From the NCBI GenBank assembly GCA_964247055.1, contig OZ176052.1, positions 8,866,001 to 8,930,000 on the forward strand: 64,000 bases of DNA. Direction: 5' to 3'. The notes beneath the pieces were generated by a model, which worked only from the letters and a program-made list of their open reading frames with translations, did no database searches and was not told where the DNA came from. Below are positions 1 to 64,000 of the stretch, one piece after another. The position numbers and the translations under genes were made by a program. Numbering within the stretch: the stretch's first letter is position 1; each line of letters starts with the position of its first letter. The DNA comes from Paragordius varius (Eukaryota > Animalia > Nematomorpha).

Positions 1-579
1 AAGTGTATCTCCATTCCGCGGAGGAACGAACGGTAATTCATTGGATTGTAGTGATATATGCCGTCTTTTTTCTAGTTTAAGTAGGGATTCAAACACCTCA
101 GTTATATTATGGTCAGATTTGGCACTCGTTTCCAAAAAGGCACATCCCCATACTTTAGCCTGTTTTTGGGCAATATCAGTCGTAACTGTTCGTTCGCCCA
201 CTTCATCAATTTTATTTCCTACAAGAATTAATGGGATACGATCCATATCATCACACTTGATGTTGACAATCATGTCATAAATGACTGCTAATTCATCTAA
301 TGATTGGAGGCTCGTTACACTGTAAACCAGGATAAAAGCGTGACCCTTGGCGATATTTAGGCGTTGCATAGCAGGGAATTGATGGGTCCCGGTCGTATCA
401 GTTATTTGAAGCGTGCAAATGTGTTTGTTAGATGCCACAACTTGACGATAAATGTCCTCTATGGTAGGGAAATAGGATTCTTTAAATGAACCCTTCACGA
501 ATCGTTGGATGATGGAAGATTTACCTACCCCGGCTGCACCCAAAACTACAACTCTATAATCATTACTTTGTTCTGGCAT
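1..579 (-). CDS. DIRAS: Di-Ras (DIRAS1/2-like) small GTPase; 3' end runs off the window start
   Basis: Manual translation from ATG at 579: [86 protein letters not shown]...LVGNKID...FLETSAK...LEKRR. The N-terminus [10 protein letters not shown] and [14 protein letters not shown] (instead of DTAGQE) are characteristic of Di-Ras. 193 codons with no stop before base 1, which is why the ORF track misses it. No intron in the visible part. Confidence 0.96.
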
Positions 580-3500
580 AATGGTCCAATATGTTATAAA
601 GACAAGAAATTATATCAATTTAGTGAAATATATATGGTTTGCTTGATGTAAGTAGGACAAGTTTTTCCGTAATATATAAGAGAAAAATGATTAATTTTAA
701 CATGGTGGAATTATTCTCTGACTCTTGTTTCTGGATGAATACGGTTGATGTAAATTAAAAAATATAGGCTTGCACGAAATTTTGAAGCAACACCCAGTTA
801 ACAATGATGAATGAAATCTATTGGAATTGTGTGTGTTAAGGAATTTGCTCGTCTGTTAATTTTTAATTGAAAAATTGATTGATCCATGTGTTAACATGGC
901 TATTTTATAATATAACTATCATTTGCAAAGAGTGTTAGTAACATAATATGGTAAAAACTACAAAACAGTAGGTAGAACGTCATTTTTGGCTAGCTTCAAT
1001 CAATATTAATCATTTTCAATATTTTTTAAATTTAAACAAAGGTTAAATTTGAATTGAACGGTAGTAATAAACAATACAATGATTTCATAGAATGTTAACG
1101 TATTTCCCTTAAATTAGCCATTTTTAGATATAAATGAGGCCAATATATAATTTATTTATATAATTTCTCTCTGTTCAAAAGGAACGCTTGTCGGCACGTA
1201 ATGCTTTGTGTAATAATAAAATGAAATATTATTAGTATAATATAAATATAATGCGGTGTTATTAAACGGATGATATTATCATAATTGAGATGAAATGTAA
1301 GTAACTTAATTTTCCTATATATATTTTTTGTTAGTACAACTGATATTGCGTGTTATAAGGATAAAATATACATTTAGCCAAGGATAAAGGTTTTAACTTT
1401 AGAAAACCATTAAATTAGATAGAGTTCATACTAGTTGCCGTCACTTTTATGGTGGGTCTTTTTTTAGTTTAAGATTGAGGAAATAGAGAAGTAATGGAAA
1501 TAAAAGATATGAATATAGATTTTATCCAACGTTTGAAGATATACTATATTTGATGCGCCCAATAACGATAAAAATAATTACCAGTTCTCTATGAAAAAAA
1601 ATCTATAAGCACACAATACCAAATGTACTCAGCGAACAGTAAAAATGTCAAAATAGCTGTGCTAATAGATAAGTGTATGTGTAGAATGTGACATAAATCT
1701 CTTTTAGTTATAGTAATGTAATAGCTATCCAGTCACCATAATAAATAATTTGTGTGCACGGAGTGTGAGGAAATATTACTGCTTGCTCTATACATAAGTG
1801 TTTATTAATTGCCTACATAGATATTACCATTTTAGTAGATAGCTAGCAGCTTAAAATTATTATTGGTAATATAATGTATTATATTTCGGATGCCTTGAGT
1901 TAAGGACAAGGGTTTCCCAGAAAAATGGATTCATAAATTTATTACTGTGTTCTTTTATACTTTGTCTCATATTTCAATTTGGTCTTTCTTTGGGATTAAT
2001 AAAATTTTGACAATGTATATGCGAAGTAAATTACTGTTAAATTTGGCTCTCTAAATTAGAGTTGGTGTGAAAATACAAAAGCAATTATAGCCATTTATAA
2101 CCCATGTCGTTCGCGTTATGGCAAACATAAATGTTGGTATTGTTAAAAATAAATAATGTACGTTCCTGCTTACGTCTCGAAGAGGGAACAATTAGTGTTA
2201 ACTAATAATGTCTGTTGAACTTTAAAATACAGCCTAAAAATAAAATAAAATCAGTCGTACGTAAGCAAGCCTATTTCGTATCAGATTAATTTAGACTTTT
2301 GTTTGTTAAAAACTTTTATATCATCTAAATGTATTAGGTAGAATTGCAGTTATTAAACTACGAATTTATCAATTTCAATTATTTAATATAGCGGTTAAAT
2401 TATCAACAAACTGAGAAAAATATAAAGAGGAAAAATTTACGGCAACCAGGGGTTATTGTAAATATTTGTCTATAAAGTTGCCATCCTAATTTTTTTTAAT
2501 ATTAATGAAAATAATGGCGAAAAATAACAATTAGACATATAATTATTATGGGATGGTTTATAAATCAAATACTACTTTACTAATCAAAATTTTACCATTT
2601 CAGATTAGTAATAGTCTAATATTATAAAAGATAATTAATATTCCCCGAACCCCCATAAATCATTTGATAAAATAAATTTTTTTAGAATCAGTTTTTTCTT
2701 GTTTTAACTGCCAACTATGAATAAAATTATAAGACTTCCAATAACGTAAGGTGGTCCTAATTTTGTTAACTTACGATCAGAAATTTCACACCTATTTTTT
2801 TTAATTAGCAGTACCGTGCTATTGCGTAACGTTATATACCAGTGAAGTTTTATTTTTCAGCAGTTTTTATCAATGTTGATTAAGTATTTTTAGAGAAAAA
2901 CAATTTCTATTTATATTCGTTTTGGATAAACCCGGGTTAACTGCAACATATTTTATTTATTAAAACTAAATTGGTATTTCCTAATTACAATAAATCAGCA
3001 AATAATGTAACTTCAGTTTGCTATAAAAAGAAAAGTTTACAAAATATTTAGTAATTATTAAATTGAATGATACAATTATATTGTATATACATATAGTGCG
3101 CAAATTTAGGGTCCGTAGTACCAGCTTTCAGAATCGGAAAAATTAAGAGTCACGTTCTATTTTATCTCAAAAAGCTGGTTTTAAGTAATATGCTGTGTTT
3201 TGTTCTTTAAAAAATAATTATTCAGGAATCAAAATACTTTAATCAATAGATATCAGTAATATACATAATTTATGAGCTTAAGTTTCAATGTTCGACTTAA
3301 GAAAGTAAAGCGTCTATAATGACAAAATCAGATTGGAATATAATCAAATGTAGCTAATAAAATATCGTTAAAAAGTAAATGGCGGATTTAAAGATGAAAA
3401 ACTAAAGTATCAGTTTTGTTTAAAACTCTTAGTTTTTGGTTAGATTAAAAATGAAATAACTCGTTAGGATTTATTTATATACATGTTTTTTTATGATATA

Positions 3501-4864
3501 ACAATCATCAACTTAGTAAATAATTATAAAGCTTTTACATTTAAACATAAATGAATAAATATTTTGCATTTATTTTTAATAACGCTTATATATTTCTCCA
3601 TTTCAGGTACCCGGGTTAATCCATGTAAGAAAAGATAGTAGTTAAGACATTTTAGATTATAGTGATGTTTGAGTTAAATTTTTTAAATTTAAGATCTTAA
3701 CATATAAATTTTACAAAATTAAAATATATTGGATTTAATTTTATGATTTTTGCATTTTAGACGCCTTTTAAAACTGTCGAAGATTGTTGAGACATAAGCA
3801 TTTTATTAACAATTCTATTGATAATTATCAAAGTTTTCGTCATTTTAGTTCATTTAAAAATTGCTATAAAACATCTCAATGCATAAAATTATTAGGTCAT
3901 TTTCCTTATATGCAATGTGAACTCCTAAAGGATATTGAGTGTCTCTATCCAAATTATAAAAATTAGAAAGGCACATGTTTAATTCTTTTCAGCATATTAA
4001 AAAATAAAACATATACTAAAATTTAGAGATACATTTTTTGCATTTTATTTTTTAAATAATTTTACAGTACGTTTATATAGACCACAAATGCTAAACTTCA
4101 TTTTATGTAGCCTAAACATCAAAAGTAACGAATTCAGTCTTTACATTTTTTTATCAAAAAGTAAATCTAAAGTCAAAAATAAAAAAGGATACATATATTT
4201 CAAAGTCACACACAAACCCATTAGATTATTATATAAAAAAGAATTTACCAAAATATGAAAGCCAATGTAATGCAAAGACAAAAAAACCACTTAAAATCAT
4301 GAATAGGGCACCAGCTACTAAAAATTATATAAACACTAATACTATATAATTGAAACAACATTACATTTTTCCATCACTATAACGTCTTTTTGTATATTAA
4401 TATAGAAAAAAATTTCATCATATTTAACAAGAGGGTATGATCAAAGATCACGTACCATACTAATTAAATTTCAAAATGTTTGACATATTGCCCCTGGGGG
4501 GCATTTTCCATACTTTTTAAAGCTTTGAATTTGGCATAACATTTGAACTACTGGATAGATTTAGATTTTTTTTCTCTTTTATTATTATAGTTTGTTTGTT
4601 TATAAAATTTGGCGATTGGATTGAAATTGATATATGATTATTTTCTGGAAAAAATAAGCAATTACGATAATATACCAATAATTGGTTATATCAGTTAAAA
4701 TTGTCAAGAGGAAATATTTTATGTCTGTGATCAAGTATGATATTTTCCGTTTTTTGCTTATGTATTAAAGAAAAAAATATTTCCCTTTTAAAATACCGAT
4801 ATAACCAATAATTTGTGTGTTTACTATATAACAGTTTCCAAACTCTATAACGAGCTTTTATATA

Positions 4865-5134
4865 CCATTTACAATTCAAATCCCTAAAAATAAATTGTGT
4901 GTTCGGGATAATGTAACTCATCATTAATATGAAATATCTTTTTAATAGTTTAATTATTTTTAGCATTATATTAATTTTAGACAGAATTTCATATTTAAAA
5001 AATATTATAAATTAAAAGTAATTTTTAATCTTAAAAAAATATTATTATTTAGGGTGACTTTAAGTTCGTAGGTGAATTTGAATTGTTCAAGGGTGAATTT
5101 GAATTGTTCAAGGGTGAATTTGAACTGTAAATGG
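4865..5134. mobile_element. TA-flanked MITE with TIRs built from 21-bp tandem units (copy 1)
   Basis: Begins CCATTTACAATTCAAAT and ends TTTGAACTGTAAATGG, with TA on both sides. The right arm carries 3-4 GGGTGAATTTGAATTGTTCAA units. The internal sequence matches the copies at 50020 and 55455. Confidence 0.8.
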
Positions 5135-6376
5135 TATATTATACACAAAATCAAAAAACAAAAATCAAACAAGCCCCTTTCCACCGTTAAGCTCCACCGC
5201 GCAATCCCAAGTTAACTAACCAATACTTGATTGTTTGATACTTTATTTTAGTTTTTAAAAAAAATTAGAGTACATTTATAAATAGTGTGAGTTGAGCTGT
5301 GCATAATCAAAACAAACTATGTCCAACCGTTACGTTTGTCCTATAGAAATCATGTTTTTTTTTCTCCTAAACTTTTGACAATATAGTTTTAGTGTAAAAT
5401 AATTATACATGTATATATAAGGTTAATAAATGGTAATGATTAAAAAAATCGAATCATTTCATATAACTCCTTATTTTTTAAAAAAAATTAGAATAACTAT
5501 ATAGAGTTTAATTAGTATTAATTTTTCCAACCTAAATAAACGATCTATTGATTTAACTTAAAAGATGACAAGCCTCCATTACCATTTGTTAAGTATAAAA
5601 GTTAATTTTGTGCAAATTTAATTAAATTTAGTTGGAATATAAAAAATAAATTAGACGAACACACCAAATGCAACCAATTTCCTTATCGATGCATCCATCA
5701 TTCAATTTATATTTATAATGTTTGACAAAAAATCAAGGTTATTTAAAATTTCCAAAAGAAAAATATTTTTTAACGATAAAAAGAAGGGTGGACGACAGCT
5801 ATGCTGATAAGATAAAAATCAATCATCCATTGTTTCTAATGGTTTAATGTAATTTTTTTGTTGGTTAAATAAATCATCATCATCATCATTGTTTTTGAAA
5901 GGCAACAAAAGAAATTTAATGAAAAACTCTTCAACGTTATTGATCAAAGCTCTAGCTTCAGAATTTCATATTTTCTATAAAATTATTTTCAATGAAAAAA
6001 AATAAATTTTGACGTCTTAAAACTGTTTCTTTTAAAATATATTATTAAAATTCAGTTAAACGAGTGAATTATGGCTCCTAATAAATATTAAAAATGAATT
6101 AAAGCCGCATAAAGAATTCTTTTTATCATGACTTAAAAATTTTATTGAAATGCTAATATTTAGATTTGCTTTTGGTTGAATATATAAATTATTTATTTTT
6201 TAAAGAATTTCTTCAATCCATCTTGTGTCTAAAAAATTAAAATATTTTACTCGTTTTTTTCCGCATACATTACTATTAAATATGAGATGATATTCCGTAA
6301 GTTAAATCTAAGAATATTGAAAATGTGTCCGTTGAAAAAAGAGCCTAATTATCATTTATATTGGTAATTTCGCTCA

Positions 6377-6378
<2 letters not shown>

Positions 6379-6412
<34 letters not shown>
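6379..6412. repeat. (TA)n microsatellite
   Basis: Uninterrupted AT dinucleotide run of about 17 units. Confidence 0.95.
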
Positions 6413-6415
<3 letters not shown>

Positions 6416-6857
6416 TTTTCATTTAAAATTTGCATTAAGGCGCATAGAATAAGGCTTAAAAATAAATTATGCACACGATGAGACACACACATGCAAAATT
6501 TGTGAAAACAAATTAAAGTTTTATCGGATGGCGTTACCGTGAATTGACTTATAAAACAGCGAACTGAAAAACGTATGGATAAAAATAAATTTTGTTCAGG
6601 GTATGAGTCTCTGAATGTAATTAAACCATTAGGTGTTTTTTCCGATTAAATATAAAAAATGTGAACTAATGAAAATTTAAGTTCCTTTGGGGAAAAGGGG
6701 GTACAAGTTCTGACAGTACCGATCAAAAAATAAGCGGTTACCGGAGAAAAATGTGCCGTAAATATTTTATGCGACATTAATAGCCTTTAAATTTATATTT
6801 TTGGCAATTAATTCTAATTTTGGCACAGATTAAGTCCAACGCTAGGACATTGTAAAA

Positions 6858-7626
6858 TCTATATATTTATAAAAATGGAAAGTGGTGGCTTTGCCTGTTT
6901 CCGGAAAACCGGTAGACCCATTCAAATCCAAATGTCAAAAAAAATAATCATTAATGACCCCGACAATAGCTTCGCTCTTTTTTTGAATTAGACACCAGTT
7001 CGGGCCCACCCTGTGTAAAAAACCGTTATTTTTAAAAACTGAAGTCCACAAAAATCGTGTCTTTGAGACAATTTTCCCGAAAGCGTGTGGACCATTCGAT
7101 TTCAAATATGATTTTTTTACTTATTTTCGATTGCGCCGAACATAGTCGGCTCGCTCTTTTAATATAGGCCTCCCCCCGTAAAATGTCATTTGTTTCAAAA
7201 AAAAACAAAGTCCACAAAAATAATTTTTTGATTCTATTTTTCACCCAAAGTATGAGACCGTAAAAATTCAATAAGGATTCCAGGTATTCCCTGTTGAAAG
7301 GCAAAAATTTGAGTCAAGCGTTTCTTTGATGATAGCTGCTGGGTAAGGAGATACCCGCTAAAAACTCCGTTATATCGAAATAGCGTGCCTTTGGGGCTAA
7401 ATTTCAGAAAACCTATCAAGCCATATGAGTTTAATAGGTGCTTAAAATAATACTCTTAACAAGGCAAGATTTTAAGCAGTGCGGTTTTTTAAAATTAGCC
7501 TTTAATTAGGCCCTTCGCGCCCTGAAAAATGCGCCACCATCGAATGCTTTTTTAATCTTGAGGCAATTTTTGTAATTTACCATAGAAAAATAATAATATA
7601 TCATTTTAATGATATGATATTCCCTA
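6858..7626 (+). mobile_element. Interspersed repeat, possibly a non-autonomous Helitron-like 5' portion (copy A)
   Basis: Clearly homologous to 53690-54975 (AAATGGAAAGTGGTGGCTTTG...CCGGAAAACCGG...CCGACAATAGCTTCGC...CAGTTCGGGCCC...GCGCCGAACATAGTCG). Copies A and B both start A|TCTATATAT, like a Helitron 5' TC end. Copy A ends at a (TA)n tract, and no 3' hairpin-CTRR end is seen. Confidence 0.6.
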
Positions 7627-10600
7627 TTATATATATATATATATATATTTCTCAAAAATGTGAAGATAAAATATATAATTATATTAGATAATAAATTATA
7701 ATAATTATATTTAAATAACTTTTTTCGAACTCCATCTAATATATCTATATTATATAGTTCACTTACACAAACTAGAGTAGCTTATGCCATAAAACACTTT
7801 GTCCATAATTAATAAGAAAAAAGTTGTTTAATTCCAACTATTTGTTGTTAGTTACCATACGTTACTGGATATTTTTATTTTTTCCATATTTCATACAATA
7901 TATTCATAGAGTATGTGCTATTAGTGTACCTATCCCAAGAGCCACATCATTTATGAAAAGAATTTTGCTAAGAAAATTTTAGAAAACTTGTGCTACCTTT
8001 TCTTCGTCCTATAAATGGTGTTTTTTCGTTTGTCAAAATGAAGGTCATTTCACACAATGTGAGATAAGAAAAACACACTTTTCTGAAACTAGGAAGTATT
8101 TACTGTATTTATAGCAGTTCAAAAAAAAGTAATAAATTATCTTATAGGTGTGTTTTTTGGTTAAAAAAGTCTCAAATAATTATGTTAAAAGGGAGACGTC
8201 CGATAAATAAGTTTTAAACTGATTAGAACACCAAGTTTATAGAACTGTGAGGATTTCGATAAGCTTGGTAATTAAAAAAAATGATTTCAAAACATAAAAA
8301 TTTTTTAATTAATGAACTGAAACCATAGAATATATAGACAGGATAATAATATAGGTTTATATCTAGTTTTATTTTTAAAAAAGATATACTTACATATATA
8401 GATGTATTCATAAAAATGGATAATTTTATTTTAAACTATATGAACCTATAAAAATTAATTGCGTGAAAATCCTCCTTAAGGTTGTTATTTTCATCTCTAA
8501 ATCTAATAACATTAGGCAACAAATTTTTCTGCCATATTCATTTTTTCATATTGACTATCATTTTAAAACTAAATCTGAAATAAAAATTATAATTCCACTA
8601 GAGTATTTAGTATAATATGACTTTTGTGATTATGCGCCCTCTTTATAAAAAGTTTACTAAAAATAGTTTATCTTTGAAAATATACAACAAATGTTCATTT
8701 GTAATAATCATTTGAAAAGTAATGAAGACTCTATAAAATGCACACTAATATGTTTTACATTGATAGTTAATATTGGACATAGCAAGCGACAAACCGGCTA
8801 AGCGAGAGCGTTTTTCTTAATTAATATATTTTTAAAACTAATGGATGAAAATAGCTCAAACTTTGTGTAGATGACAATGAATGTCCAAAAAACATAATAA
8901 CAAAGTTTTTTTGATAAAGCACTTTTTATTCCTTTTATATCATTCAAAGCCATTCCCAATTTTTTTGTTTTAAAAAATTACCCTCATAAATATTAATTTA
9001 TTTTCTTTAGAAGGCTTATAATTTTAAAGTTTTAAAGATTAGAAATTAGTTAAAGGTATTCTTGATCTTTATAACCACCATTTAATAAATTTAAAGTTAC
9101 TATGCATTTTAGTATCCACTAGGTAAAATAATTTAGATAGGTTAAAAATTTTGATCATATAAACTCAAATAACTTTTACATCTTATTGATTTAAATGACC
9201 AACTACTATTTGAAAGATTCAGTGTGCGCTCTCGAATGATAAATACATGACTATATCTAAAACTTTTAATTTTGAAAGTTTCGAGTTTAATGTTAAATCG
9301 GGGCTAAAAATTTTCGATAGAATCCAGTAAAAAAATACTTAGGTGTTAGACTATTATTTTTTCCAGATATACTATTAATGTATTTTAATGAAATAAATAA
9401 ATTTATAAGAATGGCACTTAAAAAAAGTCAAAATTTGTTGTCTAGTATTGTCATATTACTTAATAAAAGAGGACGCGATAAATGTGGCTATTTTTTAGGG
9501 CATTTCATTTTTCGAAAAATGTTTATGGTTGTCATATTTAATTATTAATTTCAGGTTAAAGGATACGTTGATACATGCATTCAATATAATACTTTATTTA
9601 ATATATTTATATACCTGCAATATTCGAATTCTAATCCAAATTATTTAAAAATATTTATTTTATAAAAATATCTTTGCAAGTAAAAAGAAGAACATGTAGA
9701 ATATATGAATAAATATGAAACAAAAAAACTAATCCGATTTAAAAGGAAAGTTAAAATGCCACCTACACAATATATGTGTTAGAAATTAACATTTATTTTA
9801 TTATCGAAAAAATATTTCGTGATTATTTTTCATTAATATTTTTTTTGTTATGATGATCAAAGCTTTTACCAGATTAAAACATGCTTTTATAACAAGAATT
9901 TAAAATTATAATTGGCGCAAATTCTAGCTAGCAATTTTAAAATACATTAAATGTAATTTACTAAACCATCTATCGTATTGCTAAAAAATATATTAATAAA
10001 TAGCTCATATTTATGATTTTAGAAGAACCACTTATTTTAGCTGTGTTTTATATGTAAAATATTCATATAAATTCAATTTTTTAAACACTTAAAACTGCAT
10101 TCAGACCGTGACGGTCACCGCTTTTTAAATGACCCTAAAAAACTAAATAATATTGCCAACATAAGATTACGATTAATTTAATCTAATTTTTATACTAATC
10201 TAAAATTAAAATCGCTATTAAATATCAAAAATGAAGTATTTTTATATTAATCTAATCAGCTAATTCTGGCGGTATTAGCATATTTAGATCGATGGATAAA
10301 TTGACCCTTATTTTAACATTATGAGACTAAAATGTTTCTAAGTCCACATTTGTTATATGTAATCATTGCCATCTAGCTCCGAATAATAATTATAAATAAT
10401 TAAGTTTTAAAAGAAAATACTTTTGTATTTGGTAAAGGCGTATCATTATTAACATTCAAAGTGTGTTTAACCACTTTTACCATAAATTGTAATTTAATTT
10501 GTCGAATATTTTAACATAACTTTAAAGTTCGGACGGAACATTTGTACTTTATTAGTCTCTAGTGACCTTATGCAAAACATTGATATGTTTCTGCTTACAA

Positions 10601-11460
10601 TATTAACATTTAATTATAATATTAAATTTATGTGTTTATAAAATAGCTTTTGTCCTTGACAATGATTTTATTTTAAACTTTTGTATTTAATTTTAAATAT
10701 TGCATGCATCCTTTATTTTAATTTTAAATAATAAATAAGTTCTAACAAGTAGGGCTAAAGTTTTCCGTCCCAATTTATAAAAGAATAATAAAAGATATTT
10801 GAATTTATAATTAAATTAAATATAAACTCTATACTTGAGAAATTCATTTTTTTATTTTTACAGAAATTATTGAATTTATTTTATTTTTAAACGAGTTAGA
10901 GAAGTCAGTTATTTAATTATTCCAAAAAATTTTATATATTAATTTTTTTGGCATGTCATGAAAAATTATCTTAAAAAAATATTTTTTATAATATTTTTCA
11001 AAAAATATTATAAAATATCTCTTTTCTCATATTATTCATATTTTTTTAAAGTTCCGTGCTTTTATTTTTAATTAATCGTAGGAGTTAAGCCATTAATTAT
11101 TTATAATTATTTCCGTCTAAAAGAAAGTTAATTTAAATAATAATAATATAGGATCATGACATTTTTTGATGGAGAATATTGGTATTGATATAAAGATATT
11201 GAAAAAATAAAATTATAATTTAAATAAAATTAATTAATATAAGTTTTCGATTATGTTAAAAATTTTAAATTATTTTTTTGGAACCGTTTTTGTATCGAAA
11301 CAATATATAAAAAATAATTCCCTGTCCCAATCTCTGAATGGCAAAATTAATTATTCTTATAGTGAATAATATATTTATTTATATAATTTTAAAACTTTTT
11401 AAGGATAATACCACATTTAATATCTGATTTAAAAACTTATTTAAACAACATTAAATTATA

Positions 11461-11650
11461 ACAGTTGTTAAAATCCGTAAGATAAGGATAAAGGAAAATT
11501 AAATAGAATTAAATTATAAATAGATGCTAACAAGCACGAAACTAGTCTGCGATTACTATTGACGAAGGGTTTCACATATCGTTTATAATTTCTATTTATA
11601 ATTTAATTCTATTTAATTTTCCTTTATCGTTATTTTACGGATTTAACTGT
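11461..11650. mobile_element. 190-bp hairpin MITE, TA-flanked
   Basis: AAATCCGTAAGATAAGGATAAAGGAAAATTAAATAGAATTAAATTATAAATAGA is inverted at ~11591-11644 with 2 mismatches. Termini ACAGTT...AACTGT are flanked by TA. Confidence 0.75.
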
Positions 11651-13008
11651 TATTAAAAAACATAACGTTATTTACCATTACAACATTAAATTATGTTTAA
11701 AAATAAAATCAAATTGTAGTGATAAGGCCTAACAAGTTCGCAACTAACATACGACTACTATTGATGCGGTATATTCACATATCATCTACGTTTTATGTAA
11801 AAATTATTTTCTGTTTTTTCCCGGTTTTAAGGGTGTATTTTTTAACATGTTATCAACTTACAGATATTTGTAATATTTTAGGCAATTAACCAATTTTTTG
11901 ATTCTTTCATTTTGTTTTTATTGGAAAATTTACAACTAATTGCATAATTAATGTGCAATTATTACCCTTAGATGGCTTATAAATGTAAGGAATTTTTATA
12001 CATATAAGTTTAATATAATCTTAAATAATTTAAACGCAATTTATTCAGTAAACTTTTTATATAATAATTATATGATAGTTTAAATGAAAATAAAATTTAT
12101 GCTAAAATCGCATTTTTCTATTTAAACATACCAAACATTTTATATCTTCAATTTTTGTGTGTCTTTAAAGCATCTATAATTTAATGAATGATATTCGTTT
12201 GGTCTTATCTTTCCATCACATTTTAAAGCCACATAAAGTGAAAAAAGGGCATGAAATTCTTTATTTATCACCTAAATGAATCCGATCTCAATACTTTTAA
12301 TACAAATAAAATAAAACTGCACGCTTTCCTTTATTGTAATATTTTTTTCGGCCTGATGTTCAAGAAAAATACGATTTCCAATTTTGGCTACGCCAAAAAA
12401 TTAACATGATCTCTTTTCTACTTTTTACCCTACTTTCTAATCATTACGAGTTTTTGGCTATTGAATAAATATATATGTGCACAACGTCTTAAAAACCCAT
12501 TTAACCCAAGAGTGCAAGGAACCAAATAATTTTAATCATTTTTTTGGAAAATCGAGCCATATTAAAAGGACACTGAAACTAAGGAGTATTGTCCATACTT
12601 ATTAAAAGCGAATACGAATTCATTTTGCTCTTCCTTTTAAAATTCAGTGTTTTTATTTAAATTAATATAATGTGGCACAGAGTAAACCTCTTAGACTTGC
12701 AATATAAAATCTACGCAAAAAATGTTCATTTAACGATCTGATATGATGAGGAATATATTTAAACTGATCGAAATATCAGTAAAATTAATTTTAAAACTAA
12801 AAAATCAATGGTTAATTTATTTTATTAATGCAATAAAGATTTCAATCGAAAACAAAAGTAAATTTTGGGTTAAATAAGAAAAAAAATATTTAAAATCAAT
12901 GTCGCCCCAATCCAAGCATAGTCGCTATGAAGCCGACAATTTTCATTAGTTTGACCAACCGCACATATTTGAAGATACCACTGACTCCCCAACTTTGATA
13001 TTCGTTTA

Positions 13009-16000
13009 CTAAAGTTTTTCCATAAAAGTAGGCTGAGTTTTTGGAACTGGTGATTGAGAAAATTCATTTGGAGGTGCAGCTGGAAAGGGTATATTAAGTT
13101 TTTGCATAAAATTATGGATTGAGGGTGTCGGTATTAGCATTGTGTGGGCTTTGATTTTCAAATTTTGATCGTCTAAGTTCAGCACAAGCGCATATAATAT
13201 ATAAAAATGTTATTTATCCATTTTAAGATAAAATTTTACATGGCCATTACATATCATACTAAAAAGACTTAAAATTAACCCTTAAATATATTCAAATTCA
13301 TCCCTGAACATGCCAAATTCCCACTTAAACATTTCATATCGGAATTTATATTGAATATTTCGTTGCACAGCTCATTATTTAAAAAATATTCATTTTTAAA
13401 AATATCAATAATTAATTGACAAACTAGTTGGGAAAAACCAAAATAAACTTTAAAAAAAACCTTTTTTGGTTACAAAAAGACGACTTGGACTGTAGCAATA
13501 TCCATCCAACCAAATAAAAAGCAAAATAAATAAATAATTGCATAGAAAAAAAAGAAAGTACTATTTTTGGTTGCTTTTTTAGTTCAAAAACGGTTTAAAA
13601 AAATTTCGTGGTTTCGGTTGCAATCTGTTATTTGTTAAAACGCGTCATGAAAATCGAAAAAAATCTTTCATTTATAAAAAAATATATTAAAAAAACACAT
13701 ATTATCAAAAGATATTGTAAATTTTTTAAAAATAATGTCCAAATTTATAGACAAGACTATAGTGTTTAACTAAAATTTGTGGGGGTAATCTTTTTAAAAT
13801 TATAAACTAAAACACAGTACAATGCAAAATTATCTAATAAAAACCAACCTGTAAAAAATACTACATTCGTAGCAGTAATGGTTAACAAATTTTGCAAGGC
13901 TAAACTATCATCACGTTCCAATATGGTTAAATCATCATTGTGTATCTCATTTGAGGAAATGGCGTTTACTTTCATACGCCCATTTTCCCCAATTAAACCG
14001 GCGGATAGATTCATACGTGATTCTTGCAATTTCATTAAATTTTCACAAGCTTTAAGGATAACATCATCGTTGTAGGTGGAAAGACCCTTTCGAAAACTAA
14101 AAGATGTGTCTGATATGGCTTGTGCGACACCATCACCAATAATATTTCCATTTTTAATAAAATTTCCAGCTTTATCTGAATGTTTTGGACTGCATTTACG
14201 GTTGTGTTTTTGCTGTTGTTTAGGAGATTTATAAGGGGACAAATTATTCATGGAGGTGTTAGAACTATTTTTATTATTATTAAAACTCTGAACATCATTG
14301 TGGTTTAGGAGGAAAGTATCTTCAGTCAAATTTGTGGCGTTGTGTAAAATATTACCATGACTCGTTAAAAGGGACAATTTATTCGGAGAAGGCGTCGTTG
14401 GTGAAATATGACAAGGTTCAAGACTTTTTTTAATAAATTCGACTGCAGATTTAGCCCAAATTAGCCGATTTTGTTTGGTTTCATCTATACCCATATCAGA
14501 TTTTAAAAAAGCATATTATGTAAAGTTTTAAATATAATATACTATTACATTAAATAATTTAAAAAATGAACAAAAAGGGTTGAAAGACATAACATAATAA
14601 TACCTTCGTTTGACATTTGTGCTAATCGCGTCAGTTCATCCATGACAGTTAATGGTACCAAAATTTCAAAGTTGTAATCTAAGATTAAAAAAACATTTAT
14701 TTTAATAATTATAAAGAAAAGAGAATATGTCATTAATCAAAATATATAGGGTTTATCCTCCAAAAATGATATCATGATTAAAAAAAACATAGAAATTTAT
14801 GAAAAGGTACATGTTATAACCTTTATTATCATAAATAGCTTCGATCAAGGGCATGTATTCAATCAAGCAATTAGTATCAAACACAAGGTATTTAGGCTGT
14901 ATAAGGACAAAGGTTAATTGAGATTGAGCTTGTATCAATTTGTCTGCAAATATATGAAACCAATTTATAGGTTTTGGAGGCGCCTCCATTGAAACCTTAT
15001 TCTTTTCAGCGGGAGTATTGACCATAGCAGAATTATTTGTTGTCAGATAATTTATAATCTAAAAATATACGTTTTATATAAAATTTTTAAAATTGTCACT
15101 GTAAAGGGCAAAAGCATAGGAATATTTGCGAAGGTATAAATTAGATTTAATATTCCAATACTTTTACCCAAAGTTTAAATTGTCGATTTAAAGATTATTA
15201 CCTGTTTGTACGTAAGCTTAAGCACACTAAAATCCTCCGACAAAACTGTACACGAGTCTCCAGAGAGAAATGGTTCCAGTTGATTCAAAAATGGACATCC
15301 TCTCAAATAAATATCATAGATTTGGCAAATATTCTTATTTTCAAATAACACCCGATCATCGATAAATTTGTCAAATTTTTTAAGAGTTGTGCACAAAATC
15401 ACTAGTTTCTCATATAAAAGAACATTTTTATCATCGTTTTCATAAGATGTTGGTTGTATATTCCACCATTTGTACCAAATCCAAAGTGCTGACAAAAGTG
15501 AAGATACTATATGATAGGAGTGCTCAAATGAGCAATTAGGTCCATTTAAATTTTCATCAAAGTAGTTTATTAATGTGTCAAACATTAAAAAAGCCATCGA
15601 CATATTGAGTTGTCTTGCTTTCTCTAACACTAATAAAGTGTGCGGTGCAGAATCCGTTATTAATTGAAATTTGTGAATGGAAAATATATTTATAGCAATT
15701 ATATTAATTGGTTCAAAACGTTGGGTAAATTTATTTCCAGAATCACCAGTAGTAGTAAGTAAACAGTTTAGGTATTCATTAAACCAATAATTTAGTTTCA
15801 AAAGTTCGGAATCAAAGCTGTCTAAATCTGTTTTCGTGAAAATTTTGCCGTGGAGATGAATAAAATAAAGGAGGAAATATTTTCGCGATTTAGCCATAAA
15901 CTGATTTCGCGAGGCATGATTATTATTAGTATCATTGGTTACAAAGTGATATAAAAGGTTAAGGCTTTGACTGTGCAAACATGTAATAAAATTTGATACA

Positions 16001-16932
16001 AATGTAGAAACTGTAATACATGATAAAGAAGCATCATTACAAGTTACCCATAATTCAAAATGTTTTTTAGCTACAACTTCGTCAATTAATTGTTGATAAA
16101 GATTATTTAAGGCGTTTTGTTCTACTTGCTTTCGAATAACTGATTTTTGAAATAGTGATCTATTTTCCGCAAACAAGGCTTGGAGGTTTGAAAGAGAGGC
16201 ATCTGAATCTTTGTATGTCAGTAGAAACGATCGCACGTAAAAATAGAGTGTTCCCAAATAATCTTTGCTTTTATACTGAAGAATAGCTAATTGATTATAA
16301 CTATGAGGATTATTCGGTAACAATTGATATGCGTTTGAATAATATTCGTAACTTTTAGCATGATACTTATCAGAATCTGCAATCATCATTTCACTGCAAT
16401 ATCGATATAAATCGCCAAGTGCTATGCAATACCAAAAAACCAATGTGGATTGCGATTCAGATGGATTTAAAAATATTTGTTGATTGTGCTTTGGAGATAT
16501 GATAACGGTGTGTTTTTTCACCGAAAAACAGTAAATTTCATTAGTTAATTCCAATAAATTATTGTAAAAAAGAATATTGTTATTGACAATTATAGATTGT
16601 AACTTTTGAAGTTTTGTAGCATAAACGCCAGAACAAATATTACACTCTAAAATTTTTATCACGTCGTAACATAAAATTTTCCAATATATTCTTTCCAATT
16701 GTTTGCTTTTGTATATTTTAAAATCGTTGACAAGAAGTTGCATCAATATAATCTGACCAGGTTTAATATATTTTTCTTGAAAAGTTTTAAAAGATGACCA
16801 AAAATCCGGGTCACTTTTTGTAATCATCAACTTCAGTTTATCCAAATTTTTACAAGACTTCTTGGCCAAAATACTAAAATCTGCCATGCTACATCGCTTG
16901 CTGATAGCACAATTTGAACTCTCTTTCTCCAT
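13009..16932 (-). CDS. SMG6: SMG6/EST1A-like NMD endonuclease (TPR/14-3-3-like domain plus PIN), 5 exons, ~947 aa
   Basis: Exons 16932-15202, 15058-14821, 14678-14604, 14484-13849, 13172-13009; all GT-AG and phase-consistent (2844 nt). EST1/TPR motifs: IALGDLYRY, AYQLLPNNPHSYNQLAIL, LYFYVRS. PIN motifs: YLVFDTNCLI, VPLTVMDEL, LTSHGN, NDDVIL, FTDDQNLKIKA. All four acidic catalytic positions are present, favouring SMG6 over SMG5. Confidence 0.9.
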
Positions 16933-17514
16933 TTTCTTCCATTATTGTCAAATAACAACAAAAAGGGTCGTGGATTTGCCAAAATTGCGGCGACACATCG
17001 TAAAATGAAATTGTGAAATTTAGGTATAAAAAATTAATATTTTTTGCTAATTTCTGCGTTAAGACTTCGATTCAAATTATATTCAAGGCAATATTTAAGT
17101 TGATAATTACTGAAAGAAACGGTCCCAATTTAAATTTAATAAAAATTATATAAATTAGTCGAAATTTTTAAAAAAATTTTAATTTTGAGAAAAGGCTTTA
17201 TATCAAACTAGTTCGGCGCCATTTTTTTGCAACATCTTTGCAAAATATCGTTTTTATTTAATTTTAAAGCCAAGATGCTAATTTTTACTTAAATTATATA
17301 TAACATTTATAGAAACATAAAGTTTATTTGGTATTTTTATATATTTAGCTGATGCCATGTCATGTTGACTAAATTTTTACCTTGTGGGTTAACCTTAAAA
17401 TAAGTAATATCAAGTATTTTTAATGGAACTTTTTTGGTTTATTAATGTTATAGGAATGCAAATTTTTGCTATGGTTTCAATTTATTCCATATTTTTTGAA
17501 TTTTTTTTTAAACA

Positions 17515-18230
17515 GGCCTGGGGCATCCATCTACCCCAATTCGAATCGAAGGACTAAAATGAATGTGTTGTATCCAAGTGTAGATATTTTGAGTTGATGG
17601 TATTTTCCCAATTCTGTTGGGATCTAATGAACTATATGGTCGCCTAGTCAATGTATATCGCCTAAGTAAATTGTTAGCCACCTATCAATTATCTCATCTG
17701 ACATATAAAAGAGATTTCAACGAAGTAGATGAGATTTATAGTTTTATTTTTGCATGAATCATGTATGAATTTATCCTTATTGATTATATCCCTTTTATAA
17801 GCGAGCACTTGTGTAATCACATATGATGTGCATAGGATTGAGTTGAGTATCAAATACACCACATAAAAACTTAAGTCTTTTAATAAAATATAACCCGTTA
17901 TCATCACCTTTGTTTTGCTTTTTATCCGCAATCCACTCTTTTGTAAGTGAACTATCAATGTATAGTGCTTATGATCTAATTCTGTTCATGTTGTGGTGCG
18001 GACGATGTCGCCTGCATAGACGAGCTTTCATCGGGGGCTTATTTTATATCTTTTGTTAAGTCATCCATTAATATGTAAAGTAAAGGCTTATAGATTGTTG
18101 ATAAAGCTTTGACTCGTTTGAATCAAAAGGTTTGTTGCCTAGTGTTATTCTGTCGAAGTTTTTTTTGTTGTACATTACTTCTATTACTTTGATTATCCAT
18201 TTATCTACGTCATTGTACACTGCTAAATCG
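17515..18230 (-). mobile_element. Decayed RTE-clade LINE, reverse transcriptase/C-terminal part
   Basis: Frame-broken translation LLYILMDDLTKDIK*AP..LVYAGDIV...LQKSGLRIKSKTKVM...RIGVDGCPRP resembles RTE RT motifs (LLYADD, GL.IN..KTK.M, GKRPRGRP). Confidence 0.7.
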
Positions 18231-18269
18231 GACGGTTTAAAAAATATTCTGATGAAATAATATACTCAC

Positions 18270-19120
18270 GGAAAATGTAACGGATTTATGATGGTGCTTT
18301 TGGTTTTGGCCATTACGATTGAATTAAGAAAGCTTTTTAGACTTTTGCGGTAAAATTTTTTAAATATATGCTAAATTTCGATATCAACTAAAAATATTTT
18401 TTGAAAATATATACTTTTTTTAAAAAATTTACTTTTTAGCAAAATCTGCTGAAGCGTACTTCATACTATTTTGAGTCATGATGGAAAGGTGTATAAACGC
18501 TTTAAGATATTATATGAACACTCAATGCTATCATCACCTCCGAGCATGCTATATTGAATTTGAGTTTTTTGCAAAAAATCAATATTATGAATCAATTGAA
18601 CTTTTAAGTTAAAATTCTGAAGCAGTAATGACCAGCACCATTAAATGATATAGAAAAATGTTTTTCAAATATTCAAAGCGTTTCTACACCGTTCAATCAT
18701 GCCTCAATATAGTATGAACTACGCTTCAATTAAACTTTGCTCAAAATCAAATTGAAAAAAATGCATAATAATTGAAATATCTTTAGTTGATTAGCATATA
18801 TTTATTTTATCATGCAACCCCAAGCCTTTTTGCGTTTATTTTAAGAGAACTAGCTCATTTCAAAGGGCGAAAAAAATTGGGCCTTTAGGAGCCCATTAAA
18901 AATTAAAATTGATTAAAAATATTGTTTTGCTTTTATATGTAATATATAATATATTTTTTAGAATGAAGCATTTATCTTTCCCAAAAAAATTTATGCAAAA
19001 AATTGCGCAAATATTGTCATTTTCTGATGTGGAGCACTTATCACAAAAATATAAATAACTTTCATAAATACCTAGTAAGGATTAAAACCAAAAGCACCAT
19101 AATCCTGATATATTTTATCA
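18270..19120. mobile_element. Foldback-type non-autonomous element (imperfect palindrome) inserted in the LINE relic; ends approximate
   Basis: ATGGTGCTTTTGGTTT (18291) is inverted as AAACCAAAAGCACCAT (~19085-19100). An inner ~53-bp inverted pair lies at 18451 and ~18675-18727. Related copies are at ~49205-50012 and ~20215-20870. Confidence 0.7.
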
Positions 19121-19261
19121 AATATCCATTTTGCGTTTTTGGTTACTATCGTAATGGGATTCGTTTATTGTTATTATCGCTATAATCAATTTATTTTTGT
19201 GTCTGTGAGATGTGTTTTGGAATCTTGGATGAATTTTCTATTTTAGATAAGTATTTAAATG

Positions 19262-19760
19262 TAATCTACCATAGAGTTTTGATTACAATTTGTATAAGTT
19301 ATTAATTTATTTGCCGGTTTTTTGAAGAGGGTATTGCAGATAGAAGTCTAAGATATATAGAGTATTTTAATATTGTATCATCTACTTTGTTAAGGCTACC
19401 AAAAGCGTTTCCTCCATGTAATCTCATAGTCTTGACCATTACTGCCGACGTGTGAGTTAAAATCTCCACCTACGAAAATTTGTTATTCGGAGGTATTGCA
19501 TGAGAAATGTCGTATAATTGGTTCCAAAAATTTGTTTGATTGCTCCGCTTAAACCATACTGAGGCACATTGATTGAGAGTGTGTTAACTATTTGTTTTAT
19601 AAACGTTTTTGAATAATTCTTCATTGTGTCTGTTTATTTCAATTATTTTATCACAATATTATTTTTGATATAGCCACTCCATATTGGCCTAATTTATTTG
19701 ACCTTTGTTAAATATTGTATAGTTGTTAATATTTAGTGCTTTCACATTTATGGTATACAT
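19262..19760 (-). mobile_element. Decayed RTE-clade LINE, APE-type endonuclease part
   Basis: Translation with frameshifts FWNQLYDISHAIPPNNK.FVGGDFNSHVGSNGQDYE..HGGNAFG..N......ICNTLFKK...LITY....SMVDY matches the RTE endonuclease pattern GDFNGHVG...HGGFG...ICNTFFKK...ITY...IDY. It lies upstream of the RT relic on the same strand, in the expected EN-RT order. Confidence 0.8.
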
Positions 19761-19798
19761 TTTAATGCCGGCTTATTCACTTTATAGTTGGTCGATTG

Positions 19799-19903
19799 CA
19801 CAGAAATGTATGGGAAAAAAGCAACAAAATGTTAGTTAGAAATGATAATGTAAGATAGGAAGAGCATTCAACATTTTGTTGTTTTTTTCCATACACTTCT
19901 GTG
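19799..19903. mobile_element. 105-bp CAC-ended MITE with 3-bp TSD (TTG)
   Basis: CACAGAAATGTATGGGAAAAAAGCAACAAAATGTT is inverted at ~19870-19903 with about 3 differences. TTG lies directly on both sides (19796-19798 and 19904-19906). Confidence 0.75.
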
Positions 19904-20214
19904 TTGCCAATTCACGAAGTGTGAACATGCCAGCATTATAATGCATACTGTGCACCTTGTTTCCTGGAGGTAACAGATGTCAATGTTTCCCCCTTGAATT
20001 CGTTTGATAACTGAGTTTTATATAGATAATTACTTGGAAATCTTTATTACAGTTTACCAGCAAATTTATGATATTTGTTGATTTTAATATCAGCTGTTTG
20101 CTTCTATGATGTTTTGGAGCTATCCGAATTGGACTACAATTAAAAAACTGTAAAAATTTGAATTTTTTTATCAAATACAGGAGAAGACGATTATTTTAAA
20201 TTGTTTTTGAATTC

Positions 20215-20870
20215 ACTCAAATTTAAAAGCAATCAAACCTTTAAAACTTAGAGGTGATAATGTTCAGCATCATCGAATCATATAGAAAAAGTGTTTTTGA
20301 ATTTATAAGTGTTTTTATACCGTTTCTATTATACTTTTGTCGTAAGGTTTTTGAGATAGTTTTTGGCAGTGACATTTTGGAAAGTGCTTGACAGAACCGA
20401 GTGGATGAAGTTCTCCTATAAAATCGCTAATGTTCGAAAATCGACTAAAAGCTCAAAAACAATTACATTTAAAAATACCATAAAACTCGATTCACCAAAA
20501 TTTTACTATAAATTAATTTAATTAAAATATCGATTTCGGAAAAATATTTTTTGAATGTCAAAATCTAGCACACATTTTAAATTTTTATCCCAATATCTCA
20601 TCATAGGAAAGCGAAATAATTTGGAACTTTTGAAGCCCATATCTAAAAATTAAAATTTTTTAAAAATATTTTTATATTTTTTATACGTATATAATATGTT
20701 TTAGTGACATTTTTTGCAATGTAGCATTTAGATTTCACCAAGAAAATTTTATTCAAAATGTGAGCAAATTTTGCCATTTTTAGATAGGTAACATTTACCA
20801 CAAAAGTGTGAATAACATTAAACCAAACGATTCAAAACCAAAAGCAACATAATAATCCTACATTATCAGA
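20215..20870. mobile_element. Partial (right-half) copy of the foldback family; ends approximate
   Basis: Shares ATTTAAAAGC..., AGAAAAAGTGTTT...GTTTTTATACCGTTTC and the terminal ACCACAAAAGTG...AAACCAAAAGCA with the 49.2-50.0 kb and 18.3-19.1 kb copies. Confidence 0.55.
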
Positions 20871-21206
20871 ATTATATATATATATAAATCATAAGAATAT
20901 ATTCCCCCCATTCCGGAAGCAGTGGTATATATATTATTTAATATTATGAATCAATGGCAAAAATTTATTGAAAAATAATTAATAATCAGCTATTCTCAAT
21001 ATTAATGAAATTATTATTACATATATCTAGTTAATTTAAAACTTTAATCATATTATAAAAAATAGTTCTCTACAAAACTAAATCAAAAATTATCTCACAA
21101 GAGAAACAACAATGCAAGTAATTTATGTTTTCGCTACAATATAAATTATAATATTCCAGCCTGTATAAATTATTATTTAAGATTTCATAACCTTTTGGTA
21201 GGGCTA

Positions 21207-21212
<6 letters not shown>

Positions 21213-21240
<28 letters not shown>
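21213..21240. repeat. (AT)n microsatellite
   Basis: Uninterrupted dinucleotide run. Confidence 0.9.
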
Positions 21241-21244
<4 letters not shown>

Positions 21245-22947
21245 TCAAATTATGAGCCAATAAAAATATGCTTTTCTCAGCCTTTTAGGCTCATGATATC
21301 AACTTTAAATCTACAAAATTGTAAGGACCAAATCTAACTTTTTTCGCCGCCATTTACTTTCTTTTGAATTTTTTAAATCGTTACACGCAAATAAATGCAT
21401 ATGGTTTAAAAAATATTTAACTCTGAAAAGCTTTCGAATAACATTCTACCAGCTAATTTTCGATATTTGATTCAATATCTTCAGTCGTGTTTTGAAACTA
21501 TTTGATTTCGGGACTATAGAAGTTAAAAACTGTAAAAATCTTTTTTATATAATTAAGAGCGTTAATTGAAATCTAAGAACAGCTTTCAAAACAGTAGTTT
21601 GTTTAAGATTTTAAGTCTGGGTTAAAAAACCATTCCGAAATGTTATTGTCTACAAAAAGTATCCGTAGCGCCATTCTCATATAATTTTTCATCTCTTAGA
21701 GAAATTTTGACAAAAATTTAAAGTATTTATTATATTCTGCCAAATTAGAAAATATGAATTCTATGGATCTTATTAACCCGATTTATATAAAATTTTTTGA
21801 ATAATTATAAAGTCCTATATCAAGCTCTTAGAGGCCGAAAATTATTTTTGGATTTTTATGAATTCCCAAAAAACTAGCAAACGAAAATATATTTTAATAA
21901 ATTTAAATTAAATGCCTAATTGCATTTGATACCAAATTTTCGATATTTCTTGATTATCATATATGTTTGTTTCATTGGGTGCTATCTAAATTTCAAAACG
22001 CTAAATATTAGTATTTATTTATTTATAAAATTTGATGTGCGATAAATTTTAAAAAAAAATAAGTTTTTTTGTCTCATAAGTTTGTGGACAAACAACACCT
22101 TATGTATCTCTATAAAAGGCAGTAATATACATAGGGTATTTTTTGATCCAGTAGTTTTATTTGTAGGAAAAATATTTTTATATTATCTAACAAAAAATTT
22201 ATACATTCTTTATTTAACTTTTAATATGAAAAATTCGGATGCTAAAATTGACATACAGAGCTGATTTAAATTATATTTCTTTACCAATCAATTTTTTATA
22301 AATCTATAAAAATATTTGAGGGAATGTCATAAAAGCTCATGCTGATCATCATAAACTTTTTTGATTTTTATAAACTTTTTAAGTTATAAAATTTTAAAGT
22401 TGAATCATTTTTTTGTTAAAAAATTTGTTTTTAGAATATTACAAAATTGAATATTAAAACAATTTGAATAGAAATTTTTATTATTTTGAAATGAGATGCG
22501 AATATTGATCCATTTTCCCCACAATTATGATCACTAGATCCACTCAAGATGTTTTTATATGAGATTTTTTGGTCAATGAAGATCCCATTTTCGCTAATTA
22601 AATGATAAGTATATTCATTTTTAAAATATTAAGGTTTGGAAAAATTAACCTTAATTTTATACACAGTATAATATTAAAATAAATGGAATTTAAATCGTGG
22701 TATTCTTTTATAAAAACTTATTATATGATTAGTAATCGATTACGTTAAATATATACCTTTGTTTTAATATCTTGGATGGATTTAATTTATTGATATAAGT
22801 CCTATATTTATAACTAATGTCTGATTATTTTGGATAAGTAGACAATTAATATTTTTCTAATTTTTAATGAGTTAATAATTTTAAATTTTTATTTGTGCAG
22901 GTTGCGTGTTAACACTAAACTGTCAATTCATGATTTTAAACTATTTA

Positions 22948-23178
22948 CCAGGTGTGGTAATGAGTTTTTACCGACAATTTATTCAAAGACGTTGTAAAAT
23001 GGCTTAACAAATGGTGGACCTCAGAAGACAATCAATTTTTCTGGCACGACATTCATATATTAATTAAATTGGGGAAATGGGATGCCAATTTATAATAAAT
23101 AAAATAAATGATTGATTTCCATTAAAATTAAATATTTTTTTACCAAAAAACAGGTAAAATCATAGAATTACACCAAGG
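22948..23178 (+). mobile_element. Internally deleted mariner (left TIR, transposase C-terminus, degenerate right TIR)
   Basis: TA|CCAGGTGTGGTAATGAGTTTTTACCG is followed by DVVKWLNKWWTSEDNQFFWHDIHIL, similar to the Mos1 C-terminus VKKWLDEWFAAKDDEFYWRGIHKL. A degenerate inverted end lies at ~23145-23178. Confidence 0.65.
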
Positions 23179-23363
23179 TTGCGCTATATTAAACATTTCA
23201 AAATTAAGCGGGACACAATATTGTAAATTTTCAAAATTGTTACATTTAACATGATTGTTGCTATTATAAAGAAATATATAGGTAGGTATTAATGATTTTA
23301 TTGTTAATTTTACTTTATATATATTCGCCTACAACATAGCGTCGCGCTTGAGATTGTTTTCTC

Positions 23364-24644
23364 ATGGAGCTGTATGATAGAGGAAGGATTTTAAAGCCTG
23401 ATATTATTTTATGTTTACCGGCAGGGATGTTTCCTTGTCACAAACAGGTGTTAATAAACAATTGCTTATCGCTGCCCAAATATTCGTTTGTGGGTGAAAT
23501 CGATGGGGGAAAGATTGAATTACTGGATAATAAAATTTTTGGTTTTATAACGCCATTGATTATGGCTAAGCTGTTAAAATATATGTATACAAAAGCGTTT
23601 GTTGTGGATCATAATTTAGATTCAGTTTTGCTTGCCTGTCATATTTTGGGAATTACCACGTTGGAAAAACATTTAGGCCGTATCTTAGAAACACTAAGCA
23701 TATCAAAAACATCACAAAATATTAAAGCTGACCAATCTATCATGAAAACCTACATAAATTTAACTTATGAGGCGCCCATTTTTTCATCATGTAAAACACA
23801 TGATAACGACAAAATAGTCAGAATATATGGGCCAACAAATGTAAACCATAATTATGCTATGAACGATATGGTAGAGTATTTGAAAGATGACCATGATAAA
23901 TGTATAAGTTTACATTATGCATATTATGGTCAAATACTGCAAAATACGGTAAATATCGCCACGAAAAATACTGTCGACCAAATTTCATCAATCACAATAA
24001 ATTGGAAATTAAAAAAATTCATCTTACAAAAGGCGATCGAAATTTATGGTTTAACATCAACCCTGTATACAGAAGAAAATGCCACAATCTATATTACGAA
24101 TTTCGGTACTCCCGATGTTAAAGCACCCTGGAACTTGTTTGAATTAGAATTTAAACATAAAGCGTCACATTTATATCACTTATTTCACGGGTTTGAAGCC
24201 GTGGTAAAAAATAATACGTCTTCGAATAAAACTATTTCAGATATTGATGCAAACAACATAATGGATTGGAATTTTTGCCAAATTTGTGCTTTCCTGTCTC
24301 GTGATACATTTCGAATCCCTTATAACGGTGATAATAACGATATTCATGATATCCAGAATACCAGTGAATATGAGTATTTTGAAAAAGCCGTAACTTATTT
24401 ACGAATGTCGGAAACAAAAAGTCGAGAACTCGCGTCAAATGTACCCAATAAACAAGTCAATTTAAGATCCATGCTAATCTTATCTTGTATCCGATTCATG
24501 TATATGCAGCCAGCTTTGCAACTAAAGTGTCTGGAGGAATTAAACACTTTTCCCATTACGTCTAAATTGCCGTTGTTTATGGCTTTCATAATGGATGATA
24601 TAAAAAATTATATTGAAATTCCTAAACAAAGATTTACAATGTAA
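23364..24644 (+). CDS. Intronless BTB/POZ-domain protein, 426 aa, with an unrecognised C-terminal region
   Basis: N-terminal BTB pattern DIILCLPAGMFPCHKQVL...ITPLIMAKLLKYMYT...NLDSVLLACHILGITTL. The 1281-nt ORF is far longer than chance in this AT-rich background. Confidence 0.8.
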   Translation: MELYDRGRILKPDIILCLPAGMFPCHKQVLINNCLSLPKYSFVGEIDGGKIELLDNKIFGFITPLIMAKLLKYMYTKAFVVDHNLDSVLLACHILGITTLEKHLGRILETLSISKTSQNIKADQSIMKTYINLTYEAPIFSSCKTHDNDKIVRIYGPTNVNHNYAMNDMVEYLKDDHDKCISLHYAYYGQILQNTVNIATKNTVDQISSITINWKLKKFILQKAIEIYGLTSTLYTEENATIYITNFGTPDVKAPWNLFELEFKHKASHLYHLFHGFEAVVKNNTSSNKTISDIDANNIMDWNFCQICAFLSRDTFRIPYNGDNNDIHDIQNTSEYEYFEKAVTYLRMSETKSRELASNVPNKQVNLRSMLILSCIRFMYMQPALQLKCLEELNTFPITSKLPLFMAFIMDDIKNYIEIPKQRFTM

Positions 24645-25758
24645 GAGCATGTTTCAGATATAAATTTCATCAATAATATAATATTATTCAAAAAAATTAT
24701 ATAAGTATCAAATGAGCAATTAAAGCCGTACTATCATTCTTTTTCGAACAATCTGGGATTTCATAGGTACGGATAAATTAATCGATTACAATTATGCTGG
24801 TATAGATAACACGTAACTATTTCAAATATGGATTTATAAAAAAGATTGATAATTATTATTTATCTATGCGGAGAATACTAGCTAATAATTTAATAATGCA
24901 CAGCGACCTTGACTTTCTCATGGCCAGCCACACTGCAAACGAGGTTTTTCATATAAGTTTTTCTATTTGCCATTTTTTGTTCGAAATAAATGTATTAATC
25001 AATCAATCCCAAATAAACGTTAAGAGTTCATTTATATGTTAGTTAATTGTAGTATCTCCAAATTCCGTAAAAAATTCAAGAAAATTATTATCTGCAAACC
25101 ATATTGCAGTTCTTTACCACTCATCTAAGAATGCTTTTTGAAAAATAAATTTTTACTGATATTTTTTTTGGTTTTTTTATCATAAGGTTAATTTGCTCTA
25201 AACCAAAACACTCAATGAATAATATAGATTATTTGTCTAATTTTAATTGCAAATACATAAGTATCTATCAATTTTAATTATTGAAATTTATCATATACGG
25301 GTTGGTTTAAGACCACAGCGAATAAGGAGAGGAATACTAGCCAACATTATAAAATTTGTTAATTCAGAACCTAAAACATAAACAACAGCGAAAGTAAACG
25401 TAAAACAGACAAAGACTCTTCTTATTAATTAAATGACAATTCAAAACAATTTATTTTGTTCTTGACTTTAACAGTAAATATCTAATGGTAGTTTCCAATA
25501 TTTGACCAAAACAAAATAGTGGACTCAACATCCCTGGTACCCAAAAAGAAAAATGAAAAGAAATCAACATCTTAAATTATAATTTAAGATGAATTAACCA
25601 TGCTGATCATTATGAATGAGCCGTATAAATATTGGAAAAATAAAATAGGATAAATAAAAGGGTTAACAAAAACTTTAATTTATTCTATTTATACTATAAA
25701 ATATTATATATATTTTATTTTTATATAAACCTATATAAAAAATATATTAATTAATATT

Positions 25759-28700
25759 TTATTCTTTTCTGTCAGTTTCCAACACCTTTCCATTTATTGT
25801 TTCTTTTGGAGTCTCAGTTATCTTTTTGCCATTTATAGCTGCTGTCTTGCCAGCAGTTGTATCAGGTATGGGAGGGGGAATAAAATATTTGGGATATTTG
25901 ACATACCATTCATTGAATAAATCATGTGATAGTTTTTGGTCTCCCCCCTTTTTATCCTTTTTATTATTTGATGTGAGATCATTAGGTGTTGCATTCGTGT
26001 CAATACTGGTAACTTTGTCTCTCAAAGGGCGTTTTCCCTCCAAATTCTTTGGGTTAAAGAAATGCGTCGTAAAATATTCGTAAAGATTAATTAAACAGTA
26101 GGAGTCTAATGCGGCATAATAGATTTGTGCATCACGTAATGGTCTTTGAGACCAATCAGATTGTTGTTCCGTTTTATCTAAACATTTGCCAAAACACCAA
26201 TGTATTAGTTGAGATAATCCTTTGCATGGGCACAAGGGTAGTAGGGATAAAGAGGGATCAATCGCGCCCATTTTATATCTTGAGCGTCTTTTTCCTTTTC
26301 GTACATTGTTTTGTGGAGTCATTGTAGACGTGACTTTATTTGTTCCATTAGTTAATGGCTGCATTGTGGCATCCTGAGTATTTTTTGTCTGTTGAGGTTG
26401 AGGTGTAGGTGTTGGTATTGGCAATTTCGGATCATAATAATATGGTAATAGATTGGCTTGAAAGTGTTGTTTTACCAATATCAAGTCTAAAATGTTTTTC
26501 ATGGATTTGATAGAAACGGTAGTATTAATTGTATCTGAGTAGTTAATGTTATTATGATTATGTAAATCAAGGACATCATCATTTAGATTCATTCGTCCAA
26601 ATTGAGCTTTGATTTTTGGGGAGGCTTCGAGTTTTAAAAACTCTTGTACCATATTTGTGATACGAGTCAAATCTTCCATAATACTAAAACCAAGTTTCAC
26701 AACATTTTTATTACCAAGAACATCCGACATAAACGTCATCCAATGTTGTTTCAATTGTTTAAGTTCTTGAGGTGTATATCCATTATATTGACATAATTCA
26801 ACCATATCGATTAAAAACACTACGCCATGAGTCGATATTTGTAAAAGGGATATATCCGGTAATGTTCCTAGCGGATTGACAGGGACCCATTCACAATCAA
26901 GCCCTATTATGCGGATATTCTAATATAATATATATTAAATTAGTTGCATGCCGAAAACTATACTCTTAACCCTTTAGTTATTAAGGCATTCTATCAATTT
27001 ATAACCGTTACAAAAACATACTTAATTAAATATAGAGGAATAAAAACATAATATTTTTAATTTTTTTCACTATGCATTAAATATCAAACAGGTATAGCTC
27101 AACTTTCAAACCATTTTTCAAAAAACAAATTTAATACAGTAAAAATTGAAATTATACGGAGATAACGTAAAAATATAAGACAAATATTTTTTTCAAAAGA
27201 CCGTTGTGCCTTTTTAAACTTGTTATGTCAAATACAACTTATTGTTTTAAATTTCATAAAAGGAAATAGAGATATATATAAAATCAGGGTTAAAAAAAGT
27301 TTGGTTGTCAATACTTGTCTTTATATTTTTACGTTTTGACTGTAAAATTTAATTATTACTGTAATTATTGTAAATTAAATAGTAATGACGCCGCCTAGAC
27401 CATTCTTCCGATAAATTGATAAAAGAAGTCTTTTGAGCGAAAATGTTATAGTTTATTTTGCTAACATTTATCATATTTTTAAAATTAAGCATTGATGATA
27501 TATGGATAAAAAAATAATTTAACATATTAAATCTAAGTTTTAAGTTTATAGCTATCAAACCTTGTTTAATTTAAAAATTTGACAAATGTTACAAACTCGT
27601 AAATACTGTCATAAATTTTTTCAACCAAACATGGAGCAAAAATATAAATTTAGTTATGAATGTTTTATTGGTGATTGTATAGAGCGTGTTATCTACTTAG
27701 CCATATTTTTTATTATTTAATACATTTTTCATTACATTTGTTTATCATAATCCCCAATCTTACGTAAGGAAAAAAATTACGGCCTTTTTCACAAATTGAC
27801 AGTTTTTTTGTATAAAACATTGTCACTTTATATATTTACACCTTATATATTCAAAACTTAACTGTAAAAAAATAAGCTAATTCACATATTCTTTTGATTC
27901 CAAAAAAAAATAATTATCTTACATTAGATGTAAGGTAATCCATCATAAGTTTAAAGGCAGGGATGTGGTCGACCCATCTTATAGCTGTTTTGGGTAAATG
28001 CATTTCATAATACTGAGTGTGTTTTGGAGTAATTTGCAATCGATTAAACGGTTTATACAAATGAACATTTAATGTTGGTTTTCTATATCTCCTTACCGAA
28101 TGCAAACTTACGTGAGAAGCTCTGTTCATTTTCATATGGTATGTAACCTATATATATATCACAGTATTTTTGTTTACGCAATGAAATTATACATTAATTT
28201 AAAATAAAATTTGAAAATTGCATAAGATTAATACTGGACAGCAAATAAATACGAAAAATTTTATTGGGGATTGGGTTTGCTCGTTCTAATGCTAGCTAAG
28301 ATTTCGTTTCCATTTTTTTTAAATTTACAGACTCATATTTTTTTGATATAATGAATTTTCGGTTGTAAAAATATTTAAGAAAATAGAGTATATTTTCAAA
28401 ATCAAATATACTTTAATTAACAAGATTAAAGACGGTTTCTACATAAACACACTATTTCCCTGTATAAAATATTAATTGTGTTGAAATATAAAAATTATTT
28501 AAAAGTAATGGGCATTTTTTGATCTTTTGAATAGCCTGTCAAATATCTAAATAAAAACATTTAAGTACCGGTTTGTAAAAGATATTAAGAATTATAGTCT
28601 TTGTTTTTAATAAAATTGGGTATGACCGCTGTGTTTTCAAAAACATAGAATAAAAAATTTAAAATATTATGAAAATAATAATCATGATTTTAAAAAAAAA

Positions 28701-30140
28701 GATATTTAAATTTTGACTCGAGTAAAACCAAATTTTGTTAGTTAACGTTTTGTTTAACTCGATTATAATGTGTAGTCAAATTAAAGAATATAATATATAT
28801 TTAAAAAAAAACAACTTACTTGTTTGTCATGATAAAATGATGGGAACAACTTAAGTTTCCAATATAAAGCATAATATGTATCCTTATGCATAGCATTGAT
28901 ATATTGTATGCAATATTCAGGGTAATGGTCAAAGTATAGTTTTACCTATTATAAAAATAAAAATTCTACAAACTATAGATAGCCATATTTTACTTTTTGG
29001 TTAGAATAAATAATTCAATCAATATGTTTGAACGAACTTTTTTGGATGTTACAATGCGATTGAATAATTGTAAATATTGAGCATTAGACTAATCGTTTAT
29101 TTAAGTTTGCAATTATGATATTAGTTTACTTATTATGACTGATAAAGGAATTTATTAGAGGACAGACGAATCTTTATTTTTTGACTGATTAAAAGGCCAG
29201 TACTTTTGAATATATAAAAAAATTAAAATGACAATATTTTATAAATAAAATATCATATTTTTTTAAATTAAATAAATTAGTTGGGGAAGTTTCTTATTTT
29301 ATATTGACCTTCATATAAGTGTTGTGAAAACTTAGGTCAATTACAATGTAAAGCTGATTTGTTCTTTCTCTTTAAAAATTTTATTAACATTATGTTGGAA
29401 GATACAAAAAAGAAATATAAACTTCAATTAACTTAAAATCAAATATTATACATGACTGTATTTTACAAAAAAATATTTGTCAACTTTTTTTTAACAAGAG
29501 GGTTATTCAAAAGTCTGTGGCCAATAACTATAGAGCGAAAAAAGTTCAAGAGCGTGTGTAAATAAAAAACAGCAAAAAGTTTTTTAACTGTTTTATAGAT
29601 CTGATTATTAGATTTTAAGTCGCTTAATCAGATACCGAACACAATTAAACCACTATCATTCCACGGCAACTTGATATAATCAAAAAAAAATGATTTTAAT
29701 TAGAAAATAAAATAACCAGTTCGTAATCGTAATACTGTTGATTGATATTCAAAATATAATAATAGGAATTCATAATTTTTTGCATCCGTAATTTAGGAAA
29801 TATTTCTAATAATTATAAATAAATAAACCTATCGATTGATTAGTAATTTTAATCATATAGAAAATCATTTCTTTAACAAATGATTTATTGAGAAATTTTG
29901 AATAAGGGTCAAAACAGGAAGGTTTGTCATCATAGAACGAATAAAAATGTTGCAAAAGATGTGTATGATGACATTTCTTAGATCTTATAAATTCTTTAAC
30001 TAGACCTTTTTGCTTAGGATCATTAATAAGATTGATAAAAATATCCTAGGTATAAAAAATACACTTACTAAAAAAGCCGTAAAGTCTAAATTCTGATTAC
30101 AAATATCTTTGAAGACAAATTTTTGAATTGTTTCAGTCAT
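25759..30140 (-). CDS. EXD3: EXD3/Mut-7/Nibbler DEDDy 3'-5' exoribonuclease, 7 exons, ~646 aa
   Basis: Exons 30140-30069, 30045-29829, 29805-29717, 29088-29038, 28945-28820, 28147-27923, 26919-25759 (1941 nt, phase-consistent GT-AG; first two introns 23 nt). Exonuclease motifs: IGLDCEWVP, SLLQIS..VFLIDM, VVKLGFSIMEDL, GLSQLIHWCFGKCLDKTEQQSDWSQRPLRDAQIYYAALDSYCL. YYEMHLP precedes the domain, as YYQLPIP does in human EXD3. The last two exons are secure; exons 1-5 rest on weaker similarity plus splice signals. Confidence 0.85.
27137..27342. mobile_element. Small Tc1-like MITE in EXD3 intron 6
   Basis: TA|CAGT...ACTG|TA termini. Internal inverted pair ACGTAAAAATATAAGACAAATATT / AATACTTGTCTTTATATTTTTACGT. 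Confidence 0.5.
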
Positions 30141-30149
30141 TTGATACAC
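30141..30149. promoter_or_regulatory. 9-bp spacer between the divergent EXD3 and PNPT1 start codons (shared control region inferred)
   Basis: Sequence CAT-TTGATACAC-ATG. Each ATG is the first after an upstream in-frame stop (30087-30089 on +, 30170-30168 on -). Confidence 0.55.
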
Positions 30150-33100
30150 ATGCTCACGTTTCGTGGTTTAAATTTCAAATTTTTTAGGAAGCTCAATGTG
30201 GGACGCAAGTTTGATATGCCTTTAATCTGTCAAATAGTTTTGAAATATCTACAGGTAAATTAGCCAAATTAGCAGAAAGTTCAGTTGTTGTTAAGGTACA
30301 TGTTACTAATTAATTTTAGTTGGGTGAAACATCAGTAATGGTGACAGCGATATCGAGCAAAAAGCCAAATCTATCCGCACAATTTTTGCCTTTAACCGTA
30401 CTTTGTTAGTTAATAATTTAGGTTGATTATAGACAAAAAGCAGCCGCTGGCGGACGCATTCCTACAAATTTTTTGAGGCGAGAATTAGGAATATCGGATA
30501 AAGAAATATTAACTAGTCGTATGATTGACCGTTCTATACGGCCAATGTTTTATCCTAATTATTTTTATGATACACAAGTTAATTAACTTAAAACTATTTA
30601 GGTTGTGTGCAATCTTTTAGCTGTTGACGGTATTAATGATCCTGATGTTGCATGTATTAATGGTGGTATGCTTTTAGTACACTTTTAATAATCGGCTATT
30701 GTTTTCTTCCCTATATTTTATCAATCGTTACATACAACTCAACAATAAAATTTTATTTCATTTTAATTGACAGTAAATAGTAGAAATGATTTTTTAAACT
30801 GTGAAAAATTAATATACAGATGTATATTGCAGATAAAACTTTTTTCTATACTCATTTATATAATTTTTTGATAGGAAGGTTTTTTTACTTAATGTTTCTT
30901 TTTTTATTCTTTAAGCGTCCGCAGCCATAAACCTATCAACAATTCCTTGGTTTGGGCCTGTAGGTGCTGTCCGGCTTTCCTTGATTGATGGGGAAATCGT
31001 AGTCAATCCCACCAGGAGGGAACAATCACTCGCCAATCTCAATCTTGTTTTAGCTGGCACGCTAGGGAACAAAGTAGGTTTGTTCCCAAAAAATGCATTT
31101 TTACTACAATTTAAGTCCCACTTTTGTCGCAAATTTAAACATAATATCTATTCAGGGGGATTTTTACAATAGATGTGGCATACTAGGGAACAAAATAGGT
31201 TTGTTTTGAAAATTGCATTTTATAATAACGCAAATTTTCAAATAAGACTCAAACGCATTGCTATTTCTGCGTTAAATATTGCTAGATAGCATACACAGTA
31301 CAGGAAAATACTACTGGCTTTAAAGTTGATGTTTTTGTTTTTTGATATAAGCCTGTTTGTGCCTTGCTGTATTTGTATTTGATAATATCCATTGAAAAAC
31401 TAACACTGAATTTTTACTCTTACTGTACTTTTAAAGAGGAATACATGTGCGCTAATGATGATTTTTCCATTATTATGCCCTATATTATTTGACTTATGTT
31501 TTTTCCCCTTTTTTAGTAAATTTTACTGTAGTATTTATAATATCTTGAAATTTTCCATCATTAAATATAAATATCCAAAATTTGAACCACATAAAAGAGT
31601 TGCGATATATATATTTTTAAATCTAATATTTAACCTTACCTTTGCATATTTTTTCATCATAAATGCAGTCCTTTTTGGCCGTTCCACTAATAAGCGTATT
31701 GGTTCATATAGGAGTCGGCAACCTTTTTGGGACTGCCGACTATTTTAATAATATTTATTAAGCAAACGGCATATTTAAATTATAAATGTTACTTTTATCA
31801 ATTATAAAATTTAAAATAAATTTTTTTAAATAATTAAATCTCATTTCAATACGTTGAATTACTCTAAGTGCAAATAAACTAACCTGTTCATTTCATATAT
31901 TTTCATTAACTCTTTTTTAATACATTTTATAAAAATAATTATTAATTTTGAATTATATTAGACGTTTTGATCGAGTAAATATTCATAATACTGGTCTCTT
32001 TAATATTTGTTCAATTCTGTCATGGATTGAGATTTTTTATATATTTACTTTCATGTCTAATTGGTGACTCAAATTAATATTTTCCAAGTATTTATAATAT
32101 TTACGAATTAGACATAGTATTCTTAATCACCACTAACAAATTCTCGGTTTTCTCCTTCATATATTTTATCAATTCACTCAGAAAACATATATTATAGTGA
32201 TTTTCCATTCTTGGTCTATTGGGAATCCCTATACATAACTGATCATTATCGGTTTTTCTTGATGTTTCTATTATTGCAGATATTTCTTACCGATTCAGAC
32301 GCGATCAATCACTCTTCTAAGTTTAATATGTTTTTCGCTAAAATCTTTTCATTTTTATTGGTTTATATTATATAAATGCACATTCATATAAGAAATAAAA
32401 ATTATTTTCATTATTACCCACATATTTTATATATGCAGTAATGTTGGAGGGTTTTGGTGACGAAATACCCCTACATGACATTATGCGTGCCATAAAAACG
32501 GGACTTAAAGAAATACACGGAATCATAAAATCGATTAATCAATTAACCCAAAAATTTGGGAAAGAGAAAAAAAGTTGCCCTCTTGAATCCTCAAAAATAA
32601 TGCAATCATCAACATCTTTGCCTGTATTGGAACAGGAAGCAGCATTGAACACAAAAAAGAGCGATGTTGAGATTCGGAATGATATAAATTCTTATTTGGT
32701 ATAAAGTTTTTGAAATATGTACTCCATGTGTGATCAAATTAATATATTTTTTATTTTTTTTGCTTTGATTTTTGAAGAAAAAGTTATAAATGCTTCAATA
32801 TAATCTTAATCTTTTTCACTTTTAATGTATAAATTTTATATTACGGCAATAGGTTTCTTGTAAATTTAATTTATATAAGCTTTGATAATGAAATATATAA
32901 ATATATATAATGCGTATATATTGTTAATTATGAACGATTATTATTTATTTAAAAATTTAATTTATTGCCTTGTTTTATTTTTATTTTCCCCCAATTTTTT
33001 TTTATTAAACGTCAATTTTTTCAACAAATCGCAGTTCTTACACTGTGTTATTTTTTTGGAAAAAAATATATATTTTTACTAAATTAATTTTTTTGGTTCA

Positions 33101-36100
33101 TAGGACACCGATTATAAAGAACAACTTTTAACCATACTTACGAATCATAAGCTAGATAAACAGCAAAGAGATGTGGAACTCACCAATTTTCGAACATTAG
33201 CTAGTGATGCTATTAATTGTAATTATTCTATTTTAACAGTCAAAAATTGATAATATTTAAAAGAAAAAGCCTATCATTTTTTTAAATGATAACCTTTTTA
33301 ATCCTTTTATTCTATCTAATTTATATGATTACGTTTGCGAAATGTATGAAGGTGTAACTTTTTTATCAGTAATCTGGGTATATATAAAAACTAAGGAATA
33401 AAACTTTTTTTACTTGTGTTAAACAAGCATAATATTTACTGTACTATAGCAAAATATCCAAATACGGAAAGTAATACCGTTTCTCAGTCTGTTAACATTT
33501 TTGTCAAAGATCAATTTCGACAAATGATTTTAGAGGATGGATTAAGGTATAAAATCATTAAATTTTATCATATTTAATATTTTTTAAATTAGAGCTTTTT
33601 ATCTTTTTGATTTGTGTATTTTTAAAGTGTAATGAAATATAATTTTATTTTATATATTTTATTTTATTTCATTCCGCCATTCTTTATCTAAAAAATGTGA
33701 AATGATGAAAATATTAGTTATTTTTCCGTTAATTAGATTGGTTTTTATTAAATTCATAACTAATTCTTGTTTTGTAATATCCATAATTCTTGGTTATGTT
33801 GTCAATAGTATAATAGAGTTTGATAAAATATTTTTTGAATACTTTTATTATATAAAATAAAATTAAAGATTATTTTTTCCATTTTTTATACTTTATGGAA
33901 TGGTATTACTTGAAAATTTTATGTTTTGGTTTTGCAATTAAATATTCGATAATCAAGCTTTTATTAACTGCCAATCCTTATTTAATTCATGGATTTTGAA
34001 AATTAAGACATTAATATATATTTTTTAGTTATACAACTATATAAATTCAATTAATAATTTTAATATGTAATATTTAAATTATCGTAAAATGTCATGTTTT
34101 ATTTTTTAAAAAAAATAATAATATAAAGGGTAGACGGGAGACAATTGGATGAAATAAGGAATATTGAATGTGAAGTTGATTTATATAAACCGTTACATGG
34201 GTCAGCACTCTTTACAAGGGGACAAACACAAGTTCATAGTTTTCTCCAATTATTTAGGATAACTATTTTGATTTTTTTTCAATTAACTATTTTGATTTTT
34301 TTTTAAAAAAATTAAAAAAAAATCAATTTGTAAAAAATTTATTTTTTAGGTTTTATGCACTGTTACGTTTGATTCACTTGATGCCGCTTTTAAATCAGAT
34401 CCCATTTCAATTCTTACAGGGTATTAATGAATTATCTAATATTTATACATAGAGCTATCAAAGAAAAGAATTTTATGCTACATTATGAGGTAAATTTATA
34501 CTAAAATATTTTGTTTTATTTATTATTTTACTATTATTTGCAACCAAAAGGTTTATTTTTTAATCTTATTTGTTAAAGTGTTGTCACATGATGCGTAATA
34601 AATAACTTATACTTAGTCAATTGATTTTAATAATTTTGGCGTTTTTCATGACTTTAACCAATTAAATTGGTGTTAATTCGTAATGACAGTGTATTGTTTT
34701 CAAAAGTAAGGTTTTTATGGGATCTTTAGAATGCACCATCTATAAGTTGAGGCGAGGTTTTAACTTTTAATACTTTTTATCCGACATAAATAAATTTAAA
34801 AACTGCGCAGTTTTTCCATTATCACTGGCAGTCCTGGATAGGCGAATGTTAAAGCTTTCACCCGTCACGATTTTATTTAAGTCCATATCCTTTGATAATA
34901 AAGGAAAAATGAGACTATAAAGTGTAAATATAAGCGTAAAATCATACAACTCATATATGTGTGAATGTACATTTGCTCATATTTAGTTTCCCCCTTATGC
35001 CACGAATGAAATTGGGAAAGTTGGTTTTGTGGGCAGAAGGGAGCTTGGACACGGGGCTTTGGCTGAGAGAGCGCTCAGAGCAGTTTTACCTGCAAACAAT
35101 GATTTCACTATACGGCTTACTTCGGAGGTCCTAGAATCTAATGGTATTTCATTATGCTTTAATATAATTTGATTCTATGTAGTTTATATGGAATGTACTT
35201 GTGTAATTATATAAAGGGTATTTGAGGTTTATTTTGTTAAAAAAAGTGCTGGTTACTATATTTAAATTATTTCTCTTACATAATATAAAGCTGCTAATTC
35301 CCCCCTTAGTTTTCGAAACCCAAAAATCTAATCAGCTCTTATTTTTATTATGTTTTCCACAAATGTGATTTTATATAGTTATAATTTTATAAAATTTAAT
35401 TTAACGTAAATGATTTTTTAAAATCTAAACTTCATTTCGGAAAACGAATATAGTATAAAAATTATCTATTTTAAAACTTACAACTTTTTTTTTATTTTGC
35501 CTAGGGTCCTCATCAATGGCTACTTGTTGTGGAGGTACATTAGCTCTTTTAGATGCTGGAGTTAACATTACTAATTCTGTTAGTGGGGTAGCTATAGGAT
35601 TAATTACTGATTATACCTCTAATAATATTCAATCTAATAATTCTTTTGATCAATCATTATCCAATGATCAAACAACACCAACTTTTACGAAATATCGTGT
35701 GCTAACCGATATTCTTGGCATCGAGGATTACTATGGGGATATGGATTTCAAAGTTGCCAGCACTAAGAAGGGAATCACATCTCTGCAAGTAAATATAGTT
35801 TTAAGATTTTTATTGATGAAATTAATCAACAATTAAGCAGAATACAAGTTTATGTTTTTGTTAAATGACGAATTCAAAAATTAGTCAAGTTTTAATTAAA
35901 GCACAAATGTCATCTAATGCGATCTCCATTTAATAACTTATTTGAATAGTTTTTATTATTTCGAATCAATATAATTAATTGTTTGTAGTATAATTTAATG
36001 TCTTTTGACCTTGTTGTAATATTATATACACGGATACAAAGATATATAATTGTTTTAGGTAACTGACATTAAATGCGATAGTTTTATTATTGAAAAATGA

Positions 36101-38505
36101 GCATTATGTCATCAAATAAACTACAGCTGAGTTTTACTTTTGACCCTAAAAACAAAAAACTAATATATTTTTCTTTTCTAATTTTACTTAAAATCCTCTT
36201 TTATTTACTACAAATTATCTAATTTTTTATTCAAAACTCTTTAATATTTGAAATTTATTGCAACATTCCTTAGGCCGACATAAAATTACCCGGTATCCCA
36301 GTTTCATTAGTTCAGGAAGCGCTTGAAAAAGCACGCTTGGCAAATAATAAAATTCTAAAAATTATGAATTGTACACTAGCTCAGCCAACCGATAAAAAGG
36401 AGAAAGATAATAAACCTGTAACGGAAAAACTTATTATTCCACTCACTAAACGAGCCAAATTTATGGGTTATGGTGGATATAATATCAAAAAAATTCAAAA
36501 TGATACAGGTAAATTTTTACATAATCTGTAAATACTGTAATTTTGATATGTTTTATATTTTGTGTTACGTCTGCATAGATGGTATAAAGATTGATTTAGT
36601 TCATTTTTGTGACCGTTCGCTATTATTCCAAATCTTTTGATATATAATAGTTTTGTTGATTTTGATGGGTATATGTTTATAAGGATTTCTCTTGAAAACC
36701 GTCAATCTCTGGGGTTTTATTATTTAGTATATATGCATGGACGCATTCGATTTCTGCTTGCTAACATTGTATTTGGTTCTGATTTATGAGAATATTTTAT
36801 AGTTGTTCCATATTTAATTTTTTTTCCTTTCAAAGATTTTTTCCACCTTGTAAAAGTTGGAACTTTTTAGCAGACATTAACAGAAGATATGGCAAAAATA
36901 CACCAATAAAATTTTGATCTTTTTTCTGTACTCGAAAATCCATTAAAAGAGTGGTAGAAACCATAATTTTTTATGATGCATCACAGTTGTAAATCAAGGA
37001 CCCATAGATATACACTATATATATGTTATGAATAGAAAATAATAAATTAAAAAACATTTCTAGTCAAACTAATAGATATTATTATTAACATCATACGTCA
37101 TCATAAATTTTTTGAAAAACGATTATCAAAAAAAGATTAATTTAATTAACATTAATTTAAAAGTTTAAACATGTTTTTGGTTTTAAATATTTTCTAAATT
37201 ACGATAATATTTAATATTTTTTTTATAAAAAAATAAATGTCGAAAAAAATCGACCATGTTTTTACAAATTAATTTTTATATTGACATCTTCTGCTTTATA
37301 AATTGTACCATTCATTTTCTTTTTTCATGGAATAATCAATATTTTTAATTCTTAGTTTTATTAATAATATCATTTGCTTATTACACTATGCATAGGCATT
37401 CAAATTACACCCTTTGATGAAACGACATACAATTTATTTGCCCCAAATCAAACGGTAATGAATGAAGCTAAAGAAAAAATCCGTGAATTAATGGATTCGT
37501 CTGAAAAAAGTGGTGGGGGACCACCCACCCCTGAAACCTTGTTTGAATTTGGTGATGTTTTAACCGCTAAAATTGTTGAGATTAGAGATATTGGCCTTAT
37601 GGTATTGTTACATCCCACACTTCAACCAACTTTGCTACATAATTCACAACTTGATACGCGAAAGGTAGCTTTGTGTTTATTGATTATTTATTTGAAAAAT
37701 GATTTTTTTTTCGTTTTTATCATGAATTTAAAACTGCAATTTTGTTGCTTTGAAAATGAAATGTTTTTACACTGTTTGCAACTGCTTAATAAATTAGTAG
37801 GATGTTATTTTTAATGTGTAAAATTTGTGACAATTGTGGAAAAAATACACGAGTCTATATCCAAATCATGACCCCATTTTTTAAAAAATATTAATTAAAA
37901 TTTAATTTTATATAATAATTTATAATACATGGAGGATATTACAGAGGTGTGGTTCACTGTATATACAAATATTTTTAGCTTTGTTTAAGCGCATAATTAA
38001 TTGCATTCTATCTGATGTTAAAAATCTATTTAGACCAGGGGTGTTCAAATGCAGCCCCTCAAAATTTTTCTGCCGGGATAAATACAAAATTTTGCGGAAT
38101 CTAAGACCAAATTATTTTCTTAACCAAATCCTTGATAAATCGTTCAGAACTTTGGCAAGAACTAGCAAAAATGTTAAAATAAATAGTTGTTACAGTCGTA
38201 GATCGAAAATCTAATAAAATATTTGTTATTGCTCATATATTTTCCAAATGCCGCCCTCCGAATTTTTTGATCTATGCGAAGCCATTTCAATTGGACACCC
38301 CTGATTTAGACAAAATTTTGAATAAATATCTTATTTTTCTTTTCTTTAGATCAAACATGCAAGCGTGCTCGGTTATGAAATTGGTCAAGAAATTTTAGTC
38401 AAATATTTTGGTCGAGACCCGGTCACCGGAAACATTCGATTATCAAGGAAAGTTTTAACTAATGTCACACCTAATGTTAACAAATCTATTTCTTCCAAAC
38501 AATAA
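30150..38505 (+). CDS. PNPT1: Mitochondrial polyribonucleotide nucleotidyltransferase (PNPase), 17 exons, ~786 aa
   Basis: Exons 30150-30208, 30238-30295, 30320-30397, 30422-30577, 30602-30665, 30916-31077, 32439-32698, 33104-33218, 33450-33546, 34129-34231, 34350-34420, 34453-34489, 34987-35143, 35505-35788, 36274-36508, 37396-37664, 38350-38505 (2361 nt). Motifs: [94 protein letters not shown], plus KH and S1 domains. The short acid-free N-terminus [19 protein letters not shown] is presequence-like. Confidence 0.96.
38036..38303. mobile_element. 268-bp hAT MITE in the last PNPT1 intron
   Basis: TIRs CAGGGGTGTTCAAAT / ATTGGACACCCCTG with a perfect 8-bp TSD ATTTAGAC (38028-38035 and 38304-38311). 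Confidence 0.92.
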
Positions 38506-38617
38506 CATTATTATAGATAAAGAAAAGTGCATTTTGGTTTAATAATAAAATGGTGTATTCTATAATAAATTATAAAAATTTACTTAACCAAAAAAAGGAA
38601 CATTCAAATGTTATAAT

Positions 38618-41600
38618 TTATTTTATGATATCGGTAAAATGAATTGGACAAGAATCCAAATATGGTATAATGTTAAGACATGGGTATGTACAAGTGTTTT
38701 CTTTTGCTGTTAAGAACTCTAGTTGTGTAATGTCAGATTTTTCAAGATTTCGATCTTTGGAAGTGATTGTATCCATAAATTTTTTATTAACGTCATTAGT
38801 GATGATACTATTACATGGAATAAATAGTTTTTGTTTAACGTCACAAATTATGTGCCGTTTGCAATAAGGGGAAAATGGTAAAGCCAAGTCCGAGCAAAAT
38901 TCATAATTTTGATACTTTTCTGAATGAGATCGAATGAAAGATGGATCAGGGGTAAGTTGTGTTGTATCCGCAGAAACGGATGTATTGACAAGGCCACCTA
39001 ATTTTTTACATGAAAATAAACGAATAATTTAAGATTGGATTATATATGAGAGACTTGCGCGTACAATTTTATTTGCATAAGGAATAGAATTTTAGAAAAC
39101 AAACAATATTTTATTAAATAGTATCTCACAGTGTGCAACAAATTTACTCAAGATATCATACCTAGCTTAATATAACCCTTGTGACATATACATCTCAAAA
39201 ATATAAGGATAAAAAAAATTGTCAATGTAGAAAATTTTTTTTTCACTTTTTCCATATATGGATATATTCGGAAAAAATCAATTTATTTGCATAATACCTG
39301 ATCAAAAATTATAAAACTTATATATAATATAAATAATATTAAATAAATATTATTTGCAAATTTTGGCTCAATATGAATGGATAGATTTAAAATAAACGTC
39401 AATTTATTAAATCCAACTAAATTTAGCCCTTTATATTAGTAACATAAAAAATACTTGATGAAAATCAATATAATATGCGCCAAAATTTAAGTTTAACTTT
39501 ATATGTTAATATAAATATTACTTATATATAATAAAAATTAGGTTTTAACTAAGTTAAAAATTTTTGAAATTTTTTATTTTACTAAAATAAAATTAAATTT
39601 TTTTAATATCAACTGTAATATAATCATGTCTGGTGATTATAAATATAACCATATGGATTTTTTTACCTGGATTTTTGAATTGTAGATGATATTGACTGTT
39701 GCTTTACCCTGATATGATGGTATATTTTATAATAATTATAGATAATATATTTGGAATTTAGATATAACATTGAAAAACCAATGTAATCCATTGTGAAAAT
39801 CATATTTTAAAGACAAACTTGCTAATCACAAGCAAACATCCACCAGAAAATTATATTTTGATACATTATGTTCATTGTGTAATAAATTAATATATTTAAT
39901 TTTTTTAATATAAAATTGTTTACATGTTTTTATACGAATGTGGGCAAGGTCCATCCAAAGATTTCTATTAGTTTTAATGTTGAGTTCTGCCAAAGAATTG
40001 GTTTCTCTTAGATTATCCATTCTAATGTAAATAATTCCTCCATAGATTGCTTTTTTTGTTATGTTGAGTTATGCCAGTATTCAGGCACATAATTATTTTA
40101 GGTTCATTTAGAAATGTAAAATTTAAAAAAATCTTCTGAATACGGCCAGTTTTTTCTTGAATGATTTTTCAAAATACGGTTTATGGCAAAAGAAAGTGTT
40201 AACGAAGTATACATCAGTTTTACCAAAACTTGGGCTCTAAAAGCTTATTTATGGCCCTGAATTATCAATTAAATTTTATGTCATACTTATTTTTAATATA
40301 AATGTCTGCAAGTTTTTATAGTTATAGTATGTTGCACGGTTCATGAGACAAGATTTTGCAGCCCTTTTAATTTTTTTTTGAATACCATTTCTTCAAATTC
40401 TTATATTTAAATCTTTTAAAAGGTGTTGATAATCATTTTATAAACTATTTTAATCGGGTATTTCATGATTAATATTTTGGCAAAAAGACTTTCTCAATAT
40501 CAAGAACTTTTTCAACGAGTTGAATTTCATATACCCGAAGTAGGATAGGTTGTTTGCGATGGCTTAAGAAGCGCATGATCTAAGAGAAATCAATTCTTTG
40601 GCAGAACTCAACATTAAAACTAATAGAAATCTTTGGATGGACCTTGCCCACATTCGTATAAAAACAAGTAAACAATTTTATATTAAAAAAATTAAATATA
40701 TTAATTTATTACACAATGAACATAATGTATCAAAATATAATTTTCTGGTGGATGTTTGCTTGTGATTAGCAAGTTTGTCTTTAAAATATTATTTTCACAA
40801 TGGATTACATTGGTTTTTCATTGTTATATCTAAATTCCAAATATATTTATCTATAATTATTATAAAATATACCATCATATCAGGGTAAAGCAACAGTCAA
40901 TATCATCTACAATTCAAAAATCCAGGTAAAAAAATCCATATGGTTATATTTATAATCACCAGACATGATTATATTACAGTTGATATTAAAAAAATTTAAT
41001 TTTATTTTAGTAAAATAAAAAATTTCAAAAATTTTTAACTTAGTTAAAACCTAATTTTTATTATATATAAGTAATATTTACATTAACATATAAAGTTAAA
41101 CTTAAATTTTGGCGCATATTATATTGATTTTCATCAAGTATTTTTTATGTTACTAATATAAAGGGCTGAATTTAGTTGGATTTAATAAATTGACGTTTAT
41201 TTTGAATCTATCCATTCATATTGAGCCAAAATTTGCAAATAATATTTATTTAATATTATTTATATTATATATAAGTTTTATAATTTTTGATCAAGTATTA
41301 AGCAAATAAATTGATTTTTTCCGAATATATCCATATATGGTAAAAGTGAAAAAAAAATTTTCTACATTGATAATTTTTTTTATCCTTATATTTTTAGGAT
41401 GTCTATGTCACAACGGTCATATTAAGCTTAATATAATATCCTGAGAAAATAAATACCCCCAATTTTGCACACTGTGTCTTACGAATTTATATAAATTAAA
41501 GTTGTTTTGAGGCCTATTTGTATGAAACAACCGTGTATACAAATTTGCTAAGATATATAAATAAAATCATAGTTATAAAAATTATGTGTTGTAATATACC

Positions 41601-42316
41601 ATAACTTTTGGTTCGCTTCTTTATTTTCGACGACCTTTTAGATTTAATAGTAGCAGTGCCATCTCTGTTTTGAATTTCATTAGTTAACAAATTTCTAACA
41701 AATTGACACCGCGTGCTTTTAATAGAATTGCCGACAGTTAGTGTGGAAGATGAGAGGTTAAGGGAATGAGTTTGAAATAAAAAATTATTATATTTTTTCC
41801 GAAAATATTTTTGGTTATTTGAAAAAAGATTAGAGAACTGCCAACGACGTAACCGAGATCTCATTATAAAATCGCCAACTTTCCCGGATGGACGATGGTA
41901 TTTTCTATACTTTTTGGGTATGGTTTGTTCATCCGGTAAATCTTAATGAATAAAAAATATATATTTATAAAGAGGTCGTTTAATCAATAAATACTATTGT
42001 ATGACAAAAACTTAAGTAATATTTCTACACATTACTTATTAAATCTGGCTTACATATGATTTGCAAAATATATTTCTATCGCATCTCATGCCGCCCCTTG
42101 TTTAAATAATAAACATATATTGAGACAATAGTTATGGGAATATAAATAAAACATACTTTCCGTTTGTTTTTTCATTACCAAATAGCTTGCATGATAATCT
42201 TGTTTTAAAGAATTCATTTCGTTAATGTATTCAGTTCTAAGTTGTTCCATCTTTTCAAGCAAAAGCGATGAAGCTTCTTCTGCAGTAACAATTAAGCGAT
42301 CCGCCGATAGAGACAT
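38618..42316 (-). CDS. Unidentified protein with an N-terminal coiled-coil-like segment, 3 exons, ~290 aa
   Basis: Exons 42316-42157 (donor GTATGT), 41941-41600 and 38997-38618 join in phase 1/1 into one open frame and link three separate ORF-track fragments. The N-terminus MSLSADRLIVTAEEASSLLLEKMEQLRTEYINEMNSLKQDYHASY looks helical. No family recognised. Confidence 0.6.
39127..41476. mobile_element. 2350-bp CAC-ended element with ~890-bp inverted arms and 3-bp TSD (TCT)
   Basis: The left arm 39127-~40016 is the reverse complement of the right arm ~40575-41476, with a spacer of ~560 bp. Termini are CACAGTGTGCAA / TTGCACACTGTG, with TCT on both flanks (39124-39126, 41477-41479). Confidence 0.88.
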
Positions 42317-42373
42317 TTAAATTCAAATAAAATATTTATTCATGCATTGAGCACATGTTCAAAAATATGTGAT
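42317..42373. promoter_or_regulatory. 57-bp spacer between the divergent orphan gene and SC5D start codons
   Basis: ATG at 42316 (-) is immediately preceded by an in-frame TAA. ATG at 42374 (+) matches the conserved SC5D start MDLVL. Confidence 0.45.
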
Positions 42374-43884
42374 ATGGATTTGGTCCTTAATATTTGTGAT
42401 AACTACTTTTTGACCCCTTATATATATCCACCAAATTTTTTACCTCACAATATATGGAGACAAATTATATCACTAACATTTGTAGTCAATTTGGGCGCAA
42501 TTCTATTATATATATCTACTGCAACTATAAGCTACTTTTTTATTTTTGATAAATCACTGATGAAACATCCATTGTTTCTTAAGGTATATACAGTTTTTAT
42601 TACAGAATCAAGTTTATCTTGAAATATCATATGCTCTTGGGTCAATACCTTTTATGAGCATGCCTACGATCGTAATATTTTTGTTGGAAGTCCGTGGTTA
42701 CAGCAAATTGTATGATGACTTTAGCGAATCTCAATTTGGTAAATTTTAAGTGTGTAATAAATTTTAAGGTTACTTTAGTATAGTGTTTGAAACAGTTACA
42801 TTTATCTTATTTACGGATTGTTTTATATATTGGATACATCGATGGCTCCACATACCTTGGATCTATCGACGCTTTCATAAACAACATCATTTGTATAAAA
42901 TTACGACACCGTTTGCAAGTCATGCATTTCATCCCCTTGATGGATTTTCTCAAAGCTTACCTTATCACATTTACCCATTTTTGTTTCCGCTAAATAAACT
43001 TACATATTTGGGTTTGTTTGTGGCCGTAAACATTTGGACAATTAGTATTCATGATGGGGCTTACGGGGTCCCCACTTGGCTTAAACCGTTTGTTAATGGA
43101 TCGGCTCATCACACTGATCATCACATGTATTACCGCTATAACTATGGGCAATTCTTTACGCTCTGGGATAGGTTAATTTTTATTTCAATCCTTTTTTTGC
43201 ACGTTCGTTCGAAAGAAATAGTTTTTAATATGTAAATATAATTTTTAATTTTTTTCAATAATACAATTGTTTTATAAAAAAACAATATTTTGAGTTCAGT
43301 CATTCCTTGTTGTGGCTTTTTCCAGGGTGACTCATTTTTATTTCTGTTTGGAAAAATTGTCTTTTTTAAACAATTCTATAAACCTGCATAAAAGCACACA
43401 ACTAATTCTATTTTCATTGAAATTAAATGAGTTAATTAACGCTTTTTAAGCCATTTTTATCGATGTTTAAAAAAAATTATGCGGATTATCTTTTGAAAAA
43501 AATATTTTCATTATGCCGACTAATGTTTTAGTGATTATCTCAATTTAATAATATTCTTTTCAAAAAAATTTCGAGGTTTTCTAACTTGTATAAAAAGCGT
43601 TTTCCTATATTTTTTATAACAGAATTGGTGGATCATTTCGGACCCCGACATCATTTTTAGGTAATGGACCAGCTGATTATGTAAAGCGCCAAATGGAAAA
43701 AGCATTATCTTTGGATAAAAATACTGAAAAATTGCAAGATTCAACGCATGAAACAAATAGTATTTTGTTAAATGGACATTCACATCATACGAACGAACAA
43801 AATGGTTCTCTAGGTTTAAGAGCGCGTAAACATGTATTAGAAAACAATGGATTTATTCATTTCAAAACTCGAGTCGAAAATTAA
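42374..43884 (+). CDS. SC5D: Lathosterol oxidase / sterol C5-desaturase, 4 exons
   Basis: Exons 42374-42583, 42606-42738, 42769-43171, 43623-43884 (introns 22, 30, 451 nt). Spliced protein: [19 protein letters not shown]...KHPLFLK|NQVYLEI...[13 protein letters not shown]...FG|YF...YWIHRWLH...HKQHH...[13 protein letters not shown]...HTDHH...[11 protein letters not shown]|IGGSF. All three His boxes are intact. Confidence 0.95.
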
Positions 43885-45518
43885 ATATTGCAATACATTT
43901 TTTTAAAAACGGTGTAGTATAGCTAATCCATTGCTTTGCAAATCTTATGCAATATGATGTAGTTATTTAATATTTTGTTTTATAGCTTAGTGTATTTTTA
44001 ACCAATATTGCTCAGTTTTTCTTATTTGACCATTTCTACATTATTCAATCAATTGTGCAACTTCTATATAAATTAATTTTCAGTGTAAAATATATTTTAA
44101 CTGTAATTTTGTATTCACGCAAACTTAAATTGTATAACAAACAAACTTTTTGGACACGTAGAAATGCAATAAAACATGGTTTTATAATCAAAAACATTTT
44201 TTTGTAATTTTATGCTAACATTTTTTTCTTTATAAAAAGTGATATCATTTTTATGTTAAAAGCCAAAACCTTTGCATTTATCCATTTAATAATTATTTTG
44301 GCTCATTTCATTGTTAAATTTTATCTTTGTCCTATTTATATATATATTTTATACATCCAAATCTATGATGTATCTTAGTGCCAATGTGTATCATGTGCAT
44401 CATTTTTAACGTAAATTATGAAAGTTATATAAACTTTATATCTATTTACTCAAATATGACATTGAATTAGTTTTATCTTTTTGAGATGAGTGGTTTACAA
44501 TCATCAGATGTATAGATGCTTTGCCAAAAATGCCAAGTTGGATCAAGTAAAAATATGGAATATTGTATGGAAATATAATTTATTTAGCATTTTAACAACA
44601 ATAGTGCAGTTTATTTTAATAATATAATAAAATTGCATTAGTTTAAACGGTATCGTTGTCAGGAACCGGGACATTAGAATATGAGTTGAATATGCATGAA
44701 GTAGAATTTATGATAGGGTGCGTTGATTGGTATGGTTGATAGTATGGAGAATAATAGGCATGATGATAATTATCTGTAAAAATAATATTATATAAATTAA
44801 ATTTCGATAAAAAGATATGATGTAAAATGTTTAAAATGCCACTATATATAATATAGTAATTTCATTTTAGTTTGATTTCAGGTGGAAGTATCCACCATTA
44901 ATAATGTCCCCTGACCCCCTTAATATCTTTTTTAAAAGCGAATGCTGTATCATACACAGATTTATTAATTATGTCTTTGTTTTTAGTACAACAAAGTTAC
45001 GTGCGCCTTTCCTCAACAATTTTGAGCCATAATTTTAAAAAAAAATATATGTTTGAATTAAAAAGAATTAAATTTTTATTTTTTAGGATGACGCGCCCCA
45101 TATACTTATTTTCACAAATAGGTTAATTTTATTTTAGATGATTCGATCAGTCAATGTGTAGTTTAAAAAATATGCTAGAAATTTAGCTGAAACTTATATT
45201 TTTTGAATTTTGATATATCTCAACGTGTAATTGGACCAAAATTTTAGAGCGGATTTAAGATATATAGAGAAAAGGTGAAAATGTTGCAATTTTTCATAAT
45301 AATCTTGTAATCCATATTTCGATTAACTAAAGATTTATCCCCTCAAAGATCGAATTTGTTTGTCATCACCATTTTTCTCCATAAGGTTTTAGTGTTTATT
45401 CAAAAACAGTAGTGGAAGTAACTAGGCATCATTTTAACGTTTTCATTCTTCAAAAAACCTATACGCTCAAACAAAATTTTGTTTTGTTAAAATTATTTTT
45501 GAGTCATAAACGAGAATA

Positions 45519-46665
45519 TAGGTGTAGGCATAAGTTTTTATCGGTTTTTTGGTATACCCACATTTAATTTTGGAAATTAATTATTTATTTTTATTTTAAT
45601 TACATCGGCTACTACACAATTTTCTCATCTCTTAGGTAATATATGAATGCTGTGCCAGAAAAACTAATTGACATTTGCGGCAAACCATTCGTCAAGCCAT
45701 TTTCCAACGACTCTGAAATTATGGAAGTGCTGCCATGCAAGGGTGTGCCCCATTGATGCAAAGTTGTATTAGTCAGATGACGCCTGGCCAAGAGTGTTCA
45801 GCGTAATACGAAGATATGTAAATCACTTTGCCATTTTTCTGGGTCATTCTGGTTCTTTTTCGAAGAATGCATGGTTTTAGTTAAGTTTTTGTTAGCGATG
45901 TGTTATGTATTAACAATTTCACGGGCTTCAAAAGTTTAAAATACACCACGCTCTGGTCCCAGCAGACACAAACCATGATTTTTTTGCCAAAGAATTATCC
46001 TTAATATAGATGGAACGTGGCAAGGTGAAAGACATGATTTTTCCGCTTTGAATTTCAAAATAAAGCCATTATGTGTTCATTAAAATTATTTCTTTTCACG
46101 ACGTTAAAGTAGGATACAAGTTATATTGCTATTTTCGATTCGACGTTCATCTATGTTTCGTATCCTTTTAACAAGTTTATTGCCTTTTCCATTGCTCGTG
46201 GACATCTCCTTATAGATTTTTGTGAAACATGTGATGCTTGTGCCAATTGTTAAGTTTGAGTTAGGTCATCATCCAATGACTCTTAAACTTTAGCCTCCTC
46301 GAAGTTATGTGGTCTACCAGAGCGCCCATATTCTTCCATATGAAATCACATATGATATTTTGAAACCATGTTTAATATGTGATGAATGATAAAGCATGGT
46401 TCACACCATATGTTTTTGCCAAAAAACGATAACTTTCAGCAGCATTTTTTTGATCGTCAATGCATGCCGCAAATGTCATTTTCGGCTAAATTCGACATGA
46501 TTATTGAATGATTAAAAAAGCTTAGTTTTTGATACACTCAACTTGAGTGTGTTCGTAGTTTAATGTAAGATCAGCAAAAAGGGGTCTGTATCATAGCAAT
46601 CGCGTGGCTACTTTTGATTGACATCTTCTTTCATTTAAACCGGTTATGCATTATGACTATACCTG
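45519..46665 (-). mobile_element. Decayed mariner (Mos1-like) transposon with pseudogenised transposase (~46498-45595)
   Basis: Broken translation KKNAAESYRFLAKTYG...WFQ...GRP..FEEA...LDDDLTQT*QLA...VCVCWDQS.VYFKLLKP...FASMGHTLAWQHF...GKWLDEWFAA...FFWHSIHILPKR aligns with Mos1. Degenerate 28-bp TIRs (20/28 identical) lie at 45520 and 46664. Confidence 0.85.
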
Positions 46666-47083
46666 GTCAAGGTTTCTCACGCACTTTCGCTTTTTTGATT
46701 ATATTAAAAAGCATTAGTCCATTTTAACGGATTTTAACACTGTAAGAGTTTTGGAGCTTATATAAAAATAAAAGTTAATCCATTTTTTGCTGCTAAAATA
46801 GATAATATTACAATTATTTTGATTTCAAACCTTATATTTCCACCATAGAAACTTTGGAATGACCATAATACTAAAAACAATTTTTTTAGACTCGTAGGCC
46901 TGAAACTAAAGGCGAAGAAACCTGGTATATATCTCTATCAGATCAAATTTTTAGCATGAGCCCCAAATTTTTGCTCCCTGTAGATGTGTTGTCAACATAT
47001 TTTACCTTATTGAATTGGTTAAAAGAAAACGGGCTAATCAAAATTATAAATGATTTTATATGACCAAAGTAATTTCTTTGTTT

Positions 47084-52795
<5,712 letters not shown>

Positions 52796-53689
52796 TCATT
52801 TAATGAAAAAAACCGAATAATCTGATTTATTTTTAAAATTCTTTTAAATTGTATTTTAATTAGAAAATAATTATAATACCAAATATTTTTCTAAAAAACC
52901 ATAATATTTTGTCATTTTAGAGTAACATTCAGATTATATGGAAAATTTTTATCATTAACAACGAATCTTTTCTAACTACAAGAGAATGTGTTTAAAATTT
53001 GTTTATTTCGTTTTTCTAATTATCAGAAGTGTTTGCTTTGAAACCTATAGTTTGATTAACTCATTTTTTATGACCTCCTGGTTAGTGGCGATTTTTAAAG
53101 GCTTTGAAAGAGAGTTTTCTGAAAGTAATGTGGTTTTCAAACCTATGGTTTTCATTTGTGTGGAATTTGATCCTGTTAAAATGCATCCTGAAGCTAAAAA
53201 AAATTTAAAATTCGAACTTTAATTAAATCATCAAGATTTGTTAACAACGTATTTAATTCTATTTTTTTCCGCGCGTGACAATAACAATCTGGTAAAAATA
53301 CTATTTTTGAGCTACTAAAAACTATTTTAACATGGCGCTTTTAATTCCTTTTTTAAAATAAAAAAGATTTTTGAACCACTGTGTTGAGGCCATTTTGATG
53401 ATATTAAAAACTTCAATTTCCCATAAACGTTTTAAATTTCTCATTAAAATCATTAATTATAAATTTCGGGTTAGTGGTATTTTTTTGTGGGGATAATAAC
53501 TTTTTTTTATATTAACACGAAGTTGCCATATTGGATTACCAAAAATACATAAGTTTTTCAGAAGCGGAAATTTTTGAGGAAAATCGATAAGTGAAAAAAG
53601 GAAAATTAAATGTTACAGGAGTGAAGTTTTAAGGTTAATATGAAATATCAGTAATAAAAATAATGATCATTTACCTCTTTTGTTTGATA

Positions 53690-55430
53690 TCTATATATTC
53701 AAAAAAATGGAAAGTGGTGGCTTTGTGATCTGTTTCCGGAAAACCGGTAGATCCATTCAAATCCAAATGTCGAAAAAATATAATCTTTAATGAATGCCCC
53801 GACAATAGCTTCGCCCTTTTTTGAAATGGGCCCCCAGTTCGGGCCCACCCCATGTGAAAAACGGGTTTTTTTTGAAAACAGAAGTCCACAAAAATCGTGT
53901 CTTTGAGACAATTTTCTGGAGAACGTGTTGGATCATTCAATTTTAAATATGATTTTTATTTAATTATTTTCGATTGCGCCGAACATAGTCGTCTCGCTTT
54001 TTTGATTTAGGCCCTCTTTTTACCTGCTCCCCCGTAAAATGCAATTTTTTTCAAAAAACAAAGTCCACAAAAATAATTTTTTAAATCTATTAATTGCCCT
54101 AGGTATGAGACCGTAAAAATTCAATATGGATTCCACGTATTCCCTGTTAAAAGGCAAAAACTTTATTCAAGCGTTTCTTTGATGATAGCTGCTGGGTAAA
54201 GAGCTACCCGCTAACAACTGATTCCTCATGTAACTTTGTGATCTGTTTCCGGAAAACCGGTGAACCCAATCAAATCCAAATATCGAAATATAATCATTAA
54301 TAAATGCCCCGACAATAGCTTCGCCCTTTTTTTGAATTAGGCCCCCAGTTCGGGCCCATCCCGTGTAAAAAACGGTATTTTTTTGAAAACAGAAGTTCAC
54401 AAAAATCGTGTCGTAGAGACAATTTTCCGGAAAACGTATTTGATTTCAAATATGATTTTTTTACTTTTTTTCGATTGCGCCGAACATAGTCGGCTCGCTT
54501 TTTCAATTAAGGCCTTCTTTTTACCCGCTCCCCCCGTAAAATACCATTTTTTTAAAAAAAACAAAGTTCACAAAAATAATTTTTGAATCTATTTTTCGCC
54601 CAATGAGACCGTAAAGAGTCAATGAGGATTCAAGGTATTCCCTGTTAAAAGGCAAAAGTTTTAGTCGAGCGTTTCTTTTATATTGGCTGCCGGGAAGGAG
54701 ACACATGCTAAAAACTGGCCCGTCATATCGAAATAGCGTGCATTTGGGGCTAAAATTCAGACAACTTATCAGGCCATATGATTTCAATGGCTGCTTAAAA
54801 TATTACCTGTAACAAGGCTAAAATTTTGGCCGCGCCGTATTTCAAAATTAGCCGTTAATTAGGCCCTTCATGCTCTGAAAATGCGCCACCATAGAATGAT
54901 TTTTTAGTGCGGCAATTTTTCCAAAAACCAATGAGAGCATATGAAATCCATGATAATACTAAATATTCCCCATATAAAGGCAAAAATTTTGCCCAACGCT
55001 TTTTTATACCTGCCCCTGGGTAGGGACTTACCCGCCAAAAACTGCGCCATTACTTAGAAATTGCGTTGTTTTGGAGCTAATTTAAAGAAAATTTATGGAA
55101 CTATATGAGCTCATTAAAAGCTTGAGTTATTACCCGTATTTAGGTAAAAACCAAGGTCAGACGTTTTTTATTAGCCGTAATGCCCTAAAAATACGCCATC
55201 ATATAACGATTATTTAGTGTAGACGTATTTTTTCGAATAACTAATGAGATGATGGTATCAAAAATGATTCCAAATATTTGCCCTATAAAGTCAAAGAATT
55301 TAACTCAGCGCTTTTTCCATATAATTGGTAGGGGTCTACCGGTTTAAAACGGAGACGTCATACAAAAATGGCGTGGTTTCGGAGCTAATTTTCAAAAAAC
55401 TTAAGAAGCCATTTAGGTTTAGTTAAACAC
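53690..55430 (+). repeat. Composite tandem array of the 6858 repeat family (copies B and C plus degenerate ~320-bp units)
   Basis: CTTTGTGATCTGTTTCCGGAAAACCGG recurs at 53721 and 54234 (513-bp period). A GG(G/A)GCTAA anchor recurs at 54746, 55073 and 55381. Confidence 0.8.
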
Positions 55431-55454
55431 ATTTCTAGGGAATTTGTATAAAAT

Positions 55455-55813
55455 ACCATTTACAATTCAAATTCACCCTTGAACAATTCAAATTTACCCT
55501 CGAACAATTCGAATTCACCCTTGATCAATTCAAATTTACCCTAATAAATTATGTGTTTTCGGGCTAATATAAGTCAACATTAATGAGAAATATATTCTTA
55601 TGGCATATATTATTTTTCCAGCATTATATTAATTTTAAACTAAAGTTCATTTTTCAAAAATATAAAAAAATATAGGTAATTTTAATCTTGAACATAATTT
55701 ATATTAGGGTGAATTTGAATTGTTTGAGGGTGAATTTGAATTGTTCAAGGGTGAATTTGAATTGTTCAAGGGGGAATTTAAATTGTTTAAGGGTGAGTTT
55801 GAACTGTAAATGG
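55455..55813. mobile_element. 21-bp-unit MITE (copy 3, complete)
   Basis: TA|CCATTTACAATTCAAATTCACCC...GGGTGAGTTTGAACTGTAAATGG|TA, with 4 units on the left and 5 on the right. Confidence 0.85.
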
Positions 55814-56524
55814 TATATCATTATTTCCTTTAAAAGGGACCACAAATGATTTACTTTTATCCCTTGATCTCAGCTGTGTAAACACAACAAAATAAAACTT
55901 TTAACCATAATTTCGTAAAACGTAAATCTTAAAATAAATCCAATGATATTTGAATATTAACTTTAATAAGGGACAGTTTAAATATGGTCAATACGAGTAA
56001 ACAATATGAGCTTCTGCAAAAACCCGTAAAAGAATAATTAAAGACATTATTTTTTATCTCCATTACCTCTATTTATTGCAAATTATTAGAAATAATTATT
56101 GATGAGACTACGTCACAGGAGCGTGACAGGCAAGCTAATATTTAATAAAAATATTAATTTCTTATCAAATATTGCCTGATTAATTCGATTTTGTAAAATG
56201 TTCCGTTTATGTTATTCTTGTTTTATATTAAAATTGTATTAGATTAGATTTATAGATTTTAACGGTAAATGTTTTTCCTATTAATGATTGGCACATGAAA
56301 ATATGATAATAGATTTTTGGAATCAACGTCATATACATGCATTACTTTTGTCTGAACAAACTTTAATAAATTTGTATAATTACAACTATAAAAGAAAAGA
56401 AAATCAATCTTATTTATGGTAGTGCCGATCCGTTTGAGATGCAAGGATTCAACTTAATTGTTTAAAAGATTTATTAAACCTTGTTAAAAAATTTAAAAAT
56501 CTTAACACATTATTGATAGCTTAC

Positions 56525-58196
56525 CTTTTAAATCCCCAACTGTTTTGCCTTGCTCCAAAGTGCAATTGATTTCATTGACAACGGAAATGCCATTAATATT
56601 TAAAGGACTAGACTCATAACAATTAGTGGGATCATCAGAATCCAAATTGCAAGTAGTACTTTGTTTAACTTTATGAGCCAATATATCTGTAGAATTTGTT
56701 ATTAAATTAAAATTTGGATAATGTTGACTTTGACTGTTTAGTAGCTGAAAACTATCGCTTTTTTCCAAATTAAAATTTGCAGAATTTCCAAAATTTACGC
56801 CATAATTTTGATAATATTGGTCATTAATGTGAAAATTATTAGAATGCTTAAAGGAGACATTAGTTAACCCTGAACAAACATTGGTGCCAAGAGAATGGTT
56901 AAAACAAGGAAAATAATTGTAGTTTGGACAAAAATAATTTTTGTACTCCAAAGGATTCGGTTCATACGGTTTGATCATAGGGGAGGGGGATGCTACCGAA
57001 ATTAGTTCTGGAAGGCTTACTGAAGCCCCTGTAATATTTTTCCAGCATTGGGAATCATTGGATATAGAGGCATTTTCTTTTTTGACGTATTTAGGAGCGG
57101 AGTCATCCCCCTTTTTCACAAAACATGATATGGCTTTAGCGATATTACTATGATAAGCGTATATTTCAAGTTTCTTCAGAGCCTCTAAGTCTTCATAAAA
57201 CACATTGTTGTGTTTGTTACCATTATCAGCATTAATACTAAATGCATGAGAATTCGAATATGTTAAAGTGCTGACACCCAATTTTGGGTATCTGTTGTTG
57301 TTTATATCATCGGATCCGTTAACAGTCCATTCAATCAAAGTTGTAGGCAAAGAATTGGATTGTTGATAAAAATATGGTGGGCTATACGAAGCATTATTAT
57401 GGGTAATATGTAAGTTTGGATAATAATGGTATACACTATTTTGACCATATGAGTAAGCGAAATTGCTATTCTCTTCGTTAACCAATTCACTGTCTGCTAC
57501 CTCATGGAATTTGGGATCTGAATTGTTTTGTGTTTTATAGTCAGCAAATCCTGTGAATGTATTAAAAGTGTTTGGATGTCTTTCGTTTTTACTTTCATTT
57601 GCGGCAGGAATACAACTCAAAGGTGGTGTCTTCGTCTGCTCAGGATAATATGCGTTAAACTTTTTTTGATCATTTAAAAGAGGATAATTTTCAAATTTAT
57701 TGAGTTCACCTGCAGTGGGATTGCTTTTCCTGTGCCCAATATCGGATTCGAAATTCCATTCATTATTTTTGCTCCGTGCCAAAAAATTAGTTTGATCATC
57801 GTTAATTTCACCGGGATTATTGAAATAAAAATCCCCAGGTTGGTAGTATAAACTTTTAGAATAATCCTGAGTGGTATAATGATTATAAGGATTGCAGTGA
57901 TTTGGTGTATACGGGGACAAATTGATATCAGATGTTACATTATTATTATTATAGTTTTTAAGATATATATTTTGATTATCGTTAGGAAGGGTTGAGAAGT
58001 TTAAGAAATTTGGTATATAATCTTGTGCCGATAAAATTAAATTTTTTGATGTTGGAGGATTTAAAAGATCAAATTGATTCTTAATGCTATGATTCGTTGT
58101 TATTGCTGTAGTTATTTTTGGTTGATGATGTTGATCTTTTAATACTCCTGAGCTGCTGACTTGTACAGAAACGAGATTTCCTTGATCCCATAACAT
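56525..58196 (-). CDS. 1672-nt low-complexity (N/Y/S/P/Q-rich) coding exon, probable first exon of Pitx
   Basis: A 564-codon ORF is certainly non-random here. It has a strong phase-1 donor AAA G|GTAAGC at 56524, matching the phase-1 acceptor at 52764. No domain recognised, and the link to Pitx is inferred. Confidence 0.65.
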
Positions 58197-61100
58197 TTTT
58201 ATTATGTTATTTTGAGTATTATTTTTATTAGTCTCTAGATTGATTGTGGTATGGGATTGATAAAATTGTGTTATTATGGCTTAAAAATTTAAACTTTCAT
58301 ACTTAACTTGTATTGTAAAATCACGAAATCTAAGCCAAATTATTTGGTATTTGTTGTGTTGTGTGGTATTAGTTAAAACTAATCCTCAGTATTAAAAATT
58401 TGCTAGTTCGTTTGATTTGATTTTTGTATATAATCTTTTCTTCATGGTGTATAATATATATAATATTTTTTTAAATAGTATTAGATAAACGAATTGATTT
58501 TGACAATTAAATATTGGGGAAAATATGAAAAATATGATTTGTTGAAAATTAACTACTGATTGAAACCACAATGGATTAATGTATTACATTAAAAAATGTT
58601 ATTCCATATCCATTCTATAACATTATTCAATAAAAAGTCAATATATATAACAAAAAATTTATTATAAATATGAATATTACACGTAATTATTGTTAATATG
58701 TTTAGGAATTAAAAAAATAAATTTTTTACTAGATTTATATTATTTTTTGTAAAATTATATATAATCTAATTTTTTTAAAACAACATTGATCTTAGCAATA
58801 TATAATTTCAGCATATTTACCATAATTTCAATTAAAAACATTTTCATATGCAGTCGATGTAAGCCATACCATACATATCATAGAAGTCAGACTAATTTAT
58901 TGGGTTTTATTAAACTTTGTTTTTTTTTTGAATTTATTATCTATGCCAAATTAATTTTTATTTTGGTTGTACGGGGAGTATCTTAGAGGCAATAGAAATC
59001 TGTTTTTGAAGTGAGTTATCTATCCAAAATATATTAAAATACAGCCTCTGTTTGCTCTATATGTCCTTATATAAATTAATGGCATTCAAGCGGAAAGATG
59101 TAGGATATAGTCGGTAGTATATATTTTTGCCATTATTATATAATTTCAGCATATATAATACCAATATTTTATAAAAATTATTATAAAAGTTATATGAAAT
59201 AATCATGTATAAATATAATTTTCTTTATATTCCCTTTTCACGATTCGGGAAATTATCAATTATGTGATTGATTAAATTGCTTTAGGAAACTGATTTTGAA
59301 TGTGATAATACTTCTTACAATTGTTTTTTGGGAATATAAGGAATACTTTTTCGAAAATTTTTTTTTACTTAAATACTAAAATATTGATTTTATAATCCTT
59401 TCTCCGAAAGTTTTATGTGATTAGTTTTAAGATCAATATCAATAATTTTACTGCAAAAAATAATTTTTATTATAAAAAATAATTTCGATGCCTTTCAATT
59501 ATCACACACGTCAATCATTTAGTAGTTTTTCTCTAAATTTATGCGTAGATTCTTATGTGATGGTTTTAATTTTTTTATTCAAAATTTGATAAAAAATTTA
59601 ATAATCAATATAAGAACAAGACATCTGACAACTCTTAAAATATCCAATTTCTTTTATTTTTGATCAAAGCTATGACCGTTAATTAAAAATACTCATAACA
59701 TAAAATTAGATGTTTCAATTAGGTTTTTTTAAAAAAAAACAATCGTAATTGTCAAAATTATAATTAAATAAAATAATGATAAAAGCTAGAGAAGAGATTA
59801 AGATAAATAGTTTATTAATCCCTTCCTACATAATGGAATTTTTAGTTTTATTGGAACATGTCTTGCTTCCCTATTGTCTAACTAATTACGATGATTTTTA
59901 AATTAAATTAAAAATTTTAATTTATATGAATTCTAACAAAAAAATATGTTAGAAAAATGTAATATAATAATTATTTATGTATTACACACAATATGTAACT
60001 AATCATTCATAGCAAAAGATTTTGTATATAAAATTTTATACAAAATGTAAAATGTGTAGCAAAAAATTTTATAATTTGTAATTAAATCCTTATGTTTGAT
60101 TTATAAAATGTAATTTGAATAGTAAAGTTAATAATAAAAAACACAATAAATGCAATTAATGGGAAATATCTGGATTTTAGCCCTCTTCACTTCTGTATTG
60201 ATCTTGGAATCCCTTTTCGTATTTGTCTGTTGGGTAAAAATATATTTTTAAAAGTTTTGACTTATAAAAATACAGGCGAGATGAAACCATATAAAATTAA
60301 TTGATAATTGAAAAATTTAGCGAGATTGAAATAAACGGGTTAATCTTTAATAAACCATGTGTTTGACCTTTCTATTTTTAAGAGCTACACCTTAATGGGT
60401 TACTCGTTGACAAAACTGTACATTGTAATTGTAATACATTTTGAAAATAATATTATGACCCAATTAAATATTGTTTTTGAATTCCTAATTTTCATGGCTA
60501 TTAACATACTATATAACTAAAATAAATGGGGCTGATTAATATATTATTAGTAAAGTGTATAAATCTTTCTATGCATATAAATACCAATGGCGTATATAAA
60601 TAGATCGACGGCTGTTTGGCCACGGGATTCATAAACTAAGGGGAACTTAATTAACATAATTCAATCTGCATTTTTGCTTTTAATGACTAAGTATAATGCA
60701 GAAACATAATTAGTAAATTTGTTTTATTTTCAAGTGAGCAATAGCACTAAAAAATGCAGCAACCTTTTAACGTCTATTAAAACGTTTGAATTACTTTATT
60801 ATATAGAGAGGAGAGTCATCAAATGTTTAAAAACGGCCATAAGCCACCTGTGAGTATAGAATTGAACCCGAAATCGCCCCGCTTTCATGGATATAGCAAT
60901 AAGATTTCCGATTGATCAAAAAAATATTTTTCAAGATTAAATTTAGTACATTTTATATGTTGAACAAACTATCCTGGCTTTTTTATTAAATAAGTAAATC
61001 ATATTTGCTAATGCAGTTATAAATGATAGTGTGTAACCCTTTTTAGGGAAAAGATTATACAAATTTAATTAATCTTATTTTACCACTCCTAATATATATG

Positions 61101-61973
61101 TTTCGTGCAAGTATTATAGCAACGGCAATTGACTTTTACTGTTAAAATACATTAGCGATGCCAAATTTTATAAAGAACAAGCCTCAAAAATCGAGTCTTA
61201 AGAATTTCCCGTAAAAATTCGATATGGTTAACTACACATCTCCTTTTTGAATACACCACTGGTGAACAACTTTTTAAATTAAATCTTAAGGTCCAATCCC
61301 TACCTTTTAGATTTTTAAATATACGTAAATAGCGTTTTTGAAAGAATTTTTTGAAAAAACGTATAGGCCCAATAAATGACCATTTTTTATATCTATAAAT
61401 TCGCTGATCTTAGCCTTTTTTAATACCAATAGCAGCTTAACTTTCCGTAAAAATACTCCCAAATTTAAACAAAAGATAGATAATATTATATATGACAACT
61501 ATTTTCAATCTTAGTAAGTCATTATTCATGGGTTTAGAGTTACAACTAAATTTATGGAATATCCCTTATAAATCAAAATCTTTAACCACTAGTAAGGGAA
61601 ACCTTATTCGCTGTACCAGGCGAGAGAATGTAACAAAAGATCACAATTTCCTCAAATCCTTCTATAAGTTCGCCTCACAGAGTGTATAAGTTTCCTGACA
61701 TTACCACGCGAAGGTGAATGTTGGATTTCCTCTATGTTCAGTACAACCACCTACAACTAATATGGACATATTTGCGAATGAATTCCTATAATTGGGTCAA
61801 AAAATAGCTTAACTTAAACGGCCCAACCTGAAAAACCGACTTAAAACATTTCACCCAAAATCCATCATTTTAGATAGAAGATTTAAGATTAGGAGGTTGG
61901 TCCATAGTAACCCCAAAGACCCTGGGGCTTAAAAACCGTGTTTTAGAATTACTAGAATCTTTTCAGTTGCCCC

Positions 61974-61998
61974 TATATATATATATATATATATATAT
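61974..61998. repeat. (TA)n microsatellite
   Basis: Uninterrupted dinucleotide run. Confidence 0.9.
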
Positions 61999-64000
61999 TA
62001 TGTTAATTGCCAAAAAATATTTTTTAAGTATTACCACCAGTTACAAAGTAAATATTTTGCGGACGCCTTATCGTTTTTCGAGCCTTTTGTTCTGAAAAAT
62101 TATAATAATCTAATAATTAATTGACTATCATCATAACAGTAAATTGCAATAAGCGTTCGAAACTAAAACCGATTTATTTATGTATAAAGTTTTCCTAATG
62201 TTTAACTCTTCATAACAAAAATATAGCGAACTAAAAGTTAATCCACTTTTTACACCAAAAAAATCGTTGGAAAACACAACCAAATTTTAATTAGTTTAAT
62301 AATTATAATTTATTAGCTCTATCTAAAATGTGAAATGCTAACAGACATATATGGATAAAAACCAGGATAGTCATATATTTTTTTAAACGCTCGAATGATT
62401 TAATAACTGATGGAATTTAGCAGTCTCTAATGCAATTATATATTTTTTGTTATATAAAAAATTAAAAATAAAAAAGTATTAATTTTCCCTTGTTTAAAAA
62501 AAATAATCAAGAGACACCAAACACACACTATATAAATTAAATTTTTTTCCCCAGTTTTTTCATACAATAATTCTATTTTCCTATTACATTGTTTATAACT
62601 CTCGTAGTAATTTGATTAAAAATGATACAATTTATTAATAAAACTCATATTTTTCGTCATTATTTTATATTGGGAAAAAAATTATTTTTATTGACATTCT
62701 AATAAATCATACGTTCAACCAAGGGTAATGGAGAACAAAATAAATTAAACAGCATATATATGGTGCCATTTAATTATCATTGTCCAGTTTTTATTGCTAA
62801 TGTTTGATGGAAAAAACCAATACCTACTATATATATAATTTCTTCCTTGAATATTATCATATAAACATTCAATTGGTTATTGATTGGTATTCCTACCATG
62901 ATGCATAACAAGATTGATTGTTGATTTTACCAGAAATAATTGCAAAATTTATTCAATAATAATATTTATAATGGCTTGCATATTAATTTTATGTAGAGCT
63001 CTACATGATCATTTTTTGTATGTATTTTATTATCAAATATTAGTAAAAAAATTTAAAAATATATCTCATATATAAAAATGTGGATAATTTAAAAACAGAT
63101 AAATGCGGTCAGTGTCCCTTATGCAAAGGGCATACAAAATCACTATAAAAACTTAATAATTTTGAAAAACTACAGTTATCTGAGTAAGTATCATGAAAAA
63201 AAATAAAATTCCAAATTTATTTTCTCATTCTTTCCCACCAATTTTGATTTCGGCCGGTAGCAAAAAGATGTTTAATCTAACCCGTTGATTAAATGGAGTT
63301 ATTGGTTTAAAGAGACGCGCCTTCTCAACCTGTACAATGTTGTGTTGCATTAAACTCTGGCATAGACGTAAACATTGGGTATAATTTAGGGTGGGACGAC
63401 CTATGGCAAACGAATAAACAAATAAAGGGTAAACATATTTAATTAATTTAAGGGAAATATTATGCGTGCATAGTTGTTTGAAAAGGGTATGAAATTAGAT
63501 TATTATTAAAATATCACGTTTAACAAAATTAGTGATTGTAATTATATATTTAAAAATTTAAATGTAAATTATAACAAAAATAGTTACTAATGATAATTTA
63601 TCAATTATGAACATATTCAATTATTCATTTACACGTAAAACCTATTGAAAACTATTGATTGATAATTATTTTCAAAAAAATGTAAAAATTGGAATAACTA
63701 AAATAGTTAAAAATGGAAAAATATAATACCATCCATTTGGCACTGTCCATTTACCCGTTCTAATATGTTGTTAATTCGAGAAAATGGTTCATTTTTATCA
63801 TGTGTTTCTATGGCCAATATCTTCAAAAACAATTTCTCATACATGGATAAATGACTAAAAATGATAAAAAAATGATAGATAGGATAGTATTTGCAGCTTT
63901 GCGTTAATTATTTTATTTACAAATGATTATGATTTAACAAAGATTTTCTGTAATAATTAGGCTAACAGAGGTAAACATCGAAATTTAATCCTTAAATGAC

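What the first reader, a model, noticed from the sequence alone, without database searches (positions are those of the whole stretch)
30138..30152. EXD3 and PNPT1 start codons are head-to-head and only 9 bp apart
Seen: CAT(30138-30140)-TTGATACAC-ATG(30150-30152). Each ATG is the first in its frame after a stop that lies inside the other gene's coding sequence. Inference: there is no room for a promoter or two non-overlapping 5' UTRs, so each gene must initiate within the other's body, giving sense-antisense overlap, or use nearly leaderless mRNAs. Both products are 3'-5' exoribonucleases (small-RNA trimming versus mitochondrial RNA decay), so the arrangement could couple or mutually exclude their expression. 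The antisense of the PNPT1 start also creates a 4-codon uORF (ATG TGT ATC AAA TGA, 30151-30137) whose stop overlaps the EXD3 ATG.
Basis: partly seen in the sequence, partly recalled or inferred. Interest (0 to 1): 0.8.

Follow-up and report, generated by a model that had tools for sequence, protein, structure and literature searches.

The report
Two diverging genes starting 9 bases apart
In this very AT-rich, horsehair-worm-like genome, the mitochondrial RNA-degrading enzyme gene PNPT1 and an opposite-strand reading frame that is probably the start of the small-RNA trimmer EXD3/mut-7 begin only 9 bases apart; this genome packs many diverging genes start-to-start, and no RNA data could be had to show where either message begins.

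Summary
The sequence is as described. CAT(30138-30140)-TTGATACAC-ATG(30150-30152) is there, each ATG follows an in-frame TAA inside the other reading frame, and the 4-codon antisense uORF exists. The bare motif occurs at chance frequency, so everything rests on the gene models.

PNPT1 is certain. Its exon 2 has only one possible acceptor. The simplest first exon is ATG 30150 plus a 29-nt intron, which gives a 20-residue basic, acid-free presequence.

The EXD3/mut-7 exonuclease and linker exons are certain, but they lie 2-4 kb away. The three exons claimed to start at 30140 have no detectable homology and an unusually low G+C. However, a 132-codon frame reached through two 23-nt introns is rare by chance (0/1466 real non-coding ATGs; 11/20000 simulated).

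So this is probably (about 0.5) a real start-to-start divergent pair. It would have either very short leaders or 5'-overlapping transcripts, and promoter elements inside the partner's first exon or tiny introns.

It is not special to these two RNases. A second pair in this window has a 57-bp spacer, and the scan has already noted many such pairs elsewhere in this genome. The RNA-run finder was closed, so transcription starts remain untested.

The parts
30150..30208 (+). PNPT1 exon 1. It holds ATG 30150-30152 and encodes a 20-residue N-terminal peptide with 5 K/R and no D/E.
   Evidence: Searches show the frame joins exon 2. One search gives the composition. The upstream in-frame stop is TAA 30087-30089.
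30209..30237 (+). PNPT1 intron 1, 29 nt (GTTTGA...AATAG).
   Evidence: AG 30236-30237 is the only acceptor between the frame-2 stop (30212-30214) and the conserved EISTGK codons. Searches give the sequence.
30238..30665 (+). PNPT1 exons 2-5 (30238-30295, 30320-30397, 30422-30577, 30602-30665), separated by three 24-nt introns. Intron 5 follows at 30666-30914 (249 nt).
   Evidence: Searches show a continuous frame; exon 4 matches human PNPT1 at E 3.5e-23. RNase_PH and RNase_PH_C.
30141..30149 (.). The 9-bp spacer TTGATACAC between the two start codons.
30069..30140 (-). Putative exon 1 of the minus-strand gene (ATG 30140-30138, 24 codons).
   Evidence: The upstream in-frame stop is TAA 30170-30168. 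No homology was found.
30046..30068 (-). Putative 23-nt intron (GTAAGT...CCTAG). Its + strand reads GGTATAAAAAAT, a TATA-like element 90-100 nt upstream of the PNPT1 ATG.
   Evidence: The motif is not significantly enriched, so it is only a lead.
29829..30045 (-). Putative exon 2 (72 codons + 1 nt).
   Evidence: Pfam, the word search and the ortholog profile were all blank. G+C is 0.245.
29806..29828 (-). Putative 23-nt intron (GTTTAT...ATTAG).
29717..29805 (-). Putative exon 3. If it is unspliced, the frame stops at TAA 29698-29696, giving a 132-codon ORF.
   Evidence: For the ORF-length statistic.
27917..28147 (-). EXD3/mut-7 linker exon (YYEMHLPKTAIRWVD...). It matches positions 340-376 of a profile built from the N-terminal arms of 81 orthologs.
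   Evidence: E 1.8e-5 against 3558 frame segments. One search gives tblastn hits from many orthologs.
25762..26919 (-). EXD3/mut-7 DEDDy 3'-5' exonuclease exon. The GLDCEW, IMEDL and YYAALD motifs are intact.
   Evidence: PF01612, 2.5e-17; the top relatives are named 'exonuclease mut-7 homolog'. locates the motifs.
30137..30151 (-). Four-codon uORF ATG TGT ATC AAA TGA on the minus strand. It matters only if the minus-strand message starts upstream of 30151.
30131..30138 (+). TTTCAGTC: a 3'-splice-site-like or initiator-like sequence 13-19 nt upstream of the PNPT1 ATG.
   Evidence: This is a reading of the sequence only, not a tested function.
42314..42376 (.). Second tight divergent pair in the window. 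A minus-strand gene has its ATG at 42316-42314, SC5D has its ATG at 42374-42376, and the spacer is 57 bp.
   Evidence: One search finds FA_hydroxylase in the downstream SC5D exon.

Best explanation
This is an ultra-compact divergent gene pair.

- **Plus strand.** PNPT1 starts at ATG 30150.
- **Minus strand.** A three-exon reading frame starts at ATG 30140. It is most likely the fast-evolving N-terminal arm of the EXD3/mut-7 gene, whose linker and exonuclease exons lie 2-4 kb further on.
- **Shared promoter zone.** Both genes are probably driven from one promoter zone of about 800 bp (29806-30601), which is marked by six introns of only 23-29 nt.
- **Where the promoters sit.** The spacer is 9 bp, so each gene's core promoter must lie in the partner's first exon or tiny introns.
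- **What the messages look like.** They either have leaders of only a few bases or overlap antisense by some tens of bases at their 5' ends.
- **The mix I think most likely.** The minus-strand gene has a very short leader, because an out-of-frame ATG sits 11 nt upstream of its start. PNPT1 may have a somewhat longer leader, because its + strand is free of ATG for 179 nt upstream.
- **Scope.** The arrangement is a general habit of this genome, not a device that links the two RNases.

**Shown:** the sequence, the identity and 5' exon structure of PNPT1, the identity of the distal EXD3 exons, and the rarity of the minus-strand open frame.

**Inferred:** that the minus frame is translated and belongs to EXD3, and everything about transcription starts.
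For: - **Sequence and stops:**
- **PNPT1:**
  - Exon 4 is near-identical to human PNPT1, and the domains are found.
  - Exon 2 has a unique acceptor, and the 29-nt intron joins it to ATG 30150.
  - The N-terminal peptide has 5 basic and 0 acidic residues in 20, as expected for a mitochondrial presequence.
  - The next in-frame Met would delete conserved strands.
- **Minus frame:**
  - It reaches 132 codons through two canonical 23-nt GT-AG introns.
  - None of 1466 ATGs in non-coding parts of the window reaches that length (99.9th percentile 119).
  - Only 11 of 20000 ATGs in simulated AT-rich DNA do.
  - The region is unique in the window, so it is not a repeat.
- **Same orientation as EXD3:** the frame lies upstream of confirmed EXD3 exons, and no other gene was recognised in between. 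Orthologs carry a 370-550-residue N-terminal arm that must be encoded somewhere in these 3.2 kb.
- **Tiny introns on both sides of the point** fit the promoter-proximal micro-intron zone that earlier notes describe for this genome.
- **A second pair with a 57-bp spacer** has upstream ATGs at -7, -19 and -31 on one side and at -26, -30 and -37 on the other. This argues for very short leaders.
Against: - There is no RNA evidence at all.
- The minus exons 1-3 have no homology:
  - Pfam was blank.
  - The word search was blank.
  - The ortholog N-arm profile gave 3.0 bits, beaten by 9 of 300 shuffles.
  - The score did not rise when candidate exons were chained.
- Their G+C (0.22-0.25) is below that of every confirmed exon in the window (0.28-0.41).
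- Their codon-usage score is no better than that of non-coding frames.
- PNPT1 could use another first exon: ATG 29452 with a roughly 700-nt intron, which also gives a basic peptide, or ATG 29947.
- No promoter motif is shared by the two tight pairs beyond chance.
Confidence: 0.5

Rival explanations
1. The minus-strand frame is real but is a separate small gene of about 132 codons in three exons, not the start of EXD3. EXD3 then begins somewhere between 29700 and 28150. The start-to-start pair with a 9-bp spacer still exists, but one partner is misnamed.
For: - Without further splicing, the frame ends at TAA 29698-29696, within an ATTAAA sequence.
- No homology links exons 1-3 to the EXD3 N-terminal arm.
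- With a third tiny intron the frame does not extend further.
Against: - No separate EXD3 start was found between 29700 and 28150.
- Orthologs need about 300 more N-terminal residues than the confirmed exons supply.
- The N-terminal arm is the least conserved part of the family, so a blank is expected.
- No family was found for a stand-alone product either.
Confidence: 0.17
2. The minus-strand frame is a chance open frame. Region 29700-30149 is then ordinary non-coding promoter and 5'-flank DNA of PNPT1, EXD3 starts further away, and there is no 9-bp pair.
For: - G+C of 0.22-0.25 is typical of non-coding DNA here and lies below all confirmed exons.
- The codon-usage score is neutral.
- No homology was found by any method.
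- The bare CAT-N9-ATG motif is at chance level.
Against: - The open-frame statistic is about 5e-4 per ATG. That is still about 0.005 after allowing for roughly nine candidate ATGs within 500 bp.
- The frame is held open by two canonical introns of exactly the size class confirmed next door in PNPT1.
- Earlier notes report start-to-start pairs of well-conserved genes elsewhere in this genome.
Confidence: 0.13
3. PNPT1 transcription starts well upstream, inside or beyond the minus-strand exons. One route is a non-coding first exon spliced to the TTTCAG acceptor at 30136. Another is a different coding first exon (ATG 29452 or 29947) spliced to 30238. The two genes would then overlap head-to-head by hundreds of bases, as known 5'-overlapping divergent pairs do.
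For: - TTGTTTCAG|T lies 13 nt upstream of the ATG, and GTAAAG at 30079 would make a 58-nt intron.
- The alternative first exons keep the frame, and one of them also gives a basic peptide.
- The + strand is free of ATG for 179 nt upstream of 30150, where about 3 are expected.
- A TATAAAAAA sequence lies at 30051-30059.
Against: - The alternative donors are weak (for example AAAAAA|GTTCAA).
- The 29-nt intron fits the run of 24-nt introns that follows.
- TATA-like and acceptor-like strings are common in DNA with 27% G+C (8 found against 5.6 expected).
Confidence: 0.15
4. The messages are trans-spliced to a spliced leader just upstream of the ATGs, as in nematodes. The real promoters would then lie far away, and the short spacer would say nothing about initiation.
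For: The acceptor-like TTTCAG lies 13 nt before the PNPT1 ATG. Nematodes, a neighbouring phylum, trans-splice most messages (general knowledge).
Against: - The other three start codons of the two tight pairs have no good acceptor nearby. The minus ATG 42316 has no AG at all in its 57-nt spacer.
- No SL RNA or any other Rfam family was found in the window.
- The paper library holds no report of trans-splicing in nematomorphs.
Confidence: 0.05

Closest known systems
Divergently paired genes with a shared (bidirectional) promoter, as catalogued in Drosophila and vertebrates (PMC2670823; PMC2688522)
   Same: Two unrelated housekeeping-type genes lie head-to-head on opposite strands and presumably share one nucleosome-free promoter region.
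   Different: In Drosophila most pairs have 200-400 bp between their transcription starts, and only 5.2% overlap at the 5' ends (PMC2670823). Here the start codons themselves are 9 bp apart, so the whole promoter must sit inside coding exons or tiny introns. The transcription starts are unknown here.
Head-to-head gene pairs whose transcripts overlap at the 5' ends (114 of 2199 Drosophila pairs; more frequent in vertebrates; PMC2670823)
   Same: If leaders are of normal length, each message would start inside the other gene and give a short sense-antisense overlap.
   Different: Known overlaps mostly involve untranslated first exons. Here the overlap would run over the partner's coding sequence from the first codon. 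This could not be tested.
[quoted passage not shown]
   Same: These are animal messages translated accurately from leaders with a median length of 12 nt. They are enriched among RNA-metabolism and mitochondrial genes, and the element acts in both transcription and translation. That is the kind of mechanism a 9-bp spacer would need.
   Different: The TISU core (AAGATGG, with G at +4 and a purine at -3) is not present. The contexts here are ACACATGC and TCAAATGA, both with C at -3.
Other start-to-start pairs noted by this scan in the same genome (2 or 17 bp, 16 bp, 23-46 bp, 25 bp, 27-39 bp, 55 bp)
   Same: They show the same architecture in the same genome, often flanked by 20-30-nt introns. 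None has RNA evidence.
   Different: Those pairs involve other genes. In this one, one partner's first exons lack homology support.
Compact protist and fungal genomes with near-leaderless or overlapping messages (Giardia, microsporidia; my own knowledge, not checked here)
   Same: They have very short or absent leaders, and promoters reach into neighbouring genes.
   Different: Those genomes are compact throughout. This window has kb-long introns and long gene-poor stretches, so the compaction is local to gene starts.

Membership tests
PNPT1 (mitochondrial polynucleotide phosphorylase) | Two RNase PH-type domains, with close sequence identity to animal PNPT1 | tested here: met
   exon 4 matches human PNPT1 chains at E 3.5e-23. 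RNase_PH and RNase_PH_C are found in separate exons; a later exon finds PNPase fragments.
PNPT1 (mitochondrial polynucleotide phosphorylase) | N-terminal mitochondrial presequence ahead of the first conserved strand | tested here: inconclusive
   The 20-residue peptide has 5 K/R and no D/E, but its helical amphipathicity is no better than that of shuffles. No targeting predictor was available.
EXD3 / mut-7 / Nibbler 3'-5' exonuclease | DEDDy exonuclease domain (PF01612) with DxE, D and Yx3D motifs | tested here: met
   (2.5e-17). locates GLDCEW, IMEDL and YYAALD; the best relatives are annotated 'exonuclease mut-7 homolog'.
EXD3 / mut-7 / Nibbler 3'-5' exonuclease | Long helical N-terminal arm (370-550 residues in 81 orthologs) ahead of the exonuclease domain | tested here: inconclusive
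   Only the last roughly 40 positions of the arm are recognised, in exon 28147-27917 (E 1.8e-5). Exons 1-3 at 30140-29717 score at noise level.
EXD3 / mut-7 / Nibbler 3'-5' exonuclease | C-terminal Mut7-C domain (present in vertebrate EXD3 and C. elegans MUT-7, absent from fly Nibbler; my own knowledge) | not tested
   The exonuclease exon runs into a stop at 25759-25761, and the tblastn hits downstream were only noise. No dedicated search was made.
Bidirectional-promoter (divergent) gene pair | Two genes on opposite strands, 5' ends facing | tested here: met
   This holds for PNPT1 with either reading of the minus frame, provided that frame is coding.
Bidirectional-promoter (divergent) gene pair | Transcription start sites less than 1 kb apart (definition in PMC2670823) | not testable with these tools
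TISU-type short-leader mRNAs | TISU sequence around the ATG (AAGATGG core, purine at -3, G at +4) | tested here: not met
   The contexts are ACACATGC (PNPT1) and TCAAATGA (minus gene). The consensus is from PMC2518114.
TISU-type short-leader mRNAs | Leader of about 12 nt or less | not testable with these tools
   No RNA data.
SL trans-spliced messages | A 3' splice acceptor shortly upstream of the ATG on most genes, and SL RNA genes in the genome | tested here: inconclusive
   Only PNPT1 has a good acceptor (TTTCAG at -15). The other three starts do not. There are no Rfam hits in the window, but a 64-kb window cannot exclude SL genes elsewhere.

The most novel reading that the evidence does not exclude
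In this large, transposon-rich animal genome, divergent housekeeping genes would be built start-to-start as a rule. Each gene's core promoter would be embedded in the partner's first coding exon or in its 22-30-nt introns. The messages would be nearly leaderless, or would overlap by a few tens of bases. The promoter-proximal zone of tiny introns would be the footprint of one shared nucleosome-free region in which all non-essential DNA has been squeezed out. This would be a mode of promoter organisation and translation initiation not described for animals.
Probability: 0.3. Interest if true: 0.75.

Novelty: new variant of a known kind. Interest (0 to 1): 0.45.

Why it matters
If both start codons are real, Pol II promoters in this animal must work from inside protein-coding sequence. 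Ribosomes must then start on leaders of a few bases, or tolerate 5' antisense overlap and upstream ATGs.

That would challenge the usual picture for animals, in which a 100-200-bp promoter gap separates diverging genes and leaders are longer than about 20 nt.

Together with the many similar pairs the scan noted in this genome, it gives a concrete and cheap test case. One RACE or CAGE experiment on any horsehair-worm RNA would decide between leaderless and overlapping messages.

If the minus frame is not translated, the locus is an ordinary promoter and the finding collapses.

Tried and rejected
2. **Related worms.**
   - Word searches with the exonuclease exon and with putative exon 2 were blank.
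   - A PNPT1 exon found only distant fragments, at 54% identity or less.
   - The exhaustive search found mut-7 homologues of arthropods and vertebrates but no close relative.
   - Exact look-ups of the exonuclease ORF found no contig.
   - Conservation of the spacing therefore could not be tested.
3. **Homology of exons 1-3 to the EXD3 N-terminal arm.** All of these were at noise level or uninformative:
   - tblastn of 150 relatives;
   - a profile of 81 N-terminal arms against all 3558 frame segments of the window;
   - that profile against the joined exons with shuffles and against chained candidate exons;
   - Pfam;
   - the PDB, tried with PNPT1 exon 2 only (blank);
   - the ESM Atlas (RecQ-Zn hits with a low recognition value, rejected as chance).
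4. **Codon-usage log-odds** did not separate weakly conserved real exons from non-coding frames, so it was dropped.
5. **Promoter motifs.**
   - GGTATAA-type boxes occur 8 times against 5.6 expected, and two of the copies belong to one repeat.
   - The 7-8-mers shared between the four promoter sides are at the chance number.
   - Inverted repeats around the spacer are A/T runs.
   - All were rejected as evidence.
6. **Trans-splicing.** There is no general acceptor pattern, no Rfam hit and no literature.
7. **Spliced models.** The joined translations were never sent to any search tool. Exons were searched one by one by reference. Joined translations were built only inside local scripts, from window coordinates, to check frames and to score against a locally built profile.


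Full report
**What is in the sequence**

The window has 27% G+C, uses the standard code, and mixes tiny introns with kb-long ones.

At the given coordinates the + strand reads CAT(30138-30140) TTGATACAC ATG(30150-30152).
- The + ATG is the first in its frame after TAA 30087-30089.
- The minus ATG is the first in its frame after TAA 30170-30168.
- The minus strand carries the small uORF ATGTGTATCAAATGA at 30151-30137.

The literal observation is therefore correct. By itself it means little: CAT-N9-ATG occurs 27 times in the window against 23.8 expected.

**Which organism**

Earlier notes of this scan call the genome a probable horsehair worm. The published Gordionus montsenyensis assembly has 26.93% G+C (10.1101/2023.06.26.546503). 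That fits the window but proves nothing. I could not identify the species.

**PNPT1 side**

The exons 30238-30295, 30320-30397, 30422-30577 and 30602-30665 are separated by three 24-nt introns. They translate into a continuous N-terminal PNPase core.
- Exon 4 aligns over all 52 residues with human PNPT1 chains at E 3.5e-23.
- Other exons hit RNase_PH and RNase_PH_C.

The frame that encodes the conserved [11 protein letters not shown] strand is closed by TGA 30212-30214. It has a single AG (30236-30237) before the conserved codons, so exon 2 must start at 30238 and needs an upstream exon with the ATG.

Within 2 kb, the in-frame first exons that contain an ATG are as follows:
- ATG 30150 with the donor at 30209, a 29-nt intron.
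- ATG 30150 with the donor at 30158.
- ATG 29947.
- ATG 29452.
- A few others that give peptides of only 4-19 residues ahead of exon 2.

The 29-nt solution matches the size class of the next three introns. It yields a 20-residue peptide with five basic and no acidic residues, as expected for a mitochondrial enzyme. I put about 0.75-0.8 on ATG 30150 being the PNPT1 start.

Sequence alone cannot exclude a first exon at 29452, which also gives a basic peptide. Nor can it exclude a non-coding leader exon spliced to the TTTCAG at 30131-30136.

**EXD3 side**

The 386-codon exon 25762-26919(-) carries a DEDDy 3'-5' exonuclease domain (PF01612, 2.5e-17) with intact motifs.

An exhaustive search of 1.8 billion representatives gave 199 hits below 1e-10. 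The named top hits are 'exonuclease mut-7 homolog' of insects, a horseshoe crab and a gecko.

Eighty-one of the relatives have a 330-560-residue arm ahead of the exonuclease domain. A profile of these arms recognises exon 28147-27917(-) at its last 40 positions (E 1.8e-5 among 3558 frame segments). Many single orthologs hit that exon too. EXD3 therefore certainly extends to about 28050.

They show no homology by any route:
- Pfam was blank.
- The word search was blank.
- The arm profile gave 3.0 bits, and 9 of 300 shuffles scored higher.
- Chaining candidate exons gave no gain.
- The Atlas look-alikes were rejected as chance.

Their G+C (0.22-0.25) is below that of all confirmed exons (0.28-0.41). 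Codon usage is uninformative.

The open frame itself speaks for them. Starting at ATG 30140 and allowing at most two introns of 20-32 nt, the frame reaches 132 codons.
- None of 1466 ATGs in non-coding parts of the window reaches that length.
- Only 11 of 20000 ATGs in Markov-simulated AT-rich DNA do.
- Allowing for roughly nine candidate ATGs nearby, this is still about 0.005.

The stretch is not a repeat.

I conclude that the frame is probably coding (about 0.85) and probably belongs to EXD3 (about 0.65-0.7). The alternatives are a separate small gene, or least likely a chance frame.

**Is the pairing special to two RNases?**

No.
- The enzymes have unrelated folds.
- In Diaphorina citri, the gene facing the mut-7 homologue is a spectrin/EF-hand gene about 3 kb away.
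- In this same window, a minus-strand gene (ATG 42316) and SC5D (ATG 42374) face each other across 57 bp.
- The scan's earlier notes list pairs with 2 or 17, 16, 23-46, 25, 27-39 and 55 bp between start codons on other pieces of this genome. All lack RNA evidence. These are unchecked notes, used here only as context.

The scan has thus found this architecture before on other DNA of this genome.

**How it may work**

With both starts accepted, the promoter of each gene has to lie within the partner's first exon and tiny introns.

Two extreme models are possible:
- Leaders of a few bases, with back-to-back starts within 30141-30149.
- Face-to-face starts, with antisense overlap.

Indirect hints:
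- The minus gene has an out-of-frame ATG 11 nt upstream.
- In the second pair, upstream ATGs sit at -7, -19 and -31 on one side and at -26, -30 and -37 on the other.
- If ribosomes scan from the cap, those leaders must be very short.
- Upstream of PNPT1, however, the + strand is free of ATG for 179 nt (about 3 expected). A TATAAAAAA also lies at 30051-30059, inside the partner's 23-nt intron. A PNPT1 leader of about 70 nt that overlaps the partner's exon 1 is therefore conceivable.

None of these hints is statistically strong. The TATA-like boxes, inverted A/T runs and shared k-mers are all at chance level.

Animal messages with leaders of about 12 nt exist (TISU; PMC2518114), but the TISU sequence is absent here. 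In Drosophila, 5.2% of divergent pairs overlap at the 5' ends, and most have 200-400 bp between transcription starts (PMC2670823). A 9-bp distance between start codons is therefore an extreme variant of a known arrangement.

Trans-splicing is unlikely as a general explanation.

**Limits**

- No close relative's locus could be fetched.
- The joined spliced models were not sent to any search tool. Exons were searched singly by reference, and the joined frames were used only in local scripts.

**Verdict**

- PNPT1 is secure.
- The EXD3 first exons are plausible but unproven.
- The mechanistic inference is logically sound but untested.
- The functional-coupling idea is unsupported.
- This is one more, rather extreme, example of a genome-wide start-to-start gene packing that deserves one decisive 5'-end mapping experiment.

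Noticed in passing
window 42314-42376: A second tight head-to-head pair. A minus-strand gene (first exon 42316-42089; the exon 39028-38621 further down the same strand carries zf-C3Hc3H) and SC5D (ATG 42374) have 57 bp between their start codons. Several out-of-frame ATGs lie in the spacer.
   Followed up: partly
window 31055-31101 and 31176-31221: A 47-nt direct duplication (83% identity) of the end of a PNPT1 exon and the start of the following intron ([12 protein letters not shown] versus [10 protein letters not shown]). It could be a relic or an alternative exon end.
   Followed up: no
window 20240-20330 and 49530-49620 (minus strand): Two copies of a repeated element share GGTATAAAAA and about 80 nt of similar flank, probably a transposon fragment. 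They inflate the count of that TATA-like 10-mer (5 copies in the window).
   Followed up: no
window 25759-25761: The EXD3/mut-7 exonuclease exon runs straight into a stop, and no Mut7-C-like exon was seen before the BTB gene at 23352-24641(+). The worm protein may lack the Mut7-C domain, as fly Nibbler does.
   Followed up: no
window 29452-29627: Open frames lie on both strands of the same stretch. The + frame (29452-29565) could serve as an alternative basic first exon of PNPT1. The - frame (29627-29466) could be an EXD3 N-arm exon. Neither has homology support.
   Followed up: partly
window 26350-26480 (minus strand, inside the exonuclease exon): A low-complexity P/T/Q/N-rich insertion of about 100 residues splits the exonuclease domain between its ExoII and ExoIII motifs. 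This probably explains why the word-based protein search found nothing.
   Followed up: no

Follow-up and report, generated by a model that had tools for sequence, protein, structure and literature searches.

The PNPT1 locus and its gene model

The window, by which is meant the whole 64-kb stretch of DNA that was analysed, carries a gene for mitochondrial polynucleotide phosphorylase (PNPT1) on its forward strand. Excision of five predicted micro-introns and eleven ordinary introns (118-1361 nt) leaves an uninterrupted model of 786 aa, with a coding sequence of 2361 nt whose sole stop codon is the terminal one. All 16 introns of this model are bounded by GT and AG, and they measure 29, 24, 24, 24, 250, 1361, 405, 231, 582, 118, 32, 497, 361, 485, 887 and 685 nt. 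For comparison, the exon-intron structures of PNPT1 were mapped in a nemertean (Lineus), a sea anemone (Actinostola) and a whipworm (Trichuris suis). The features of the gene that bear on the present argument are as follows, where 'column' denotes the column of the protein alignment.

30150..38505, + strand: PNPT1 (mitochondrial polynucleotide phosphorylase), 17 exons, 786 aa
30150..30208, + strand: exon 1, with the ATG and a short basic presequence (19 residues and 2 nt)
30209..30237, + strand: micro-intron 1, 29 nt, phase 2, GTTTGATA...AAATAG; gap-free in the DNA contigs from runs X2 and X5
30296..30319, + strand: micro-intron 2, 24 nt, phase 0, GTACATGTTACTAATTAATTTTAG; column and phase of Lineus intron 2 (316 nt) and Actinostola intron 2 (768 nt)
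30398..30421, + strand: micro-intron 3, 24 nt, phase 0, GTACTTTGTTAGTTAATAATTTAG; column and phase of Lineus intron 3 (294 nt) and Actinostola intron 3 (1298 nt)
30578..30601, + strand: micro-intron 4, 24 nt, phase 0, GTTAATTAACTTAAAACTATTTAG; column and phase of Actinostola intron 5 (90 nt) and Trichuris suis intron 1 (53 nt)
30666..30915, + strand: intron 5, ordinary, 250 nt, phase 1; ends the run of micro-introns; position and phase as in Lineus (273 nt) and Actinostola (203 nt)
34421..34452, + strand: micro-intron 11, 32 nt, phase 2, GTATTAATGAATTATCTAATATTTATACATAG; column and phase of Lineus intron 13 (401 nt) and Actinostola intron 14 (261 nt)

A first-pass annotation of this DNA had described four GT-AG segments of 29, 24, 24 and 24 nt at the 5' end of the gene, all of which were found where it had placed them; micro-intron 11, the fifth of the gene, was missing from its list and was found here.

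The spliced protein is 52.7% identical to Lineus PNPT1 (P0151) over 772 alignment columns, and its exon 4 is approximately 83% identical to the human PNPT1 chains in the PDB. Among the 150 representatives returned by a HMMER search, the best match was a fish fragment (72% over 120 aa) and the best full-length match was that of Lineus (53%), with no close relative among them. A search with exon 14, in which a hairworm ortholog was sought, returned no match above 53% identity. The presequence encoded by exon 1 is covered by no homologue, and the NVGR motif within that exon aligns with the sequence (V/L)G(G/N)(R/T) found in other animals.

Reading frame and splice-site signals

Each of the three 24-mers corresponds to an exact 8-codon gap in tblastn alignments against the Escherichia coli PNPase and three animal PNPT1 proteins, and each contains two in-frame stops (VHVTN*F*, LC*LII* and VN*LKTI*). 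As the first-pass annotation had proposed, their excision joins VVVK to LGET, FLPLT to VDYRQK and YDTQ to VVCNLL, and the spliced N-terminal region aligns with 11 homologues with no gaps at those junctions. A pilot-whale PNPT1 isoform (P0003) contains a cassette of 29 aa at the junction of micro-intron 4. The 29-mer, if retained, shifts the frame, again as proposed: the frame that encodes FEISTGK then has an upstream stop and no methionine. Just two GT-AG options bring the ATG at 30150 into frame with exon 2, namely the 29-mer itself and an 80-mer that shares its acceptor. Micro-intron 11, when retained, is read as GGG TAT TAA. With respect to the features expected of U2-type introns, therefore, the segments have GT and AG at their edges, and their excision restores the homologous frame that their retention breaks.

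The 5' ends of the five micro-introns read GTTTGA, GTACAT, GTACTT, GTTAAT and GTATTA, none of which displays an extension of the GTAAGT type, although five sequences are too few for a logo. Neither the 5' signal of U12-type introns, (A/G)TATCCTT, nor their branch site, TCCTTAAC, was found in any of the micro-introns, and assignment to the minor (U12-type) class was rejected on that basis.

Ancestral intron positions and estimates of chance

Fourteen of the 16 PNPT1 introns coincide in both alignment column and phase with an intron of at least one of the three comparison species. Among the micro-introns, such exact coincidence is displayed by four of the five (the three 24-mers and the 32-mer), whose counterparts are 53-1298 nt in length; the 29-mer has the phase of intron 1 of Lineus (444 nt) and of Actinostola (77 nt) and lies one codon, or one alignment column, away from it. 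The probability that four of five micro-introns would match exactly by chance was estimated at approximately 1e-7. Furthermore, GT and AG occur in the window at frequencies of 0.045 and 0.039, respectively, so that the appearance of GT and AG at the edges of three gaps whose boundaries are set by homology (p of approximately 5e-9) is not plausibly a matter of chance. A scan of the 64-kb window for the pattern alone (GT to AG, 18-40 nt, with at least 25 open codons on each side) yielded 396 candidates, as against 369-543 for control pairs of dinucleotides; because that scan is no richer than its controls, the argument is carried by homology and intron position, rather than by sequence pattern alone.

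Because the micro-introns occupy exactly the sites at which introns of 53-1298 bases are found in other animals, it is very probable that splicing in this animal extends to introns below the limit of 30 bases that was long assumed for animals.

Independent DNA, natural variation and RNA

Logan contigs of run X2, which derives from a different sample, cover positions 29978-30279 and 30347-30693, and a contig of run X5, which derives from a different study and bears a different organism label, covers positions 30032-30420, in each case with no gaps at the segments. The second of the X2 contigs contains micro-intron 3 gap-free, with a T>C variant at 30417, as well as micro-intron 4. Micro-intron 2 displays an A>T substitution at 30298 and, in one X2 haplotype, a 1-nt deletion at 30299, such that the variants found within micro-introns comprise two substitutions and one deletion of a single nucleotide. 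In the exons, 21 of 26 variants fall at the third codon position and 19 of the 26 are synonymous. The exons of PNPT1 are under purifying selection, and a frame-breaking indel is tolerated inside one micro-intron.

Two RNA runs with the same species label (X9 and X11, with assemblies of 19-30 Mb) provided no coverage of PNPT1, and a search of sequencing runs for the gene identified no RNA run that contains it.

Weighing of alternative explanations

The five segments are in all likelihood genuine U2-type GT-AG introns of a functional PNPT1 gene, which would have shrunk from ordinary ancestral metazoan introns to lengths of 24-32 nt. That the gene might instead be a decaying pseudogene, in which the 24-mers represent inserted sequence with stop codons by coincidence, could be argued from its lack of coverage in runs X9 and X11. 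However, weak expression of PNPT1 is to be expected and those RNA assemblies are small; all 17 exons are open and encode a protein of 786 aa that is 53% identical to its nemertean counterpart; the variation is mostly synonymous and at third positions; and the supposed insertions have GT and AG ends and lie exactly at ancestral intron positions, all of which makes a pseudogene highly improbable. The notion that the segments are artefacts of assembly or polishing, missing from the real genome, is barely conceivable: no point in its support was found, the segments are present in contigs of another sample and of another study and are thus not assembly insertions, and one haplotype carries natural variation within them. 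The first-pass reading of the segments as spliceosomal introns of very small size, in a PNPT1 gene that works, stands, with strong support from the ancestral positions and phases, the open reading frame of 786 aa, the variation and the independent DNA; their removal by the spliceosome is the part of that reading that we infer.

Removal or skipping of the segments by some other means (cytoplasmic splicing of the IRE1 type, somatic elimination of DNA, or ribosomal bypassing) is very unlikely. Their size does resemble that of introns of the XBP1/HAC1 type (23-26 nt in XBP1), but their edges are GT and AG rather than the CNG|NNG that IRE1 cleaves in loops, their positions and phases coincide with those of established spliceosomal introns of three distantly related animals, the DNA runs contain them, and the long introns of PNPT1 display the same minimal signals (GTA or GTT, and AG). 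An IRE1-type intron was also rejected, in a comparison confined to the bases at the cuts, because those that precede the cuts (AAG, ACC, CAA and TAG) do not combine C at -3 with G at -1 at each of the two edges; elimination of DNA and ribosomal bypassing were rejected as well. An alternative that concerns the 29-mer only, and that we regard as unlikely, holds that the true first intron is either the 80-nt option (30158-30237) or a longer intron that begins in an unseen upstream exon. It gains some credence from the poor conservation of the N-terminal presequence, from the shared acceptor at 30237, from an acceptor-like sequence (TTGTTTCAG) that ends at 30136, just 5' of the ATG, and hints at further 5' processing, and from an EXD3-like gene that begins 9 bp away on the opposite strand. 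The 29-nt option, however, retains the sequence KLNVGRN with its conserved motif, which is then followed at once by a phase 2 intron, the arrangement seen in Lineus and Actinostola, whereas the 80-nt option leaves just the residues MLT ahead of the mature domain.

Neighbouring genes in the window

Two further short introns are predicted in a second, neighbouring gene of the window, which encodes lathosterol oxidase (SC5D); their counterparts were examined in Gordionus, a hairworm with a RefSeq annotation.

42584..42605, + strand: SC5D intron, 22 nt, phase 0, at the junction of HPLFLK and DQIFLE; Gordionus has 44 nt there
42739..42768, + strand: SC5D intron, 30 nt, phase 1; 4337 nt in Gordionus, at equal position and phase

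The spliced SC5D protein aligns gap-free with that of Gordionus (P0316), with 66.5% identity over 245 aa, and that protein was the best of approximately 120 SC5D matches (the next being 60% identical), a ranking that concerns one gene only. In the window, as in the Gordionus locus, the gene that comes after SC5D is a homeodomain gene and lies on the other strand. A search of the PDB for a relative of SC5D found none.

On the minus strand, removal of two 23-nt segments (30068-30046 and 29828-29806) from the EXD3-like gene produces a continuous open reading frame, but these are candidates only, and the N-terminus concerned is covered by no homologue. The large EXD-like exon, used as a query, returned a sole match, to Enterobius (26%), and neither PNPT1 nor the EXD-like reading frame of the window has a close relative in the databases searched. 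The window also holds a BTB reading frame.

A proposed mechanism of miniaturisation and removal

In the mechanism proposed here, five ordinary introns inherited from metazoan ancestors would have contracted in this lineage to 24-32 nt, with the remaining eleven of PNPT1 staying at 118-1361 nt, and the spliceosome would remove the micro-introns from the pre-mRNA by intron definition. Recognition may depend upon a minimal 5' signal, GTA or GTT, that lacks the usual AAGT extension, and upon a short run of T followed by AG (TTTAG or ATAG) at the 3' end, with a branch adenosine presumably located somewhere 5-14 nt upstream of that AG. The first-pass annotation had put the branch point at a CTAAT or TTAAT sequence approximately 14 nt from the 5' splice site, which is a conjecture. 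A YTAAY motif is present in the 3' half of four of the seven micro-introns of the window, a level that in sequence of approximately 80% A+T is indistinguishable from chance. A scan of the window at Rfam gathering thresholds returned no match. The stops within the three introns of 3n length might allow nonsense-mediated decay to clear unspliced messages, by analogy with Paramecium, in which in-frame stops in introns of that kind have reportedly been argued to expose unspliced mRNA to the same pathway.

Significance

If this interpretation is true, the animal would represent a third lineage, and a bilaterian one, with such introns, and the lower length limit of the animal spliceosome could be broken without compaction of the genome, because introns of 24 nt stand beside one of 1.4 kb in a single gene surrounded mostly by non-coding DNA. 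PNPT1 would then offer a natural comparison, within one transcript, of two splicing regimes. Because each retained micro-intron adds a stop or a frameshift, a predictor unable to model them would leave PNPT1 truncated or broken up in its 5' region, and the claim of the first-pass annotation that standard gene predictors miss such introns is plausible. The BUSCO completeness of hairworm assemblies is low (71.6% for Gordionus; 10.1101/2023.06.26.546503), and estimates of gene loss in hairworms merit a fresh look in which introns down to approximately 18 nt are permitted.

A considerably broader reading is possible, which we regard as doubtful: that this lineage, which is probably related to the horsehair worms, has a discrete class of introns of 22-32 nt, situated mainly near gene starts and beside kilobase introns in a repeat-rich, non-compact genome; that miniaturisation is here uncoupled from genome reduction and would need a mode of splicing other than the one that serves the long introns of those transcripts; and that, since such introns are not modelled by gene finders, part of the 'rampant loss of universal metazoan genes' described for Nematomorpha, together with the low BUSCO scores of hairworms, would be an artefact of annotation.

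Comparison with known short introns

In a survey of 51 genomes (September 2026), introns below 30 bp were accepted in only two groups of animals, the myxobolid myxozoans and Dicyema, each of which has a reduced genome (PMC13644364). Before that study, animal introns under approximately 30 bp had been treated as annotation errors; in those two lineages they were accepted on the basis of conserved positions and long-read RNA (PMC13644364). The median intron length is 27 bp in Henneguya salminicola and 22 bp in Thelohanellus kitauei and Myxobolus rasmusseni (PMC13644364), and the taxa that the first-pass annotation had listed as having introns in the low 20s must accordingly be extended to include the myxobolid Myxozoa. 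What is novel here is the lineage, as the kind of intron itself was already known. The class below 30 bp that was defined in that survey (PMC13644364) includes the introns of 29, 24, 24 and 24 nt in PNPT1 and that of 22 nt in SC5D, with those of 32 and 30 nt lying just above it, and the reduced splice-site signal that the survey describes, approximately GTa at the 5' end with a weak 3' motif, is seen in the PNPT1 micro-introns, in what is a small sample. A genome-wide norm of ultra-short introns, with a median below 30 bp in a compact genome, is not what is seen in two genes of one 64-kb window, in which 11 of the 16 PNPT1 introns span 118-1361 nt.

Like those of the myxobolids (PMC13644364), the introns described here are GT-AG introns of an animal, in part shorter than 30 nt, at conserved positions between conserved exons; in both cases short introns cluster beside other short introns, and the 5' signal is approximately GTa, the PNPT1 micro-introns beginning with GTA (three) or GTT (two). 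Unlike the myxobolids, which are cnidarians with a compact genome of approximately 75 Mb and an ultra-short median, the present lineage is bilaterian, its PNPT1 gene keeps eleven long introns, the window is mostly non-coding, and the three 24-mers retain a short stretch of T ahead of their AG (TTTAG). For Henneguya, splicing was shown by Iso-Seq, whereas the introns described here are known from DNA alone. Dicyema japonicum, a parasitic bilaterian, likewise has GT-AG introns in the 20s of nucleotides within an otherwise conserved exon-intron structure, as cited in two reports (PMC13644364, PMC6736024); in Dicyema the shortening accompanies a reduced genome, whereas in the two genes checked here the tiny introns form only a subset, mostly 5' in position.

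In Paramecium, tiny introns of 3n length carry in-frame stops, a pattern that fits surveillance by nonsense-mediated decay, and the PNPT1 24-mers are alike in this respect. The size range of the micro-introns is also that of Paramecium (approximately 25 nt; PMC8997360, PMC5014332), and introns of 15-16 nt are cited for Stentor (PMC13644364). Nearly all introns of these ciliates are tiny, however, and the genes that bear them lack a long class. In humans, the introns called 'ultra-short' are those below 66 nt, with validated examples as small as the 40s (PMC4463651); these also lie near the lower limit for animals, yet are approximately twice the length of the 24-mers described here. In Gordionus sp. 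m RMFG-2023, finally, the orthologous counterpart of the 22-nt intron, equal in position and phase, is SC5D intron 1, which has twice its length, and the counterpart of the 30-nt intron is of kilobase length. The locus there has a GC content of 25.6%, versus approximately 27% in the present sequence.

Probable micro-introns in PNPT1

The four GT-AG segments that the first-pass annotation had placed at the 5' end of PNPT1, the mitochondrial polynucleotide phosphorylase gene, are very likely real spliceosomal micro-introns, a reading supported by homology, ancestral intron positions, DNA contigs and variation. Their coordinates and sequences were correct, with a GT start and an AG end in all four, and a fifth segment, absent from that annotation, was found in the middle of the gene.

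PNPT1 micro-introns and the introns at corresponding positions in Lineus (nemertean), Actinostola (sea anemone) and Trichuris suis (whipworm)
30209-30237 (+), 29 nt: Lineus 444 nt and Actinostola 77 nt (both one column off, same phase 2); Trichuris no intron
30296-30319 (+), 24 nt: Lineus 316 nt; Actinostola 768 nt; Trichuris no intron
30398-30421 (+), 24 nt: Lineus 294 nt; Actinostola 1298 nt; Trichuris no intron
30578-30601 (+), 24 nt: Lineus no intron; Actinostola 90 nt; Trichuris 53 nt
34421-34452 (+), 32 nt, phase 2: Lineus 401 nt; Actinostola 261 nt; Trichuris no intron

Each of the 24-mers is a phase-0 segment with two in-frame stop codons, and excising them joins the conserved blocks VVVK/LGET, FLPLT/VDYRQK and YDTQ/VVCNLL, as had been proposed. 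When the E. coli PNPase from the annotated K-12 record was compared by tblastn with positions 30230-30664, three gaps were returned, each of exactly eight codons and each at one of the 24-mers; the same pattern was obtained with three animal PNPT1 proteins, and in an alignment of the spliced N-terminus with eleven homologues all three junctions were gap-free. Exon 4 (30422-30577, 52 aa), which lies between the second and third 24-mers, shares about 83% identity with PDB chains of human mitochondrial PNPT1 (E about 4e-23). The window is AT-rich (GC 21-33% per 2 kb) and its dinucleotide frequencies are 0.045 for GT and 0.039 for AG, so that the chance of homology-defined gap edges reading GT..AG three times is about 5e-9.

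Splice sites across the whole gene were refined from HSPs against PNPT1 of Lineus, a sea anemone and one Logan-derived sequence. The resulting model comprises 17 exons (30150-38505), GT-AG ends in all 16 introns, and a CDS of 2361 nt with a single, terminal stop; it encodes 786 aa, with 52.7% identity to Lineus PNPT1 across 772 columns. The introns measure, in order, 29, 24, 24, 24, 250, 1361, 405, 231, 582, 118, 32, 497, 361, 485, 887 and 685 nt (five micro-introns and eleven ordinary ones), and have a GC content of 0.14-0.31 versus 0.37 for the exons. Within exon 14 (35507-35788, +), the second RNase PH domain carries an S/N/Q/T-rich insertion of about 17-25 residues that is lineage-specific in comparison with Lineus, whale and E. 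coli PNPase.

The first intron and the PNPT1 start

The 29-mer changes the reading frame, as the first-pass annotation had stated, and if it were kept the FEISTGK frame would have a stop upstream and no methionine. Only two in-frame GT-AG pairs link the ATG at 30150 to exon 2: the 29-nt segment itself, and an 80-nt alternative at 30158-30237 that shares its acceptor. The latter would leave just MLT ahead of the mature domain, whereas the 29-nt choice retains KLNVGRN, similar to other animals, together with the ancestral phase; the 29-nt segment is probably the true first intron. A VG(G/R) motif immediately precedes it, as it does intron 1 in Lineus and Actinostola.

The start of PNPT1 stands head to head with that of an EXD3/Mut-7-like gene, 9 bp away, and the upstream region of either gene therefore lies within the other:

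30150-30152 (+): PNPT1 ATG
30140-30138 (-): EXD3/Mut-7-like ATG
30128-30136 (+): acceptor-like TTGTTTCAG, 13 nt 5' of the PNPT1 ATG, within an EXD3 exon on the opposite strand
30068-30046 and 29828-29806 (-): candidate 23-nt GT..AG segments of the EXD3-like gene

The acceptor-like sequence could be the acceptor of a 5'-UTR intron or a nematode-type trans-splice acceptor. Excision of the two 23-nt candidates yields one continuous N-terminal ORF; no homologue covering this N-terminus, in which both lie, was found.

Genomic reads and variation

A run search identified seven likely DNA runs that contain the region, under four organism labels and from several studies, and no RNA run containing it. 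Two DNA runs (X2 and X5) and two putative RNA runs (X9 and X11) were placed on positions 29900-35899, where nothing meaningful from either RNA run fell on PNPT1. DNA contigs from X2, another sample, cover 29978-30279 and 30347-30693, and a contig from X5, which carries a different study and organism label, covers 30032-30420; all are gap-free across the segments, which rules out assembly insertions.

Variation within the micro-introns includes two substitutions (30298 A>T and 30417 T>C) and, in one X2 haplotype, a 1-nt deletion at 30299 that reduces a 24-mer to 23 nt and would break the frame were the segment coding. The listed exonic variants number 26; third codon positions account for 21 of them, and 19 leave the amino acid unchanged in our frame assignment. 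PNPT1 is under purifying selection, and the possibility that it is a pseudogene is thereby ruled out.

Runs X5, X6 and X7, bearing three other organism labels, contain 24-47% of the words sampled from this locus; their source is either hairworm species that are closely related or mislabelled, or hosts sampled together with the worm. A 2026 preprint reportedly describes misidentified species in open Chordodes data (10.64898/2026.02.03.703548).

Ancestral intron positions

The sharing of intron positions with other animals provides the strongest new evidence. With the PNPT1 proteins of Lineus, Actinostola and Trichuris suis each placed exactly on their own DNA, 14 of the 16 introns match at least one of the three in alignment column and phase in a joint alignment. 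The chance of four exact matches among five micro-introns is about 1e-7, given 30 outgroup intron positions per 2358 coding nt. Because they occupy ancestral positions, the micro-introns are old introns that have shrunk rather than new insertions. A pilot-whale PNPT1 isoform has a 29-residue cassette at YDTQ/ILCNLL, as would be expected if mammals also have an exon junction at this site. In Trichuris suis PNPT1, which retains just two introns, of 53 and 63 nt, one lies at YxxxQ/V(L/V)CNL, the position of the third 24-mer. No hairworm PNPT1 and no close relative were among the protein-search matches.

A hairworm comparison is available for the neighbouring gene:

42371 to about 43790 (+): SC5D/lathosterol oxidase gene
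42584-42605 (+): SC5D intron 1, 22 nt; 44 nt in Gordionus, at exactly the same position and phase
42739-42768 (+): SC5D intron 2, 30 nt; 4337 nt in Gordionus, at exactly the same position and phase
43172-43622 (+): SC5D intron 3, ordinary, 451 nt

Without its 22- and 30-nt introns, the SC5D protein aligns gap-free over 245 aa to that of Gordionus sp. m RMFG-2023, the best of about 120 hits (66.5% identity), and a homeodomain gene lies downstream on the opposite strand at both loci. GC content is 25.6% at the Gordionus locus and 26.9% in the Gordionus genome, for which repeats of 63.8% and a BUSCO completeness of 71.6% are reported (10.1101/2023.06.26.546503). Similar gene arrangement, GC content and SC5D sequence lend modest support to placing the genome with a horsehair-worm relative, though not with Gordionus itself. 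No mention of introns was found in the hairworm genome papers searched.

Across 30150-43790 the tiny introns lie mostly at the 5' ends, with the long ones downstream: in PNPT1 they are the first four of 16 and also intron 11, and in SC5D the first two of three. The first intron of a gene is usually long, and this polarity is the opposite.

Splice signals and mechanism

The 5' ends of the PNPT1 micro-introns read GTA in three of five and GTT in two, none with an AAGT extension, and those of the long introns are just as minimal; the 3' ends read TTTAG in all three 24-mers and ATAG in the 29-mer and 32-mer. Of the seven micro-introns in the window, only four have CTAAT or TTAAT in their 3' half, a count that carries no weight as evidence for a branch point because the sequence is about 80% A+T. 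In-frame stops are present in all three micro-introns whose length is a multiple of three, which is compatible with selection for the nonsense-mediated decay of messages left unspliced; such selection has been described in Paramecium. An Rfam scan found no snRNA genes within the 64-kb window. Removal would most likely proceed by ordinary U2-dependent splicing under intron definition, with a branch adenosine that may lie 5-14 nt from the AG, and the same mechanism has been argued for myxozoans from conserved U2 and U2AF (PMC13644364).

Comparison with known ultra-short introns

Animals were formerly thought to lack introns below about 30 bp, until a survey of 51 genomes (Mol Biol Evol, September 2026; PMC13644364), whose main text does not mention Nematomorpha, described them in myxobolid Myxozoa and Dicyema japonicum alone. 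The hairworm introns differ from that class in having long introns alongside and in lying in a gene-poor, apparently repeat-rich region, and the class's character as a genome-wide norm of compact genomes was not seen in the two genes of one window compared here. They resemble it in their length and GT-AG ends as well as in their conserved positions and reduced splice signals, and would, on this sequence evidence, add another animal lineage to those with this recently recognised intron type.
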